The notes under the pieces: generated by a model
Database searches by the model: none
Told to the model about the DNA's origin: nothing
What the model saw: the letters and a program-made list of their open reading frames with translations, nothing else
Assembly: GCA_977030845.1 (NCBI GenBank)
Contig: OZ365112.1
Span: 18,724,001 to 18,788,000 of the forward strand
From: Fimbriosthenelais zetlandica
Taxonomy: Eukaryota
Length of the DNA: 64,000 nucleotides
Direction of reading: 5' to 3'
Part shown: piece after piece, positions 1 through 64,000 of the stretch
Layout: every line of letters begins with the position of its first letter
Position numbering within the stretch: position 1 is the first letter of the stretch
Position numbers and translations under genes: made by a program

Positions 1-3000
1 GCCAAGCCTGCAGGATACAAAACAGTTAATCAGTTTTTTTTCGTCGAAAGTAACGGTTGAAGACATTTAACTGAGTATTCATTTCATCAGATTAGATCAG
101 TTATAGGGGTTTATCCTCACAGATAATAAGACTGGGTATATCATCATATGAAATGATCTTAAATTAAATGTCCACAAAACCAAATTAGCAAAAGGTTACA
201 TAGAATTATTAATCAACCAATTAATAGACCCGATTTTAAGCAAAGTTAATAACCTTTGAGTAGGGATATCAGCTATCAGCTTAACTCACCATAACTACGA
301 CTTCGTGCTCGCTTATCTGATTCTTCTTCATGCTCTCCTTGATATGAGCAATGATTTCCTTCACTGGTTCCTCGTTACGCATCATTTCCTCCATCTGTTT
401 GTGGAGCTCCTTCTTTACTTCCATGGTTGCTTTAGCACGCTGAAAGATCAAGTTAACAGTGAAATTAAAGCTGGCATATTTCAGATGACTTACAATACTC
501 AAAACCATGAATTACTTTTATCATTTTATCAGACATTAAGAATAAAGATTGCTTGCATTGGCAGACATATTAAGAATAAAGATTGCTTGCATTGGAACGC
601 AAAGGAACTTACTTGATAATCGCATATTTGACTCAGGCCTGCCCCCTGAAAGTGATTCTGAAAGTTGGCTAGCGTCCGTTTGTTGATGGGCAACAAATTC
701 TGTAAGAAAAATTACAGGAAATATTAATATATTTCTAATGGTCTAGACATAAAATATCAGTTGGTTGATTATTAGAATGAATAACGTAATTTAATGCCAA
801 TACATTACGTCCTAAGTAAAGTAATTTATGCAAATTAATCTTTTAAATATAGGGAACTCTTCCCTGCTATGCAATACAGATCGATATATCTACTCTGCAA
901 ATTTATCCATATAAAGCACGTACCATTAATTTCCCCTCCAGCCCAGCACGTTTTAAAGTACTGGCTATGTTGCTTAGGTCTTTCTCCACCAACCATGCCT
1001 TAAACAGATCGGTAGCAAAGCTCAGGGCTATTCCTGCAAGAACAAATCATGCACACACCATGCGTTATTACGGCGGGTAAATTAATCAGATCTACCAACG
1101 ACATCAACTCACTGAGGGATACTCAACAAAGCAACCTCCAATTCCACCTCTGGTTAGAGGAATTGAATACAGAATACAGTATTACACCCATTACAACTTG
1201 ATAACTTACTAATTTTAGTATGTTGGAGTGGGAGGAAAAAGTACACTATAACTATGGTCGGTGTAGGGAGCCGGAAGCAAGTAGAGGAACCCCATGAAAT
1301 AACAGTATGGTTTCTTAAATATACACATGCCATTATAAAGGAACTGGGCAGGATGAGCTAAACCATTTCTAAGGTCTCTACATCCTCACCATGAGACTAT
1401 CGTCTATATGAGAGCGTTTCAACGTGGAAGATAAATGCTTGATGTCCCGCTCCCGTAACCAATGGCGGAAAACCTCAGTGGCAAACTAAGGATATTCCTG
1501 GAACAATGTGCCACAACTTTGTGTATTACATCGGGTTTGGGGACCGGCCACCCAGAAAAATTCTGATATTTTGCCTCAATATAAGAATCCTGTTATATTC
1601 AGAGGATTTTGTCTTCATTAGGTACGGATATGAAGCAAAAGAAAATAAGTACCGTCTTTGACGAGGTGATCCTCAAAGAGAGCCTGGAGACAGGTGGCAT
1701 TTCCCATGGCATTGGCCAGGCAGATGCCCATCACTGTCGCTAGCTTTTGCCGCTGTTTCTCATCGAAACCTTTGAGGAAGATGATGAGCTGTAGAGGAAG
1801 AAGTAAAATGATGCCGTCAGACAAAACCAATAAGACATTCTCTGCCACACCATATTTATTCAAGACAGCAATTCAGGATATTTTTAATTGTTAAATATTA
1901 ATGGATTATTTACAAGACAAAATTTTTGAAAATGCAGACAGATCAAAATATACCTTTTTAAGTTCATCTTCGAAGCTCCTCTCCAGGTATTTGTAGCGTC
2001 TTATCAGCTTATAGAAGATCTGTAGATACAAATACAGCAATCAATACAATGACCTAGTGTACAAGTTGTAAATCAGCAATTAAATTAAAATTTTGCCATA
2101 TTTGGCTATACTACATAGTTACTTCGGATAAGATGGAACGCCATACAATTCTGGGAGCAGGAAAAATTCAGCATGGACAAAGGTAGGACACTGATGTTTT
2201 CCATGGATATATAGTAAGATACTTACCGCATACTGTGCCTTAAGAGTTTGGTAATCCTCCTCCGCGGAGAAAACACAGTATTCTGTGCGGTAGACCTTAG
2301 TGGGGTCCGCATCTTCAATAATTGAACCACCGGGAGCTGAAGAGAAACCATATCATTTCAGAACATAGCAATTAACATTCCGAAACATTAAACTCAAAAA
2401 TTAAGTTTCAGTAAAAGGCGATTTCATTTCATCAGATTAGATCAGTTATAAGGGTATATCTTCACAGATATTACGACTTGGTATATCATCATATGAAATG
2501 ATCAAGAGGCAAAATTTATTTTATCTATATAAATATGTTATATAATATGATCAAAAGGTTTTGACTCACCTAAAATTCCACCAGCAAACAAAATATCAAA
2601 GAGGGGTTCTGCATAACGTCTGTAATCTAGTCGTCCTCCAGATGCGTCCAGGAATTTAGAGATCTGCAGATGAGAAATTAGAAATCTTTAGTTTTGAACA
2701 TAAAACAATTAAGATACTGACAAAGGTGGTCACACAAGGAATGTACCTGCTGGCCCGCCTATGATCAAGCACAGCTAAGTGGGATAATATAGGATTGACT
2801 CAACCAATTATTTCAAAATCTTACCTAAGGCCTAGCCAACTTTGACAGGTGTAAATCTATTCTCCTACAATACACACACGTATTTAACCTCCTAATAAGA
2901 TTACAAGCGTTTTACTAAAAATAGATTTACGTACATATAGATTGACCTTATACTGAACTCGTAGGCCTACACAAGAACAACTCCTCAGACTATTCAAGAC

Positions 3001-3351
3001 ACAGGTCAAAAGGTACAGGATAAGATCTTTGTAATTCTACAGAATAAGGTGGAGGATTTAATGTATGTGTAAACTAATATTCACCTGATCTATATCGTTT
3101 CCAGTTTCGTTAAGACCTTGAACAATAGCATCACGGAATGCTGAAGGATTATATTTCTCCTTCTCATCTGCAAAAACCAAGTAAATTGTTGAAATACGGT
3201 ACCATTGATTATGAGCCAAGCATATTTATTTAGGAATAAACCACAGGAAAATTATAACCGCCTCAACAGTCTGATTAAAGCCTATCTTACCCCTTTTTCT
3301 GGTCTTGATGCGTTGACCTGATAACACAGGTTTTTCGACCTTCTGACTCAT
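1..3351 (-). CDS. BZW: Basic leucine zipper and W2 domain protein (eIF5-mimic, 5MP/BZW1/2 family); 3' part runs off the window start
   Basis: Phase-consistent GT-AG exons: 3291-3351, 3085-3167, 2570-2663, 2227-2336, 1954-2019, 1653-1788, 924-1033, 613-699, 290-439, 1-7. Translation [39 protein letters not shown]...[32 protein letters not shown]...[30 protein letters not shown] matches the BZW1/2 N-terminus as recalled. Confidence 0.96.
79..156 (-). ncRNA. Intronic box C/D snoRNA, copy A (BZW intron 8-289)
   Basis: Minus strand: terminal stem TCATTTCA...TGAAATGA, box C ATGATGA (141-147), C'-like GTGAGGA, box D CTGA (87-90). The 3' end lies about 70 nt from the 3' splice site. A near-identical paralog sits at 2424-2501. 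Confidence 0.85.
535..595 (+). repeat. Direct repeat of 27 bp (ATTAAGAATAAAGATTGCTTGCATTGG x2) in a BZW intron
   Basis: Exact copies at 535-561 and 569-595. Confidence 0.9.
2424..2501 (-). ncRNA. Intronic box C/D snoRNA, copy B (BZW intron 2337-2569)
   Basis: Same stem TCATTTCA/TGAAATGA, box C at 2486-2492, box D at 2432-2435, C'-like GTGAAGA. The 15 nt upstream of box D (TATAACTGATCTAAT) are identical to copy A, while the segment after box C has diverged. Confidence 0.85.
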
Positions 3352-4568
3352 AAAACAGTTTGCTACAAAAGGAAAGAAATGATTAAATTGTGTTAACAAA
3401 ATCAATGACATCTGTCGGAGTAACAGTATGTGATGGAACAAGTAACTGGACTATATAGGCCCCATTCACACTTAAATCTAAGTGAAGGCCATGGGAATGT
3501 TAAATCTGAAACCCTGTACGGTAATAATTCTACTGGAAATTAAGCCAATAATTCAGTCCAGACAATTATAGTCACACGTGGCGTGTGACGTCTGTGACAC
3601 CGACAAGATTTAGTCCTGGCACTAAATTTCCTATATTTGTAATTTGCACATCGATCTGATCTATATTTCAATGATTCAGAAATAAACATATGATGACAGA
3701 GACTCAGTCATCATCAAGTATTTCACACATCCTGGAACGCCTAACAAAGGACGAGAGTTTCCTGGTTCATGTCTGCTAAATCATGGCCATTTTTAAAAGA
3801 AAAGGAATATAATAAATATTGGATCTAAGGAATCGTTTGAAAGTTTTTCGCTTTATAACCCACAGAATATTACAAAATTCCGTAATATGATGGTATTCTC
3901 TGTGTATATTTTGAATAAACAGTCTAAATCGCAAATATGTCATGATGTGTAGCCGTAGGCCTACGCAGATTATTGTGCAATCATAATTCATTCGTGGCCT
4001 CGAAAACAAAACCTTGTAAGTTGTTTATGTCGCATAAATCCAGTCAATTTCACATAGATATCGCAATCAACTTAACACAAGATAAGAAAACGACTCATTG
4101 AGCATGTGGGAAATACACAAATTCCTTTGAAGGAAGTCTGTAAATGGCGTCGGCCATGAGTTAAGAAAAATGTCAACCCACGGACGAGCACGGCAAGACG
4201 CACTGTCAAGACAGCCGGCTTCCCAAAAATTTACAAATAAAGTATCATTTGTGGACTATCCAGTGCACATTGATAAAAAGATACCAAACGTACGAAACAG
4301 AATTTGACATAAAGGGGGAACCTTAGTGTAGTTTACCACAACATTAGTGTCTATTCGTACCTTACACTTTCACAATATTATTACCACGGAAGAAGGGGGC
4401 CATGTTGGGGGAGACAGTTGAAACGTGACAAAATAAGATACCCAGTTGTTTCTTTCTCAGCCCTTCGTTTCAAATAAATATCGAAATTAATTCAACTAAA
4501 AGTTCAAATGATAGTTCAACTAAAGTTAATAGTAAAGAAATCAGGTGTATTTAATACAGGAGACTTAC

Positions 4569-4790
4569 CGTGAACAACCCACCGACAGAAATAGTACAAC
4601 AGGGAGTGAGGAGGATATAGGTCACGAGCAGCAATGTGCTGCTTTGCACACGGCACTACTGTAACAAATTCGGTGAATCAACTGAAGAAAACGTAGGATT
4701 GTTTAAAGTTAGATTAGCCGGTGAACAGATCTTCTATGATATGAAGTCGTTACAGGCTGGTGCGAGCAAAATATAGTATTTCAAATCGCC
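4569..4790 (-). other. Probable non-coding first exon of BZW
   Basis: Strong donor CACG|GTAAGT at 4569/4568, upstream of the BZW ATG and next to the MRPL45 start. The 5' boundary is approximate. Confidence 0.5.
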
Positions 4791-5040
4791 GCAGTGTTAA
4801 ATAGTACCAAGTTCTGGGCTTGCATGTGACCTCAGCATTTCCGAACTAGCGATGAAGCTGGGCAATGATTGGCTTAAAACAATAGCATTGTAAAAATAAT
4901 GTTGTGGATGAATCTGGGAAATATTGATAGCCCATAAAAATATTAGAGATGAGAAAATGTAATTAATCAAATCATTTCTTCCATGTTTCAAAATTAAGAG
5001 TATGATAATAACGCAGTAAATAGAGAACCAAGATGGCGGC
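4790..5040. promoter_or_regulatory. Bidirectional promoter BZW/MRPL45 with YY1-type motif over the MRPL45 start codon
   Basis: Head-to-head arrangement; CAAGATGGCGGC at 5029-5040 matches the YY1 consensus. Confidence 0.55.
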
Positions 5041-7358
5041 CTCCGTGTCCATGCGTTCAGCTTGTGCCCTTTGCAAACAAGTTCAGGTAATTAATGCAAT
5101 ATTTCGCGCCATTATCAGGCGAGGAAGCACCTGGGATAAAGCAGGGAAAAATTCTAGTTCCTTTCGGTCTCATTGCATCATATTAAGTTAAGTTTTTATG
5201 ATTAGATGTAGGCAGTAACATCACTTGACTTTGCCGTACCGCCGCCCCGGTATGTCAGTGTCACTTTGCTTGTGTTGCTGTTTGGGCGCGCCCCCTTTCG
5301 GCTATCCTGGTTAAAACTAAGGGTATTTATAACGTAGTCCGATGGGGGCAGCACGTGAGGCTTGGATGTCAGGCTAGTATAACGTAAGCGATTTCAATTA
5401 AAATGGGAAATGGGGATACATTTATTTATTTCATTTTCAGGTTCTCAGGACACAGTCCTTCATTTACCCAGGTAGTGTCCTCGGGTTCCAGCCAGTTCGA
5501 TGCGCAACAAACAAACACTGGGATCCAAAATGGAGAAAACAAAGAGCTGCCAAAGTTTTCAAGGTAAACCTCAGATGGCATATTAAACATTTATATAGCA
5601 ATATACCGGTACGCGTGCATACAGCCTTATAGGTCTATAAAATTAATTGAAATTGACCCAAATTAATTGAATTGGAAAGTAAATTAACCAACCACTATTT
5701 GCAGCTGGATTTGCCCGATTTCGTGAAGAATCTGAAGGAGGCCAACTTATCACCTGAAGAGATGAGATCTAAAATGAAGAAAAGAGGACAGCTCCCACCT
5801 AGAACCTTCAATGAGAGAAATATTATCATCGCTAGTACAAGTATGAAATATAGATTTTAATATAGAATCTATCTAGATTAAATTTTTTTCATATTTTTTA
5901 TCAAAACTAAAGTCTATGAAATTGCATGATGATGATGTTGAAGTTGAATTTGTCATTATTTATCAGTAGCGATGGCAGTTACTATTGATAGAATTGATTG
6001 TTTTACCAAGTTTCTCCTTAGAATGATAATATGGCTTTGTGTCCATTGCAGGCTCTGTATTTGAGCCTTATGTACCACCAGAAGGAGATGGAGTTGCCTC
6101 TATCGTATCGTCGGAGGTAAGCCCCATTTTCCCTTCACAATTAGAACAATACACATATTTTAGTGTGGTGACTACACCATAGCGAGTAAGGAAGATTACA
6201 TGAACTTTACCTTAAGTTTTCTTCAATACCGGTTCCATCCTTCTAGCTTATACATTTGTTACTTCGTTCAATTTTTGTAGGGTGCCAAGCAAAGAGTTGT
6301 CGAACTTGAAAAGAAAGGAAAGTCTATATTGCAAGTCCGACAAATTAAGAAATTTGATGAGGAATTCAACACTACAGACTTTGCTCAAACCAGTCAGGAC
6401 CTGTATCTCGAGGCTCAACAATTATTAGAAAAGTAAGTCTTGTAACACTTCTTTAGATATTTGCCTTTAGCCAATATTTTTATTCTTATCGTGTTTTGGG
6501 TCTTGTCCCCGGATTTTTAACTGATTTATCTGATCCATAAATTTTATTTAAGTATTGAAGAAAATGAAGACCGCCTGCATGAGTTGGTGACAGAGAAGGC
6601 GTATCCGGTGAGTATTTTCTGTTAGGTTGGGATTTAAGCTATTTATATTATTTTTAGATCTTCGCTATAAATACTATAGCTAAATTAAATGCTGAATTAA
6701 ATATCTTTTTTTCAATATTAGGAGATGGTGTGGCGTCTGGACAAGAAGACCTTCAGATGGAAGTATGTGGAAGCTCTTGAACCACCCCGAGTGGTACATG
6801 TACGAGTAACCGACATGTTGTCTAAGGAAAACAAGTATGCTCAAGTCACCGTCCGATTTCACACCAAACAGGTAAGTACCGGTATTCACCCAGATGAAAT
6901 TTAAAGAAATATTTGCCTTTGTATTTTACAGTTGCTTGATTTTAAATGATTTATGGTTTTGATATAATTCACTTAAAGTGAGGCTCTACTAAGTACCGAG
7001 TCATTTGTGGAAATTTCTACATATTTATGAGCATTGTCTGCTAGAATTCATTTTTGTATTGCAGTCACTTGCAATCTATGATCGCTTTGGCCGACTGACA
7101 TATGGAAGTGAACATCTCGCAAAAAATATTTTGGAGTATGTCGTGTTTGAAAAGCATCTATCTGACGAATACGGAAGGTGGCGAATTCACGGCAAGGTGG
7201 TACCTGACTGGATGACTCAAAGAGAACCTGTTCTTCGTACCCTTCGGAGACCCAACTTCAATCCTATACCAGAGGACGAAGAACCCACGAAAGAGGGTAC
7301 AGAAAAACAGGAAGGAAATGTAGAAAAACGGGAAGGAAATGTAGTAGCTACTGCCTAG
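5033..7358 (+). CDS. MRPL45: Mitochondrial large ribosomal subunit protein mL45 (Tim44-like domain)
   Basis: Exons 5033-5086, 5441-5563, 5705-5840, 6052-6116, 6281-6432, 6553-6607, 6722-6871, 7065-7358, all phase-consistent. Motifs [76 protein letters not shown]...YGRWRIHGK. Confidence 0.96.
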
Positions 7359-8059
7359 GATCTATGTATAATAAATTGTCTTCCGATACTGTAAATAACG
7401 GACTTATCATGTTACATTGTAATCTTAAAAATTAATTTTCCATTGAATAATGAAGAAGTCGCTTATGTTTTTGTGCCTTTATTTATTGGCAAAATGTACA
7501 CTGAACACACGGGTCGTCACAGCAATATGTATCCAACATTATTAATTCGACTCTTCACATGAGCCGTGAATACCTCACATGACAATGAGTAATGTTCTCG
7601 TAACAACTTGACGATCTCTCATCTTGTAGTATTTCCACTACATGTATCTGGTTTACCGTACATAGATCAAAAATGCTTCAGTCGAGATCAAATTCAAGAT
7701 GGCTAATCTGGTAATTACAATGCGACGAGTTTGAGCAGCTTCTTACAATTATTATGACTTCACAAGTCATGCAAGTAACATCGGAGCAAAATGGCTTTCA
7801 ACAAGAAACTTTGAGTAGTCCTGGAAAAAATCCGCTTACAAATATAGAGATCCACTGTATTGAGCTTCATGTTATAAAAATAATAGTTCCTTATTATGTA
7901 TAGACGGCTTCAAAAACAGTCTAAACTACAATTCTTGCCTACACTGTTTTGCGTCTAATAGCCGGTACCTACACTGCGAGTGGAACTGTCTTACTCGTCC
8001 ACTTATCAACATGTTCAGCAGTAACTGTCATATACATAACGTGCTTTGAGCGTAACCTA

Positions 8060-11000
8060 TAACTGTTGAGTTTTTTATTGGACGTACCGAACTAAGTCCT
8101 TCCGACGGCGAATAATAATACATAGTCAATACTGTAATGTACAGAAAAAATACTGGAATAATATTTTGGCAGCAAGTAGAATAACAGCTGTTCATTGAAA
8201 CACTGGTAGATGTTAATTTTAACGTCAACATGTCGACCAGTTTAACATGTTCTTTAACCTATGTCAACTGATTTTAACGATTGGATCTTTTACAAGCCAA
8301 CAAAACGAGTATCATTGAGATTGTGTACAGCAGCGACCGAACACATATTATATATACTGAAGTCAATAAAGGAAAAAATAATAAATTACCGATTATGTTT
8401 TTTAAAGCACGTTTCCAGTTAGTGACCCTGACTCTTTTATAACTTAATACGGTCACAATTTGTTGACCCGTCTAAAGTTAATTTTCATTAAATAATAAAC
8501 TTCCATATAAATGCTGAGTTGACCCCTCAAAATGTAAAAAAACACACTGTTTTGTCCAATAAGGAAACACCAGGAAAAATGCCCCAAAGAGTCAAACACA
8601 ATGGCAAGTAAAGGGAGATCCACAGGAACTTATACAATGGGTATAAACTGGTCTACAGACGATGGTCTCCCTTCTCTCAGGAGTTCAAAGTCCTGAAGGA
8701 AGGGGGCCCAACTCTGAGACCTCTTTGGTCCGCACAAAAAAGGTATTAGAGAAAAAGTCACAGCAATACACACATGAAAATAAGAGCGGCTTCAAGAGTT
8801 ATTCTCTATCGGTCAACAGTACCTTTCTAATTCACTGGCATTATACACACCACCATACTAAGGCACTAGGCATGTCCTACCGATTCATTAAAGTTCTCTC
8901 TAAAAGCCCCGATCTCTATAGATAGTGCTTCCATGTCAATGATGGCAACAAAGTTTAAACACAATATCAACATACCTACATTTCACTGCAGTGCTCTTCA
9001 AAGGCACTGTTTATGCGTCAAAACCAAAGCAAAAGAAATTCCATACATTATTCCTCAGACCAAGTCACTAGAGCTCATTTCGTATTTCAATATACACATG
9101 TAATGCTTTCACCTCAAATGTTGCTAATGCCACAAGCAAAAATAAATAACTGTGCAATGCTGATAATGCTAGTCGGTTAGCAACAAGGAGTAAAGAAAAG
9201 TACCACCTCCACACTCACTGTGGCATAAAATCACAAACGTGGATCAATGAAACTACAGGGAATGTTAGATTCTAAATGGCGGTATATAAAATCACAATAA
9301 CTACGCAAAACACTGGACCCGCATTCTACCACTACTAAGCATTGAACACATTGGTGTGGGTTCGAGAAAAACCATTCACAAGTACATCTCTATAGTTTTG
9401 TCGCATAAAGGGGTCAGAATTTCTTAGTTATTAAAGATGGCTTTAATATTTATATAAATAATCGTTGCACATAACCAAGGTTATCTTAAATTATTAAATT
9501 ATAAATTATAACTTGTCCTTATATTATTCCAAATAGTGACTTTAGGCCTCACGTAAAGACCTTGTGAATGGCTCTCATAATGTAAGCATCAGGGAATGTA
9601 AATTTACAAAGAGCACATCATAAAATAAGTTAGTAAGCCTTTATCGGTGGTTACTATGGTAAATTTGGTCCCTTAGCAACACTTGGTAAAATCAATTAGT
9701 GTGGCAAGGCGAGCAACCTACTGTATCCATTTTTAATGCCAGTTTAAGACCATATTTTATACTTGAATAGTCGATTTCTAAAAATCTCTTTGATTCGTTT
9801 TCACCGGACAAGTTGTATACAATTCCACATTACAATTAAATATAAAAGCTCATAATGACTTGGTCTGTGGATTTGTAATATCAAGTTACTGTTTCTTCTC
9901 CATACGTCTATGACGCAAGCTTTGGCAAAGTGAACAGTCGCAGTGCACTTAGAGCACAGTATGGAAGCTACATTCAACTTGCCAACTCCTCACTAAGTGA
10001 GGAAGCTGTCTCAAGTAGTTAAGACCATATATACATAAACCTGGCTGGCTTTTTGGCTTAACTTTTCTGAGTATAATTACAAACTTATATAGGGTATGAG
10101 GGATTCACTTCTCCCAAAACAATTTGTACCATTCCTTTCAGCTTGCAACCCACAACCTCGCTGTCCAAGATGCTTTAAAACTATCACTGTCCAAATGCAA
10201 TGAGCCTAGAACTCGGGTAAAATATACACACAAATACTAAGGCAGAAAAATACCAGCGCAAAGTAAAATACAATGTATAAAATGCATGAACTCATTAAAA
10301 CACTTCAACCATTAAAGCCGTAAAACTCTCCTTTTCAGAGAAGCATTTGGTCTCTCATATGAAGACCTGTCAGAGTGACAAGGACCAATCCAGCAGAAAT
10401 AAATAACTCATCAACTGTCTTACCGTGTCTAACCAGTCTTGTCTTTACAAAAAAAATCTACATTCATAATGCCAACCATGAGTTCTTGACTGATAGTCTA
10501 GCGACTTGAAAATAATATGGCGTTTCACATAGAGATTCTCCCCCTCCCCTATTCCAGAAATGTCCACTTCTGACAAAATGTACGGTATACATGATTGCAA
10601 AGGCAATGCCATAATCTAAAACTGAACTTTTGTCCGTAAATGCAATACATAAAGAGCAATCTCAATATATAAAATGAAAAAAGGCAATATCAACAATGTT
10701 TACACACCTGCAAAACAACACAGGCTTATTTTTGGACACTCTGAAATAAATACTGTGGTCTTTCGAGACAGTCAGATCTAAATATGCTGCATGAACCTTA
10801 GAAAGTGACACGGAGACAGAACGCGCCAGCAGTCATCATTCATGACCCTAAGTCCTAAAAGATGAGATGGATGATACTGCTGGTCGTAATAAATTACACA
10901 CTCACACCTTGATACATACTTGATTTACACATAATTCTTCCCCAAAATAAACTTTCACATCCAGACTTTTTAGCCAGATTCCTGGATATCAATTGTTGAG

Positions 11001-11894
11001 AACTCGCCTCCATATTTTGAGAACTTGCCTCCATAGAGCTTAATCATATATTTACAAAAATCGTACATCTTTGGACATTAGAAAAACAATATTACATCAA
11101 AATTCATGCACCTATATATGAAAAACTAATATTTTGAGATCTTTTTGAAAAAGAAACTGAAACCTATGATACTGACTAAATCCTTTCTTCATTCTGCTGC
11201 CTTATACTGAGATTAATCTAAGCAATGTCGATCGATAATATTAAAGAAATAAGCACGTATCCAATCGATCTAATGCTAGTATTTAACTTTTAGCTGCTAA
11301 TACTATAAATTAACCTGGCGCTCCAAATATTTTTTTTTCTTTCTCTCAATGCGTTCACAGAACATAACACTATTCGACTACATTCGCAAGCATACCAATC
11401 TTAAGCACATACCTCTCTACCCAAACCAATAATTATACAGAATACACAAATATTCCTTCATCCATCTAGACTATCATCACCTTACTCCTTGACGCTGCCA
11501 TAAAAAGTATATACATGTATATAAATATCTCACAAATGGGGTTAAAAATGTCCACTGCTTCACACTCTCTGCGCAACCGTTTTTGAACACACCAATGGCA
11601 TAATAATAGTTTATGGCAATAACACATACTTCAAACACACTGATAAAGAGATCCTCTCAACCATTCAACACTTCATGGGCAAGGAAACCAACGAGGATAA
11701 CATCATGTATAAATGTCTCAACAATTCCAGTACAAGGACTTTGAGCAAATATCTTGTAGTAGCGATCACGGTCGGAGGATATTATAATATATAGTAGATC
11801 AATAAGTCCAGTCTCAGATGATGAGAATATCACGGTATCTATTTCCATACCACACGAGGAACACTGTATAGAGTTATTTATGTAAATGAGCGGT
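8060..11894 (-). other. Putative long 3'UTR of the zinc-finger gene
   Basis: AT-rich, no coding exons recognised. By eye, the first canonical minus-strand AATAAA after the stop (11895) is at about 8073-8078; further ones lie at 7478-7487. Confidence 0.5.
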
Positions 11895-14800
11895 TCACAG
11901 AGCTTCTTGTTTGAGTAGACTCAGTGAGGTGGGTGGAGGAGGAGCAGGTGAGGAGGCTGGAGTGACTGTAGGAGCAGACAGCATCACCTCTTCCTTCATG
12001 CTCAGTGCCTCCACCTTTTGGCCAATGCTGGATTTGCGTACAAAAGGTTTGCCATGGAGTTTCCTCTGGTGTCGTGTCAGGTTGGTTTGGAAGGTAAAGG
12101 AAGCGCCACACAAGCCACAGATGTGGCGCTTACCAATGGCTATAGCCGGGAACTCGCCGGTCTTGATGCTCTCTACATTAGGTGGCATGGTACCTGGATC
12201 CACCTTCGGTGCTCCAGACAAGTCCAAACCCCGGGACCGATTCTCATCTTCTTTAAGCTTCTTTTTGCTTGGTTCGTTTCCCTCCCGACTTTCCTTCATA
12301 TCCAAGCTGTCCATGGTCTTCCTCTTCTTAATCAACTTGCTCCTCCACTCGTTCTCGCTACCATGTGAGTCCATCAGCTTCTGTTTGAGAGCCATCATAT
12401 TGGCTGAATTCATACCGAGAGGAGAGATATCAGTGATTCCCGCGTGGTACGTGTTCTGATCGGGCTGGTAATTCTCTGAGAGCATCAAAGGTCGTCTATC
12501 AAAGAACATGGCACTGTCTATGGGACTGGCACACCCGCTAGATGGCCTACTGCCTGGTCGGCTGCCCTCTGAGTCGCTCATACTCAGACTGACACCTTTA
12601 TTGGTGAGCATCTCCCTTAGTTTACTCGTGGTATCTGGTGGGAAGTCACGCCCCAGACGACTGAAGGGCAGGCGGCTGTACATATCCTTCTCTATGCTGT
12701 TCTCTTTGTCTTTGATTGGAGCGAAGGAGTAGGATTCACATGGAGGGGGAGGGACTGGTGTCTCATTCAACAGTTTACGAAGGTACGTCTGAGAGAGGTT
12801 TAAGATGGCACTGAAGGGGTTAGGATAATACTCTTTCCTATCATCTAGACTGGAGGAATACTTGTCTGATTTCTCCTCTGAGATCACATTACTGGTGGCT
12901 TTATTGTAGGTGTTAGTAGTTTGATGATCTTTGGTAGCTGTGAGATCTACTGCTGATCTCGACTCATGTGAAGGAGCCTTGGTCTCCACTTCCTGTAGCC
13001 GGCCATGTGAGAGGTTGAGGACTGCAGGCTGACCAACAGACGGAGAGGATGAACGCCTTTCAGCATTAAGTTTCTCCTCCTGGGTCCTCTTCTCCTGCTC
13101 CTGCTTGTATTCCTCCATGATGGCTTTTTTGGGCGGGAGTTTGACTGTATGGCTTGGTTCTCGGGTGATCACTGGATCTTTTCTCACCGGTGACTTGCGA
13201 CTGTCTTTCTCCTCTGCTGAGAGAACACGTTCTACGACATCCTGTAGGTGGTGAACACTACCACGAGCTGGCTCAATAGACGGTCCTCCCTCAGGGTAGT
13301 AGGTTGGGTGGTGAGAGGGAGGCAGACCTGCTCCTGAGAAAGATTTACCAGGCAAGATTGACGTGGTGGGGGAGGCACTCCTCTGAGATGTCAAGAGCGG
13401 TATGGCAGGATGGGTGACCGGGATGGCGGGGGAGTGCTGCGACACTCTTCCTTCATTTCCAACTTCTATAAGAAACAGATATTTATTAGTTTCTAACCAT
13501 CATACGATAGATATCATCCTTGTTATATGAGTAACGAAATAAATTCATTTTTTTAATTTCAAGTACAAAAATCTATGGACACCCACCTTGCTGCTGGGAC
13601 GGGGCCTCCTTCTTGGGATCAACCTTGTGAACGTGGCTCAGATGGCGGTACAGGTTACGCTTGGAGGCGAAATTCTGACTGCACAAACTACAGACCCACT
13701 CTGACGGCTTCCCACCGGATTTAACTGTACAAGAGAAAGATACAACAACATTTTAAATACCCAATCAGAACAAGTACTAACACTGAATATTGATAAGCTG
13801 ATGACTTAAATCAAATTAAGGTCTGGGGAATCAATCTAATAGAAATATTATTATGAGAATATTTCTTTAAAATAGAGAATATATGAAGGAAATTACCAAT
13901 ATCAGGACTGCTTGTGTCACTTCTTGAGCCCGAATCCTTGAGAGCAAGATGAGTAGTATGGATATGGCTTCTGAGAAGAGAAGCCATGGGGAAGATGTGC
14001 CCACAAATCTTACATGGGAACCTCCCCATGGCTTCCCCACTCAGGTTCAGTGGTCCACCATCTGACTCTGATAACATTTTCATTTCTGCCGTGGCCATGG
14101 CAACCATAGTACTCATGTCAGTTTCTGCAGGTCCAACAGCTGGCATGGTAATCTTGTGAACATAACTGGCATGCTTGGTCAGATTCTTGTAGCTCGAGTA
14201 TTTTTTGGTACAGAAAGAGCATTTATACGGCTTCCTGATGACACCAGAATCTTTGGAGGGTTTAAGATGGGGTGGGATGGAGTCAGCCACTCGTGGGAGG
14301 TTGGAATAGGCCTGCTCCAGGGAGGCTGGGAGGAAGGCTCCAGGGTGGTGTGACATCATGGCTGTCATACTGTGGAGGGCAGCAGGATGTGGTAGGAAAG
14401 GTGTGGCCAGGGCTGGGTCCAAACCACTGGTCAAACCAGGATTCATCATGTCAGCCATTGTGTAGTGAAACTTTGGTTTATAGCTTTTTGTTGCGTCTGG
14501 GGTGACTTCTTGCGGCTGTGGTTGCTGATGTTCTTGCTTGTGAACTTTGGGTTTACTGAGATCTATGGCACCTGAGGTGTCACTGTACACTGTGCTCCTG
14601 TCAATGCCGCGACACGTGGGCTCGTGCTTGGCCAGTTGTGTAGGAGAACCAAAAGAGGAGAGGCACAGACTGCAGGAGATTTCTTCTCTCGGAGTGATAA
14701 CAATATAGTCCTGGTCTTTACCGGGTTCAGAAAGATAAGGAGGGAGGATGTTCTTGTGAGGGGTAGTGTCTGAAGCTCCAAGGCCGGGTATGGACGGTGA

Positions 14801-16228
14801 ATAACGACCAATCTTGCCTTCAGACACCACAGATGGAGAAAATCGTCCATAATTGGACTCGGAAGTGATATTCATTTTAGATGGTAGTTTGTCTTCCACA
14901 GCATCTCTTTTATTATCCAGGAAGTGATCAGCATCCTCTGAGCTTACCGAGTGTTCACTTCTCCTGTCTGATTCATCTTTACCAAGACTGTCTCTAGTGC
15001 GGCGTCGACACGGGCGGCCATGGAAGGTCCGCTGATGCCGGGTCAGATTGGTACGAAATGTGAAGGACTTGTTACACGGGTTACAGAAATATAATTTTTG
15101 CGTACTGTTAGCAGGGGATTCCTGATCACTGGCAAGTGAGGGTGAGACAGCAGGGGAGGGAGCACGAAGGGACTGCATGGCTTTAGCTAACATAGGAGTA
15201 GCCATGGGAGAGTTACAGGCCTGACTACCTGGGGTAGTATCAGGGGTCCAGTAATCAGAACCATTAGGTACTGTAGGTGAAGGTGTAGAGTAATATTGAT
15301 CATCTGGAGCTACACCTGACCGAGCCAGATCTGCAGTGAAGATCTCCCTCTTGATGGATTCAGGTTTGGAGAGGATCTTCATACGGAAAGCATCCATTCG
15401 ATTCTCTTTATTACCACCATCGTCAAGACACTCAGTAACTGGCGCCAGCAGGTCTTTGCTCATTGCCCTTGCTCGTTGTTTGGCGTCACTTACAAACTGT
15501 CCAATGTCTTTAGAAGGAGAACCCAGAGTTTTGGGTAATTCCTCATCATACCAAAGCTTCATAGCTTGAGCAACGAATGAGTTAACAATGGTCTCAGGTG
15601 GTCCTCCTGGAGTTTTAGGCTTGGGCTCAGTTTCTAAAGAATTAAAATTCTGGTCGAGCTTTTCCCCATAGCTATGTAAGTCCATCTCCTCACTTATCTC
15701 ATGTTTCAACACCTTAGCGGGTTTTCGTCTTCGCCTCACTTTAGGTTCTGTGTTGGTTTTTGAGTCATCTGTTTCAGGTTTGAGACCAGAACCTTGTGAA
15801 GACACCTCAGAATCAGTATCTTGAGATGCTTCACTGCCTGCTGTCTCAGCCATCTTGTTCTTTTCTTCTGTTTCAGTTGTCTCCACTGAGACATGAGACT
15901 CTGTAGGATTATCAGAGCCAGAATGAGGCTTCACTGGACTCTCATCTTCAGCAATCACTAGACGGTCTGAATCACCTGTGGAGTCGAGATCAGTGGCTGA
16001 ATAGTCGCAAGCTACTGGTCCTGACTCTCTATCAGTAGAACTACCTACTGGAAGCTCAGCAGGTGTGTTCATAAGTCCACTATCCACTCTCACCTCAGGC
16101 TCCCCTACTTCCCTCATCTTCTCTGTTACAAAGTGATGACTTGACTCTTTTCCCACTTCCTCCACGCGATCCTCTGTGGCTTGTTTTTGCAGCGAAAGTT
16201 CCATTTTCTGTCCCTCAACGGTGTTCAT
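11895..16228 (-). CDS. Large (~1346 aa) transcription factor with six dispersed C2H2/C2HC zinc fingers; tentatively resembles PRDM2/RIZ finger types, no PR/SET domain found
   Basis: Exons 13897-16228, 13587-13724, 11895-13465 (4041 nt, in frame). Fingers: YFCNPCNKSFTFRTNLTRHQRTFH, ISCSLCLSSFGSPTQLAKHEPTC, YKCSFCTKKYSSYKNLTKHASYVH, FPCKICGHIFPMASLLRSHIHTTH, WVCSLCSQNFASKRNLYRHLSHVH, HICGLCGASFTFQTNLTRHQRKLH. Acidic/Ser-rich linkers and basic NLS-like stretches. Confidence 0.9.
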
Positions 16229-16311
16229 CCTGATACTGAAGCACTATTAGAGGTTAACTCATCAACGCCATTGGTTTGATCAGCAAGACTCCTGTGTCTT
16301 ACAGGGGTCAT
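16225..16311 (-). other. Upstream ORF (28 aa) whose TGA overlaps the zinc-finger ATG (ATGA)
   Basis: ATG at 16311, MTPVRHRSLADQTNGVDELTSNSASVSG, TGA at 16227-16225. It lies in the exon opened by the strong acceptor TTTTACAG|G at 16328. In-frame TAA TAG upstream of the main ATG block any extension of the main frame. Confidence 0.5.
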
Positions 16312-19300
16312 TGATGTACTCCAGATCCCTGTAAAAGAATAATAGAATCAATTTAATTATTCCGTTTTAGATTATTACAATATCTGATCTACGGTTCTGC
16401 CTACTCCATATCCCGATTCCATGTAACAAGTTCATGGTAAAAAGTTACAATTCCGGAGGCAAAAAGATATTAATTGGAAAGGAAGTAAGGCGGAAGCAAA
16501 GGTATCATTATGTGAAAATTGTTTTATGACATATGCTGCCTTAAAAAACTTCTAGCTCCAGATTTATGGGTCAGTCTGGAAGCATTCTTCCCACCGAGAC
16601 GCACATATTGACAGCTCAGACAGGTGGGGGTGAGGGGGATGAGGGAGGGTGTGTGGAGGCAGGTAATCAGGCTAATCGTATGGTAATTGATATCATAAAA
16701 TATTCCATAGGAACCGATCAACCACTGGCTATCTTCAAAACACAGAGTATCAGTACATAAACCTGATAAATAAATGTATTATCTAACGTTTTAATTCGAT
16801 CCTACATGTAATGATTCCGTGACTCCTGTTTTGTGCGCGGGGGACTATTTTAGGGAGCTAAAGCAGCATGCTTATCAAAGGAATCAGCGATGCCAACAGA
16901 AAGGGTGGGTGGGGGGAACATAGAAGGTCGGCGTCCTCCTTTTATTTTTTCACTTTTATTTTCCAATATGTAGCTAGCGCTTTAACCTGACGTCACTAGC
17001 GTCACGCCAGTGGGTGGGTAGAAGTGACAGGTGTGTATTGGCGTCAGGGAGGATAAACGCATGGGAGGCATGAGCTATTAATGCCTCGTGGCCTCATGCT
17101 AGCAAAACTGGTTTGGGACATTAAACAAAGATAGACTGCCCCGAAATTATAAAATCTAATACTAAAGTATAACGAGAAAGTATTGTAGGTAATCCACCGG
17201 TTATATATATAGGTAAATGCATGAGGGTATAACTACTTATGAATAAATCTATACCAAGTTGACATGTGTACATAAAAGGGCTCTCTGCTACAGGCGGCAT
17301 CAGATTACTCACAGAAAACTATATCCATCTTTGAGATGCATATTATATATGTCTGAGATATTTCCGCAGAAGCCTTGCCTTTTTACCCCCAAGCTACTCA
17401 ATCAATCACCTCACTAGAGTAGGGGTCTGTGTGAGTGGGTGTTTAGAGGGGATGGGGGGATGGAGGGGGGATGGAGGGGGGATGTCAGTATACACATGTG
17501 GGAGAGGATCCCTTATGGCTGAGAACCAGGACTGTTGATGCCTGGAGGGCGCTAGGACGATGGTTAGAACTCCCCCCAGGCCCAGAGACGCTGCCTTCAG
17601 GCCAAACCAAACCGCCACGCCACTATTCGTTTCACATCCTTCACAAATTTAACCAGTCCATGAAAGTAGAATAAATATTTAACCTAAATCAAAATTATCC
17701 TGAAATGACCGCCTGGTTTAGAGCCACAAATTGGTGTTATTTGTGAATAGATAAGTAAGATACTGTCACTGCTGGGAATGTCTATAAGTGAGGATTTCAT
17801 TGACACCTGGTTGCCTTTTTTCAATGATCTTCTTTGTCTAGAAACTGTCGGATGTTAATTCTGCGCCTAGGCCAGGTGTCCCTGGGAAAACGCGGCGCAG
17901 ATAGGGGAAACGCTCATATATCAAAAAAGATATATAGCCAATATGACAGATTGATGTTTAGATCAATTAACGAGGGAACTGTCACTTAAAATACAACATG
18001 GACGCTTCTAATGTCATGTAATTTGACTTTCAGGGAATTGATCGTAAAACAGTGGCTCGCCACCTTTGGCTATAAAGCCATATAGTCGTAAGCTTGTTTT
18101 TGCCATTAAAAGAATCTGAGTGTAAAGTTTACCTCTGAGATGGAGCTTTCCTGAATAAGGAGACTGAGGCTGTCAAGGTATAGAGTTATGGCTGCAATCT
18201 GACCAAACTTGAAAGCCTCTTATTTAACCAAAAGAACTTGTTTGTTAAGTTAAGATGTTACTATGACAACTCAATACATGCACTAATGAAATGTTAAGTG
18301 TAGATAACTCAGACTTGTTTTTACAGGTTGTTTTCCAATACTTTCTCGGAACGTGATATCTTAACTTAGCTCTAATCATTTCTCTGAAACAGAAGTGTCA
18401 TCCATAGGTTGGTGGTATTGTTGCCTAGGAAATGGCAAGAGATACGTGTGTAATGTACTATTGAAAGGTAGTACAATACATGTATATAGAGAAAGGAAAA
18501 CACATCAAGGTATTAATCACGTAACTATATATATACGAACGATATATATAACTTGATGAGAGTATTAATTACAAATCATATAGCTGTCAATGTATGTAAT
18601 TTATAATCTAGGAAATGAGCAGTAGTGTTATAGAAGCATAATATTCATGGGCTTTCAGCTTTTCTATGACTTGGATGTACATGTCAATCAATGGATCATA
18701 TATATGAGTACTCTCTCATTTCAATGTGTCAATATTCATATTAATTCTTACAAAAATGTCCGATATAAAATATAAATTTATTTAGATATTCGATTACAAA
18801 ATATTTATGATAAGCAACAGTAACTCGGGAGCCCCATATATGAACTAGGTGCGAATGCCATAAGAGAAGAACAAAGGAACTGGCAGCATGCTGTCAGGCA
18901 TGCAATCCCAGCATGTGAGCCCAGCCATAGTAAAAACTCAAACACAACTTGTTGACAAAGTTACTCAACTTGTCAACTTTGAGGCAACGTCTCAGACTTT
19001 GTTCTAATACTAGGGATAAAAGTTTGCCTTCATGTTCAAGCTAGCCTACCTGCATCTGAAGCTGAGGAAACCTGTGTGTATTGTGTGACATTCTTCCCCT
19101 GTCCCTGTGTCCTGACTAACTCGTGTTATAAGTTTTGATTTAGATCTTTGTTCTGGTACCCACCCATGTGGTGTGACTAGAGGGGCAACCAGGGAGGGTC
19201 CTTTGTGCTCGGGGTTCTGGGACTTAGTGCCGCAGGTGGGGGAGGGATCCCCGCTCTCCGTTCAGCACCAGTGCCCTCTATTGTTGCTACACGTGGCTTC

Positions 19301-22300
19301 TGTGAATCCACCCCTCCACTCATATACATACGTCAACAAAGAACCCCCGCCACAACTCAAGTGTTAAGCGACCCCCCAAACCCCATCCATCCCGCCCAGC
19401 CTCCCCCCTTCTCCTTCTTCCTCTTCCCTAGCAGACAGGGTCGTTGAATGATTCCCTAAACGCACACACAGCTGCCTCTTGGTGCCTGGCGGGAGTTTTG
19501 GGGGAGGGGGTGGGAAATTCATCATGACACGAGGTATATTTCAATATGTGTTCCTCATAATAAAACACATGAAACCAAACTGTTTTCTGATGTATTACTT
19601 TAAATACACATGACTCTGTGTAATCTTATCAGGACGCCAAGAAATGGGACTCTTCATGAGGGGAAGAAGGCCGTGTCCCAAACTTTTTTGTTCTGGCCAA
19701 GAATATGAGTCATCAGATGGCCTGCTGTTGTCTACCCCGCCGGGGAGATTCCTTGACTTCCATACATGAGATGATCAGAGCGTACACAAAAGACGGGGCC
19801 GTGTCATAGTGACAGACAAGTCACACAAAGAAGGCTTTTAAATGACACATCCCATACACGTCATATAGCCTCCCCTACAGGCACGACCAAACTAACTTAC
19901 ATTGTGATCCAGGAAATGAGCCTGAGTAATACCATCAAGATTATCAAGCTTCCAGAACAAATATTGCTCAACACAAACTGACTCTATGATGGCGAATTAG
20001 GCTCTACCTGTAGACAGTTTTAATTAGCAAATCACAGAATTAAAGCCATACAACGTCCCTAAATGACATTGAAACAGTAACGAAAGTAGAAAAAGACAAA
20101 AGGTGGGATTAATCGAATTAAAGAAGTGCATGAGAAATTAGTGACGGGTGAGGGAAACAATAGCCAATTAAGTTGACTATTGAGCAATGTGCGATTATAA
20201 GATGACATAATAGTAACGCCATGTCTTCCCCTTCCCCGCCACATCTATTATCCTCTTCCCGGTCCCGAGTGATGCTGAGAATGTAGTTATGTAATGGAAA
20301 GAGACTACCACTTGTCGCTACCAATATGTAGGAAATGAGGATGTGTATTGTAGTGAAAGGATAGCGCGCGCCTTTGTGGAAAATGTATATTCAACAAAAA
20401 GTGGTTAAATACTTGAAAAAACATCCATATAATGGTTACAGGTAGGCCTATATATACAGGGCCTATAAAGTCCAGGGATGCTGGCATACTCAAAGACCCA
20501 CACATCTTACTCAATCTAAATATAGGTGTATGCTTAAAATACAAGAATTGTAGATACCTGTAGAGCAGTGGCCTGGTAGAATAATCACCTGTAGGAGAAT
20601 ATGTAACCCAGCCTACCATGTGCCTGGTAAAGTTGAAGTGCTTTGTTTCTGGTTTGAGCACATGTCGGTAGAATTATTAACCTGCACCTGTCTCCCTCTC
20701 TCCTCCAACCACACAATAACGTGATGATTACTCTGCCCAGAGAACCCACCCATCCACATCAGCCAGTGCCACTGCCTCACAGACCTATTATATTGGGCCA
20801 CTATTTCCCACTCATTCTACTCACCCAGCATCCAGGCCTACTAACTTACTCCATCACCTCCAAAATATCCTAAGTCCCTGAAGGTCACGCCCAAACTAGT
20901 AACCACCTTTGCCAGGAGTTGTTCTAGGGTTGTCATGAAAAATCTGTGGCAGAAGAAATTCAAACTCTCTGCTTGCTCCATGAGAGGGGTTGCTTCCCTA
21001 CCTAACCTAGTCAACACCTGTTGCACTCAATCATAGCCACTAGTGTCAACATCCCTCATTTCCTTGTTCCTGTCACTGCCCCTATTTATGGCACCGTGTT
21101 TAGAAATATCAGAATGATATAAAGGTAAATGAAATACCTCCAGAAGTGTGGATGTTGGCTAGTATGTCCCGTGTGTTGTGAATATGTTGTCTTGTATGTG
21201 TGAGAGCTGTGTGTATTATAGCCCCCCTCGGGGATCACGCCAAGCCGGGGACCGACGCTACAGTTCCCGCGGATCGACCAGCCCTTTGTTATGCAGATGC
21301 CCCTCCTAACTGTCAAATTCCCACGTAAACAACCCCTTCTTTCTCCTGCTCCAACGCTTTGTCACCAATTTCTAACACAACCGAGGTGATCAGTACACAG
21401 AATACACCCCCATACATAAGTTATGCTTAGATCTTTGCTCTAATCCTGGAAAAAGAAGCACGTTGGTACTAGCATCTCCCTCCGATCTCTTTCTTCATGG
21501 CAAGCTGCCATATCGCCATCCCGCGCCAGCAGCCAACACAACACCAATAACACTGTGTAAAATTATCTCAAACGGGGCCCACAAAGGGATACAGAAATAA
21601 AGAATGGGATTTACCTGATCCATGTGTGTTAATGAGTACATGTGTACAGTTGGAAGGTTGTGGTAAGCTTCTATCCGGAGTAAAAAGCGAAAAGTGTTGT
21701 GAGCCCGTCGGTAGCCAACCACCACCTGATGATCGGGCCTCGTGTGAACGTGGTGAGCGAAAATAGGGGAAGCTTTCCTTTATGTGTACACAGAGCTGAG
21801 TTTTTGTTGGCGCGAAGCTGGCGGGTGGCAGGGAGATGGGAAGGTACCGTCACCACCACCCCAACACACAGCTTCATCCCTCAATGTAGATCCCAGAAAA
21901 ACTGCTTATTTCAACTGACACGGTCAGAAATGTATGAAAGATGGCTCTATTTTTCAGTGGCTTTAATCGGAGGTTGGGGATGAGTAGAGGTCAGAAGTGC
22001 ATCAGAGATAAATGAATGAATGCAGCAGAGATGCTGGGGGAAATATATACAGGGCTCCCGTTACCTGTCTCCCAACTCACAACCTCTCATTATAAAGAAC
22101 AAAGGGACCTTTCTAGTGTTTTTGACAAATAACTTCCGGAGATATGGACTGACATAGGCGCATTATGTGTTTTTCAGACTGCTGCTCAGCTGACAATGAT
22201 GGAAGTGAGGGCCAGGAATAACGTGGCTATCTTGGTCGCCACATTCTGGCCCACTTTTTGTGGTCTACTCGGATCCTCGGCTCTTGCTGCTGCTGCTGCT

Positions 22301-25300
22301 GCTGAGGCTGAGTAGTGGGTAGTCTTGCTCAAGGTCTCGTGACGGTCACTTTAGAGCACCAAGAGATATATTATTCATAATAAATTCCCTAAAACCAACA
22401 TGATTGTAGGCCTATTATATAAATTTCCTACATCATAGGTTTTATTTTGGTGTTTTTTTGGGGGAGGGGGGATTTTTTAGGTTACATAAAAAAAGCCCAT
22501 ATTTGAAATTATTCGCTTATCATAGTTATTTTGATGGTCATAACAAATAAAAAGTGGGGATTGTCATTTTGGGATTGTCAATATTTCATTGTGACCACTA
22601 CTGATCCCAACTGATCTCATATTGTGCCCTGATATCAATTAAGGTTTTCAAGAAATGATCACTTTCATATACCTATTTGGTTACCTATTTGGTTATGGTC
22701 TATAACCAGTCTATGGTGTATTGAAAAGATGCGTAGTGCTCAACAGTTCCTGCTATTACCTGGCATTCTGCTGCTGCTACATCTCCCTACTCCGACCTTC
22801 GGATCATAATAAACATGTGGTTGTAGCAGTCAAGTGCTGAAGGGTGGCCCCACGAGCTCGGGAAGGACGCTCGTGAAATATGAAAAGTAATGATAAATAC
22901 GTCTATAGGCGGGAGCGGGGGCATGTACCTGGGACTCAACCTCCCACCTTACCTGCACCCACCTGGGAATACCTGAGGGAATCAGGATCTACCGGCCCCA
23001 GTGGCCAGGAACAACCACCTTCTGGCCTCATAAAAACTCACAAAAAAATCAACTGTTGCACATACACCCTAGAGTCAGGAACTCAATATGTGAACTCGCA
23101 TTGTAAAAAAAAATCTCTCTTAAATAAATATGGTTGAAGAGTATTGAAATCCCCATCTAGTAGAATGATCTACACACGACCCACCACCCTCCCCCATCTC
23201 ATCCATCCAAGTCTATAGTGGAACCCATGGGGGCTGGAGCCTAGCATCTCAGTGGAATGCTCTCATTTTCTCAGTAACCAGCTTTGTAGCGAATGCTAAA
23301 GTAGTACTGATGCAGGTAGCACATACCAGCGCCTGATCTCCCACACTATATATAAACAAGTAAATGCTACTAGGCTAACTCTTACCTGGATACAGGTGTA
23401 TACATTTCTCATGGATCCCCCAGCATCACCTCTGTTCTATTCACCTAGATCTATGTAGGCCTCATCATCTGAAATTCAAGTATAAAACAGTCAATTATTG
23501 AAATAAAAGACATACAATTATGCGATATATTATGTATTATCTTATTTATGAAACATATTTTAAAAAAAATCAAATTATAAAGGAGATATCGACCTCCAGG
23601 CCCTTATACGGGTGATATGACACTTTCTAGATTGTAATATTAAATATTTTGTTACATAGATTAAATTTCTACTTGGGCCTTTTCCAATTTTGCTAACGCG
23701 TTTTTGTTAATTAGTTCCAAAAGTTCAAACTCTTTCGAGTCCAATTTCTGTTGGTGGGATGTCAATCAATATCCTCCTATCTGCCAGAAATAACTCTTAA
23801 CTGTTGGAATGCTATACGTGTGGTAATTTAAAAACTCCTAATACATATTTACAATCTAATATATGCCATCAAATAGCAATAAACCTTCTATTACCAGGGA
23901 AAAAACTAGAATGTCCTTTGTCTCTGATGGGTAGTGTGGAGTGCATGGCATTTTGGATCAGTCTGTAGGTAATATTATTGGAGGTCTGGGGTTGTGGTTG
24001 GTGACTGTGGTTAGCGTGGTTTTTGGTCGCCCTGCCTCTGGGTACAGAGTGCCCCCAGCGGCAGGTGGGCTCGGCTGACCCTTTCCCTATTGGTCTCTCC
24101 CCAAGATCAGATCTGGGGGAGTCGGGAAACGCGGGCTGAAGGAGGGAAGAGATGGGAGGGGGAAAAGTGGAAGAGCAGTAGAGGGTCGGGAGGTGCATAC
24201 ATGGAATCACCAGTCATCAACAGCCAATCCCTTTTGTCCAAAGCATGAACGAGTCCTTGGCATTTAAATGTGACTTGCTAGCCAAAAACATATTCCGGAT
24301 AAAATCATTTATGAGAAATATAGGTAAAAAACTAAATAAAATTACAAAGAGCTACCGTGCTTTATGGATGCAAAAGATGGGATTCAAATCCCAACCGATT
24401 TCATTAGCCAAAAAATCAAAGCACCTGTTAGCTGTCAATAAAATGTCACTTTTGTAAAGAGTGACGTAATAGCGTCAGGGAGCACGCGGCACAATGAATA
24501 AGCAGACGACAATCAGTCGCGCTGATCCCCATCAAGCAACTTATTTGGAGCTACCAGTGTTTAGCCATGTGTTGAGGTTGAATGTGTGTACGTTTTCTGG
24601 TCTCAGAGAACCCCCTCCCTCTATCCCCCCCCCCCCCCTGCACCCCCTCCCTCCCACGCGGCGTGTCATACTCTCCCACCCCACACCCAGAAAACACCTG
24701 GCAATGCCCGCCAAATATATGACACGCGAGATTTCTTTGTCGATAGCAGACGTCGGAAGTCTCAAAATGTCACCTGGATATCCCAGCATAAATGATCAGG
24801 GAAAGTTGGTGTCTCTTCATTCGAGATAGAATATTAAATAGAAAGTTAGTCACCCTGGCTTTGAGGAAGAGGAAAGTTTGTGTTTGTTTGGAAGTCTTGG
24901 AAGAGTGTGTTGGAGTAGATGGGAGGGGGGGGGGGGGGGGGGCAGCGTCTGAATCAGTGATGGAGTGGCCACCTTGAGTATACGCTTGGACAATGAATGG
25001 AACGCTGGTGACATGCGTTGCCTAGGATACTAGAGAGAGTTGGGTTGGCCATACACCGAGATGACCCCTACTCCCCGCTGAGACGCGAGGCTCCCTACCC
25101 CCATAACCCATTTCCATTACTACATTCACTAACACAAAAGTCAATTAGTGAATTAATCCAAAATAAATTCCAACGACAATCATTAAAACACATAATTGTT
25201 TTAACATCAATTAATATATATACATTCAGTTGCTTGGGTCTGAATAAATAAAATATCATTGCCATCGCGGTGTAATGCACTCTTTGACATTGCGGGGGTC

Positions 25301-27869
25301 AGTTTGACCGTCGAGTGCCCAATGACAGTTGCAAGAGGTCACTTAGAACACTGATCGTACAGGAACTGCCAACGCCTTCTACTTGCCCTCCATTCACAGC
25401 ATCATTTTCGCGGGAAAAAAATAAAAGAGGGGCAGGTAATAAGAGCACACAAATATCAGGAAGTCCTCTTCTCATAGCAAGTAGAAAATACTTCAAATAT
25501 TGATCATAAATGTTTCAGTCTAAACGCTACCGAGGAAAATCAATTTATATATTGGGATTTACTCGGGGGTGGGGGTTCTTTGTCCGCGTGCTTCACGTGC
25601 ACCCGATCTTTACTGTGCCAGATGGTGACATGAATGGAGACAGTATATAGGGAGGGGGGGGGGGGGGGGGGGGGGGGTGGAAGGGGAGTGGGTGGGTGTG
25701 GGGTCACGCCTCATGTACCTATATATGTGATTCGGGGTTGGTGGATTTTTGTCCCCGGACGTAAAGGTCTGATCAAGCAGGCCCTTAGTCTTATCACGGA
25801 TCCGGGTCTTTGTTTATATAATTACTGTAGTATATCTGTCCCTGTCTAATGTTCCCCACCCCGTCTCCATCATGGCAGTAATTATTCACGCGTCACTGAC
25901 ACACATTCCGTGATTATTCTATAATAGGACATAATGTCTGTTGGCTGTATACATAATGACTGAAATGAATTCGAGCAAAATAATATGTCTGGGGCCTCGA
26001 ATTGTTTGTATTCCAAATTGACAATGATTATATTTGTTCAGAGGCGAAAAACGTTGGGTATTATCAGAACTCGTATATTTTAGCACTGGGACTGTACAAT
26101 ATGCTCACCAGTATAATTATCGACATTTGAACTGTATTACATAAAAATGTGTATGTATGTATATAATCATATATCCGAGCAAAGTTTTGACAGATCATAT
26201 CATGTGTATAATAATGCTGCACATAATGCAGAAGTATAGTACCGATATACAAGGGGTATAATTGGATATATATATGTTCTGAAATACACTTATGTACATC
26301 ACCTATTTACCCATACCACCTGTAGTCATGGTAACTAGAGCCGGGTAAACCGGACAAACCGTGACAGATGGACTTGTTTAAAAAAAACTGCCAGGGGCAA
26401 ACAAGTTAGCGTTCCTATGGCAACGCACTTAGACTGACCACCTGAATGACCAATCTTTAATCCGGGTACAAAAATTCACCCACACGATGTTGGCCCATTA
26501 CAGTACGGAGTCAGTCTAAATGGGAGAGATGGTATGATCAGTCCTCTCAAAGCCTGGCTCTTAATTTTTCTATCACATTAATCATTTAGAGCTCCTATCC
26601 AATACTTCAGAAACCATATGTATATTATTTTCTCTAATCAAGGATAACAATAATGATCATTCCGGTCTCCCCCTCGTACAAAGGATATATAATAAGCATT
26701 AATAGGCATACGCTATTCCTTAGTCCTATCAGTTGGCCCTACATGTACATGTATATACTAAAGCTGAGATGATTTAGTATAAGTTATAACAGCCTACTGA
26801 CTAGGAGAGTGAGATACCCTTCCGTTTTCCAAGCATGGAAGATCAATGAGTGAATGACTGTTGAAAAGGGCGATGAGGCGCCATCTAGTGGTTCACAACC
26901 ACAACCCGAATATCAGGCATAAACCCTGACAATAAAGTTACCTAGATCCCTTAAATTATTATTTCTCTCATCCCTATTGGCTATATAATAAATCTAGGCC
27001 TTAGGCTTAGTAATTTATTGGCCAAGATCCCCATTTATGAGAAAAAATAATTACCGGTACCTAGTCTACTTACTACTAGTACGGTACTACTAGTGGTAAG
27101 AAAAAATTATCACTGACAAGTTACTACTTCACCCCATAAGGTACAACCAGCTATTTTACCACACTTTGCTGATAAGTAATAGGCTACTAATAGGCCTAAA
27201 AGAGACAATTTTGATCATAACCTTTTGAGAGAGCATTTCCGGTTGAGCGATATACCGGGTATGGAATTTTTTATGGGATGGAAAATGTGACCTCTACCAG
27301 TTTGTTTGTAAACAGCTAAACTCACTCCAGTGCATTTGCTTTCTAATAAAGGTATTCGCGATAATTTCGAACATCATTTTGAAGTAGGCCTACACAGGGT
27401 CACCTGTCACTCTATACTATAGTCGTATAGACCATAAATGCGTGTACGGTACCCGGTAATCAAACTTCGACATAGCCACCACGTGCACCAGATATCATGG
27501 TGGCAACCATTTCGAGTTTGCCCAGAATGATCCAGGACAATGATCGTAACCTTACCAGTAGGTAAAGTCAGTCGAAATAATACAACTATATCTCCCGATG
27601 ATAACTAACATATCTTTATAAAATTCGATCTATACGTTTTATTACGACGTATCCGCAAAGTCAAAACTCAAAGATAACGACTCAGACGCAAATGACCGTC
27701 TTATGACTTATCCGAGTGATCGACGAGATCGATTACGCCTATAAAATAGAGATCTAATAGATTCACGCATACAAAAGATTATAATATGCATTCACTCCTA
27801 CCTTTTCCACCATTATACATTGTAGGGCAGGCAAAGTATTCTCGTAAAAGCCTCAAAAGGACGACTCAC

Positions 27870-27940
27870 CGGGCGACTCGCTGCCATCCCACCGCCATGA
27901 CTGCTCTTCTTGACTCGGCCGGTCCTAGTGGGAAAACTCG
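27870..27940 (-). other. Candidate first exon of the zinc-finger gene
   Basis: CpG-rich segment, ATG in good Kozak context at 27898 (GTCATGG), strong donor CCCG|GTGAGT at 27870/27869. The link to the zinc-finger gene is inferred from position only. Confidence 0.4.
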
Positions 27941-28290
27941 GAACTAGGCGGGGATTCCGCTAATGACGTCATCACTAGAAAGTAGGTCAGCAAAACCCAT
28001 CACAATCAACAAATCCATCCAGGCCAGACCGTACACAGGGGGATTTACATGTCTGCATGGACAATTTCCTATTTATTTGCTTGAATAAGGTTGGCATAAG
28101 ACTTTTAAACAAGTTACCACTGATTGGTAAGTATTCTTGACAGCTTTTAGATTGTCTTTTCGTGGGTAAATGTTTAGAAAAGCTTTTGTTTACATGTCTT
28201 GACATACATTGTCTTTGACTTTGTCTGTCGGGGTAGATGATTCTGAAGAAGTGAGGGCCTAATTATGTAGGGGCGGGGCGGTTCACTAAG
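27900..28290. promoter_or_regulatory. Probable bidirectional promoter (zinc-finger gene / ZER1-like)
   Basis: Palindromic CRE TGACGTCA at 27964-27971, GC box GGGCGGGGCG at 28271-28280, CCAAT-like GATTGG near 28122, and a plus-strand donor TTG|GTAAGT near 28127 upstream of the ZER1 acceptor at about 28582. Confidence 0.5.
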
Positions 28291-28593
28291 TTCCACGTCA
28301 TTCATTCTCTCGAAATTCTATCAAAGTCACATTATCTATTATAACCATATAGAATTGGGTTGCCTTTAGCTTTGACTTTGTGAGAAGCACTGACTGATGT
28401 AGGCCTACCCATAAATGATATGAAATGGTCCACTTCACTTGGAATTATTAAAGGCCCTATAATGCTAACGTTACCCATAGATAAGGTGTGAAAGCTAAAG
28501 CTTCATGAAAAAACTAATTAAATACGGTAGTTCATCGTTTCTTCATATTCCTATCCTATATTCAGTGTTTACTTTCTTTCAGTTTGAAGAAGA

Positions 28594-31500
28594 ATGAATC
28601 TCGACACAGCTGCATCATCCGTTGACGAACCTCCTGACTTAATCTGGCCATTCCAAGTGGATAGCTTGTGCAAACTATGTGTTAAATACATCGTTTCTGA
28701 ACTACATTATTTCTGCCATCTTGAGCCAAATGAGAATCGTTGGAGCCTTCGACCGGGTGTATACCTGCCTCCCCAAATCTCAGAGGATTTACTCCGAGAA
28801 TTTCAAAGACGTAAAATTGATTTGTCTGATGGCTTACTACATATTTTCTCTGATAAAGCAGCTGCGCCTTTGCGCAGGGTTAAAATCAATGCCTCGGAAG
28901 GAATGACAGATAAGGGCCTACGATACCTCCTGGCACATTACCTGATAGATCTGGACATCACATGGCATCATAAATTAACAGAGAAAAGTTACCTGATGAT
29001 TCAAGAATATGGCCGTAATCTCACACGTTTAGCCATCCGTAACGCTGCGCCTATGTTAAAATATGATCTTCTTAAATACTTGCCAGAAAACCCAGGCTTT
29101 AGACTCTTTGTGGAGACTGGAGATCTTAGCTCCATTGACCCTTTGGCTAAAGCTCTTGTCATGAAGAAAATACAGCAGACAGAAGAGGATGCCATTGCTA
29201 TCCATTTCACATGTCCAAAATTAAGATCTTTGACGATTCATTCACTCTGTTTGATCCGACATAGGACGCCAGATTACCTGGAGAGTGTATGTCGACCGTT
29301 ACATGGTCTGACATATATTGATCTCTCTCATTGTCCTGTTCTTGTGGACTCGCTTGTTTGGCTGAAGGGATTACCTCATCTTCTTGTCCTCATCCTCCAC
29401 TGTGTGCCAATTACCAGCTTGAAGGAAGCCTTTGACAACATAGGACACTTAAAGTCCCTCAGGTGGGTCATTAGAATTCACTAGGGGATTTTATGATCAT
29501 ATTGCTAACAATTATAATTGGATATGATCATATCTGAATGACTGTAAAACTTCTTATTGAATTGATGGATATCAAACAATTTTGTATTTAATTAATTTCC
29601 TTATCTAAGTAATGATTAATTAAAAACAGGTACGTCCTAATGATAATATATAATTGGAATATTTTATTTTATATACATGTATACTATGTGTCCTGATGAA
29701 TTATAGATCGTGGCAAAAATTTAAAAGCAATTTTCTCATCATTATGGAAATCTTCATTTCTCTGTCTTTACAGGACCCTCGATGTGAGTACCTCTCACCG
29801 CAACAGCCATATATTTGCTGATGGCGGCGTGGAGTTGGAAGTATTATTAGAAAAGTTGCCAAATCTGTGTGAACTCGACCTCTCAGGCACCAACATCGGT
29901 ATTCCTACTGATACAGTCCTCCGCGATGGCAGGTCTGTATTTTTTATTCACATTTATATCTATGAGGATCTATGAAAAGGTTGCTGGTGATTAATTCTAG
30001 TTATTTACCCATCTGTTTGTTTCAGAAATAAAAGTGGTATTCAGGGTCTCCATCGTGATGATTTAGAATTTCTCGGTCTACTTGGTTGTCCAGGCTTCGA
30101 TGATGGTACACACACCATTAAGGCAAAGCGGGTGAGGATCTTACCTCTGACTTTATTGCCTCTTGGTCCAATTTAAATAAAAATTTAAAGGCAATTAATT
30201 AATATATTTTAAGGGCTGCCCTACAGTTATATATATGACCTGATGCTGAGGGAAATGCTTGTATTTAGAATTGGTCGCTATGGATTGAGTTTTTATATGC
30301 CATGTTTTTGTGTTTGATCATGTAGGTAGCTGGGTCGTGGGGGGTGGAGGAGATGTTATGTGCAGGCCGCGTGTATGCTGAGAGGAAGGGTATGGTGACC
30401 ATGATTCTTCCTTCTCTTGTCATATCCCTGAGAAGCGTCGAGTACCAAGAAGAGCAATACCAACAGGCATTAACGGTAAGTTATTAACAAATACTAATCA
30501 CAGACCAGCATACAAGTTCAATATGTCATGAAAAATAACCATCAGTGGCTTGAAAATTATAAGTTAGATCTAAAAATGGGTAATTTGTTGAACTCGAAAA
30601 TGGAAGTCAATATATTTATTTCAGATTGTTCTAGACATCCTCCACCTGTACCTCAACTCCTACACCATAGCACATTACTCTGTGTAAGTATTCGTTAAAT
30701 TAAGCTTCTAAGAATACCTGGTATTTATTTTAGTGGAGTACGGTACCCTTAATATTTCCATTTCTTGGTCTTTCAGTCTCAGTCTGGCCTCTATCCTTGA
30801 TAAACATATGGGAAAGACTAAATGGATCAACACCAGGATGAAAAGGTAATTTCTTTAGATCAGAATTTATTGTTCTTAGATTAAGAAATCCTGTGGCACA
30901 TCTTAATCAGACCAGTTTACTTCACCATCACCCCCCGTCTATATTTTTTTCTTTCATCCTGTATTCTTTCATCCTTTAGGACTATAATTCTTTCCTTGCT
31001 GGACCTTATGGAGTGTCAGTGGCTCATGACTCACTTTAACAAGGCTGAACTCATGAGGAAGTGCTGTGCTACACTCTCTTACTTTGACTTGGCTAAGGAC
31101 CTTGTAAGTGGCCGATATTTTTTGAAATTCTTAAATGAATCCTGTCATATTATAACACAAATTTCATAAGTTACTACTACTGTACTGAAAAAATGACCAT
31201 TGGTTCTTGTAGAGATTTTGAACCTTTAAATAGCATTTTATGTGTCGTATGTTTTTACCCTGACCACTCTTGTCTTTCAGGTGTTCGCATATGAACGAGT
31301 AGTCACTATGCTGCTGTCACTGATCACTATAGATGGTGACTTAATGACCCATCAGGCCGTACAGACAGCCATCTACATCCTCCGTTATATGAGCTCACAG
31401 GTGGATGTACGTTACAAAGAAATGGCGGGTCAACTTGGCTGTATCAAAGTAGGCTTTATTTACAATATATTTATTGTTGATGTAAAACCTGTGTAAATTT

Positions 31501-33130
31501 TATGGATTTTTTAGATTTCAGAAGAGGTAAATGTATATGAATATTTCTCTCCACATGTTTCAGAAAATGCTGAGCGTGATAAACTGCTGTGTGGAGGCAG
31601 ACAATGATGGGAGCCCAGTCTTAGTGCGTGCATGGAGCGTCTTATGGAGTCTCACAGGTACTCATATCTCATACATATCTCATCTCTCTCTTAGGACAAC
31701 ATATTTCTCTTTCTATTGCTTGATATAAATAATATGTCTTCTCTTATTATAAATTTGGGATCTTTCTTTAGACATGTCTCCGGCAAATTGTGAACGCTTC
31801 CTGGAGCATGATGGTCTGAAAACTTTCATGTATTGCTTCCGTGTGAGTATAACTATATGATAAAAGGAGTAAAATGTCCTAAAAATTAAATAGTATTTTT
31901 GGAAATAAAGTTTACAAATGGCCAACCACAATTTTACCGCGCAACTTAGCTCTTTACCTTTTCCTGTTTTTCTCATTTCAGTGGCTTCCAAATGACAGCT
32001 CTTTAACCAACAAAATATTTGGAATGTTGGTAAGTTCCCTAACTGACCATTTTCTTACATCGCTTATTTAAATATTTTATTTGTTACAATTAAAATTGTT
32101 TCCTGAAATCCTATATCAATTCAGAGCCATGGCCCCATATTATGTGAGGTGACACGTCAGTACCGTATCTATTATCTTATACCAGAACTAATAATTTCTC
32201 TGGTCACTTGTTTATACTCGTGAATATCGTTTTAGAGAAATGTTGTGGAAGTCCCACATTTGAGGCCAGCACTCATGACTGAGGAATATATCACAATATT
32301 CAGGTAATATTAGAAACAGTTCTTTCCTGTTCGCAAGTAGCAATTTTTGAGAACGAAAAAAATATTAAGATATCTAATTTATAATTCTAATAATATATAT
32401 ATGGATGTGGGATGGACTTTATTTTTATCTTCTAGTTACATGCTGCACTCTGAGCTTAACATCAGTAACAGTGCCTGTAGCATCCTGGCTCACCTGCTGG
32501 CAGACGGGCCTGAGTCGTGGACAGTCCAGATACCTGTGGATGACCTGATAGGACAGATGACGGTCACTATAGAGCGCTGGGATCTCAATGAACGTCACAA
32601 CGTTAGATACAGGTCAGATATATTGTATAGCCGAAAGTGAAGCCCATGAATTTATATATACTTAAAGATAATCAAGTTATAATTTTTAAATGATTTATTT
32701 ATTCTGTTCCAGATCCTTTGAACCAATGCTTCAGTTGTTAAAGTGCTATAATCCCATGATTTGCATGTACTGGGCAGCCTGGGAAGTGACCAATATGGTC
32801 CTCAAGGATGGTAAGGGCCATCTTTATATTTTGTAAACCGATTCTCAATTATTCTTAGAAATCATTTACAATATATTGTGGAATTCCCCACAATAGACTT
32901 TGTGGAAATGTCAGTCTGCATAATATGTCTGGGAATTCTTTTGATTTATTCATTCTAAGCGTATCTTATTTTATGCCGCAGCCACTCGCTACTGCCCAAT
33001 ATTGGACAAGGAAGGAGGCATCCTGCTGTTACAGGAACTCCTCTCTGATCCCCGCCCCACTGAGAAGATCCGGCAGCTGGCCGAGCTCATCCTAGAAGAG
33101 TGGGAATCATGGAAGAGAACGCTTTCCTGA
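28594..33130 (+). CDS. ZER1: ZER1/ZYG11-family CRL2 (ElonginBC-Cul2) substrate receptor; BC/VHL box, LRR, ARM repeats
   Basis: N-terminal SLCKLCVKYI...LPPQISEDLL box; LRR region; exons from 28594-29462 and 29774 onward to 32982-33130. ARM motifs AWSVLWSLTDMSPANCERFL, GMLENVVEVPHLRPALM, SACSILAHLLADGPESW, RWDLNERHNVRYRSFEPML, YCPILDKEGGILLL align with recalled ZER1. Confidence 0.9.
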
Positions 33131-34334
33131 CAACATTCAACCATCTAACATGTGGTCGTTTCGTATATATTCACTAGTTTTAACATGCCCTACTGCTACT
33201 TACCTTGTGAAGCTTTATCACTACTTCAGTACAAACATTTATTTTATATACAAATGATGGCCAGCCCGACTGGTAAGGAGATAAGACCTTCTGTTGAAAC
33301 TTTCACAGGATATGTGAATTCATTCGCCTTGGCGGTTTGGGATCAGAACATTGTATCGTGCCATATCACTTTGATGTGAAGGCAAAAACCTTTTTTTAAC
33401 GCCACGGAAATCATATCATTATATTAAGTCTGCTAATGAGTCTTGGTCTGAGAATTATCTTCCAGCACGAGGATATTAATTTAATGTCTACAGACCATTG
33501 TTGATGTTCAACTGGGAGATCATCTAGATTACATGACTATCAAAGTTACTATCAGCTTTTATTCATTTATTTCGTGTAAAAATAATTACTAATTGCCAAG
33601 TTTGCAGGGCAAATATATATATAGGATTTATTTAATTCACTTTAATATTTTAAAGTATATTTTTTCTAGCGTATTAATTTTGCAGTGATTTATTTTCTGT
33701 TGGACACATTCATTGAAAAAAGTTTCATTGTATAGATCGCATTTATTTATTAGTATGTATTCCACAAATTGTTTTGTAATTTTATAAAAAAATATATGTT
33801 AGGATAGGATCCTAGGACAATATTGCAGATATTCTTTCCATACATTACGATCATTCTAACTAAATACATGTAAAATAGATATAAAACATCAATTGTATGG
33901 GTATTAGTTCCCACTAAACCCATTAGATACTTCAGCGTTACCTGGTCATTATCCATTGCAGTTTTATCGGCAACAAAAATCCATAAAAATTGATATAACC
34001 AAAATAAAAACTTCTAAAAAATACATCGTTAGTAACAATAACTTAAGACAAATAAAATCTTCAACAATTTGCCAACGCTGCTCAACCGCGGTCTGTCGTG
34101 TGACTGACGAGGGGTGGTCATCAAAGTTCACAGCTAAAAAATTAAAGAAAAACAGGTTATAACATGTATATTGGTTCTAAATAAATTCAGATAAACAGAT
34201 TTTTCGTCATTTTCTTTTGTTTGATCGCCGATAGGCCAAGGAAAGATTATTAACATACCCTTTTAGCCAAGAAGCAACTTACTAAGACAAGTTCAATAAA
34301 TATGGAAATTCATATGGTCGAATAAAGTGAGAGC

Positions 34335-36144
34335 TCACCCCAGATTTGCTAGCTTTTTCTTGTACATATTCTCAAGTTGTAGTTTTCGTAGCTGGTCAGC
34401 GTTAAGTTCTACTCCTCTATCCAAGTCCTCTCGCAGACTTGCGACCTGTATCCAAAAATACAAGCCAATCATTTACTAACTCTGTCATTTATGATTGTGT
34501 TTTCAGACATACATGCGACTACTAGGTTAAAACTTAATGATATACAGGCTCACCTCTTGCAATTTTTTCTTAAACTTGCGAATGTCTTTAGCCCTCCGGT
34601 CCTGTCCTGCATCTTCTTCGCCACTCCTGGAATCACTGTCACCACATGAGCCACCAGTCTGGCAGATTACTACAAATAAAAAACTCCGTTAACATACCAA
34701 GTACAAAAGCCGCATAGCGTAAAATATAATTACATTAAAACGAATCAGACATAAGTTAAATAAAGCTAATAGACTGCTTGCCTCTTTGGTGATCAAGACG
34801 GAGTGCTAACCCACGCCCACGACCTATGGGACCGTGAGAGACGGTGGAGGAGCTAGTGGAGGATCCAGGAGGCTGAGTGCAATCATTCTCATTACGCTCT
34901 TCATTCTTCCTCAATATAGCACGTCCACGACCGATCCCAGCCAATGCTAGCGGGTTTCCAGGCCTCTGTAAAGGTCGAATAAAATAGCATTGAAATTATA
35001 TACAAATTATATTAAACATCCTAACAAAGTTGGTTATGTAATGTAGTATACATGCTAACAAAAAAGCATCTGACGTATAGAACATGGTTCCTTCCTAAAG
35101 ACAAAATATCAAAATCTATAAAGACTATACTCGCCTTAGATTTTTCTGTGGCCTTTGGTTTGGATTTTGGCTGTCGTAATAGACCTCTTTCACCATTTGG
35201 GCCAGTTTCGCTGGGTGGTTCCCATTCTTCATCAGGGTGGATATCTTCGTATGGTGAGGCTCCACTCAACCATTTATTGATGTCTTTTGTTGGACCTTGA
35301 TGACTTGGAACTTTAGGAGCCAATGGTTTAATTTCAGCAGCGTTCAGTCGTTGAAGGATGCCTGGCTGAACTGAAAAAGGGGGTTTTCAAGTTTACGTTA
35401 ATATTACAGATAGTAGATGATTATAAGCCACTTCTAAGTGTAAGCAGATAAAGTCATGTAAAATGTAAGTTGGAATATTACCCAGATCGGCCTCCCAATC
35501 CTCGGTCTGCCAATGCTGGACTGGAGGAGTATCCTCTAATGGAACGTACCTGACAGGTGTAGCTGAAAAATGGAAAAGAAAAATTCAACATGCATTTTAA
35601 TTTACTAGCTAAAACAGTCGATAGTAAAATGCCATTATTATACTTTTAATAAATTCTATTGTAAATTAAACTGACTAACTGGACAACTTATGGAGCACTG
35701 CGACAGAGATAAAGTACTTACGGCGAGGTGCAAGGGCCTGCTCCAGTCTGACTTTGAAGGGACATGTGGCCATATGCTGACGTATCTGGCTTTTCTCAAT
35801 CACATGAATATGGTTAAAAGGACATCTCTCAACTTCGACGCCCGTGTAGACCTAGAATAATAGCAAGAGACGATCAGTTCACCAGAGTGAGCGATAGCGA
35901 GTTAGGGAAATCAAAATATACCTGGCTTAGACTTCAAACTTTACTACTATGTTTATCAATTTTGCACTGTTCGGTCGTGAGTAAAACTTAAATAAAATAT
36001 AATTGATTCCAAAGCTAAAGGGAAACTTCTCACCTTCTTGCACTTTTCAAGATGTCTTGAAAATCGGTAAGCATCTACCAAATGCTCCTTGTTGTAGGGA
36101 CATACCATCAGTTGATATTTGTCCGGCACATCGTATTTCGCCAT
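34335..36144 (-). CDS. GTSF1: Gametocyte-specific factor 1 (GTSF1/Asterix)-like protein, ~322 aa, two CHHC (U11-48K type) zinc fingers with an extended C-terminus
   Basis: Exons 36034-36144, 35722-35851, 35482-35562, 35135-35370, 34782-34965, 34554-34669, 34335-34445 (969 nt). Fingers CPYNKEHLVDAYRFSRHLEKC and CPFNHIHVIEKSQIRQHMATCP; acidic Trp motifs HWQTEDWEAD and DEEWEPP. The model needs GC donors at 35134 and 34781. Confidence 0.85.
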
Positions 36145-36809
36145 TTTTAAAAAATAAATATCTTCTTGGCTATTTTTTTAGGGTATTCCTCGGTTTCAAT
36201 CTGAAATATGTGATTTATATGTATATTATAATCTAGTCCTAGTACTCCTACCTACCCACACCTAGTACTGTCAGTACGAAATGTTTTGCATCAGCAAGAT
36301 GCCAAACCGGATACTATCATCTAGGCTCTAATATAGTATCCGGTCATCCTAACTATACCAATACCATGGCATGCTGCCTAGGCTGGAAGGTTCTAACTTC
36401 TGGCGCTTGGCGCCTAACGTTTAAAATATGATTAATATCTATCCCTGAGTTAAAAGTGTGGTGAGGAAATGTATCCCTTTCTCTCCCATGCCCATGAATT
36501 AACCCTGAATTTAAATGTGCTCACCTAATCCAGACCACTCAGCACTCCAAAACATAGATCTGAGAACAAGTCCAAGTAGACCTATCTTACATTTGTATAG
36601 ACATTTTCGTAAACGTTGTCTACAACGAAACAGATTTATCCAATCAAAAATTTAAATAATTAGACAAATTGCTTTTAATTAATTAATTTTGTAAGATAAT
36701 TGGACAATTTAATGCAATTTCCACACTTGAGATTTTACGAAACTAGACAAATAATAGGTTTCTAACTAAGATGGTGGTCGCATGCGGCCAAACATCGAGA
36801 TTGTCGTAG

Positions 36810-37940
<1,131 letters not shown>

Positions 37941-38251
37941 CAAGAAACTTACCGTACTCCTGAACATCTCGGTACAGGTAAGACTGTTCGTCTTCAATGT
38001 TCATTTTTCACAGAAAACGTTGGTATATCTATGTTCTAGGATGTAGAATGCCAGATTATTTATTCCCTGATTTTTTTTATCACAAAATCTTGATACAATT
38101 TTGTGGCTAGACAACGTACATAATTTTAGGAATTGGAATCATGGCTTTGTATTTTTCGATTGCCAAATATAGTTCAGGATTATGCCAGTGGCATTTGAAC
38201 AGTTGCTTGCGTCGTTATTCGTGGGGTATTTTGAATGCATCCAAGAATGTT

Positions 38252-41200
38252 TTAGGCAAGGTTGATGTAGACCAGCATAAGAACTAAAAGCACGAGCACC
38301 ATGATGACCCCTAGTGCCAGCCAGATGAGATGAATAAGGCTGTGGGTGTTGGTGGGCTGTGGAGAGGATTTATCTTGTATACTGACGCCATTCTGCGTCA
38401 CAGATTCCACTTTATTGGCGGCACCTAAAATCATTGAAAACCTGTATTTCAGAGGAGTATATGGCCCTAGTGGTTTAATACATACATACAAATCAAAGTT
38501 TCCTCAATTGTCAACATACCAGTTCTCATGTGACATTTCTCTCTTTGCCTATAAAGTCATAATCTTTTCGTGATTTAAGCTGGGCAAAGGCTCATTGATT
38601 ATCGACTACTGGACTTACGGTCAGTTTTACATTCGATGAGTTGGAGAACTAAAGCCCAAATTATGTAGAACACCACCCAAACGACCACAATAACGGTGCC
38701 ACGAAGACGAATTTGTTCCTCAATTAGTGTCACTTGGAAAGACAGGATGATACAAACGACTGGAAAAGATACATATATATATATGTCAAAAAGTCTCGTT
38801 CACTGTGGGCTGGATGATAGTTTTAATATAAAGTCCAGCTGGTCAGATAAGTTAACAGTTATAAATAACGCTCCTGTGGTAGACTCTCCTATAATAACCG
38901 GTTTTTCTAACAACTTGTGTTTCACAACTTGGACGAGTACTGGGTATATTTGAATCAATAAGTTCTCGTTGGAGAAGCACTTTTGCTGGCCATTTAATAA
39001 ATAGTTTCCGGTCTTACCAGCACATGCAAATCCCAATAGACCAGACGACCGGTGGATCCAGTTGAAGATATGTCTTTTTTCCGAGCCTGGGTCTGGGCGA
39101 CATATACCCCCTACTACTTGAATTATCCCCAGGCCTGTAGCTACAATGCCAAACACGGCGTGAACACCAGCATGCTATAAGAAAGGAACAGACATGCATT
39201 CAGGTTATCCCCAATTCCAAGTCGTATAATTATTGACACTGTTGTACAAACGGGAGATTGGAGTAACTTACTTTTGTCCATGCTTGAATGTAGGAAAAGC
39301 TGACTATTATTATTCCGATACTAAGCAAAACTGCCACAAACATGAAGGTTCGGTGGATCTGAAATGAAAAAGATTCATGAATGGCCAGTACATTCTACTC
39401 TATATTATCTATATTTTGATTTTTGATCTATAAAAGTATAGCAATTGATGGATGTTGAGAGAGTATTTTCTCACCTCGAACCAGAGTGCAATGTTACATA
39501 TTTTGTGATGAAGTGTCTGGCGGTAGAAACGCGCTATCATTATACCTAACCCGGCCAATGCCAACCATCCTGTCACCCCCATAGAGGCTGAAACAGTCAA
39601 AGTTTTCCTCAAGTTAGAAGTCTGGTAAATGTAAATGAATATTTTAAATTGAGTATTTATTCATTCTTCATTTAACTAGCGTTTGTGAGGAACCAAGTGG
39701 TCTCTAAACTTAGGCTTTATCTGGTATTGTGTGTACATGAAGATTATTTATGTGAAAATGCTTACCATGGACTTTGAGGACAGTTGAGAAAGTCCTAGCG
39801 GTTACAATCTCTGCCTTAAGTACATTGACCTTCCGTGTTGAAACTAGAGGCAGCACGTGGTGCTGTGACATCACCGTGCTACCTGGGTGGAAGGATTCAA
39901 AATGCTGCTTTACTAAATCATAAATAGACCTATCTTTTAACGGGTCTTTCATTGATTTTATTAAATAATATTAGACGGAAATCCCAAATTGCATAAGGTA
40001 GCGCAACTTCTACTTATATCAGAGAGATGAATCAGTACTGTGTGGGAAGTAAGCAGCAAATTACCTTTGTAAATCTTTCCAAACGCTAGCATGAGGTACC
40101 ACTCCTTAGTAAGGTCTATAGTTAAGTTGCCGGCTACCTCTGGATGGCCAGCCACTTTGATGGTGGTCATTTGGGTTGGACGACTAAATCTACAGTTGAT
40201 CCTCTCTCCATCACGTTTAACTTGAATTCCTGTGACCCCAGTCTAAAATGGAAGATAAAGGATTGCTTATACACTGTGAAGTTCCATCTACAATTCATAT
40301 CTATGGATTTCGATCATTTCATTGAATATGTACGTACGATTGGAACACGGTGATTGTAGAGGGAGGGGTTATACCCACTCTGCATGTCATACTTCACCTC
40401 ACCTCCCTCAATACAAGAGAATGTCTGGTCGTTTGTCTGAAGAAAAAAGGTATTCTGTAACACCAAATATCAAAGGAAAATACATTTAAAAATCCTTGCT
40501 CTATTCTTATGCTGTTCATATTTGTTTCATATGATAGTATGTGGCACAATCTCCTACAATTGGGATCAATTGAGCTGTCTAAATGTTCCCTTCAGCAAAA
40601 ACCAAACCAATGTCTTTCTGGTTGATCGCTCCTTTAACCAAAGGCCTTAGCTTCCAGTGAGCCATTCTTTAACCTGCAACAGAAAAGTAAATACTAACCA
40701 TTTTAACATCATCGGAAAACGCTAAGGAGATATAGCCAGGACTGATGCCCGTCATCTCAAAATCCACCCCAGTGTTCAGCGCATTTGGTTTGTAGGTAAC
40801 AGCATAGCGACAATCACTGCCTCTACAGTTATCTGGGTAAAGCAGACAACCTTTTGTCTTGCCACATTCATCGTCTATGCTTAAACCTGGGCTGAATGTA
40901 TTGAAAACCTGCAAGATCAGTGCAAAAAACTGAACTTGAAATATATTACTAATTTACCAAAGGTAATGTATTCCACAACATGCAAAATTCACGTTATTAT
41001 GGTTGTCATTCATGTGTGACGGACCTTAGATTCGTAAGGTGCTGGTGGAGGGCCTGGCACGAGGGCAGTCAATTTAGCTTCTGTGCCCAATGCCCAAAAT
41101 TGTTCGAATGTTTCTACAAATCCTGCCCTGAAATACATAGATTGACCTGAGGAACTGTTCTCTAAGAGTTTTTATTTTGTCTTGAAAGTATTTTTTATGG

Positions 41201-44200
41201 GAAAATTAACCATTACCTGAAAATGATGTCACCTACTGAAGTCAGGGGTGCCTTCCAGGTGAATTGGACGGATTTTTTTACTTCATTAGTTTTGTGTGTC
41301 ACGCAATTCTAGATTGAAAAATAATTCCCCAAAACATTTGAATTATATCTACTTACATTCATACATTCATAAACCGACTGGAATGTCTTGTTGGACATCC
41401 ATGAGACTAGTTATCATATGCTGTGTTTTTTTATATCTGAGCAACTGATTAATACTCACAATACCGGGGTTGATATTATCAGCTGATGAGGGCCACCAAT
41501 ATAGGCCTTTTGCTGGGCTGGGAAGGCTGGTGAACTTCCCTACAACTACTTCCTGGTCACCATGTTCAGCGTCTCTCTGAGCAATCAACACGAAACCTCT
41601 AAAATCATGGTTACCCGTCTTAGAAGTCAGAGTCACTTTGAAAAGTAAAAATATTTATGATGATATCAGTTGCCAGATGATATGTGATATTATCTTCATA
41701 ATAGTTTTTGTTATTAATATCACGGTTGTGATTTCTTAAAAAAGATAATTGAGGAGAATGTAAATAGTGAAGCACAGACTGACCTGTGATTTCCTGGTCA
41801 GGGTTGTAACTAGAGTTACTGAGTTGAATGATGTAGGGAGAGGCCGATGTTTGTTGCTGGTGACCGCCATGTTTAGCAAAGAGACTAATACAGGTAGAGC
41901 GTGGTGCACCGTCTGGGTAAGCTCTCACTGGAGAAGAGTAAATATACAGGCTACATACAGTCTTATAAACTTTTCACAATTACTTTTTCTCTGAGTGACG
42001 AAACATCAGCATCAGTGATGTGTCTGTTATGTTTCATGTGGTAGGGTACTTATTATTAGGATACCTACCTTAAAATGTAATGCATATAATGAACTGTCAT
42101 GGTTTGTGGTTAACAATATGACTCCCATTATGACTTATTGAAGTAATATAATATATAAGGATTCTGTAAAGTGGTGTCACACGGTCAGTGCATCTTGACA
42201 AATGGTGTAAAGTCATGGATTAAGCTATGCGCAGTACCTATGTATTAGTATACAAATGACACATAAACTCATTCCTGAAGAGATAGGAGCTTGCGCGTCC
42301 CATGTACTTTCATACCTTCACGGTGTTCACCATTGTTGTGTAATATCAGCATCAGTTCAATGTGGGATTTATATTACGGTACAGGTTCTACGGTAACTAA
42401 CTACCATAGTTATACCCCTGTTACTTCCCATTATACAACCTATTGAGGCAATATCCCCTTTGGAATTATGTTAGACCCTTAATATACCGCGTCAAGACAT
42501 CTTGGCATATTATCCTGGCATAACTGATGTGAAGTTATGAATTAAGCTAGAATAAATACAAATGAAACATAACATGGTTATTCCCCAAGAAAGAGAAGCT
42601 TGCACGCTCATGTACATTTCCACGTTCACCATTCTTGTTTAGACTTTGACTCAAATTCACACATCAGTTAAACACGAAGACTTTACCTACTATTTATTGA
42701 CCCATACTTTCCGCCCTAATAAGATGGTCTATTGTAAATAGGGCTGATCCGTACTCTGAATAGAAGCCAACTGTACCCAATTTAAATGCATCACCTGTAA
42801 CCCTAATTTAATATAGACAGGTGTTTGACAAAATGTGCGCCAGTCATGTATGAATTCTAGCTCTCTCAAAGCTCTAATAAAAAACCCTGGATGGTTGGAA
42901 AATATTATATCCTGAAACAAATTTACATTAAGTAAGTAATAGAAGACTAAGAAAAGGCACATTAATATTACTTGTACATGTATGCATGTATGTATGCATG
43001 TATGTATGCAATATTGGGCCACAGATAGAGCATAACCCACTTATGGACCTTTGAGGTAGGGACCTGTCTCATATGTAGGCTACTTATTATAACTTATATG
43101 GTTACTTCGACATTCCTTGGGTGTATTTGATTCACGAGCACGTTGCAAAATGCATGAACATTGGCAAATGTTTTGGACTCCTACCAGTTGGTACCCCAAG
43201 AAGTGCCACATCCTTTTCTAGGTTTCTCTCCCACACAACACTAGCTGGAAATAACCCAGAAAATATCATGTTCAGGTCTATATAATATTAAACCCCCACA
43301 CCCCACCCTGATGACAGGAAAGGCATGGAAACCTTTATAGCAGATGATTTTTTATGTGCCCTTGCCACCCTATTAAAGTTATACATATAAGGCATCAATG
43401 TAAGCTGTGATATTCACAATACATTGCGCTCCACTTAGCTTAAAGTTCGAAGAATATGAAAATTTCTTCAGGTTATCCGAAATTTAGCTTAAACGAAATC
43501 CACATGAATCCTAATTGATTGCAGTAATTATAGCTAGCCGGTTTCATTTAGCTGGAATGTGGGAGCTTATTAAGCCTTTGGGGGAATAATCATAAATGAT
43601 AGTATTCTGCAAAATGATTGCTGTGTTCCTTGTCATAGATACATGTATACATACATTCCCATTCACTATTCTAATCAGAAAGATCCAGATCTTGGACTCT
43701 TGACTATTGTTGGATCATTATACAGGAACGTGGAATTTTAGCTGGAAATGCCACGTAGAAGATCTTTGCTCGCGATTAGTTTAATGCTTGATGGGGACAA
43801 AATAGAGTATACTGAATAACAAAAGTTGATAATAATGGATACTTCTAGGACAAGGGAATGCATATTGATGTAAATTACATAACATTTATACTTTCCTCTT
43901 CCCTGGGGGACGACCGATCTAATAATCTCAAGAACGCAATATACGTGAAGGATCGATTATAAAAACGATTATAACGACATGTAATTGCGTTGAATTGTAT
44001 AGGTGATTCGTTACCGCTATAAAAACACAGAGTATCAGTGTGTCTATGGTATATACAGAGGACAGAGAGTAATGCCTGGTGTGCGCAACACACTACATGT
44101 ATACTCTTTAGAGACAAATACCTTTTAAACTCATTACTTCCTTTTAAGGATCCCGGTCGAGGCCCCAAAATTCGTATGCCTGTTGGTTATATTTTCGGCG

Positions 44201-44693
44201 AGGAATGCTAGGAATGTATATTATATATATCGTAGACCTTTTTATTTCTAGCAGTCAAAGCAAATGATCTAAATTTTGGAATATTGAGAACTGACCTGAT
44301 CTCATTTGTTGACAAGTAGTATTATAGCGGGATAGAATTATTATTGTGGCACTGGAACATTTGTTATTTTGGATGTACATGGAATAATTTGGATAAAGAC
44401 ATTTTAGTATAATTTACTATTGAAGATGATGTTGGGTACAATTATTAGAATAATCCAATTCATATATTATAACACAGCCTGCAGAGAATTCTGAACCTAG
44501 TTGTAGAGAACGGCAAGTAAATAAGAATGGATTTATGGCTGATGAGCATTAGCACATACATTCATTAAGAATGCATAGATTCACATCACCTCTGACCTCA
44601 CCGTCTTACCATACATGAACTTCACTCACCTGGATAACAGAGAAGGAGAAGCTGGAGGGACAGGAGGAGGAGGAGGTGGTTCCCTGTTTCCAT
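38252..44693 (-). CDS. FRRS1: Ferric-chelate reductase 1 (signal peptide, Reeler, DOMON, cytochrome b561, C-terminal TM)
   Basis: Signal-peptide exon 44630-44693 (METGNHLLLLLSLQLLLLCYP, phase 1) joins the Reeler exon at 41927 (VRAYPDGAP..C, DFRGFVLIA, VQFTWKAP). DOMON exon DDECGKTKGCL...GYISLAFSDDVKM. b561 with four His (LKVH, WFEIHR, HAVFG, NWIHR). Last exon ends at 38252. Internal boundaries partly approximate. Confidence 0.93.
42240..42650. repeat. Degenerate duplicated segment (~110 bp, copies near 42240-42345 and 42545-42650) in FRRS1 intron 1
   Basis: Shared blocks on +: ACAAATGA, AGCTTGC(G/A)CG(T/C), CATGTAC, GTTCACCATT. Confidence 0.5.
42975..43012 (+). repeat. Short (TGTA/TGCA) tandem repeat
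   Basis: TACATGTATGCATGTATGTATGCATGTATGTATGCA. Confidence 0.75.
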
Positions 44694-46756
44694 GTCTGAT
44701 GAGGAGCACGATAATAGTTATTGTTTCAACTTATTTAACAAATTATTTAATCTCATGATGAAAAGGTCGCTGAACGCAGTATGAAATGGATAAAACACCC
44801 TCTAATACCATAATGATATTAAAAGATCCATGTGATTCCCTACTAGTATGAATTATCAAAAATATACTAGTACATATCCTTCTATAAAAGCTTACCTTAT
44901 GAAGGGTATTTTTTAATAGATGTATAGCACCCTTCCTCTTCTTTTCACGATTTCCCTTATACCCTTTCAACGACCAAGAGGGAACTGAAGGCTGCTGGTT
45001 GTGCATCCGTGGGTTTAGGGGCGGGGTCAAGTCGGTCTTACCTCGGAGTCCTCGTCGCTCATATATCAGTGTTGGGACGTATACAGAACCGCATCCCTTC
45101 ACCATCCTTGTCCATGGTTGTGTTCGGAATAATTCTGTCTATTGTATTTTTACTTAGATTTTGCTAAAAAGCAGCAAGTTTCTCGAAGGTATTCGATGAT
45201 GGATCGCATTTTAGATAGATCGTATTTTAATGATGCAAAAACGTAATATTGTTTTCAAATACGTTACAGGAACTGTAAAACTTAAAGGTAGAACATAAAT
45301 TAGCATAAATTTTTATTTGTTATATTTTCCTGTCTCTGAGAGAAAGTCTTTTTTTGTCGGACAGAACTTTATATTAGAAACGTTGAGGCTTCGCCTTACT
45401 GTACTGAACAAATATAAACTATATATTACGAAGGCAGAATATGCTGCCTACCTCTGTGAAGAAGAGACGCCTGACTTAACACATGGAAAAGTCGGCCATG
45501 AAAAGATAAATATACCTAGAATATTCTCACAGTATTCTCGACGGTCCTGGGCCAGCCTATAGTCATCTTTGTGTACATGTTATAGTCTGTACATAAGTGA
45601 TAAGGACCCATACATTTATTTACTGGTAAATCAGGCTTTCTCTGATTTAAAGTGAACCAATTATGCATATTCATAATCAATAGTACTTATTGTTTGGGTC
45701 TCGAAATATTCAATTGGAATCGTGAACTTTGACAATTTTCGGACAATGATTGAAGATCCACATCCTGGACTTTGTCCTAAAGTCCACCGGTTTTTAAAGG
45801 ATTGGCTAAACTTGTAAATTTTGTCTACAGTTCTCATATATCCTCATTCTCTAGACCACCTGAGACCTTGTTTCCATGGAGACCCATTCGTCTGTGGGAT
45901 CCCCTGATGGATTGTGCCTGCTCCATCTTTATTGTTTGGACTAAGGATTACAGGAGGAATAGAGCATACTTTGATTTTTTCCACTTCTGAATCTTTACTG
46001 TTTAATAACTTGATAAGATATCGTATCACTTCATTTACTTATGTTGGAAGGCTCAGTGTCATATATGTACATAGGTCTACTTCTTGCTAGCTTTAGGTAA
46101 GACATAATCTCTTAAAGCAGGAGACGGATAGATTTGCACTATCTATTTATTCGATAAGTTTCCATTAGTGAACCTGATATACAACAGTTCATTTCTTGGA
46201 CGACATTAATATAATGCATCTTAATATATTAAGGACTAATTTCTAGAGTGGCATGAATTATACGAGGAATTATATTATATTGAACCATCCACATAATTAT
46301 ACTCTAGATCATGTCACTGTGAAAATACATTATTACAATCTATCGTTATATCCAATATTTAATATGGTTATAACCAAGGTTTATTTAACAATGTAAAAAT
46401 ATAAATCCAACTTATCTCAAACATAACCCATTTGTCACAGGCAAAGGCCTTTGCCACTTTCACATAGCCTACATTTTATTAAAATGTCATCGAAAATTTA
46501 CTAATATGGAATGTACCAGTCCGTAATGTAGAATCAAGACTAGAAGTGTGATAGAATACAACATTGGTAGAGTTAGTGAATTTATATAACAATGAAATAA
46601 CACCATTCCTTTATTCTTCCTATCATTTACCTATCAACGTTACTCTTTGTTGAATTTACTAACGTTATCCTGGAATACTAGACATCAATATACAACTCAT
46701 GGATTCAGTCTATATCATGTCATTTTAACTGCAAAGGATTATTGAATCATCATTGG

Positions 46757-46833
46757 CAGTGGCGGATCCAGGCCAGGGGGGTCGGGTTGGTTTTGACCCC
46801 CTCCCTTCAAATAAGGCCCTGGATCCGCCCCTG
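46757..46833. mobile_element. 77-bp hairpin MITE with 16-bp TIRs and a 5-bp target-site duplication
   Basis: Left end CAGTGGCGGATCCAGG; right end reverse complement CAGGGGCGGATCCAGG (1 mismatch). ATTGG directly flanks both sides (46752-46756 and 46834-46838). Internal GGGGGGTC/GACCCCC inverted repeat. Confidence 0.85.
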
Positions 46834-46920
46834 ATTGGGATTACCTGAAAGAAAAGAAAATTAACAGACAAAAAGACTTTATTCTATTATATGAATACAA
46901 CAAGCAAGGATATGCCCTTT

Positions 46921-49900
46921 TCAGAGATCTAAATAGAGCACTTGCGTAGCGGTTATGGCTCCGCAGAAGCTCAAGACGGAAGCGGAAATAACAACTGCTA
47001 CAGTGCTTCCGCTGTAGTGGATGATGCTGCCCATGAGAGAGGAGAGGAGGAACTGGGCCACAAAAACCATGGAGGAGAGGATAGCTACATCTGTCCCAAG
47101 GCCTCGTACCTGACTCTCCCCCAGGCTGGCTGCAGGAGGATGAGCGGGAGGCTGCTGCTGGTGGCTTCCTTCCGCCACCAATGGCTGGAACTGTTAATAT
47201 GTATAACCAAATATGTACATGTCTCTAACTTACATCTCTAATGTTACTGTTACAATATGGTTTTAATTTTGTAATCGTTGCATTAAGAGTGAAGTTAGCA
47301 GTCTCAAGGGAAATTGATCGGAGTTCTAAGGGCTGCTTAAACCGTAAGTCCCTAATAGTCTGTAGATCAGCACTTTACCCAGGAGACCATATAGTGGCCT
47401 ACAAGCCCACAAATATTAACTCATTATATTGTTATGCTGCCAACAAGCAGCGGCAATGATTCATTTAACTCTGGATAGGCACTGATGAATAGTCTCCCCA
47501 TGTACTCCCACCCCCTCTGCCAGGACAACTACATGCTTGTAACATTCCCTTTCTTTGCTGCACACTGAGCTGGAACATTGATCACCTCCTATGAGCGGGG
47601 CAGGTAATTAAGCATATAGGTAACAGATAGAAGACATGCATGTACATTTATTTACAGAATTCCTCAGCAATAATGTATTGATGTTCTTGTTCAACCAAGC
47701 TTCACGGGGAACGAAATGTCCTTTTACCCCAGCTGGCAATATAGGTGTCCAGATAATACAATCTATAGGCCTACATGTATTGAATCATGATTCAATCGTG
47801 ACTGCTCTTAAAGTCTGATTCGTAAAGTATTGGTGAGGCGGAAGTAAAAGTATCTGATAATATATAATCACAAGGTTAGAGATCCTAAAATCTTTTCTTC
47901 TGTCTCAACCTTTAATATGTGCCAGGCACAATAATTGGCATATTTTTGCCCCAGTTCCAGGACCAGGCGAGTTCTTTCTTCATTGTTTCAATGTTATATT
48001 CGTCAGAGTCATTTGGATGAATCCCCATTTCCCACATGGAGTTCCTATAGAACCAGCTACTACACTGCACTACATCCAGTTCATTGCTAAGACTGGCAGT
48101 GATCTTTTACAACTGCGGAATTCCCATGGTAGCTTGTATTAGGAGAGACAAATCATCACACCTCTCTGGTGCCATGCGTTCAATCAGCCATTCAAACATG
48201 AGCAGAGAGCCTCAGCTTAATGAGTGCCAGTTGTGAACCTTTGATCTGATACAGGCACCGCCTGCTCAAACAAAATGAAAGCTCGCACGGGAATCTCACA
48301 AGTGCTGAACAAGAATTGGAATTCAAGCTTAGAATTGTGGTTATGTTTTTACCTTTTCATCAGAATGTTCCTTTTATAATTATTCCAATTGCCTATCGTT
48401 GTTTAAACAATTTAGTGGGGGTAGCAATTGCCTTTGGATTCACTGTTGTTTTATACAGTGAAAACGATGTAGGTAATATTACATGTATGAGGGACAGCCT
48501 ACTGGGCCAAAGCTTGTCCAAAACCTTTTTCTATTCTGATGAAATCATAACATAGAACTCTGAGAGAAAGAATATGAGAAAGGACTGTAAACTTACCGTG
48601 TTGCTGGAGTGATAATGTGCTATCAGCACGTATGGTATTGTGAACAAGGTAGCATACATGATACCCGCGGTGGGTGACAGTAAGATAACGGTGACTGGAT
48701 GGCGCGTTAGAGCCAGCACCATGCTTCCTACAGTGTACACCAGCTGGCTCAGTATGTAAACCCTCTTGGCTCCTGAAACAGAAGCAGTAAAATATTACAA
48801 CCTGATCATCACCTTTCAAAGATGGTTCATTGTTACATAACTATCGGAAAAGAAATGGACTCAGGCTATACATGGGTTATAACACAATGCTCCCTTTGTT
48901 GTATGCAACTTAAAGCCTATACACGTTTCGAGTTATATTGCTTCATTAGATTTGTGAAGAGAGTAAGGATGGGACTTTATTTCATTAAAGGCTTCCCCTG
49001 CAGCTGGCATAAAGATGATTTAGAGACCTGCATTTTTTCCTTTCCGTGGATAATCAGAATCTGATTAGATCAAAAACTAGGGTGGAGCGATGATCACTGG
49101 AGTTTCTGTGGTGAGCATGGTTCCTCAACAGATGGGACTTAAATAGACTTCATTGCTTCTAATGCAATAGATACTTACTGAAGTAATGAAGTTATCTCAC
49201 ATTGGATATATGAATATGCCGGAGATCAGCAGGATATTGCAAAATATTATCTCTTATCTTGTCCAATTTAAGTGACTTCACCTTCCCTCTTCTGCAGTAT
49301 TTCTATCTGGAGGGATCTGCCGCCTATAGGTTCCTTCCCTTTGCCTCTAAGTCTTCACCCCATTAAACCAAGAATGAAAAGCTTGTTATTTATTAATGTA
49401 ATGCCCTGAACGGGGTATGAAAAACCTGATGCCCAGCGACACATTGAATTATTGATTAAGACATAATGCAATAGGGACAATAGACTTAATTGTTCCACTC
49501 TTGAGGATGGGTAATGAATACGAAAAACCCGTGGAAGCAAAAAGCTCAAATGCAACAGTCTGCTTTGCAATTATCCCCCTGGCCGTTGATTGGACTATTT
49601 TCAAAAGAATCACGTCACCACAATTAGGAACGAATTTGCCCTTGGGAATGGTGCCAATTCAGTTATTCCAACATTTCCAAAACATGAATCACAACATAAG
49701 ATCATGTCCTAACATGAATATTCTCATTAAGACTCAAAGGGCATTGGATATCACCCTTTAACACCTGGTCATCTGTAACAACTGTTTTGTCTCATTGTAA
49801 ATTTGGTTAATATTACTCACCGTATTTTTTAATTATCCTTTCAATTGAGAGTGAATATAAGGAGCAGGACAGTGAATAAAGCGACATCCCAAATGATCCC

Positions 49901-51435
49901 ATACGCACACCTTTCTGGTAAAGCTGATGTGCAGGACTTCCCTCTGGTGAAGAAGGGTCTCCACCATAAACTGCCTGACCAACAAAATCAGTGAAGTAAA
50001 GTGAATAGCACACCAGTGACATCCAGCAGAATAGGTTAGTGAGGCATAGAATGGCAATGCTCCGAGGCATTTTAATGATGGATTTGAGGTAGGTCTTCAA
50101 GGAAACTGGCTCTATGATGGGTTCATTGTCTGTTTTCTTGGGAGTCTGTGCTTCCATTGCCTCTGTGTCCCCCTTATTGGGAGGGACTTGGTTTTGGTAG
50201 GAAGGGGGAAAGTCATTGGCTAGTTCTGTGTCATAGGTGCTATCGTTTTTGATCGGTTGAGGTTTATGTTCAGCATCTTCAGGCCAGGTGTTGTTTTTTA
50301 CTCGGCCTTGACTCAGTGAGGTTTCCTCATTTGCTACCTTCCCCTTTGTTTCATCCTCACTGGTCTCGCTCTCTTCATTGGTGAATTTTTTATATTTTTT
50401 CCCACACTTCCGTTTCCGTTTCTTCTGTAGATCCTCTTCAGTGATACCAAGTTTATCAAGGGGCATTTCCTTGATAGAAGTGATGGTCAAAATAAGGCAG
50501 ATTATGTACATAAATAGAACTATGGAGAATACTACACGGACTTGGCTACCGAAGGATGCCCCGACTGATGTGCTCCCCCAGTCGATACCACCAAAGATAT
50601 AACCCAGGCAACCTCCAAGGCCAGCCAAGACTGTGAAGGTGCTCAGCCCGAGAGAATGGTCTTCCTTAATGGTGACATCTAACATGTATGCCCGACAGGG
50701 GGATTGGCAGGCATCACAGCTGAAGTCCAGCATAACCACGCCAATAACTGTGAAGAGGATGCTCCAAGTGTGCGGTATAATGTGACCATTAGCTACTTCA
50801 GGAGTTGTATCTGAAGTAGCCATATCAGTCACTGCTGAGGACACCATCATTTCTGGCATGATGGACTCCATGACATAGTCATCATGGCTCTTATTGTACT
50901 CACTCCTGAATTCACCACTGGATCCAGTAAACATCCCAATTACTGGTTCTGTTGTTGCTTCCAGTGCAGATTGGATGTGAACTTCATACACATCTCCTAT
51001 CAGTTTTCCGATGGATTTACCCTCGGGAACAAGTATTAGACCCAAAACAATGCCGCAAGACAGGATCATGATGAATGGTCTTCGTCGTCCAATGCGGGAG
51101 GGACACTTGTCACTGAGTGAACCTAAAATAGGCACCAGAAAGATGCCCAGAAGTGGACTTAGACACCAGACCAAAGTCATATACATGACCGGAACACCAA
51201 TCTGGAGCAGTATCGGGGTGACAAAAGCTGTTTCTGCTGCATAACAGAATTCTATACCGCAGACACATGCACTGATGAGGACGAGTTGGAGGCGAGTCTT
51301 TCTCTGAGTCAGGTGGGAGAAGTCATCGTCTTCTTTGAGGGCAAACTTCGACTGGACATGCGTCAGTATGGTCTCCTTGGGTAGTTCATCCTTCACATTA
51401 TTGAGGGCTCGAAACATTGACGCAACCAGCGTCAT
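46921..51435 (-). CDS. SLC45A: SLC45 family H+/sugar symporter (MATP/SLC45A-like), ~686 aa
   Basis: Exons 49821-51435, 48597-48772, 46921-47190 (2061 nt, in frame). Motifs GIEFCYAAETAFVTPILLQIG, SDKCPSRIGRRRPFI, LDFSCDACQSPCRAYMLD, NLFCWMSLVCYSLYFTDFVGQAVYGGDP, RGLGTDVAILSSMVFVAQ. Paralog not resolved. Confidence 0.95.
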
Positions 51436-53393
51436 GTTGAAGCTGTTGTCACTCAGTCAAACTAAGAAAGAAGGATGATGATGCTTGTGAAGTAGTTTGC
51501 CACTATCTGCAAAAAAACAAATATGGACAAATTCAAACTAACTTGTTTCAACTGAGGTATTGTCGAATACAGATCCAATATTGCTTTGAGTGATCGTCCC
51601 TGTATTCGACAATTATTTGTTACAAATCACTAGAAACTGTTCGATAGGAGGGATTGATTATGTAGAGATTTATTTGGTTTACATTAGGTGGTGGTGGGAG
51701 GTCTGGGGTGGGGGAGAAACATTTGATGCCATGTGCCTAGCGGCACGTGCTGTAGAAACACCTGCGTCAGCAGCAGACACTGAGCTGAGTCTATTTCAGG
51801 GATGTGATCAATTTCACCCGGGGTCACAGATCAAATAACACGATGGTGGAGACGAGCAGGCGATTACTACACGACACCGATGAACGGCCCACAATTCTGG
51901 TTTTTGAGCAGATCTATGTACATGGAACGATAACCATACAAGCCATTTTGTCTTTTGCAATACACATGGTCAATACCACATCGTCTAAAAGTCAAGGCAG
52001 CTCTTATCCCAAATTCCTTGAACTTTTGCCCATTATTGGAGTATAAGTTCAGTATATCGTCAGAAATACTCAGCTTATTCATGAAAGACTAAGCATGCAT
52101 GTCCCCTAAAGGAATCCATGTAAGGCTGGAAAAATAATTCCTGGGAGGTGACGGGAAAGGGGATAAGGTGGGATCAGATTGAGGTGTTAGGGATAGAATA
52201 GGAACTTCTTCATAGCCTATGTCATGCTCTTCCCCTTCTATCAACTCAATTAGTGAATCTCATGTTCGTAATGTCACGGAAGAGGCAAGACTATGTGACA
52301 TAAAACGTGACATTCCTCCCATTCTGTTCCCATTCCTCCTGCAGCTGTTACTGAATGCTATCTTGGAACCAAGTTGCATATATACCATTAACATAAATTT
52401 GTGACTGAGTGACCAATGATGTGCCTTTCTATGGCCTTATGAACAGAGATGAAATTGAAATGCATTAGGAAAAGAGTTGTGGTTATGAACGCTCATTGCT
52501 TGGAATTTCAATGTAGTTCATTAATCTTGAATTAAAGAAAGGCAATATAGTAAAGCATTCTTGAAGTCGTTGATGTCAAGTTGATGTATACCGTTAATGT
52601 TAAAGAACATGATGGATCCAAGTGTATTTTAACGTCCCTTAAAAGTGCACTCTCCCTGGGGAAATCATACACAACAGCCGCAACACGATTCTGGTCTTCC
52701 CAGGAGGAGCCGATTAGGGGAGGTTTCCAACACGCTTCTAGTATACATAGGTGTATTTAAGGTGGAATCATCGCAGCAACTATATTTTGTGTGTTCTTCC
52801 ACTCAAACCAGAAATTATTGGCGGCAATGGAGAGAGGGCGCCAGTTTGAGTGACGTCATTGATCCCCAGATCTACAGATGTTTTCTTGAAATAACTTGCT
52901 AAATACTCTATATTTTCTTATCAAATGGATTTCAAGATAAATAATACAAGGGTTCTTTTTATAAAAACCTACGTGATACTAATGTGTCCCCCTTTAATGA
53001 CATCTTCTAATCAAGCGCATCAAGGATTACAAGTTTTAATGCTATACTCTTCAGTCTTACGTTGACTGCCCATTTCATCCGTTTCAGACGTTTTTTTGGG
53101 TTCAAGTCCAGGCTGGCCTCTCCAACAGTGAATCTATTCCAAACCAGTTGGAAGAATTATGCAAATGAACTTCAGGCAAAGGTTTGCCATATAAAATACA
53201 GAATTCAGCCAGTTTCTGTAATTTCTAACGGGGTCTGAACTATGTATGACACTCTACAAATTATATTGATGCGTATACACATAAAATATAACAAAACCTT
53301 CACATTAGGCCTACCTTAATTTCTTTTGTTTTGTTGTGCCCCACTCGCAAAGATGGTATATATCATTAAAGGTAGGTTAAACAAGTAGGTTAT

Positions 53394-54302
53394 TAGGTGA
53401 AGCGTGGAAAGTGTGAAACCGTGTTTAGTGACCCGTTCCGGTTGAAAGTGCGTAAAACCATAAATATGAATCCTCTTTCTAATGATATATAATATGGTTT
53501 GAGTAAATAATGCGTTACAAGCCATAAAAAATAGAAAGTTAACGATACCTCCCATTGAATGTGAACATTCCCCTTGTTAACTACAGCATCTGTCGCAGGA
53601 AAAATCTTGTTATGACTCCTGCGAGGGATAGCTAGCTGCACTTGCAAATTATCTGTCGCAGCGCCAGAGCGAGGTTTCAAGAACTGCTCCAGGACGTGCT
53701 GGAATTTTCTGTCAGAGCATTTTCTCTCACTGCAGTCCCGGGGAGGGCTTGCTGCAACTTGCGCAGGTTATTCCCTGCCATTTTCTCCCTGTGACAGATA
53801 CAGTTATAGAACAGGGGGAATCTAGTTTAATAGGTGAACCTTGAAAAGTGTAAATTCGTGTTCAGTGACCCATTGTAGTTGTGTATATACCATCAATATG
53901 AATCGTCTGTGTATTGGTATATAGGCCTACAATGGTTTAAGGAAATAATAGGTTACAAACCATATAGTGATGGCCAGTTTATGCATTAGTCACAAAAATC
54001 TTCTATGAGCACTTGTGTTAATGTTAATATTGCCATAGAAAATCTGTCACAGGAAAAAGTCTGGATAGCTGGCTCCCACTTGCAAATTATCTGTCGCAGC
54101 GCTGAAGCGAGAGATTTTCACTGCTCCAGGACTGCTCATGCTGGAGTTTTCTGTCACAGCATTTTCTCTAACTGCAGGCCCTGTGAGGGCTTGCTGCAAC
54201 TTGCGCAGGATATTCCCCGCCATTTTCTTCCTGTGACAGATCCTGGCCAATGAAAGTTTGTTTTCCTGTGACAGATACAGTCATACAACAGGGGGAATCT
54301 AG
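53394..54302. repeat. Diverged tandem duplication (~440-470 bp unit) containing a TIR-bounded, MITE-like element
   Basis: Units 53394-53824 and 53831-54302 begin TAGGTGAA and end AACAGGGGGAATCTAG. In unit 1, ATTCCCCTTGTT (53567-53578) and AACAGGGGGAAT (53810-53821) are 11/12 inverted repeats. About nine copies of the motif (A)TCTGTC(A/G)CAG occur in both orientations. Confidence 0.8.
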
Positions 54303-57300
54303 GCATGAGTTGAGTTATTTGCTGTTTCTACCTGATCAAACTGAAGTCACTTTAAATGAATTGATCATGGTGGAAACATTGGAAACAAGGGTAATATCAT
54401 TTTAACTGGAACTGGAGTTATGACGAAATGATCGATTACGGCGGCGATTCTGTTTTTGTTGCAATTTGTCGTGGTAAAATGCAAAAATTGAGAGTGGCAT
54501 CCGCCAGATTCTGATTCTGATTTTTAATGTGGGATACCTAATGTTTGTACCTAATGATTTGTTTAGATGCCTGAAAATTTCTAAGGAAAATGTAATAGTC
54601 AGATCTGGAGGCATTGTTCCTCCGTAATTCTACGGTGGTGAATCTTGGAGTGCAGCCTGACCTGAGGTCTCATGACAGAGGTGCCGACCTGAGTGACATG
54701 ACCTGACCAGCTAATACTATAACCCTCTAATGGCCTGCAATATCCCTAAGGCTTTTTTTACACAGGTTTGAGGAGGAAACTATTATCTTACCCTCCTTTC
54801 ATACATAAGTTTCTAATATATAAAGCGTACATAGGCCACGGGGAGAATGGAGAACACATTCTTCACTCGTACAGATATTCAAAGAGAATATGAGGGAATT
54901 GTTACTTGAAAGATACAGCTGCATCTCTTAATGGTATTACTTTTATAAATGAACTGATGGAATTTATATCATAAAAGCGATATTGTAAAGAAAGCTTGTA
55001 TCGCAAGAGCATTTGAAGTATTCTTTTAGAATATACATGCCGTTACGCGAGTTTCTGTAGCAGAAAAACTGCCTTTGTGACATGTGCACTGTCCCATTTT
55101 CTGTCCCTTCCTCCTTCGAATTGAAAGGACATCTCTTGCTAATTCTTTTTTCCACTGACCTCAAGCTGAGATAATTCCGCCGGGGTTGTATTCCCGACAG
55201 GCCTGTACGGCGTTAAGCCTTTAAATGGTATACAGACCACAGGTCAAAGAAACCAGATTGTCCAGTCTTTGACCAGGGACATCATTTACAGCTGAATTGG
55301 TTTCTAGAAGCTTGTACTTCCAATGAAGCTTAACTGCAGACATGGAGACCTGCCAATGGGACACATTGGTGTACTCAAGAAAACATTAAGGACATACACA
55401 ATAAATAATAAACCCTTGACTACCGGTCGACCAGTAAATGATATACAGTATAACGGTACATTGAATGTAGTACAGAGAAATGTTCCATATGCCCAGTTAT
55501 AAGGATGTGGTGTCGATATAATTTTGTGGTTCAATACTATGTAGGCCTATACATGTACATGGTTTCCATGCCTGAATATGCAAGTGAAATAAGAGTTTAT
55601 ATTTATTTCACGTATAACTAATCATACTTTTCAAAGAAGAACACAGTACACTCTGTGAAGACAGGATCTTTGGATCTTCAAAGAGGAGAGGCATCCCAGG
55701 GTGAGTGGAGGGCTTTTATATCTCTAGTGCGAGGTCTTTAAGATCATCAACACCTGGGAAAGAATTAATCGCCCTGAGCAGGGGAGTAGGATGGGACGGG
55801 GTGTAATGCATCAAGCGACTCCTCGGGCGATTTATGGGGAACGCCTCTCTAACATAAAGCCTCTACCATCTCATGCTCTCCCTCTGGGAAAAGAAGAAAA
55901 TATGTTCATGCCTCCTAGCCCCAGATCGAAAAGGACCTTATATATAGATCCCTTTCATTCGAATTAAAGGGAGAATCCTCTGCTTCGATCGAGTGCATTC
56001 CAGTTTGAATAAGAAGCTCGCCATTTAAAACAAGGAAAAGCTTGAGTGTAAATCGTATAGCTCGCTGTTGTTAGTTGGACGGGCCCGCGCCGTGCTTTTC
56101 CCTTGGGAACTATTTTCTCTTTGCGAAGGGACCTCAGTAGATTGCTTGATGCGGACTACACAATGTATCACTCACGGGAGAAGCTCCTTTAAGATTACTG
56201 CGAGTTCCATTTTTTAACTCCTGGCTGTGTATTAATTTCGTGTAACCTTCTTCCCCTATGTATGATTTTTGCACGGGCAAGATGCGTAACATATACTTTG
56301 CGTTAAAAAAATGTCAAGTTTATCCATATAGCAAGTAGGAAATTGCTATCCTTGCAATAATAAAGGTACCGTATAGACCACTTAGATGAGAACTATATTT
56401 AACGATCATTCTATATTATTATATAATATTAGTGATATTCTGAACATATTTCCTTGGTTTTCCGTTCTCAAAGTTTAATCAAAGCCCGATTTAGGATTAT
56501 GCACTGAATGGAAGAAAACATTTCAAAGACAGTCTCTGCAACTTGGTCTTGTTTAAACCAACCACAATTATCCATCGGAACCTCTGTTTGGATTCCTCGT
56601 ATGAGGATTTTACCGGAGGGTAAAAATTTCAATTAACAACCGACACTGGTAGCAGAACAAGTGGACGACATTTACTGAAACCCTATCATGTTGCCTCCCG
56701 CGCTGTTTGCCGCTAGTGCGGCAGATCCTGGCTCAAGAGAATCTGTTCAGCCCAAGGGAAAAGTACTCATGTTGTCGTCTCTCATAGAAACGCTTCTCGT
56801 AGGCTGGCTTCCAAACGGCCTGCCTTCATAGAACTATATATAATATCATCCTGGGATCCACTGTACTGATTTTTATACTTCGTTTAACAAACAGTTCAGA
56901 TTCACTTATGATTTGTAAATAATTGATAGCCATACCCGATTTTTGTCATCTTATACTAACTGATGAAATATTTGATATTTTTAAATTTGTCTGATTTTTA
57001 TGCCAAACGGTCAACAATTGATGACACACTCGCGTAGTATGGTCCTGGTTTGGGAGTAAGATGGGATATGCTGTATTGTGTGAGCATGGCCAGGAAAGGC
57101 AGATACAAGAGCCCAACTCAGAACATGTGGTCCGAATAACTAGCCAAAAAGAGGGCTTTAAGTAGGGTGGTGAAGGATTGACTAGGGACTGACTGAAAGG
57201 TATTGCTGCTATATTAAACAGATAGACTTACTTGTGAGGGAAGAGTGGGAGAGGATGTAGACCCGAGATGATACAATACTCAAGATGCTGGCCCAGACAC

Positions 57301-59286
57301 TGGAATGTATGGCAGTCTGCTAAGCATGCAGGAAGCAATTGGAAAATCTACAGGCTTTAATATTTAAATGAAGCGTCTAAATGTATGTGAATAATTCCTT
57401 TTCTCTCCCATATCAGCAGTAACGCCAATGGAATTGTAGCGCTTTGAGCACAGTGTTGGTGAAAAGTAAATGTACAGACAGAAAATGTGTACGCTGGAAT
57501 AATTCTTTCTTCTGAGTTGTATTTTCCTGTGATGAATGTAAATGGTGAATCTCTATGGTGAAAATATGTTCTTACATTTTCGTGAAGTATTTCCATGAAA
57601 GATACGACTGGAAGTGAATTGATATATTTCTCTTTCCTATTTCCAGGGAGGTATTGCAAATAATTTGGACAGTTTTCAATGTATTCCCTTTTCCTTTCCT
57701 TCTGTCCACCTGTCTATCCAACCACAGGTTGGCTGTCTGTTTTGCCCTCTCCTCTGTCTGTATATACCTGCCTGTGTTGGATTAGGAGAGATAGTGGTTG
57801 TGAGGACAGAGAGTGGAGAGTGGGGAGAGAGTTGGTGAAGATGCCGCTAATGAAGTAAGGTGTGTTACTGCTGGCGCCGATGGCCTGGCTACTAACTAAC
57901 CAGGCTCTCCTCCCGGCACCAGCTGCCACCCTCCACATCCCCTCCTCCTCCAGCCTCCTACCTTCTTCCTCCCCCAGTTCATCCCTGCTTTGTTTGTACC
58001 ATGCATGCACTACATGATGACCAAAGCGACACCTGGGATTGAGGTGTTCAATGTAGTACCTGTCAACATTGGTATCTCATGGAAAGGCAGGAAATCATCA
58101 CTTTTTAGTTTTTTTAAAAATTATTGTTCTAAGAAGATTTTTCAAATTCTGGAATTGCAATACATCTTAATACCAGTCAATCATGTCCTCATAAAACAGA
58201 CGGTTGGAGCGTTTGTGAGACATTGAGATATGCAGTGGTGAAGTTGAGGTCAGCATGCGACTGTACGGTCAAACTAAAGTCAAGGCAGAAAGTCACATCC
58301 ACGCCTCGAGATCATTCTTTCCAGTATTCGGGATGGGCAGGCTGATCTGTAAATGCTGGGTTACACAAACCGATGTTTCAATCGACCTACCATCAGATTG
58401 ACATAAAAGCTACAAAATATAATATAAATGAGGAAACGTCACATATTTGACATTATGTAAACGAAGGATGATTCTCTGTCTAAATCAGAACCTCATGAAA
58501 GAACCTCCAAACAGTAGAAATCCAAATTTAAAATCGTCATAGTGAACCCCAGACTTAATGAAGCTAATCAAGTGGCACCAAATAATTGTCAATTTGTGGG
58601 AGCATGGCCTTGGCTTTGCCACCCTCGAGCAACAAGTGCCGGAACCGCTAAAACAAGGTTAACATATATAATGCCCCGCTAGAACAAGCCTCGACTGAGA
58701 TGTTGGATTAAAAAAGCTATACATAGCACGGAATACTAATGCTATGGTCAGATTCGACGTGAAAGTGCACAAAATATTTCAATATTTATATTAAGCAAAA
58801 CTAAATGTTTATCCACTATATAAATCACTCATTTCAGCCATTAATATCTGTTTTTATTATTGAGAATTAAAATTTCTCCGGCCAAGTTTTATGTGACACT
58901 GGGATTCCACTATATTTCTTTTTTTACCTCTCACTAAATATACCTTGGTATCTATGGAGAACTGGCCAGTTTCTATTCTGTGCAGTCAATATAATGATAC
59001 GCATTATTAGCTTTCTCTCATTTCTCTTCGTCCATTTTAAAAGCTTGCTCGTTCCCGAAAAAGCACGTTTCTTATTCTTTAACATCATTTGGTCACAGAT
59101 TAGTGAGGTGCGATTTTAAAAAGCCCCGGAAGCTTGTGAGCAGCATGTGGTCAAGCCTGTCGGAGCTTGTAGGAGCATGTTGACTATTTACCCGGTCAGA
59201 GTGGACACTGGTCAGTTATTGGTGGAAGGCTGGTCATTTCCGATTTTAACTTTCTCACCGCACACCTCATCTGAGGTACTTACAGC

Positions 59287-62200
59287 ATGGACTTGATTTA
59301 CATCTCTCTCCTTTACTGCTTCTTACTCCTGCAACTTATAAAAGGTAAGATATTACATTTACAATATTTATAACTTTAAGTCTTAAATAAATAGTAACTG
59401 TAACAGACCAAAAAGTTATTATGTACACTATATATACATGTATTATTATGATATTTCCCTAGAAGTAATAGGATTTCCATTTTTGCAAGTATTACAGCCT
59501 TATTTGTATAATGATGGATCTATTAGTGGAGGTGGAATTCTATGAATTACTATGATTATTTAAAAAGATGCCTCTGGATATTTACATACCACAACTTTTG
59601 GGGAAAACGGTTTCTTATATGCTATGCAAAAGGAAATTTTACATACCTCCGAAGCAAGGAAAGCAAGGCTACTTAACCATTAATACCACTGACTCATTCA
59701 GTGACTTCCTAAGCCAGGCTCTTAAGCCTTTGGAAACACCTAAGCACACGAAACTCACTAATATCAAGTCACTAATAGACCCTGACGGTAATTATAATAA
59801 CATTAACAGGCCTTTCTTAACGACTGAGTGGACACTAGCTGTCAACATTGGATAAATGTGAAATAGGGGGAAAAAAAAGAAACTTCCCTTCCTTATAATT
59901 ACTTTTCATTCATTCATTCATTCATTCATTTATTGTACTCTCACTGCTTCTATTCTACAGCTCAATCTTGTCCTGGAACACAGACGTCCACGGGATGTTA
60001 CGTCGTTGGCATGAATCAGTTAGACTGGGATAGTGCTAAGGCAGCCTGTCAGAATACAGCCAGTAGCATGAACCGGCCTGGCTTTGGCCATCTTGCTTCA
60101 ATCACAGATGATGTTCAATATACGTCAATCAAAACTATGATCAATGATCTTATCAAAAAGCAAACCACCTTTGCGGCCATCGATGTCATTAGAAAAATGT
60201 GGATTGGCGGTAAAGAAGAGAAGGGAAATGTACCACTTCCTAATTGGAGATGGCTTGATGGTAAGCCTAATAAATGATCTTAACTTTTTCCTGTTTCGGT
60301 TTGATATAATCCAATTAGGCTACAATAATTTTTAGGGATTCTGACAATTTATAGGGGTTGGTAGTTTAAATTAAATGAATTTTATTCCCTTTAGATTCAC
60401 TGGAGCCTATGAATTACCAAGGCTGCTTTGTTCACAACCCTTCTCAACCCGATTTCGCATATGCCAAGCAGTTTACTGGCAAGTTTTCTCCAGAAATATG
60501 TATTTCCCATTGCTACACATTAGGATACAGTGTAGCAGCAACACGAGTGAGTATTTTACTTGTCATCTATTTTAATTCCTCTTCAATAAGGATTATATTC
60601 TGTTATTTAAAGAGAAATTCATCACTTTTTTCAGAAAGGTGATACTTGTAGCTGTGGGAATTCGTTCCAAGCTAAAGGCGGGACTTCTGACAAGTGCAAC
60701 ATCGACTGCCTTAACAACATCCACATTGGTTCATGTGGAGGTTTAAATAGCAATCAAGTTTATATGATAAATGGTAGGTTTCACTTCAAGTTATTCTTTA
60801 AAAGGATGTGAAACACTCAGTATAAACTTATTTTCCTTAGTAGTTCTGACCTAATGTTTTGTCGAAGCTGTTGAATTAGCCAATCCAAGATGTTTGATTA
60901 GTCAATAAGAATGAAGGGAATAGTTTCTGTCTTTTCCATTTAAGAAAACTGAACTCCTCGAAGAATTATAATGATATAATGATCGCCCAATACCCAATTT
61001 CCCTGGTATTTGTTATTGTAAACCACTTAGTCCTGTTCAAAATGTGTTAATGTTACATTCTTTTCATCTCTTAGGTTCTTTTAGTGACTGGAACTTTAAC
61101 CAGCCAAATAATTTTGATGGGTATCAGACCTGTGGCCATGTGGAACTCCAGCACTCAAAGTCAAATATATATGTTATGGGCGATAAGTTCTGCAGGGAAC
61201 TACATCGATATGCCTGCTCAGTTGGTAAGAATCTTTGTAAACTCTAGTTATTAGATGGACAACCAGTTTGAAAAATCTTATTAATTTCCTAGATATTTTA
61301 TCTATAATTAGGTCTAATTTCCCCCCAATAAATGAATGAATTAAGTTACGAATTAATTAATTAAAAATGGATTGACTTGATAATTTTCTCTTTTCTCTTC
61401 AGATCAGGTAAAGTGTGACAACAGGGAACCCTTCACCTACAAGGCTGGCGGTCGCTGTGTTTATTATGAGATTTATAACAGAGCTAACTGGTTTAACGCC
61501 CGGCAGAAATGTCGCTCTAAAGGAGGAGATCTGCTAGTAGCTTCATCCAATGAGATCATGGCAGATTTAACTTCTACACTTGTTCAGGTTTTACGGATGA
61601 ATGAACCTTTCTGGATTGGCATGTATAGCCGCAAAATGATGTGGGATGATGGTAAGAACCAAGATTGGCTCATCTTTGCTCTCAGCCCTGTACTCATTCC
61701 TAGCTGTTCATACCAAGTTTAAAGTCAGCATTAAACATCGACAATCTTACCGAATAAGTATCACTTTTCAGGCCGTTTAATTAAGTTAATTAAGTCAGAC
61801 ATAAATTTATTGAAATTTAACAATGATATAACGTGTATGTGGGTCCTGCTTGTATTACTTCTACATTGAATATTCTGTGAATTCTTGTCCAATCATGTAT
61901 GGATCCTCCACTGCGGAGTATTAATAGTTCTGTCTATTTGAAGCAATATTCAAATGGCAGGTGTTTGGCACTTCTCATACCGTCTTTTGTTATCTCTTAC
62001 CTATCTCCAGGCGAGGAATTCTTATTCAGCGACTTCCCTAGCTCACATCCAATAAATAAGGATTACAACTGTATAAGATTGGTCTCTAACCAGCAAGGTG
62101 TTTACTCATGGGAAGACTATGACTGCTCCAAAAAGCTCTCCCATTTATGCTTTATTGGTAAGTAACAAATTATTTAACATAATGTCAATGCATAGATCTG

Positions 62201-63996
62201 ATGAAAACGATAATAATAGTTACATGTAATATAAACCTACAGAAAGGATCAATGTATATAATGAGCATTTCCATTACCATTACACACTATATTACCATTA
62301 CAGATACAGTAACTCCTCTACCAACAACGACTAAACGACCAACTACCAAACAAATTACAATCGTTCCTGTTAGACCTACAACTGTAAAAGCCGCCATGAA
62401 TACAGGTGAGAATAACTAGTCTGAACGGTATAAATAATTTTAAATATTATTTCTGAATATTTTAGATAATTATATGACTGTTATAAGCGGTGACCAGGGA
62501 TGAATCATCTCAATTTAGTCCTCCTATTTATGTTTCAGAATCATCGGCCTTCACTACTTCTAATGGTAAATAATTTTGTAATTTCGTAGCTACGGAATGT
62601 TATGATATATTTACATAATTACCAGAAACTTCACTTCAAGGTATCAAATTATGATATTGAGGTGCAATTTTACATTGCAGTGACACAGAATGTGACCCTA
62701 TATCCCTACAATATCACGTTCTCCACGGTATCTCCGGTAAACACTACAGATCCTGGGAGTGGCGCGTCTATGAACGATGGTGACGGGAACAATACCCTTT
62801 ATATAGGTAATTAATCATAGGTCCTTCTTACTAGTGAAAAGTGCTTTTCAATAATGATACATATTTATATATCCCTAGATTCTTGAAGCCAGTATTAGTT
62901 ATATTGTTGTTTTCGGACATGGCATTTTATAATTTCGTAATATCCTTGGCGACAACTTGGTTTATCCGAGGTAAATATCTAACTTATAAACATTATTCTC
63001 TCGTTTTTTCCAGTCATTGGAGTAGTGGGTGGAGTGCTGCTACTTACCATCATTATTTCAGTTATCATTTACATAGTCACAAAGAGTAAATCTGAGTGAG
63101 TAATTTTCCTACATAGCATTTTATACCTTGATAATTGTTACTAAGCGATTGAGTTCATTTTTTATCCAGAACATGGCTCAGTGAGAATTAAACAGTACTT
63201 TCCATGCCCTCTCTTTAGGAGTTTCCAGTCAGGACATGTACATCCAGATAAGAGTAAAAATCATGCGCTGCCACCAGATTCAGATAGAACTAATACTTCC
63301 TCACCCAGACGAGGTGTAGACGAATCCTCCACAGTGACCACCAGCAGTAAGATCTACCTACCATCTCTACCTCAAATTATTCACCTTTTCATTTTGTTTG
63401 TTTTATGTACATGTATAATTATTGTTGTCCTGTTCCTGTATGTTTATTTTTTAATTTTAGGAATACAACCGACTGTCGAGCCCCTGCCTGAACTGCTAAG
63501 GACACCAAGACGAGACCATGAGTCACGATTCAGACTTGAACGTGAGTTGATCAGTTTTTTAAAGCTTGTAAGAATGAATAACAAATAATGAAGGTAGTAG
63601 GAATGATGTACATTGACAATACATTGAAAGTATAGGTATTGTATTTAATCAGATGATCTTTTATTTATATTTTAGCCCTCGAACTTCCTACAGTAAAAGA
63701 GAAGAAGAAAAAAGACAAGAAATCAAAGTAAGTATACCAATTATATCCCCGTCATAAATTCTTCATTCAATATTTTGATACCTCATAAACATTACTTTAT
63801 GCCAGGGATCTGATGTCACGGTTTATAGTGTTATGGGGATTTCAATTTCAGGAAGGATAGAGAAGGGAAACAGAATGGAAGCAATGGGACAGACAACAAG
63901 CGCAGGAAGAAGTCGAAGAAGACGCATCTGGACGATCCACCGGCTTCCTATGGTAACGCGGTGGTGGATATGAGCTTGGCAGAACATAATTATTAA
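59287..63996 (+). CDS. Type I membrane C-type lectin: signal peptide, CTLD1 with nested WSC domain, CTLD2, Thr-rich stalk, TM, basic cytoplasmic tail
   Basis: Exons 59287-59344, 59961-60260, 60395-60546, 60635-60773, 61075-61224, 61403-61651, 62011-62157, stalk exons from about 62305, TM exon from about 63014 (VIGVVGGVLLLTIIISVIIYIV), tail exons ending HNY-TAA at 63996. CTLD motifs WDSAKAAC, MWIGG, WFNARQKC, FWIGM, WEDYDC. Some stalk and tail boundaries are approximate. Confidence 0.88.
59905..59930 (+). repeat. (TTCA)n microsatellite
   Basis: About six TTCA units in the intron before the CTLD1 exon. Confidence 0.9.
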
Positions 63997-64000
63997 ATTA

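What the first reader, a model, noticed from the sequence alone, without database searches (positions are those of the whole stretch)
34335..34592. GTSF1-like piRNA factor fused to a PYM/eIF2A-type C-terminal helical module
Seen: the last two exons encode AKDIRKFKKKLQEVASLREDLDRGVELNADQLRKLQLENMYKKKLANLG-stop. Known (recalled): the C-termini of PYM1 ([25 protein letters not shown]...EQLEKL) and eIF2A ([34 protein letters not shown]) share this pattern, and the PYM segment mediates 40S association; Caprin has a related GERLNQDQL hairpin. Mouse GTSF1 and fly Asterix are short proteins with two CHHC fingers and a PIWI-binding acidic Trp region, bind tRNA/RNA, and potentiate PIWI slicing; I know of no such C-terminal module in them. 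Inference: a GTSF1 variant that could tether PIWI complexes to ribosomes, linking piRNA slicing or biogenesis to translation.
Basis: partly seen in the sequence, partly recalled or inferred. Interest (0 to 1): 0.75.

Follow-up and report, generated by a model that had tools for sequence, protein, structure and literature searches.

The report
GTSF1-like gene with eIF2A-like tail
An invertebrate gene for a helper protein of the transposon-silencing PIWI machinery seems to carry an extra 49-residue tail resembling the tails of two ribosome-associated proteins (eIF2A, PYM), but neither RNA data nor related species could be checked.

Summary
On the minus strand, seven short exons (36144-34335) with compatible phases read as one 322-aa protein. 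Exons 1 and 2 each hold a CHHC finger whose best match is GTSF1, in the same order as in GTSF1. The last 49 residues, split by intron 6, form a basic amphipathic helix.

The tail aligns to it without gaps over 34 residues (13 identities). That beats every one of 20,000 composition shuffles and all but 10 of 20,000 pattern-preserving shuffles. It is still weak by search standards: BLASTP E 0.08, PDB-wide E 2.2, no Pfam family. The G-x-x-L-N-x-D-Q-L turn is shared with the Caprin-2 HR1 helix-loop-helix.

Two things could not be tested:
- **Exon joins in mRNA:** no sequencing run was listed.
- **Whether relatives share the layout:** all homologue and locus searches were blank, largely because short exons cannot pass the tools' length limits.

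Ribosome tethering remains speculation. I rate this a plausible new variant of the GTSF1 family, of moderate interest. The scan's notes hold no earlier mention of GTSF1, PYM or eIF2A in this genome.

The parts
36034..36144 (-). Exon 1: start codon and CHHC zinc finger 1 (residues 1-37)
   Evidence: Pfam zf-U11-48K E 9e-10. Best PDB match is mouse GTSF1 6x46_A 8-39, E 4.5e-9, then the GTSF1 chain 9nhb_E, 4.9e-8. Donor AAG|GTGAGA.
35722..35851 (-). Exon 2: CHHC zinc finger 2
   Evidence: Pfam zf-U11-48K E 2.1e-6. Best PDB match is mouse GTSF1 6x46_A 48-81 (finger 2), E 5.5e-5. Sites TTCTAG| and GCC|GTAAGT.
35482..35562 (-). Exon 3: acidic Trp stretch (W98, W103; net charge -5 over residues 81-110), candidate PIWI-binding central region
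   Evidence: Composition. No significant alignment to GTSF1 in the PDB, so the assignment rests on position and on the family's known aromatic central region (PMC9539491).
35135..35370 (-). Exon 4: linker rich in Pro/Gly/Ser/Thr with W141 and W157; ends at a GC donor (AAG|GCGAGT)
   Evidence: Frame and splice sites. No Pfam family. The alternative GT donor at 35126 is weak.
34782..34965 (-). Exon 5: linker with two RG motifs (GRGR at 198, GRGRG at 234); ends at a GC donor (GAG|GCAAGC)
   Evidence: The alternative GT donor at 34800 keeps the same phase. No Pfam family.
34554..34669 (-). Exon 6: acidic/Ser patch, then the first 13 residues of the basic tail helix (AKDIRKFKKKLQE, 34592-34554)
   Evidence: No Met in exons 3-6, so this exon can only be translated as part of an upstream ORF.
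34335..34445 (-). Exon 7: last 36 residues of the tail, including the G-V-E-L-N-A-D-Q-L turn motif, plus the TGA stop (34337-34335)
   Evidence: The ungapped match to the eIF2A tail continues in register across the exon 6/7 junction. The turn motif is shared with Caprin-2 8k9c_A.

Best explanation
This is a real, single-copy, seven-exon gene for a long (322 aa) member of the GTSF1/Asterix family. It has two N-terminal CHHC fingers, an acidic Trp-containing central stretch, and a ~140-residue low-complexity linker with two RG motifs and an acidic/Ser patch. Its last two exons encode a 49-residue basic amphipathic tail of the kind found at the extreme C-termini of eIF2A and PYM. Shown: the exon structure, the identity of the fingers, and a tail similarity to eIF2A that exceeds composition and hydrophobic pattern. 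Inferred: the tail folds as helix, G-x-x-L-N turn, helix, as the same motif does in Caprin-2, and serves as a docking element. The most likely partner is the 40S subunit or the ribosome-associated RNP network that includes PYM, eIF2A and Caprin. That would place the GTSF1-PIWI complex on ribosome-bound or granule-bound RNAs. My odds: exons 6-7 belong to the CHHC ORF, about 0.8; the tail is truly of the eIF2A/PYM kind rather than a look-alike, about 0.5; it binds ribosomes, about 0.2.
For: Gene model: six introns of 108-182 nt, all with AG acceptors behind pyrimidine tracts. Four are GT donors and two are GC donors with otherwise consensus flanks. The phases are compatible, and Met occurs only at residues 1, 13, 64 and 313, so the tail cannot be translated on its own. 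Fingers. Tail: the eIF2A string was verified 34/34 against 8dys_A 553-586. The ungapped 34-residue alignment has 13 identities and BLOSUM62 score 64, against 27.8 +/- 5.2 for shuffles (0 of 20,000 reach it). With hydrophobic and polar positions kept fixed, 10 of 20,000 shuffles reach it (z 4.4). In a PDB-wide phmmer search, the eIF2A C-terminus was the only eukaryotic protein matched across the whole module, second only to one RNA polymerase beta segment. Among named clusters nearest to exon 7 by language-model features, Caprin ranks first and PYM (Mago-bind) accounts for 20 of 100 (lead-level scores). [quoted passage not shown] That piece should contain the first helix of the motif if the 18-residue difference between the deposited chain and the native length is an N-terminal tag (my inference).
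Against: No database-scale search makes the tail significant. Exhaustive phmmer with exon 7 found 0 hits at E<=0.001. Pfam has no family for it. The PDB-wide E for eIF2A is 2.2. The two halves searched alone hit only generic coiled coils such as vimentin and the proteasomal ATPase. BLASTP with composition adjustment gives E 0.08 for the single comparison. AlphaFold2 on the single sequence gives one continuous helix, and Foldseek found nothing. Two GC-AG introns in one small gene are unusual, and there is no RNA evidence for any junction. No relative was retrieved, so conservation of the architecture is unknown. Fly PYM does not bind ribosomes (PMC4072592). [quoted passage not shown]
Confidence: 0.5

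Rival explanations
1. The tail is a generic basic amphipathic or coiled-coil helix that looks like the eIF2A/PYM tail by convergence. It would serve self-association (dimerisation, granule or nuage scaffolding), or act as a Lys-rich nuclear import signal (RKFKKK ... KKK), with no link to ribosomes.
For: The a/d heptad positions are 9/14 hydrophobic over the whole tail and 5/6 in the first helix, with Asn at two core positions. AlphaFold2 models one long helix. The halves of the tail hit vimentin and proteasomal ATPase coiled coils at E about 1. No Pfam family. BLASTP E is only 0.08. In Caprin-2 the related segment takes part in a dimer (PMC11480233). Fly Asterix acts with nuclear Piwi, so import signals are plausible in this family (PMC9539491).
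Against: The match to eIF2A is ungapped end to end over 34 residues, includes the KKKL block, the Gly and the QL pair at fixed spacing, and beats pattern-preserving shuffles (10 of 20,000). Like the eIF2A and PYM tails, it sits at the extreme C-terminus. PYM and Caprin clusters dominate the named neighbours by language-model features.
Confidence: 0.3
2. The gene model is wrong or holds for only a minority of transcripts. The main product would be a short, ordinary GTSF1 ending after exon 4 or 5 (for example through retention of a GC-donor intron). Exons 6-7 would then be an alternative 3' end, or belong to another transcript.
For: Both introns flanking exon 5 have GC donors, and such donors are often linked to alternative splicing (general knowledge). 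Reading through the exon 4 donor stays open for 37 more codons, which would give a protein of about 220 aa, closer to described GTSF1 sizes (PMC9539491). No RNA run could be listed.
Against: Exons 3-6 hold no Met, and exon 7 only an internal one at residue 313. No promoter-like gap lies between exons 5 and 6 (112-nt intron). All phases are compatible and the frame closes with a stop only in exon 7. The first AATAAA follows 583 nt after that stop. Another note of this scan reports GC-AG donors elsewhere in this genome (s1-223603, unchecked).
Confidence: 0.15

Closest known systems
GTSF1 / Asterix (UPF0224 family; mouse GTSF1 PDB 6x46, GTSF1 chain of 9nhb)
   Same: Two tandem N-terminal CHHC fingers that match finger 1 and finger 2 in the same order, followed by an acidic stretch with Trp residues where the family has its PIWI-binding aromatic region (PMC9539491).
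   Different: About twice the described size (322 aa, against 'relatively small proteins' in PMC9539491). It has a long RG-containing linker and a structured basic C-terminal helix that is not described for mouse, fly, silkworm or nematode members (PMC9539491, PMC13650160). The central region did not align significantly.
C-terminal tail of eIF2A (human, 8dys_A 553-586)
   Same: Position at the extreme C-terminus, and an ungapped 34-residue match with 13 identities: K-x-I, the KKKL block, L-x-E, the Gly, and L-x-x-x-Q-L-x-K at identical spacing.
   Different: No beta-propeller. The similarity is below database-scale significance. The function of the eIF2A tail is itself unsettled (PMC10570035, PMC12221301).
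C-terminal eIF2A-like domain of PYM/PYM1
   Same: A short tail on a small adaptor protein whose N-terminus binds another machine (Mago-Y14 for PYM; presumably PIWI here). PYM clusters make up 20 of the 100 nearest named clusters to exon 7. The human PYM tail mediates 40S association (PMC4072592).
   Different: No tool-verified PYM tail sequence was available: the PDB holds no chain covering it, so no direct alignment was made. Fly PYM's tail does not bind ribosomes (PMC4072592).
Caprin-2 HR1 N-lobe helix-loop-helix (8k9c)
   Same: G-x-x-L-N-x-D-Q-L turn motif (GEHLNPDQL there, GVELNADQL here). In the crystal it links two antiparallel helices (PMC11480233).
   Different: The local score is only modest (p about 0.005-0.01 by shuffling). 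The spacing from the KL block to the Gly differs by three residues. The rest of HR1 (Pfam Caprin-1_dimer) is absent.

Membership tests
GTSF1/Asterix family | Two tandem CHHC (zf-U11-48K) zinc fingers at the N-terminus | tested here: met
   Pfam E 9e-10 and 2.1e-6 for exons 1 and 2. Nearest atlas clusters all carry PF05253.
GTSF1/Asterix family | Fingers closer to GTSF1 than to other CHHC proteins (U11-48K, TRM13), and in the same order | tested here: met
   Exon 1 matches 6x46_A 8-39 at E 4.5e-9, against U11-48K at 0.21. Exon 2 matches 6x46_A 48-81 at 5.5e-5, against U11-48K at 0.0097.
GTSF1/Asterix family | Central region with aromatic residues that bind PIWI | tested here: inconclusive
   W98 and W103 lie in an acidic stretch directly after finger 2, but exon 3 gave no GTSF1 match in the PDB search.
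GTSF1/Asterix family | Binds PIWI proteins and potentiates slicing or silencing | not testable with these tools
   Needs biochemistry or genetics.
eIF2A/PYM-type C-terminal tail | A helical segment of about 50 residues at the extreme C-terminus | tested here: met
   Last 49 residues, with helix 2-48 at pLDDT 95.7.
eIF2A/PYM-type C-terminal tail | Sequence similarity to the eIF2A/PYM tail beyond chance | tested here: inconclusive
   Above both shuffle nulls (0 of 20,000 and 10 of 20,000). But BLASTP E is 0.08, PDB-wide E is 2.2, and no profile could be built.
eIF2A/PYM-type C-terminal tail | Association with the 40S subunit | not testable with these tools
   Known for human PYM only (PMC4072592).
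Caprin HR1 domain | Match to the HR1 dimerisation domain (Pfam Caprin-1_dimer) | tested here: not met
   No Pfam hit even at E<=10. Only the 9-residue turn motif is shared.

The most novel reading that the evidence does not exclude
The KKKL...G-x-x-L-x-x-x-Q-L tail is a portable docking module for the 40S subunit or ribosome-associated RNPs, shared by eIF2A, PYM and this GTSF1. In that case this invertebrate lineage recruits the PIWI slicing cofactor directly to ribosome-bound transcripts. That would be a physical link between piRNA-guided cleavage and translation in an animal group where ribosome-guided piRNA processing is thought to be absent.
Probability: 0.15. Interest if true: 0.75.

Novelty: new variant of a known kind. 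Interest (0 to 1): 0.45.

Why it matters
GTSF1 is the conserved cofactor that makes PIWI proteins efficient slicers. Its variable C-terminal part sets partner specificity, but no structured extra module has been described in it. If one lineage has added the tail that lets human PYM ride on 40S subunits, two things become testable. The first is what this widespread but poorly understood eIF2A/PYM tail actually binds. The second is whether piRNA-guided cleavage can be coupled to translation outside amniotes. If the tail turns out to be an ordinary coiled coil or import signal, the gene is simply a long lineage-specific GTSF1.

Tried and rejected
- **Exhaustive phmmer of exon 7 (36 aa) against 1.84 billion representatives:** 0 hits at E<=0.001. 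The query is too short to reach significance, so this says little, and it used the only job.
- **The search for homologous proteins, three times** (49-aa module, exon 4 frame, exon 1 frame): no candidates each time. The length window of 0.55-1.75 times the query keeps every exon-sized query away from proteins of about 320 aa.
- **The look-up of sequencing runs**, kinds 'rna' and 'any': none was listed (two searches found the tool busy). Read laying could therefore not be used.
- **Exact look-up of the nearby 540-aa MFS ORF** to identify the source record: not on record.
- **Foldseek of the single-helix model** against Swiss-Prot models: nothing shown.
- **PDB search with exon 3:** no GTSF1 match.
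- **PDB search with the recalled PYM string:** no PYM chain covers the C-terminus.
- **Full-length spliced protein:** it has no reference and long sequences may not be typed, so the obvious full-length search and full-length fold were left out.
- **Rejected explanations:** membership of the Caprin HR1 family (no Pfam match), and an origin from a repeat or transposon (single copy).

Full report
**What is there.**
The finding lies on the minus strand. From an ATG at 36144, seven exons read as one ORF of 322 codons ending at TGA 34337-34335:
- exon 1: 36144-36034
- exon 2: 35851-35722
- exon 3: 35562-35482
- exon 4: 35370-35135
- exon 5: 34965-34782
- exon 6: 34669-34554
- exon 7: 34445-34335

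The six introns are 108-182 nt long, and all have AG acceptors behind pyrimidine-rich tracts. Four donors are GT with good consensus. The donors of introns 4 and 5 are GC in otherwise consensus contexts (AAG|GCGAGT and GAG|GCAAGC). Weak GT alternatives at 35126 and 34800 keep the same phase.

Met occurs only at residues 1, 13, 64 and 313. Exons 3-7 therefore cannot start a protein of their own that includes the tail. The first AATAAA lies 583 nt past the stop. The gene is single-copy in the window and the tail exons are not repeats.

The neighbours are ordinary. A Methyltransf_16 lysine methyltransferase gene is transcribed divergently from 36810, 666 bp from the start codon. A ZER1-like gene converges on the 3' end.

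**The N-terminus is GTSF1.**
Exons 1 and 2 each hit Pfam zf-U11-48K (E 9e-10 and 2.1e-6). Against all PDB sequences, exon 1 matches mouse GTSF1 finger 1 best (6x46_A 8-39, E 4.5e-9) and then the GTSF1 chain of 9nhb. Exon 2 matches finger 2 of the same protein (48-81, E 5.5e-5). U11-48K itself scores far lower.

Directly after finger 2 comes an acidic stretch with W98 and W103 (net charge -5). This is where the family has its aromatic PIWI-binding region (PMC9539491). Exon 3 gave no significant GTSF1 alignment, however.

The next ~140 residues are low-complexity. They contain GRGR and GRGRG motifs at residues 198 and 234, followed by an acidic/Ser patch. None of this has a Pfam family.

**The tail.**
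They carry 13 Lys/Arg and 8 Asp/Glu. Hydrophobic residues fill 9 of the 14 a/d heptad positions overall and 5 of 6 in the first helix. AlphaFold2 on the single sequence gives one helix covering residues 2-48 at pLDDT 95.7. Isolated helices often come out this way, so the result does not decide between a long helix and a hairpin.

**Is the likeness to eIF2A, PYM and Caprin real?**
It is 34/34 identical to the deposited human eIF2A chain 8dys_A, residues 553-586. The window's tail aligns to those 34 residues without a gap, from K-x-I through the KKKL block and the Gly to L-x-x-x-Q-L-x-K. There are 13 identities and the BLOSUM62 score is 64.
- Composition shuffles give 27.8 +/- 5.2, and 0 of 20,000 reach 64.
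- Shuffles that keep every hydrophobic and polar position fixed reach it 10 times in 20,000 (z 4.4).
- The alignment runs in register across the exon 6/7 junction, and the signature is absent from the unspliced six-frame translation. I take this as independent support for that splice.

By search standards the match is weak:
- BLASTP with composition adjustment gives E 0.08 for the single comparison.
- The PDB-wide phmmer E-value is 2.2, ranking behind a segment of bacterial RNA polymerase beta.
- The two halves searched alone find only coiled coils such as vimentin.
- Pfam has no matching family.
- The exhaustive search with exon 7 found nothing.

For Caprin, the bait returned Caprin-2 (8k9c_A 45-83), which has GEHLNPDQL where this tail has GVELNADQL. 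The local score is modest, p about 0.005-0.01. In the crystal structure that motif is the loop between antiparallel helices alpha1 and alpha2 (PMC11480233).

No PDB chain covers the PYM C-terminus, so PYM could not be aligned with tool-verified sequence. By language-model features, the named clusters nearest to exon 7 are Caprin (first) and PYM (20 of 100). Their scores are lead-level, 0.5-0.6.

**What the literature says about such tails.**
- The PYM C-terminus 'bears similarity to eIF2A' and mediates association with the 40S subunit in human cells. Fly PYM does not bind ribosomes (PMC4072592).
- eIF2A 1-437 regains translation inhibition when residues 529-556 are fused back (PMC10570035). 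If the 18 extra residues of the 603-residue deposited chain are an N-terminal tag, the motif is native 535-568 and that piece holds its first helix. This mapping is my inference.
- PYM1 and Caprin-1 are proximity partners of eIF2A on 40S (bioRxiv 10.1101/2025.05.22.655611).
- Reviews describe all GTSF1 homologs as small proteins with a PIWI-binding tail, and mention no such module (PMC9539491, PMC13650160).
- No paper in the library links GTSF1 with PYM or eIF2A in a relevant way.

**What could not be tested.**
- *RNA evidence.* No sequencing run was listed for this DNA, so no junction has RNA support.
- *Relatives.* None could be retrieved. Three word-indexed protein searches and two metagenome scans were blank. 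This is largely because no exon frame exceeds 121 codons and the length filter then excludes proteins of about 320 aa.
- *Full-length product.* The spliced protein has no reference and long sequences may not be typed, so the full-length search and full-length fold were left out.
- *Consequence.* I cannot say whether the architecture is conserved, lineage-specific or already annotated.
- *Earlier notes.* The scan's notes suggest an annelid-like invertebrate and mention GC-AG donors elsewhere in this genome. Both are unchecked. No note mentions GTSF1, PYM or eIF2A.

**Reading.**
Most likely this is a genuine long GTSF1 variant whose 3' exons add an eIF2A/PYM-type tail. I commit to a docking role for the tail: a helix-turn-helix that binds the 40S or ribosome-associated RNP network, bringing GTSF1-PIWI to ribosome- or granule-bound RNA. 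My odds for each step:

| Step | Odds |
|---|---|
| Exons 6-7 belong to the same ORF as the CHHC exons | about 0.8 |
| The tail is truly of the eIF2A/PYM kind | about 0.5 |
| The tail binds ribosomes | about 0.2 |

The main rivals are:
- a generic coiled coil or Lys-rich import signal that resembles the eIF2A tail by convergence (0.3);
- a gene-model or isoform problem around the two GC donors (0.15).

**Verdict.**
This is a new variant of a known kind, of moderate interest (0.45). It is limited by the lack of transcript and comparative evidence, not by any contradiction.

Noticed in passing
window 35129-35134 and 34776-34781 (minus strand): Both introns flanking exon 5 begin with GC instead of GT, in otherwise consensus donor contexts (AAG|GCGAGT, GAG|GCAAGC). 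Two GC-AG introns in one small gene suggest regulated or alternative splicing of exon 5 and of the downstream tail.
   Followed up: partly
window 34782-34965 (minus strand, exon 5): Two RG motifs (GRGR at residue 198, GRGRG at 234) lie in the linker. Such motifs are arginine-methylation and Tudor-domain binding sites in PIWI proteins. I have not seen them described in GTSF1.
   Followed up: no
window 36810-37046 (+): First exon of a Methyltransf_16 (protein lysine methyltransferase) gene (Pfam E 2.6e-11). It is transcribed divergently, 666 bp from the GTSF1-like start codon, so the two genes probably share a bidirectional promoter.
   Followed up: partly
window 28594-33400 (+): ZER1/ZYG11-like gene. 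It has a 296-codon first exon with Zer-1-type LRRs and a later exon matching ZER1-like_2nd (E 3.3e-12). It converges on the 3' end of the GTSF1-like gene.
   Followed up: partly
window 11895-16228 (-): Two long intronless ORFs (516 and 805 codons) with scattered C2H2 zinc fingers, in a block that is G+C-richer (0.47-0.48) than its surroundings (0.36-0.39).
   Followed up: no
window 49813-51435 (-): A 540-codon uninterrupted ORF with major facilitator superfamily domains (MFS_1, E 9.8e-16). No gene with exactly this product is on record in the contig collection.
   Followed up: partly

Follow-up and report, generated by a model that had tools for sequence, protein, structure and literature searches.

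Fimbriosthenelais zetlandica carries a gene in which a complete WSC domain is nested inside a C-type lectin domain (CTLD). The 97 inserted residues are a full WSC domain with eight cysteines, and the two pieces of lectin domain that flank them are shown by computation to be complementary parts of one CTLD (CTLD1). The gene is located in the window analyzed here, a stretch of 64,000 nucleotides on contig OZ365112.1 (positions 18,724,001 to 18,788,000). As an overall explanation, to which we assign a probability of about 78%, we propose that it codes for a surface receptor in which the whole WSC (PAN/apple-like) domain would be a constitutive insertion in the first CTLD of a type I membrane protein, acquired as an exon module bounded by phase-1 introns on both sides. 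Both CTLD and WSC are ligand-binding modules of wide distribution, and descriptions of them have always been of beads on a string. Our literature searches brought up no account of a WSC that lies within a CTLD. The reports that we did find have WSC and CTLD as serial modules (polycystin-1, REJ) or list them as a combination in bivalve proteins, with nesting unmentioned.

A gene model built by hand comprises 15 exons on the plus strand, joined by GT-AG introns throughout, and gives a product of 644 amino acids without internal stop. Its domain order is a signal peptide, CTLD1 split by the 97-aa WSC that is encoded by two exons, CTLD2, a Thr/Pro stalk, one transmembrane helix, and a basic tail; judged from this translation, the gene product would be a type I membrane protein. 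For the four exons of the nested unit (exons 2 to 5), all coordinates and motifs of the preliminary description proved exact, with AG/GT borders on all four. The features of the gene are:

59287..59344 (+), exon 1: ATG and signal peptide, 19 codons plus 1 base, leaving in phase 1
59961..60260 (+), exon 2: N-terminal half of CTLD1, phase 1 at both ends; two extra N-terminal Cys, C1, WIGG, W-R-W-L-D
60395..60546 (+), exon 3: first half of WSC (Cys 1-3), entering in phase 1 and leaving in phase 0
60635..60773 (+), exon 4: second half of WSC (Cys 4-8, CGG), entering in phase 0 and leaving in phase 1
61075..61224 (+), exon 5: C-terminal half of CTLD1, phase 1 at both ends; QPN motif, C2, M-G-D, C3, C4
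61403..61651 (+), exon 6: N-terminal half of CTLD2, ending at W-D-D-G in phase 1
62011..62157 (+), exon 7: C-terminal half of CTLD2, no EPN/QPD motif
62304-62405, 62539-62565, 62681-62806 (+), exons 8-10: Thr/Pro-rich stalk with N-glycosylation sequons, as read from the translation
63014..63095 (+), exon 11: single transmembrane helix of ~23 hydrophobic residues, then basic residues
63219-63346, 63461-63541, 63676-63727, 63852-63995 (+), exons 12-15: cytoplasmic tail of ~134 aa

The ATG at 59287 is preceded by an in-frame TGA five codons upstream and opens a hydrophobic leader that ends in a GT donor. Exons 12 to 15 are likewise bordered by GT-AG introns; they encode Lys/Arg-rich stretches, and their frame is open up to the stop codon. 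In the second lectin domain, exon 6 matches Pfam Lectin_C (profile positions 2-54, 30.3 bits) as well as an independent CTLD HMM, which we built from six Lectin_C domains of the unrelated protein P0002 and which spans exons 6-7 (aa 294-396) with 46 bits. A (TTCA)n microsatellite occupies positions 59900-59930, ~30 bp 5′ of the exon 2 acceptor.

The inserted cassette (exons 3 and 4) measures 291 nt, or 97 codons, and contains eight Cys; both flanking introns are in phase 1 and the internal intron is in phase 0. Exon 3 matches Pfam WSC (PF01822) at profile positions 1-44 (24.9 bits, E 2.4e-5). Positions 47-82 of the profile are matched by exon 4, in order with exon 3 and on the same strand (13.8 bits, E 0.068). 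The cut-off of this family is 27.8 bits; the two exons were scanned singly, and their summed score would exceed it. When profiles derived from the gene family were searched against the PDB, that of exon 3 (A3) matched residues 92-132 of the KREMEN1 WSC domain (chain 5fww_B), while that of exon 4 (A4) matched residues 135-173 of KREMEN1 and also yeast Wsc1 (7pz2, E 2e-6). The cysteines of the window gene are spaced 25,4,16,2,14,4,9, compared with 25,4,16,2,17,4,8 in KREMEN1, where they form four disulfides (PMC5014086). In an alignment of eight genes, all eight WSC cysteines are invariant, as are the QGC and CGG motifs.

The known WSC structures also suggest how such a domain could be accommodated. 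The sheet of the KREMEN1 WSC has the strand order beta1-beta5-beta3-beta4-beta2, with beta1 beside beta5 (PMC5014086), and in Wsc1 a single aromatic cluster at the surface unites residues just before the first Cys with residues close to the C-terminus (PMC9024836). Both observations place the two ends of the domain next to each other, so that a WSC is able to hang from a loop. We therefore picture the inserted domain as one that would fold as a separate globule suspended from the CTLD1 loop. On its N-terminal side the insertion follows the W-x-W-x-D-G strand; on its C-terminal side comes a segment that reaches, 8 residues later, the QPN motif, which takes the place of the EPN/QPD motif in the usual sugar/Ca2+ site.

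The putative sugar/Ca2+ site of CTLD1 is atypical: it has QPN, a Gln in place of Glu two residues before C2, and M-G-D in place of W-N-D. CTLD1 accordingly lacks the canonical Ca2+ ligand set of true C-type lectins (EPN/QPD, the next Glu, W-N-D), although some paralogs keep N-D. A glycan would be a plausible ligand of the nested receptor. The dual-glycan receptor suggested by the preliminary description would be hypothetical: besides the atypical CTLD1 site, animal WSC domains of known function bind protein (KREMEN1-DKK1, PMC5014086). The protein may function in recognition or adhesion at the cell surface; its WSC would lie beside the remodeled CTLD site and create a second or composite ligand site.

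The same residues can be read differently. CTLD1 might serve as a scaffold only, with the WSC being a protein-binding module as in KREMEN1; the products would then be co-receptors for secreted proteins or self-clustering adhesion molecules rather than lectins. The partial replacement of the CTLD1 Ca2+ ligands and the missing EPN/QPD motif of CTLD2 fit this possibility, as does the behavior of WSC domains elsewhere: among animal WSC domains a complex has been solved for one only, whose partner is a protein, DKK1 (PMC5014086), and the aromatic clusters of yeast Wsc1 may mediate clustering (PMC9024836). Against it, QPN and the final Asp are kept throughout the family (in the exon-5 family alignment A2, the Q and P of QPN and the last Asp are invariant), which suggests that the site is still constrained. 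Moreover, some fungal WSC domains are reported to be glucan binders. On balance, we consider a purely protein-binding WSC possible but doubtful.

Five known systems resemble the proposed receptor in part. KREMEN1 and KREMEN2 are also type I membrane proteins with a WSC, and KREMEN1 is the best match of solved structure with near-identical Cys spacing, but in KREMEN, Kringle, WSC and CUB are arranged in series without a CTLD, and the WSC binds the protein DKK1. Membership of the KREMEN family was rejected, since the exons flanking the WSC in the window match CTLD profiles, not Kringle or CUB. Fungal Wsc1-type cell-wall sensors share the WSC fold family, the type I topology, a Ser/Thr-rich stalk and a single transmembrane helix with the window protein, whereas their WSC is a free N-terminal head without a surrounding lectin domain. 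Polycystin-1 and the sea-urchin REJ proteins are animal membrane proteins with WSC and CTLD in the ectodomain (PMC1934368, PMC9672506). In contrast to the single-pass window protein of 644 aa with its WSC inside a CTLD, they are giants with 11 transmembrane segments and with PKD, REJ and GPS parts, and their WSC and CTLD follow each other as separate modules. The window protein does not belong to this family either: its model ends after one transmembrane helix and a 134-aa tail and has no PKD, REJ, GPS or 11-TM part. The mannose receptor family, Endo180 and DEC-205 are type I proteins with tandem CTLDs, like the window protein, and provide the best profile matches of both CTLD1 halves; however, their CTLDs are uninterrupted and accompanied by Cys-rich and FnII domains, and no domain is nested in a CTLD. 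Finally, WSC is listed as a partner domain of bivalve CTLD proteins, in uncharacterized invertebrate proteins (PMC10140915). That paper gives domain combinations only and describes no nesting.

How could one domain have entered the other? The preliminary description had proposed exon shuffling, based on a cassette flanked by phase-1 introns at the W-x-D-G position, and both the premise and the proposal agree with our results. CTLD2 has a phase-1 intron at the W-x-D-G position equivalent to the insertion site, and CTLD genes are known to carry an intron at a site 3′ of the WIGL motif (PMC514892). Three free WSC modules of the same genome (L012, L014 and L015) are, like the nested WSC, interrupted in phase 0 after Y-x-x-[LV]-Q and bounded in phase 1 at the 3′ end; at their 5′ boundary, a phase-1 acceptor is present among several candidates. 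Exon shuffling is thus a good account of the nested WSC, judged from gene structure: a two-exon, phase 1-1 WSC module would have entered a CTLD intron of phase 1, at a time preceding the expansion of the family. It is the common insertion site and the intron phases, not phylogeny, that speak for one event before this expansion. A tree of nested and free WSC modules has no supported branches and speaks neither for nor against a single origin, and pairwise identities of the WSC and of the CTLD were not significantly correlated in a Mantel test (r 0.24, p 0.18). With donor-type module and acceptor-type intron, the latter still present in CTLD2, both visible in one genome, the family offers a clean worked example of exon shuffling.

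The window gene is one of a family. A search of its own genome identified the order CTLD N-terminal half, WSC first half, WSC second half, CTLD C-terminal half, and CTLD2 in 12 genes, each on one strand and within 1-4 kb. Eleven of them are located on the chromosome of the window between 15.2 and 21.1 Mb, the remaining one on another contig. The same four-part order, with larger introns, was found in another species on a 2-Mb contig (ENA ERZ25767047, locus L007). Together with the ordered Pfam matches and the invariant cysteines, this recurrence argues against a chance resemblance. Pairwise identity among the copies with the nested layout is 23-56%, and with all pairs at or below ~55% amino-acid identity synonymous sites are saturated. 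Despite this divergence, C1-C4 of the CTLD, the eight WSC cysteines, QGC and CGG are invariant in alignments of 7-8 genes, and the intron phases 1/0/1 are common to the window gene and L001-L007, those checked. The gene structure varies in a few copies. Paralog L003 has an extra intron within the CTLD N-terminal half. In L008 and L011, the second half of the WSC and the C-terminal half of the CTLD share one exon: the 3′ flanking intron is missing, and 2-3 linker residues join the two parts. These fused exons (L008:4399-4698 at 18.887 Mb and L011:3925-4227 at 18.912 Mb) lie 100-125 kb past the window and provide a splice-independent view of the WSC-to-CTLD junction. In L006 (~17.507 Mb on the same chromosome), a Pfam VWA domain is located directly upstream of the CTLD with its nested WSC (L006:3583-4281, two exons, 82.9 and 30.9 bits), so the nested unit occurs in more than one protein context. 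In L007, the first part of the exon for the CTLD C-terminal half is duplicated over 14 codons at 13898-13939, ~200 bp upstream of the real exon; this copy is probably a pseudo-exon remnant.

A library of 1.84 billion proteins contained no identical, close or spliced homologue of the window protein. Searched with exon 2, it returned three matches, and the sole relative among them (P0003) is an exon fragment of the other species. The best match of exon 2 in this library, P0001 (1816 aa), aligns over residues 35-73 only, in 14 repeated stretches; this repeat protein shows no convincing Pfam family. The fused exon of L008, used as query, retrieved nothing useful from the ESM Atlas, and a scan of JGI metagenomes with a three-sequence alignment yielded 164 pattern matches, none of which was confirmed.

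The tandem expansion of the family and the fast divergence of its members are compatible with a role in recognition. We tentatively suggest, as one possibility among others, that the family represents lineage-specific, tandemly expanded receptors in which the WSC grafted into the CTLD loop would form a composite site that neither domain forms alone. If so, invertebrates would possess a new class of receptors for pattern recognition or symbiont recognition, and nature would have employed a CTLD as display scaffold for another domain. More generally, a conserved family of 12 nested genes indicates that a CTLD tolerates the graft of a whole domain just ahead of its usual ligand site, which bears on the origin of new receptor specificities in invertebrate immunity and on CTLD scaffold engineering.

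We next consider the two halves of CTLD1, for which the preliminary description had predicted that profile searches would return one CTLD split around the WSC. This expectation held for one profile and failed for another. Pfam Lectin_C (PF00059) has no match on either half when exons 2 and 5 are scanned singly. In contrast, the independent CTLD HMM splits around the WSC in the full protein, into positions 3-67 (aa 39-110) and a weak match of positions 58-112 (aa 211-266), and aligns over positions 3-112 of its 114 (23.5 bits) only with the 97-residue WSC removed. By its profile, CTLD1 is therefore a whole domain only when the match is read across the WSC. In the PDB, the family profiles of exons 2 and 5 are complementary as well. 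That of exon 2 (A1) covers the N-terminal parts of solved CTLDs (REG3A 8-86 of 139, snake lectin 1jzn 14-82), and that of exon 5 (A2) covers their C-terminal parts (REG3A 96-136, 1jzn 89-132, langerin 89-128 of 136). The core residues are divided accordingly, with C1 and the W of WIGG in exon 2 and C2, C3 and C4 in exon 5, and none of them varies in the family alignments. In such genes, CTLD1 would be missed or mislabeled by annotation pipelines that rely on an unbroken Lectin_C match.

That removal of the WSC restores an end-to-end CTLD match could also mean that the cassette is facultative, and that alternative splicing produces either a WSC-bearing or a plain two-CTLD receptor, with this switch as the functional point. 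The flanking introns, both in phase 1, would keep the frame upon skipping of exons 3 and 4; as the preliminary description had calculated, the skipped form is in frame and its segment would be 3 residues shorter than in CTLD2, a result that we can confirm by arithmetic. Several observations nevertheless make such a switch unlikely. The cassette is surrounded by six splice sites that all appear strong, their pyrimidine tracts being good, and the eight WSC cysteines do not vary in the eight genes aligned. In addition, L008 and L011 lack the 3′ flanking intron, so no clean skipping of the cassette is possible in either of them.

The idea that both halves form one CTLD was further supported by fold prediction. 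When exons 2 and 5 were supplied as two separate chains, the predicted complex reached an ipSAE of 0.66, compared with 0.02 for the best of three controls; since such a pass may reflect remembered CTLD folds, it indicates likeness to one CTLD, not stability. Among solved complexes, 51 of 78 reach the mark applied to ipSAE; among mismatched pairs, 2 of 108 do. At least 80% of the contacts are shared between runs, at a partner pLDDT of ~60. The lowest-error contacts are Cys29-Cys47 (C1-C4), residues 13-15 with 45-48 (beta1/beta5), and Trp80 of WIGG with 43-46. The prediction hence brings the halves together in the canonical way, joined by the C1-C4 disulfide and with beta1 paired to beta5, and the earlier claim of a complete WSC inside a single CTLD is borne out by the split profile matches together with this predicted assembly.

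One might object that the CTLD-like pieces no longer assemble and that the N- and C-terminal pieces are separate degenerate segments flanking the WSC. The failure of Pfam Lectin_C on each piece alone could be read in this way, and the loop residues beside the insertion (exon 2 84-99, exon 5 1-18) have low confidence in the fold test and lie outside the confident contacts. We find this very hard to reconcile with the fold score and its C1-C4 and beta1/beta5 contacts, with the complementary PDB coverage of the two pieces, and with the invariance of C1 in the N-terminal and C2-C4 in the C-terminal piece in every gene aligned. Finally, the least credible reading of all is that of a pseudogene, or of WSC exons that persist as relics within an intron and are no longer used: although no identical or close protein is present in the library of 1.84 billion proteins, the frame is open across 15 exons, the intron phases are conserved, and cysteines and motifs are invariant in copies at 25-45% identity, the second species included.

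The window contains three further regions with open frames. On the minus strand, C2H2 zinc fingers are encoded at positions 11895-16228 by two long frames of 516 and 805 aa, in a region with a G+C content of 47% compared with ~38%. An intronless open frame of 540 aa at 49813-51435 (-) matches major-facilitator transporters (Pfam MFS_1, E 1e-15), and one of 296 aa at 28594-29484 (+) shows weak matches to leucine-rich repeats.
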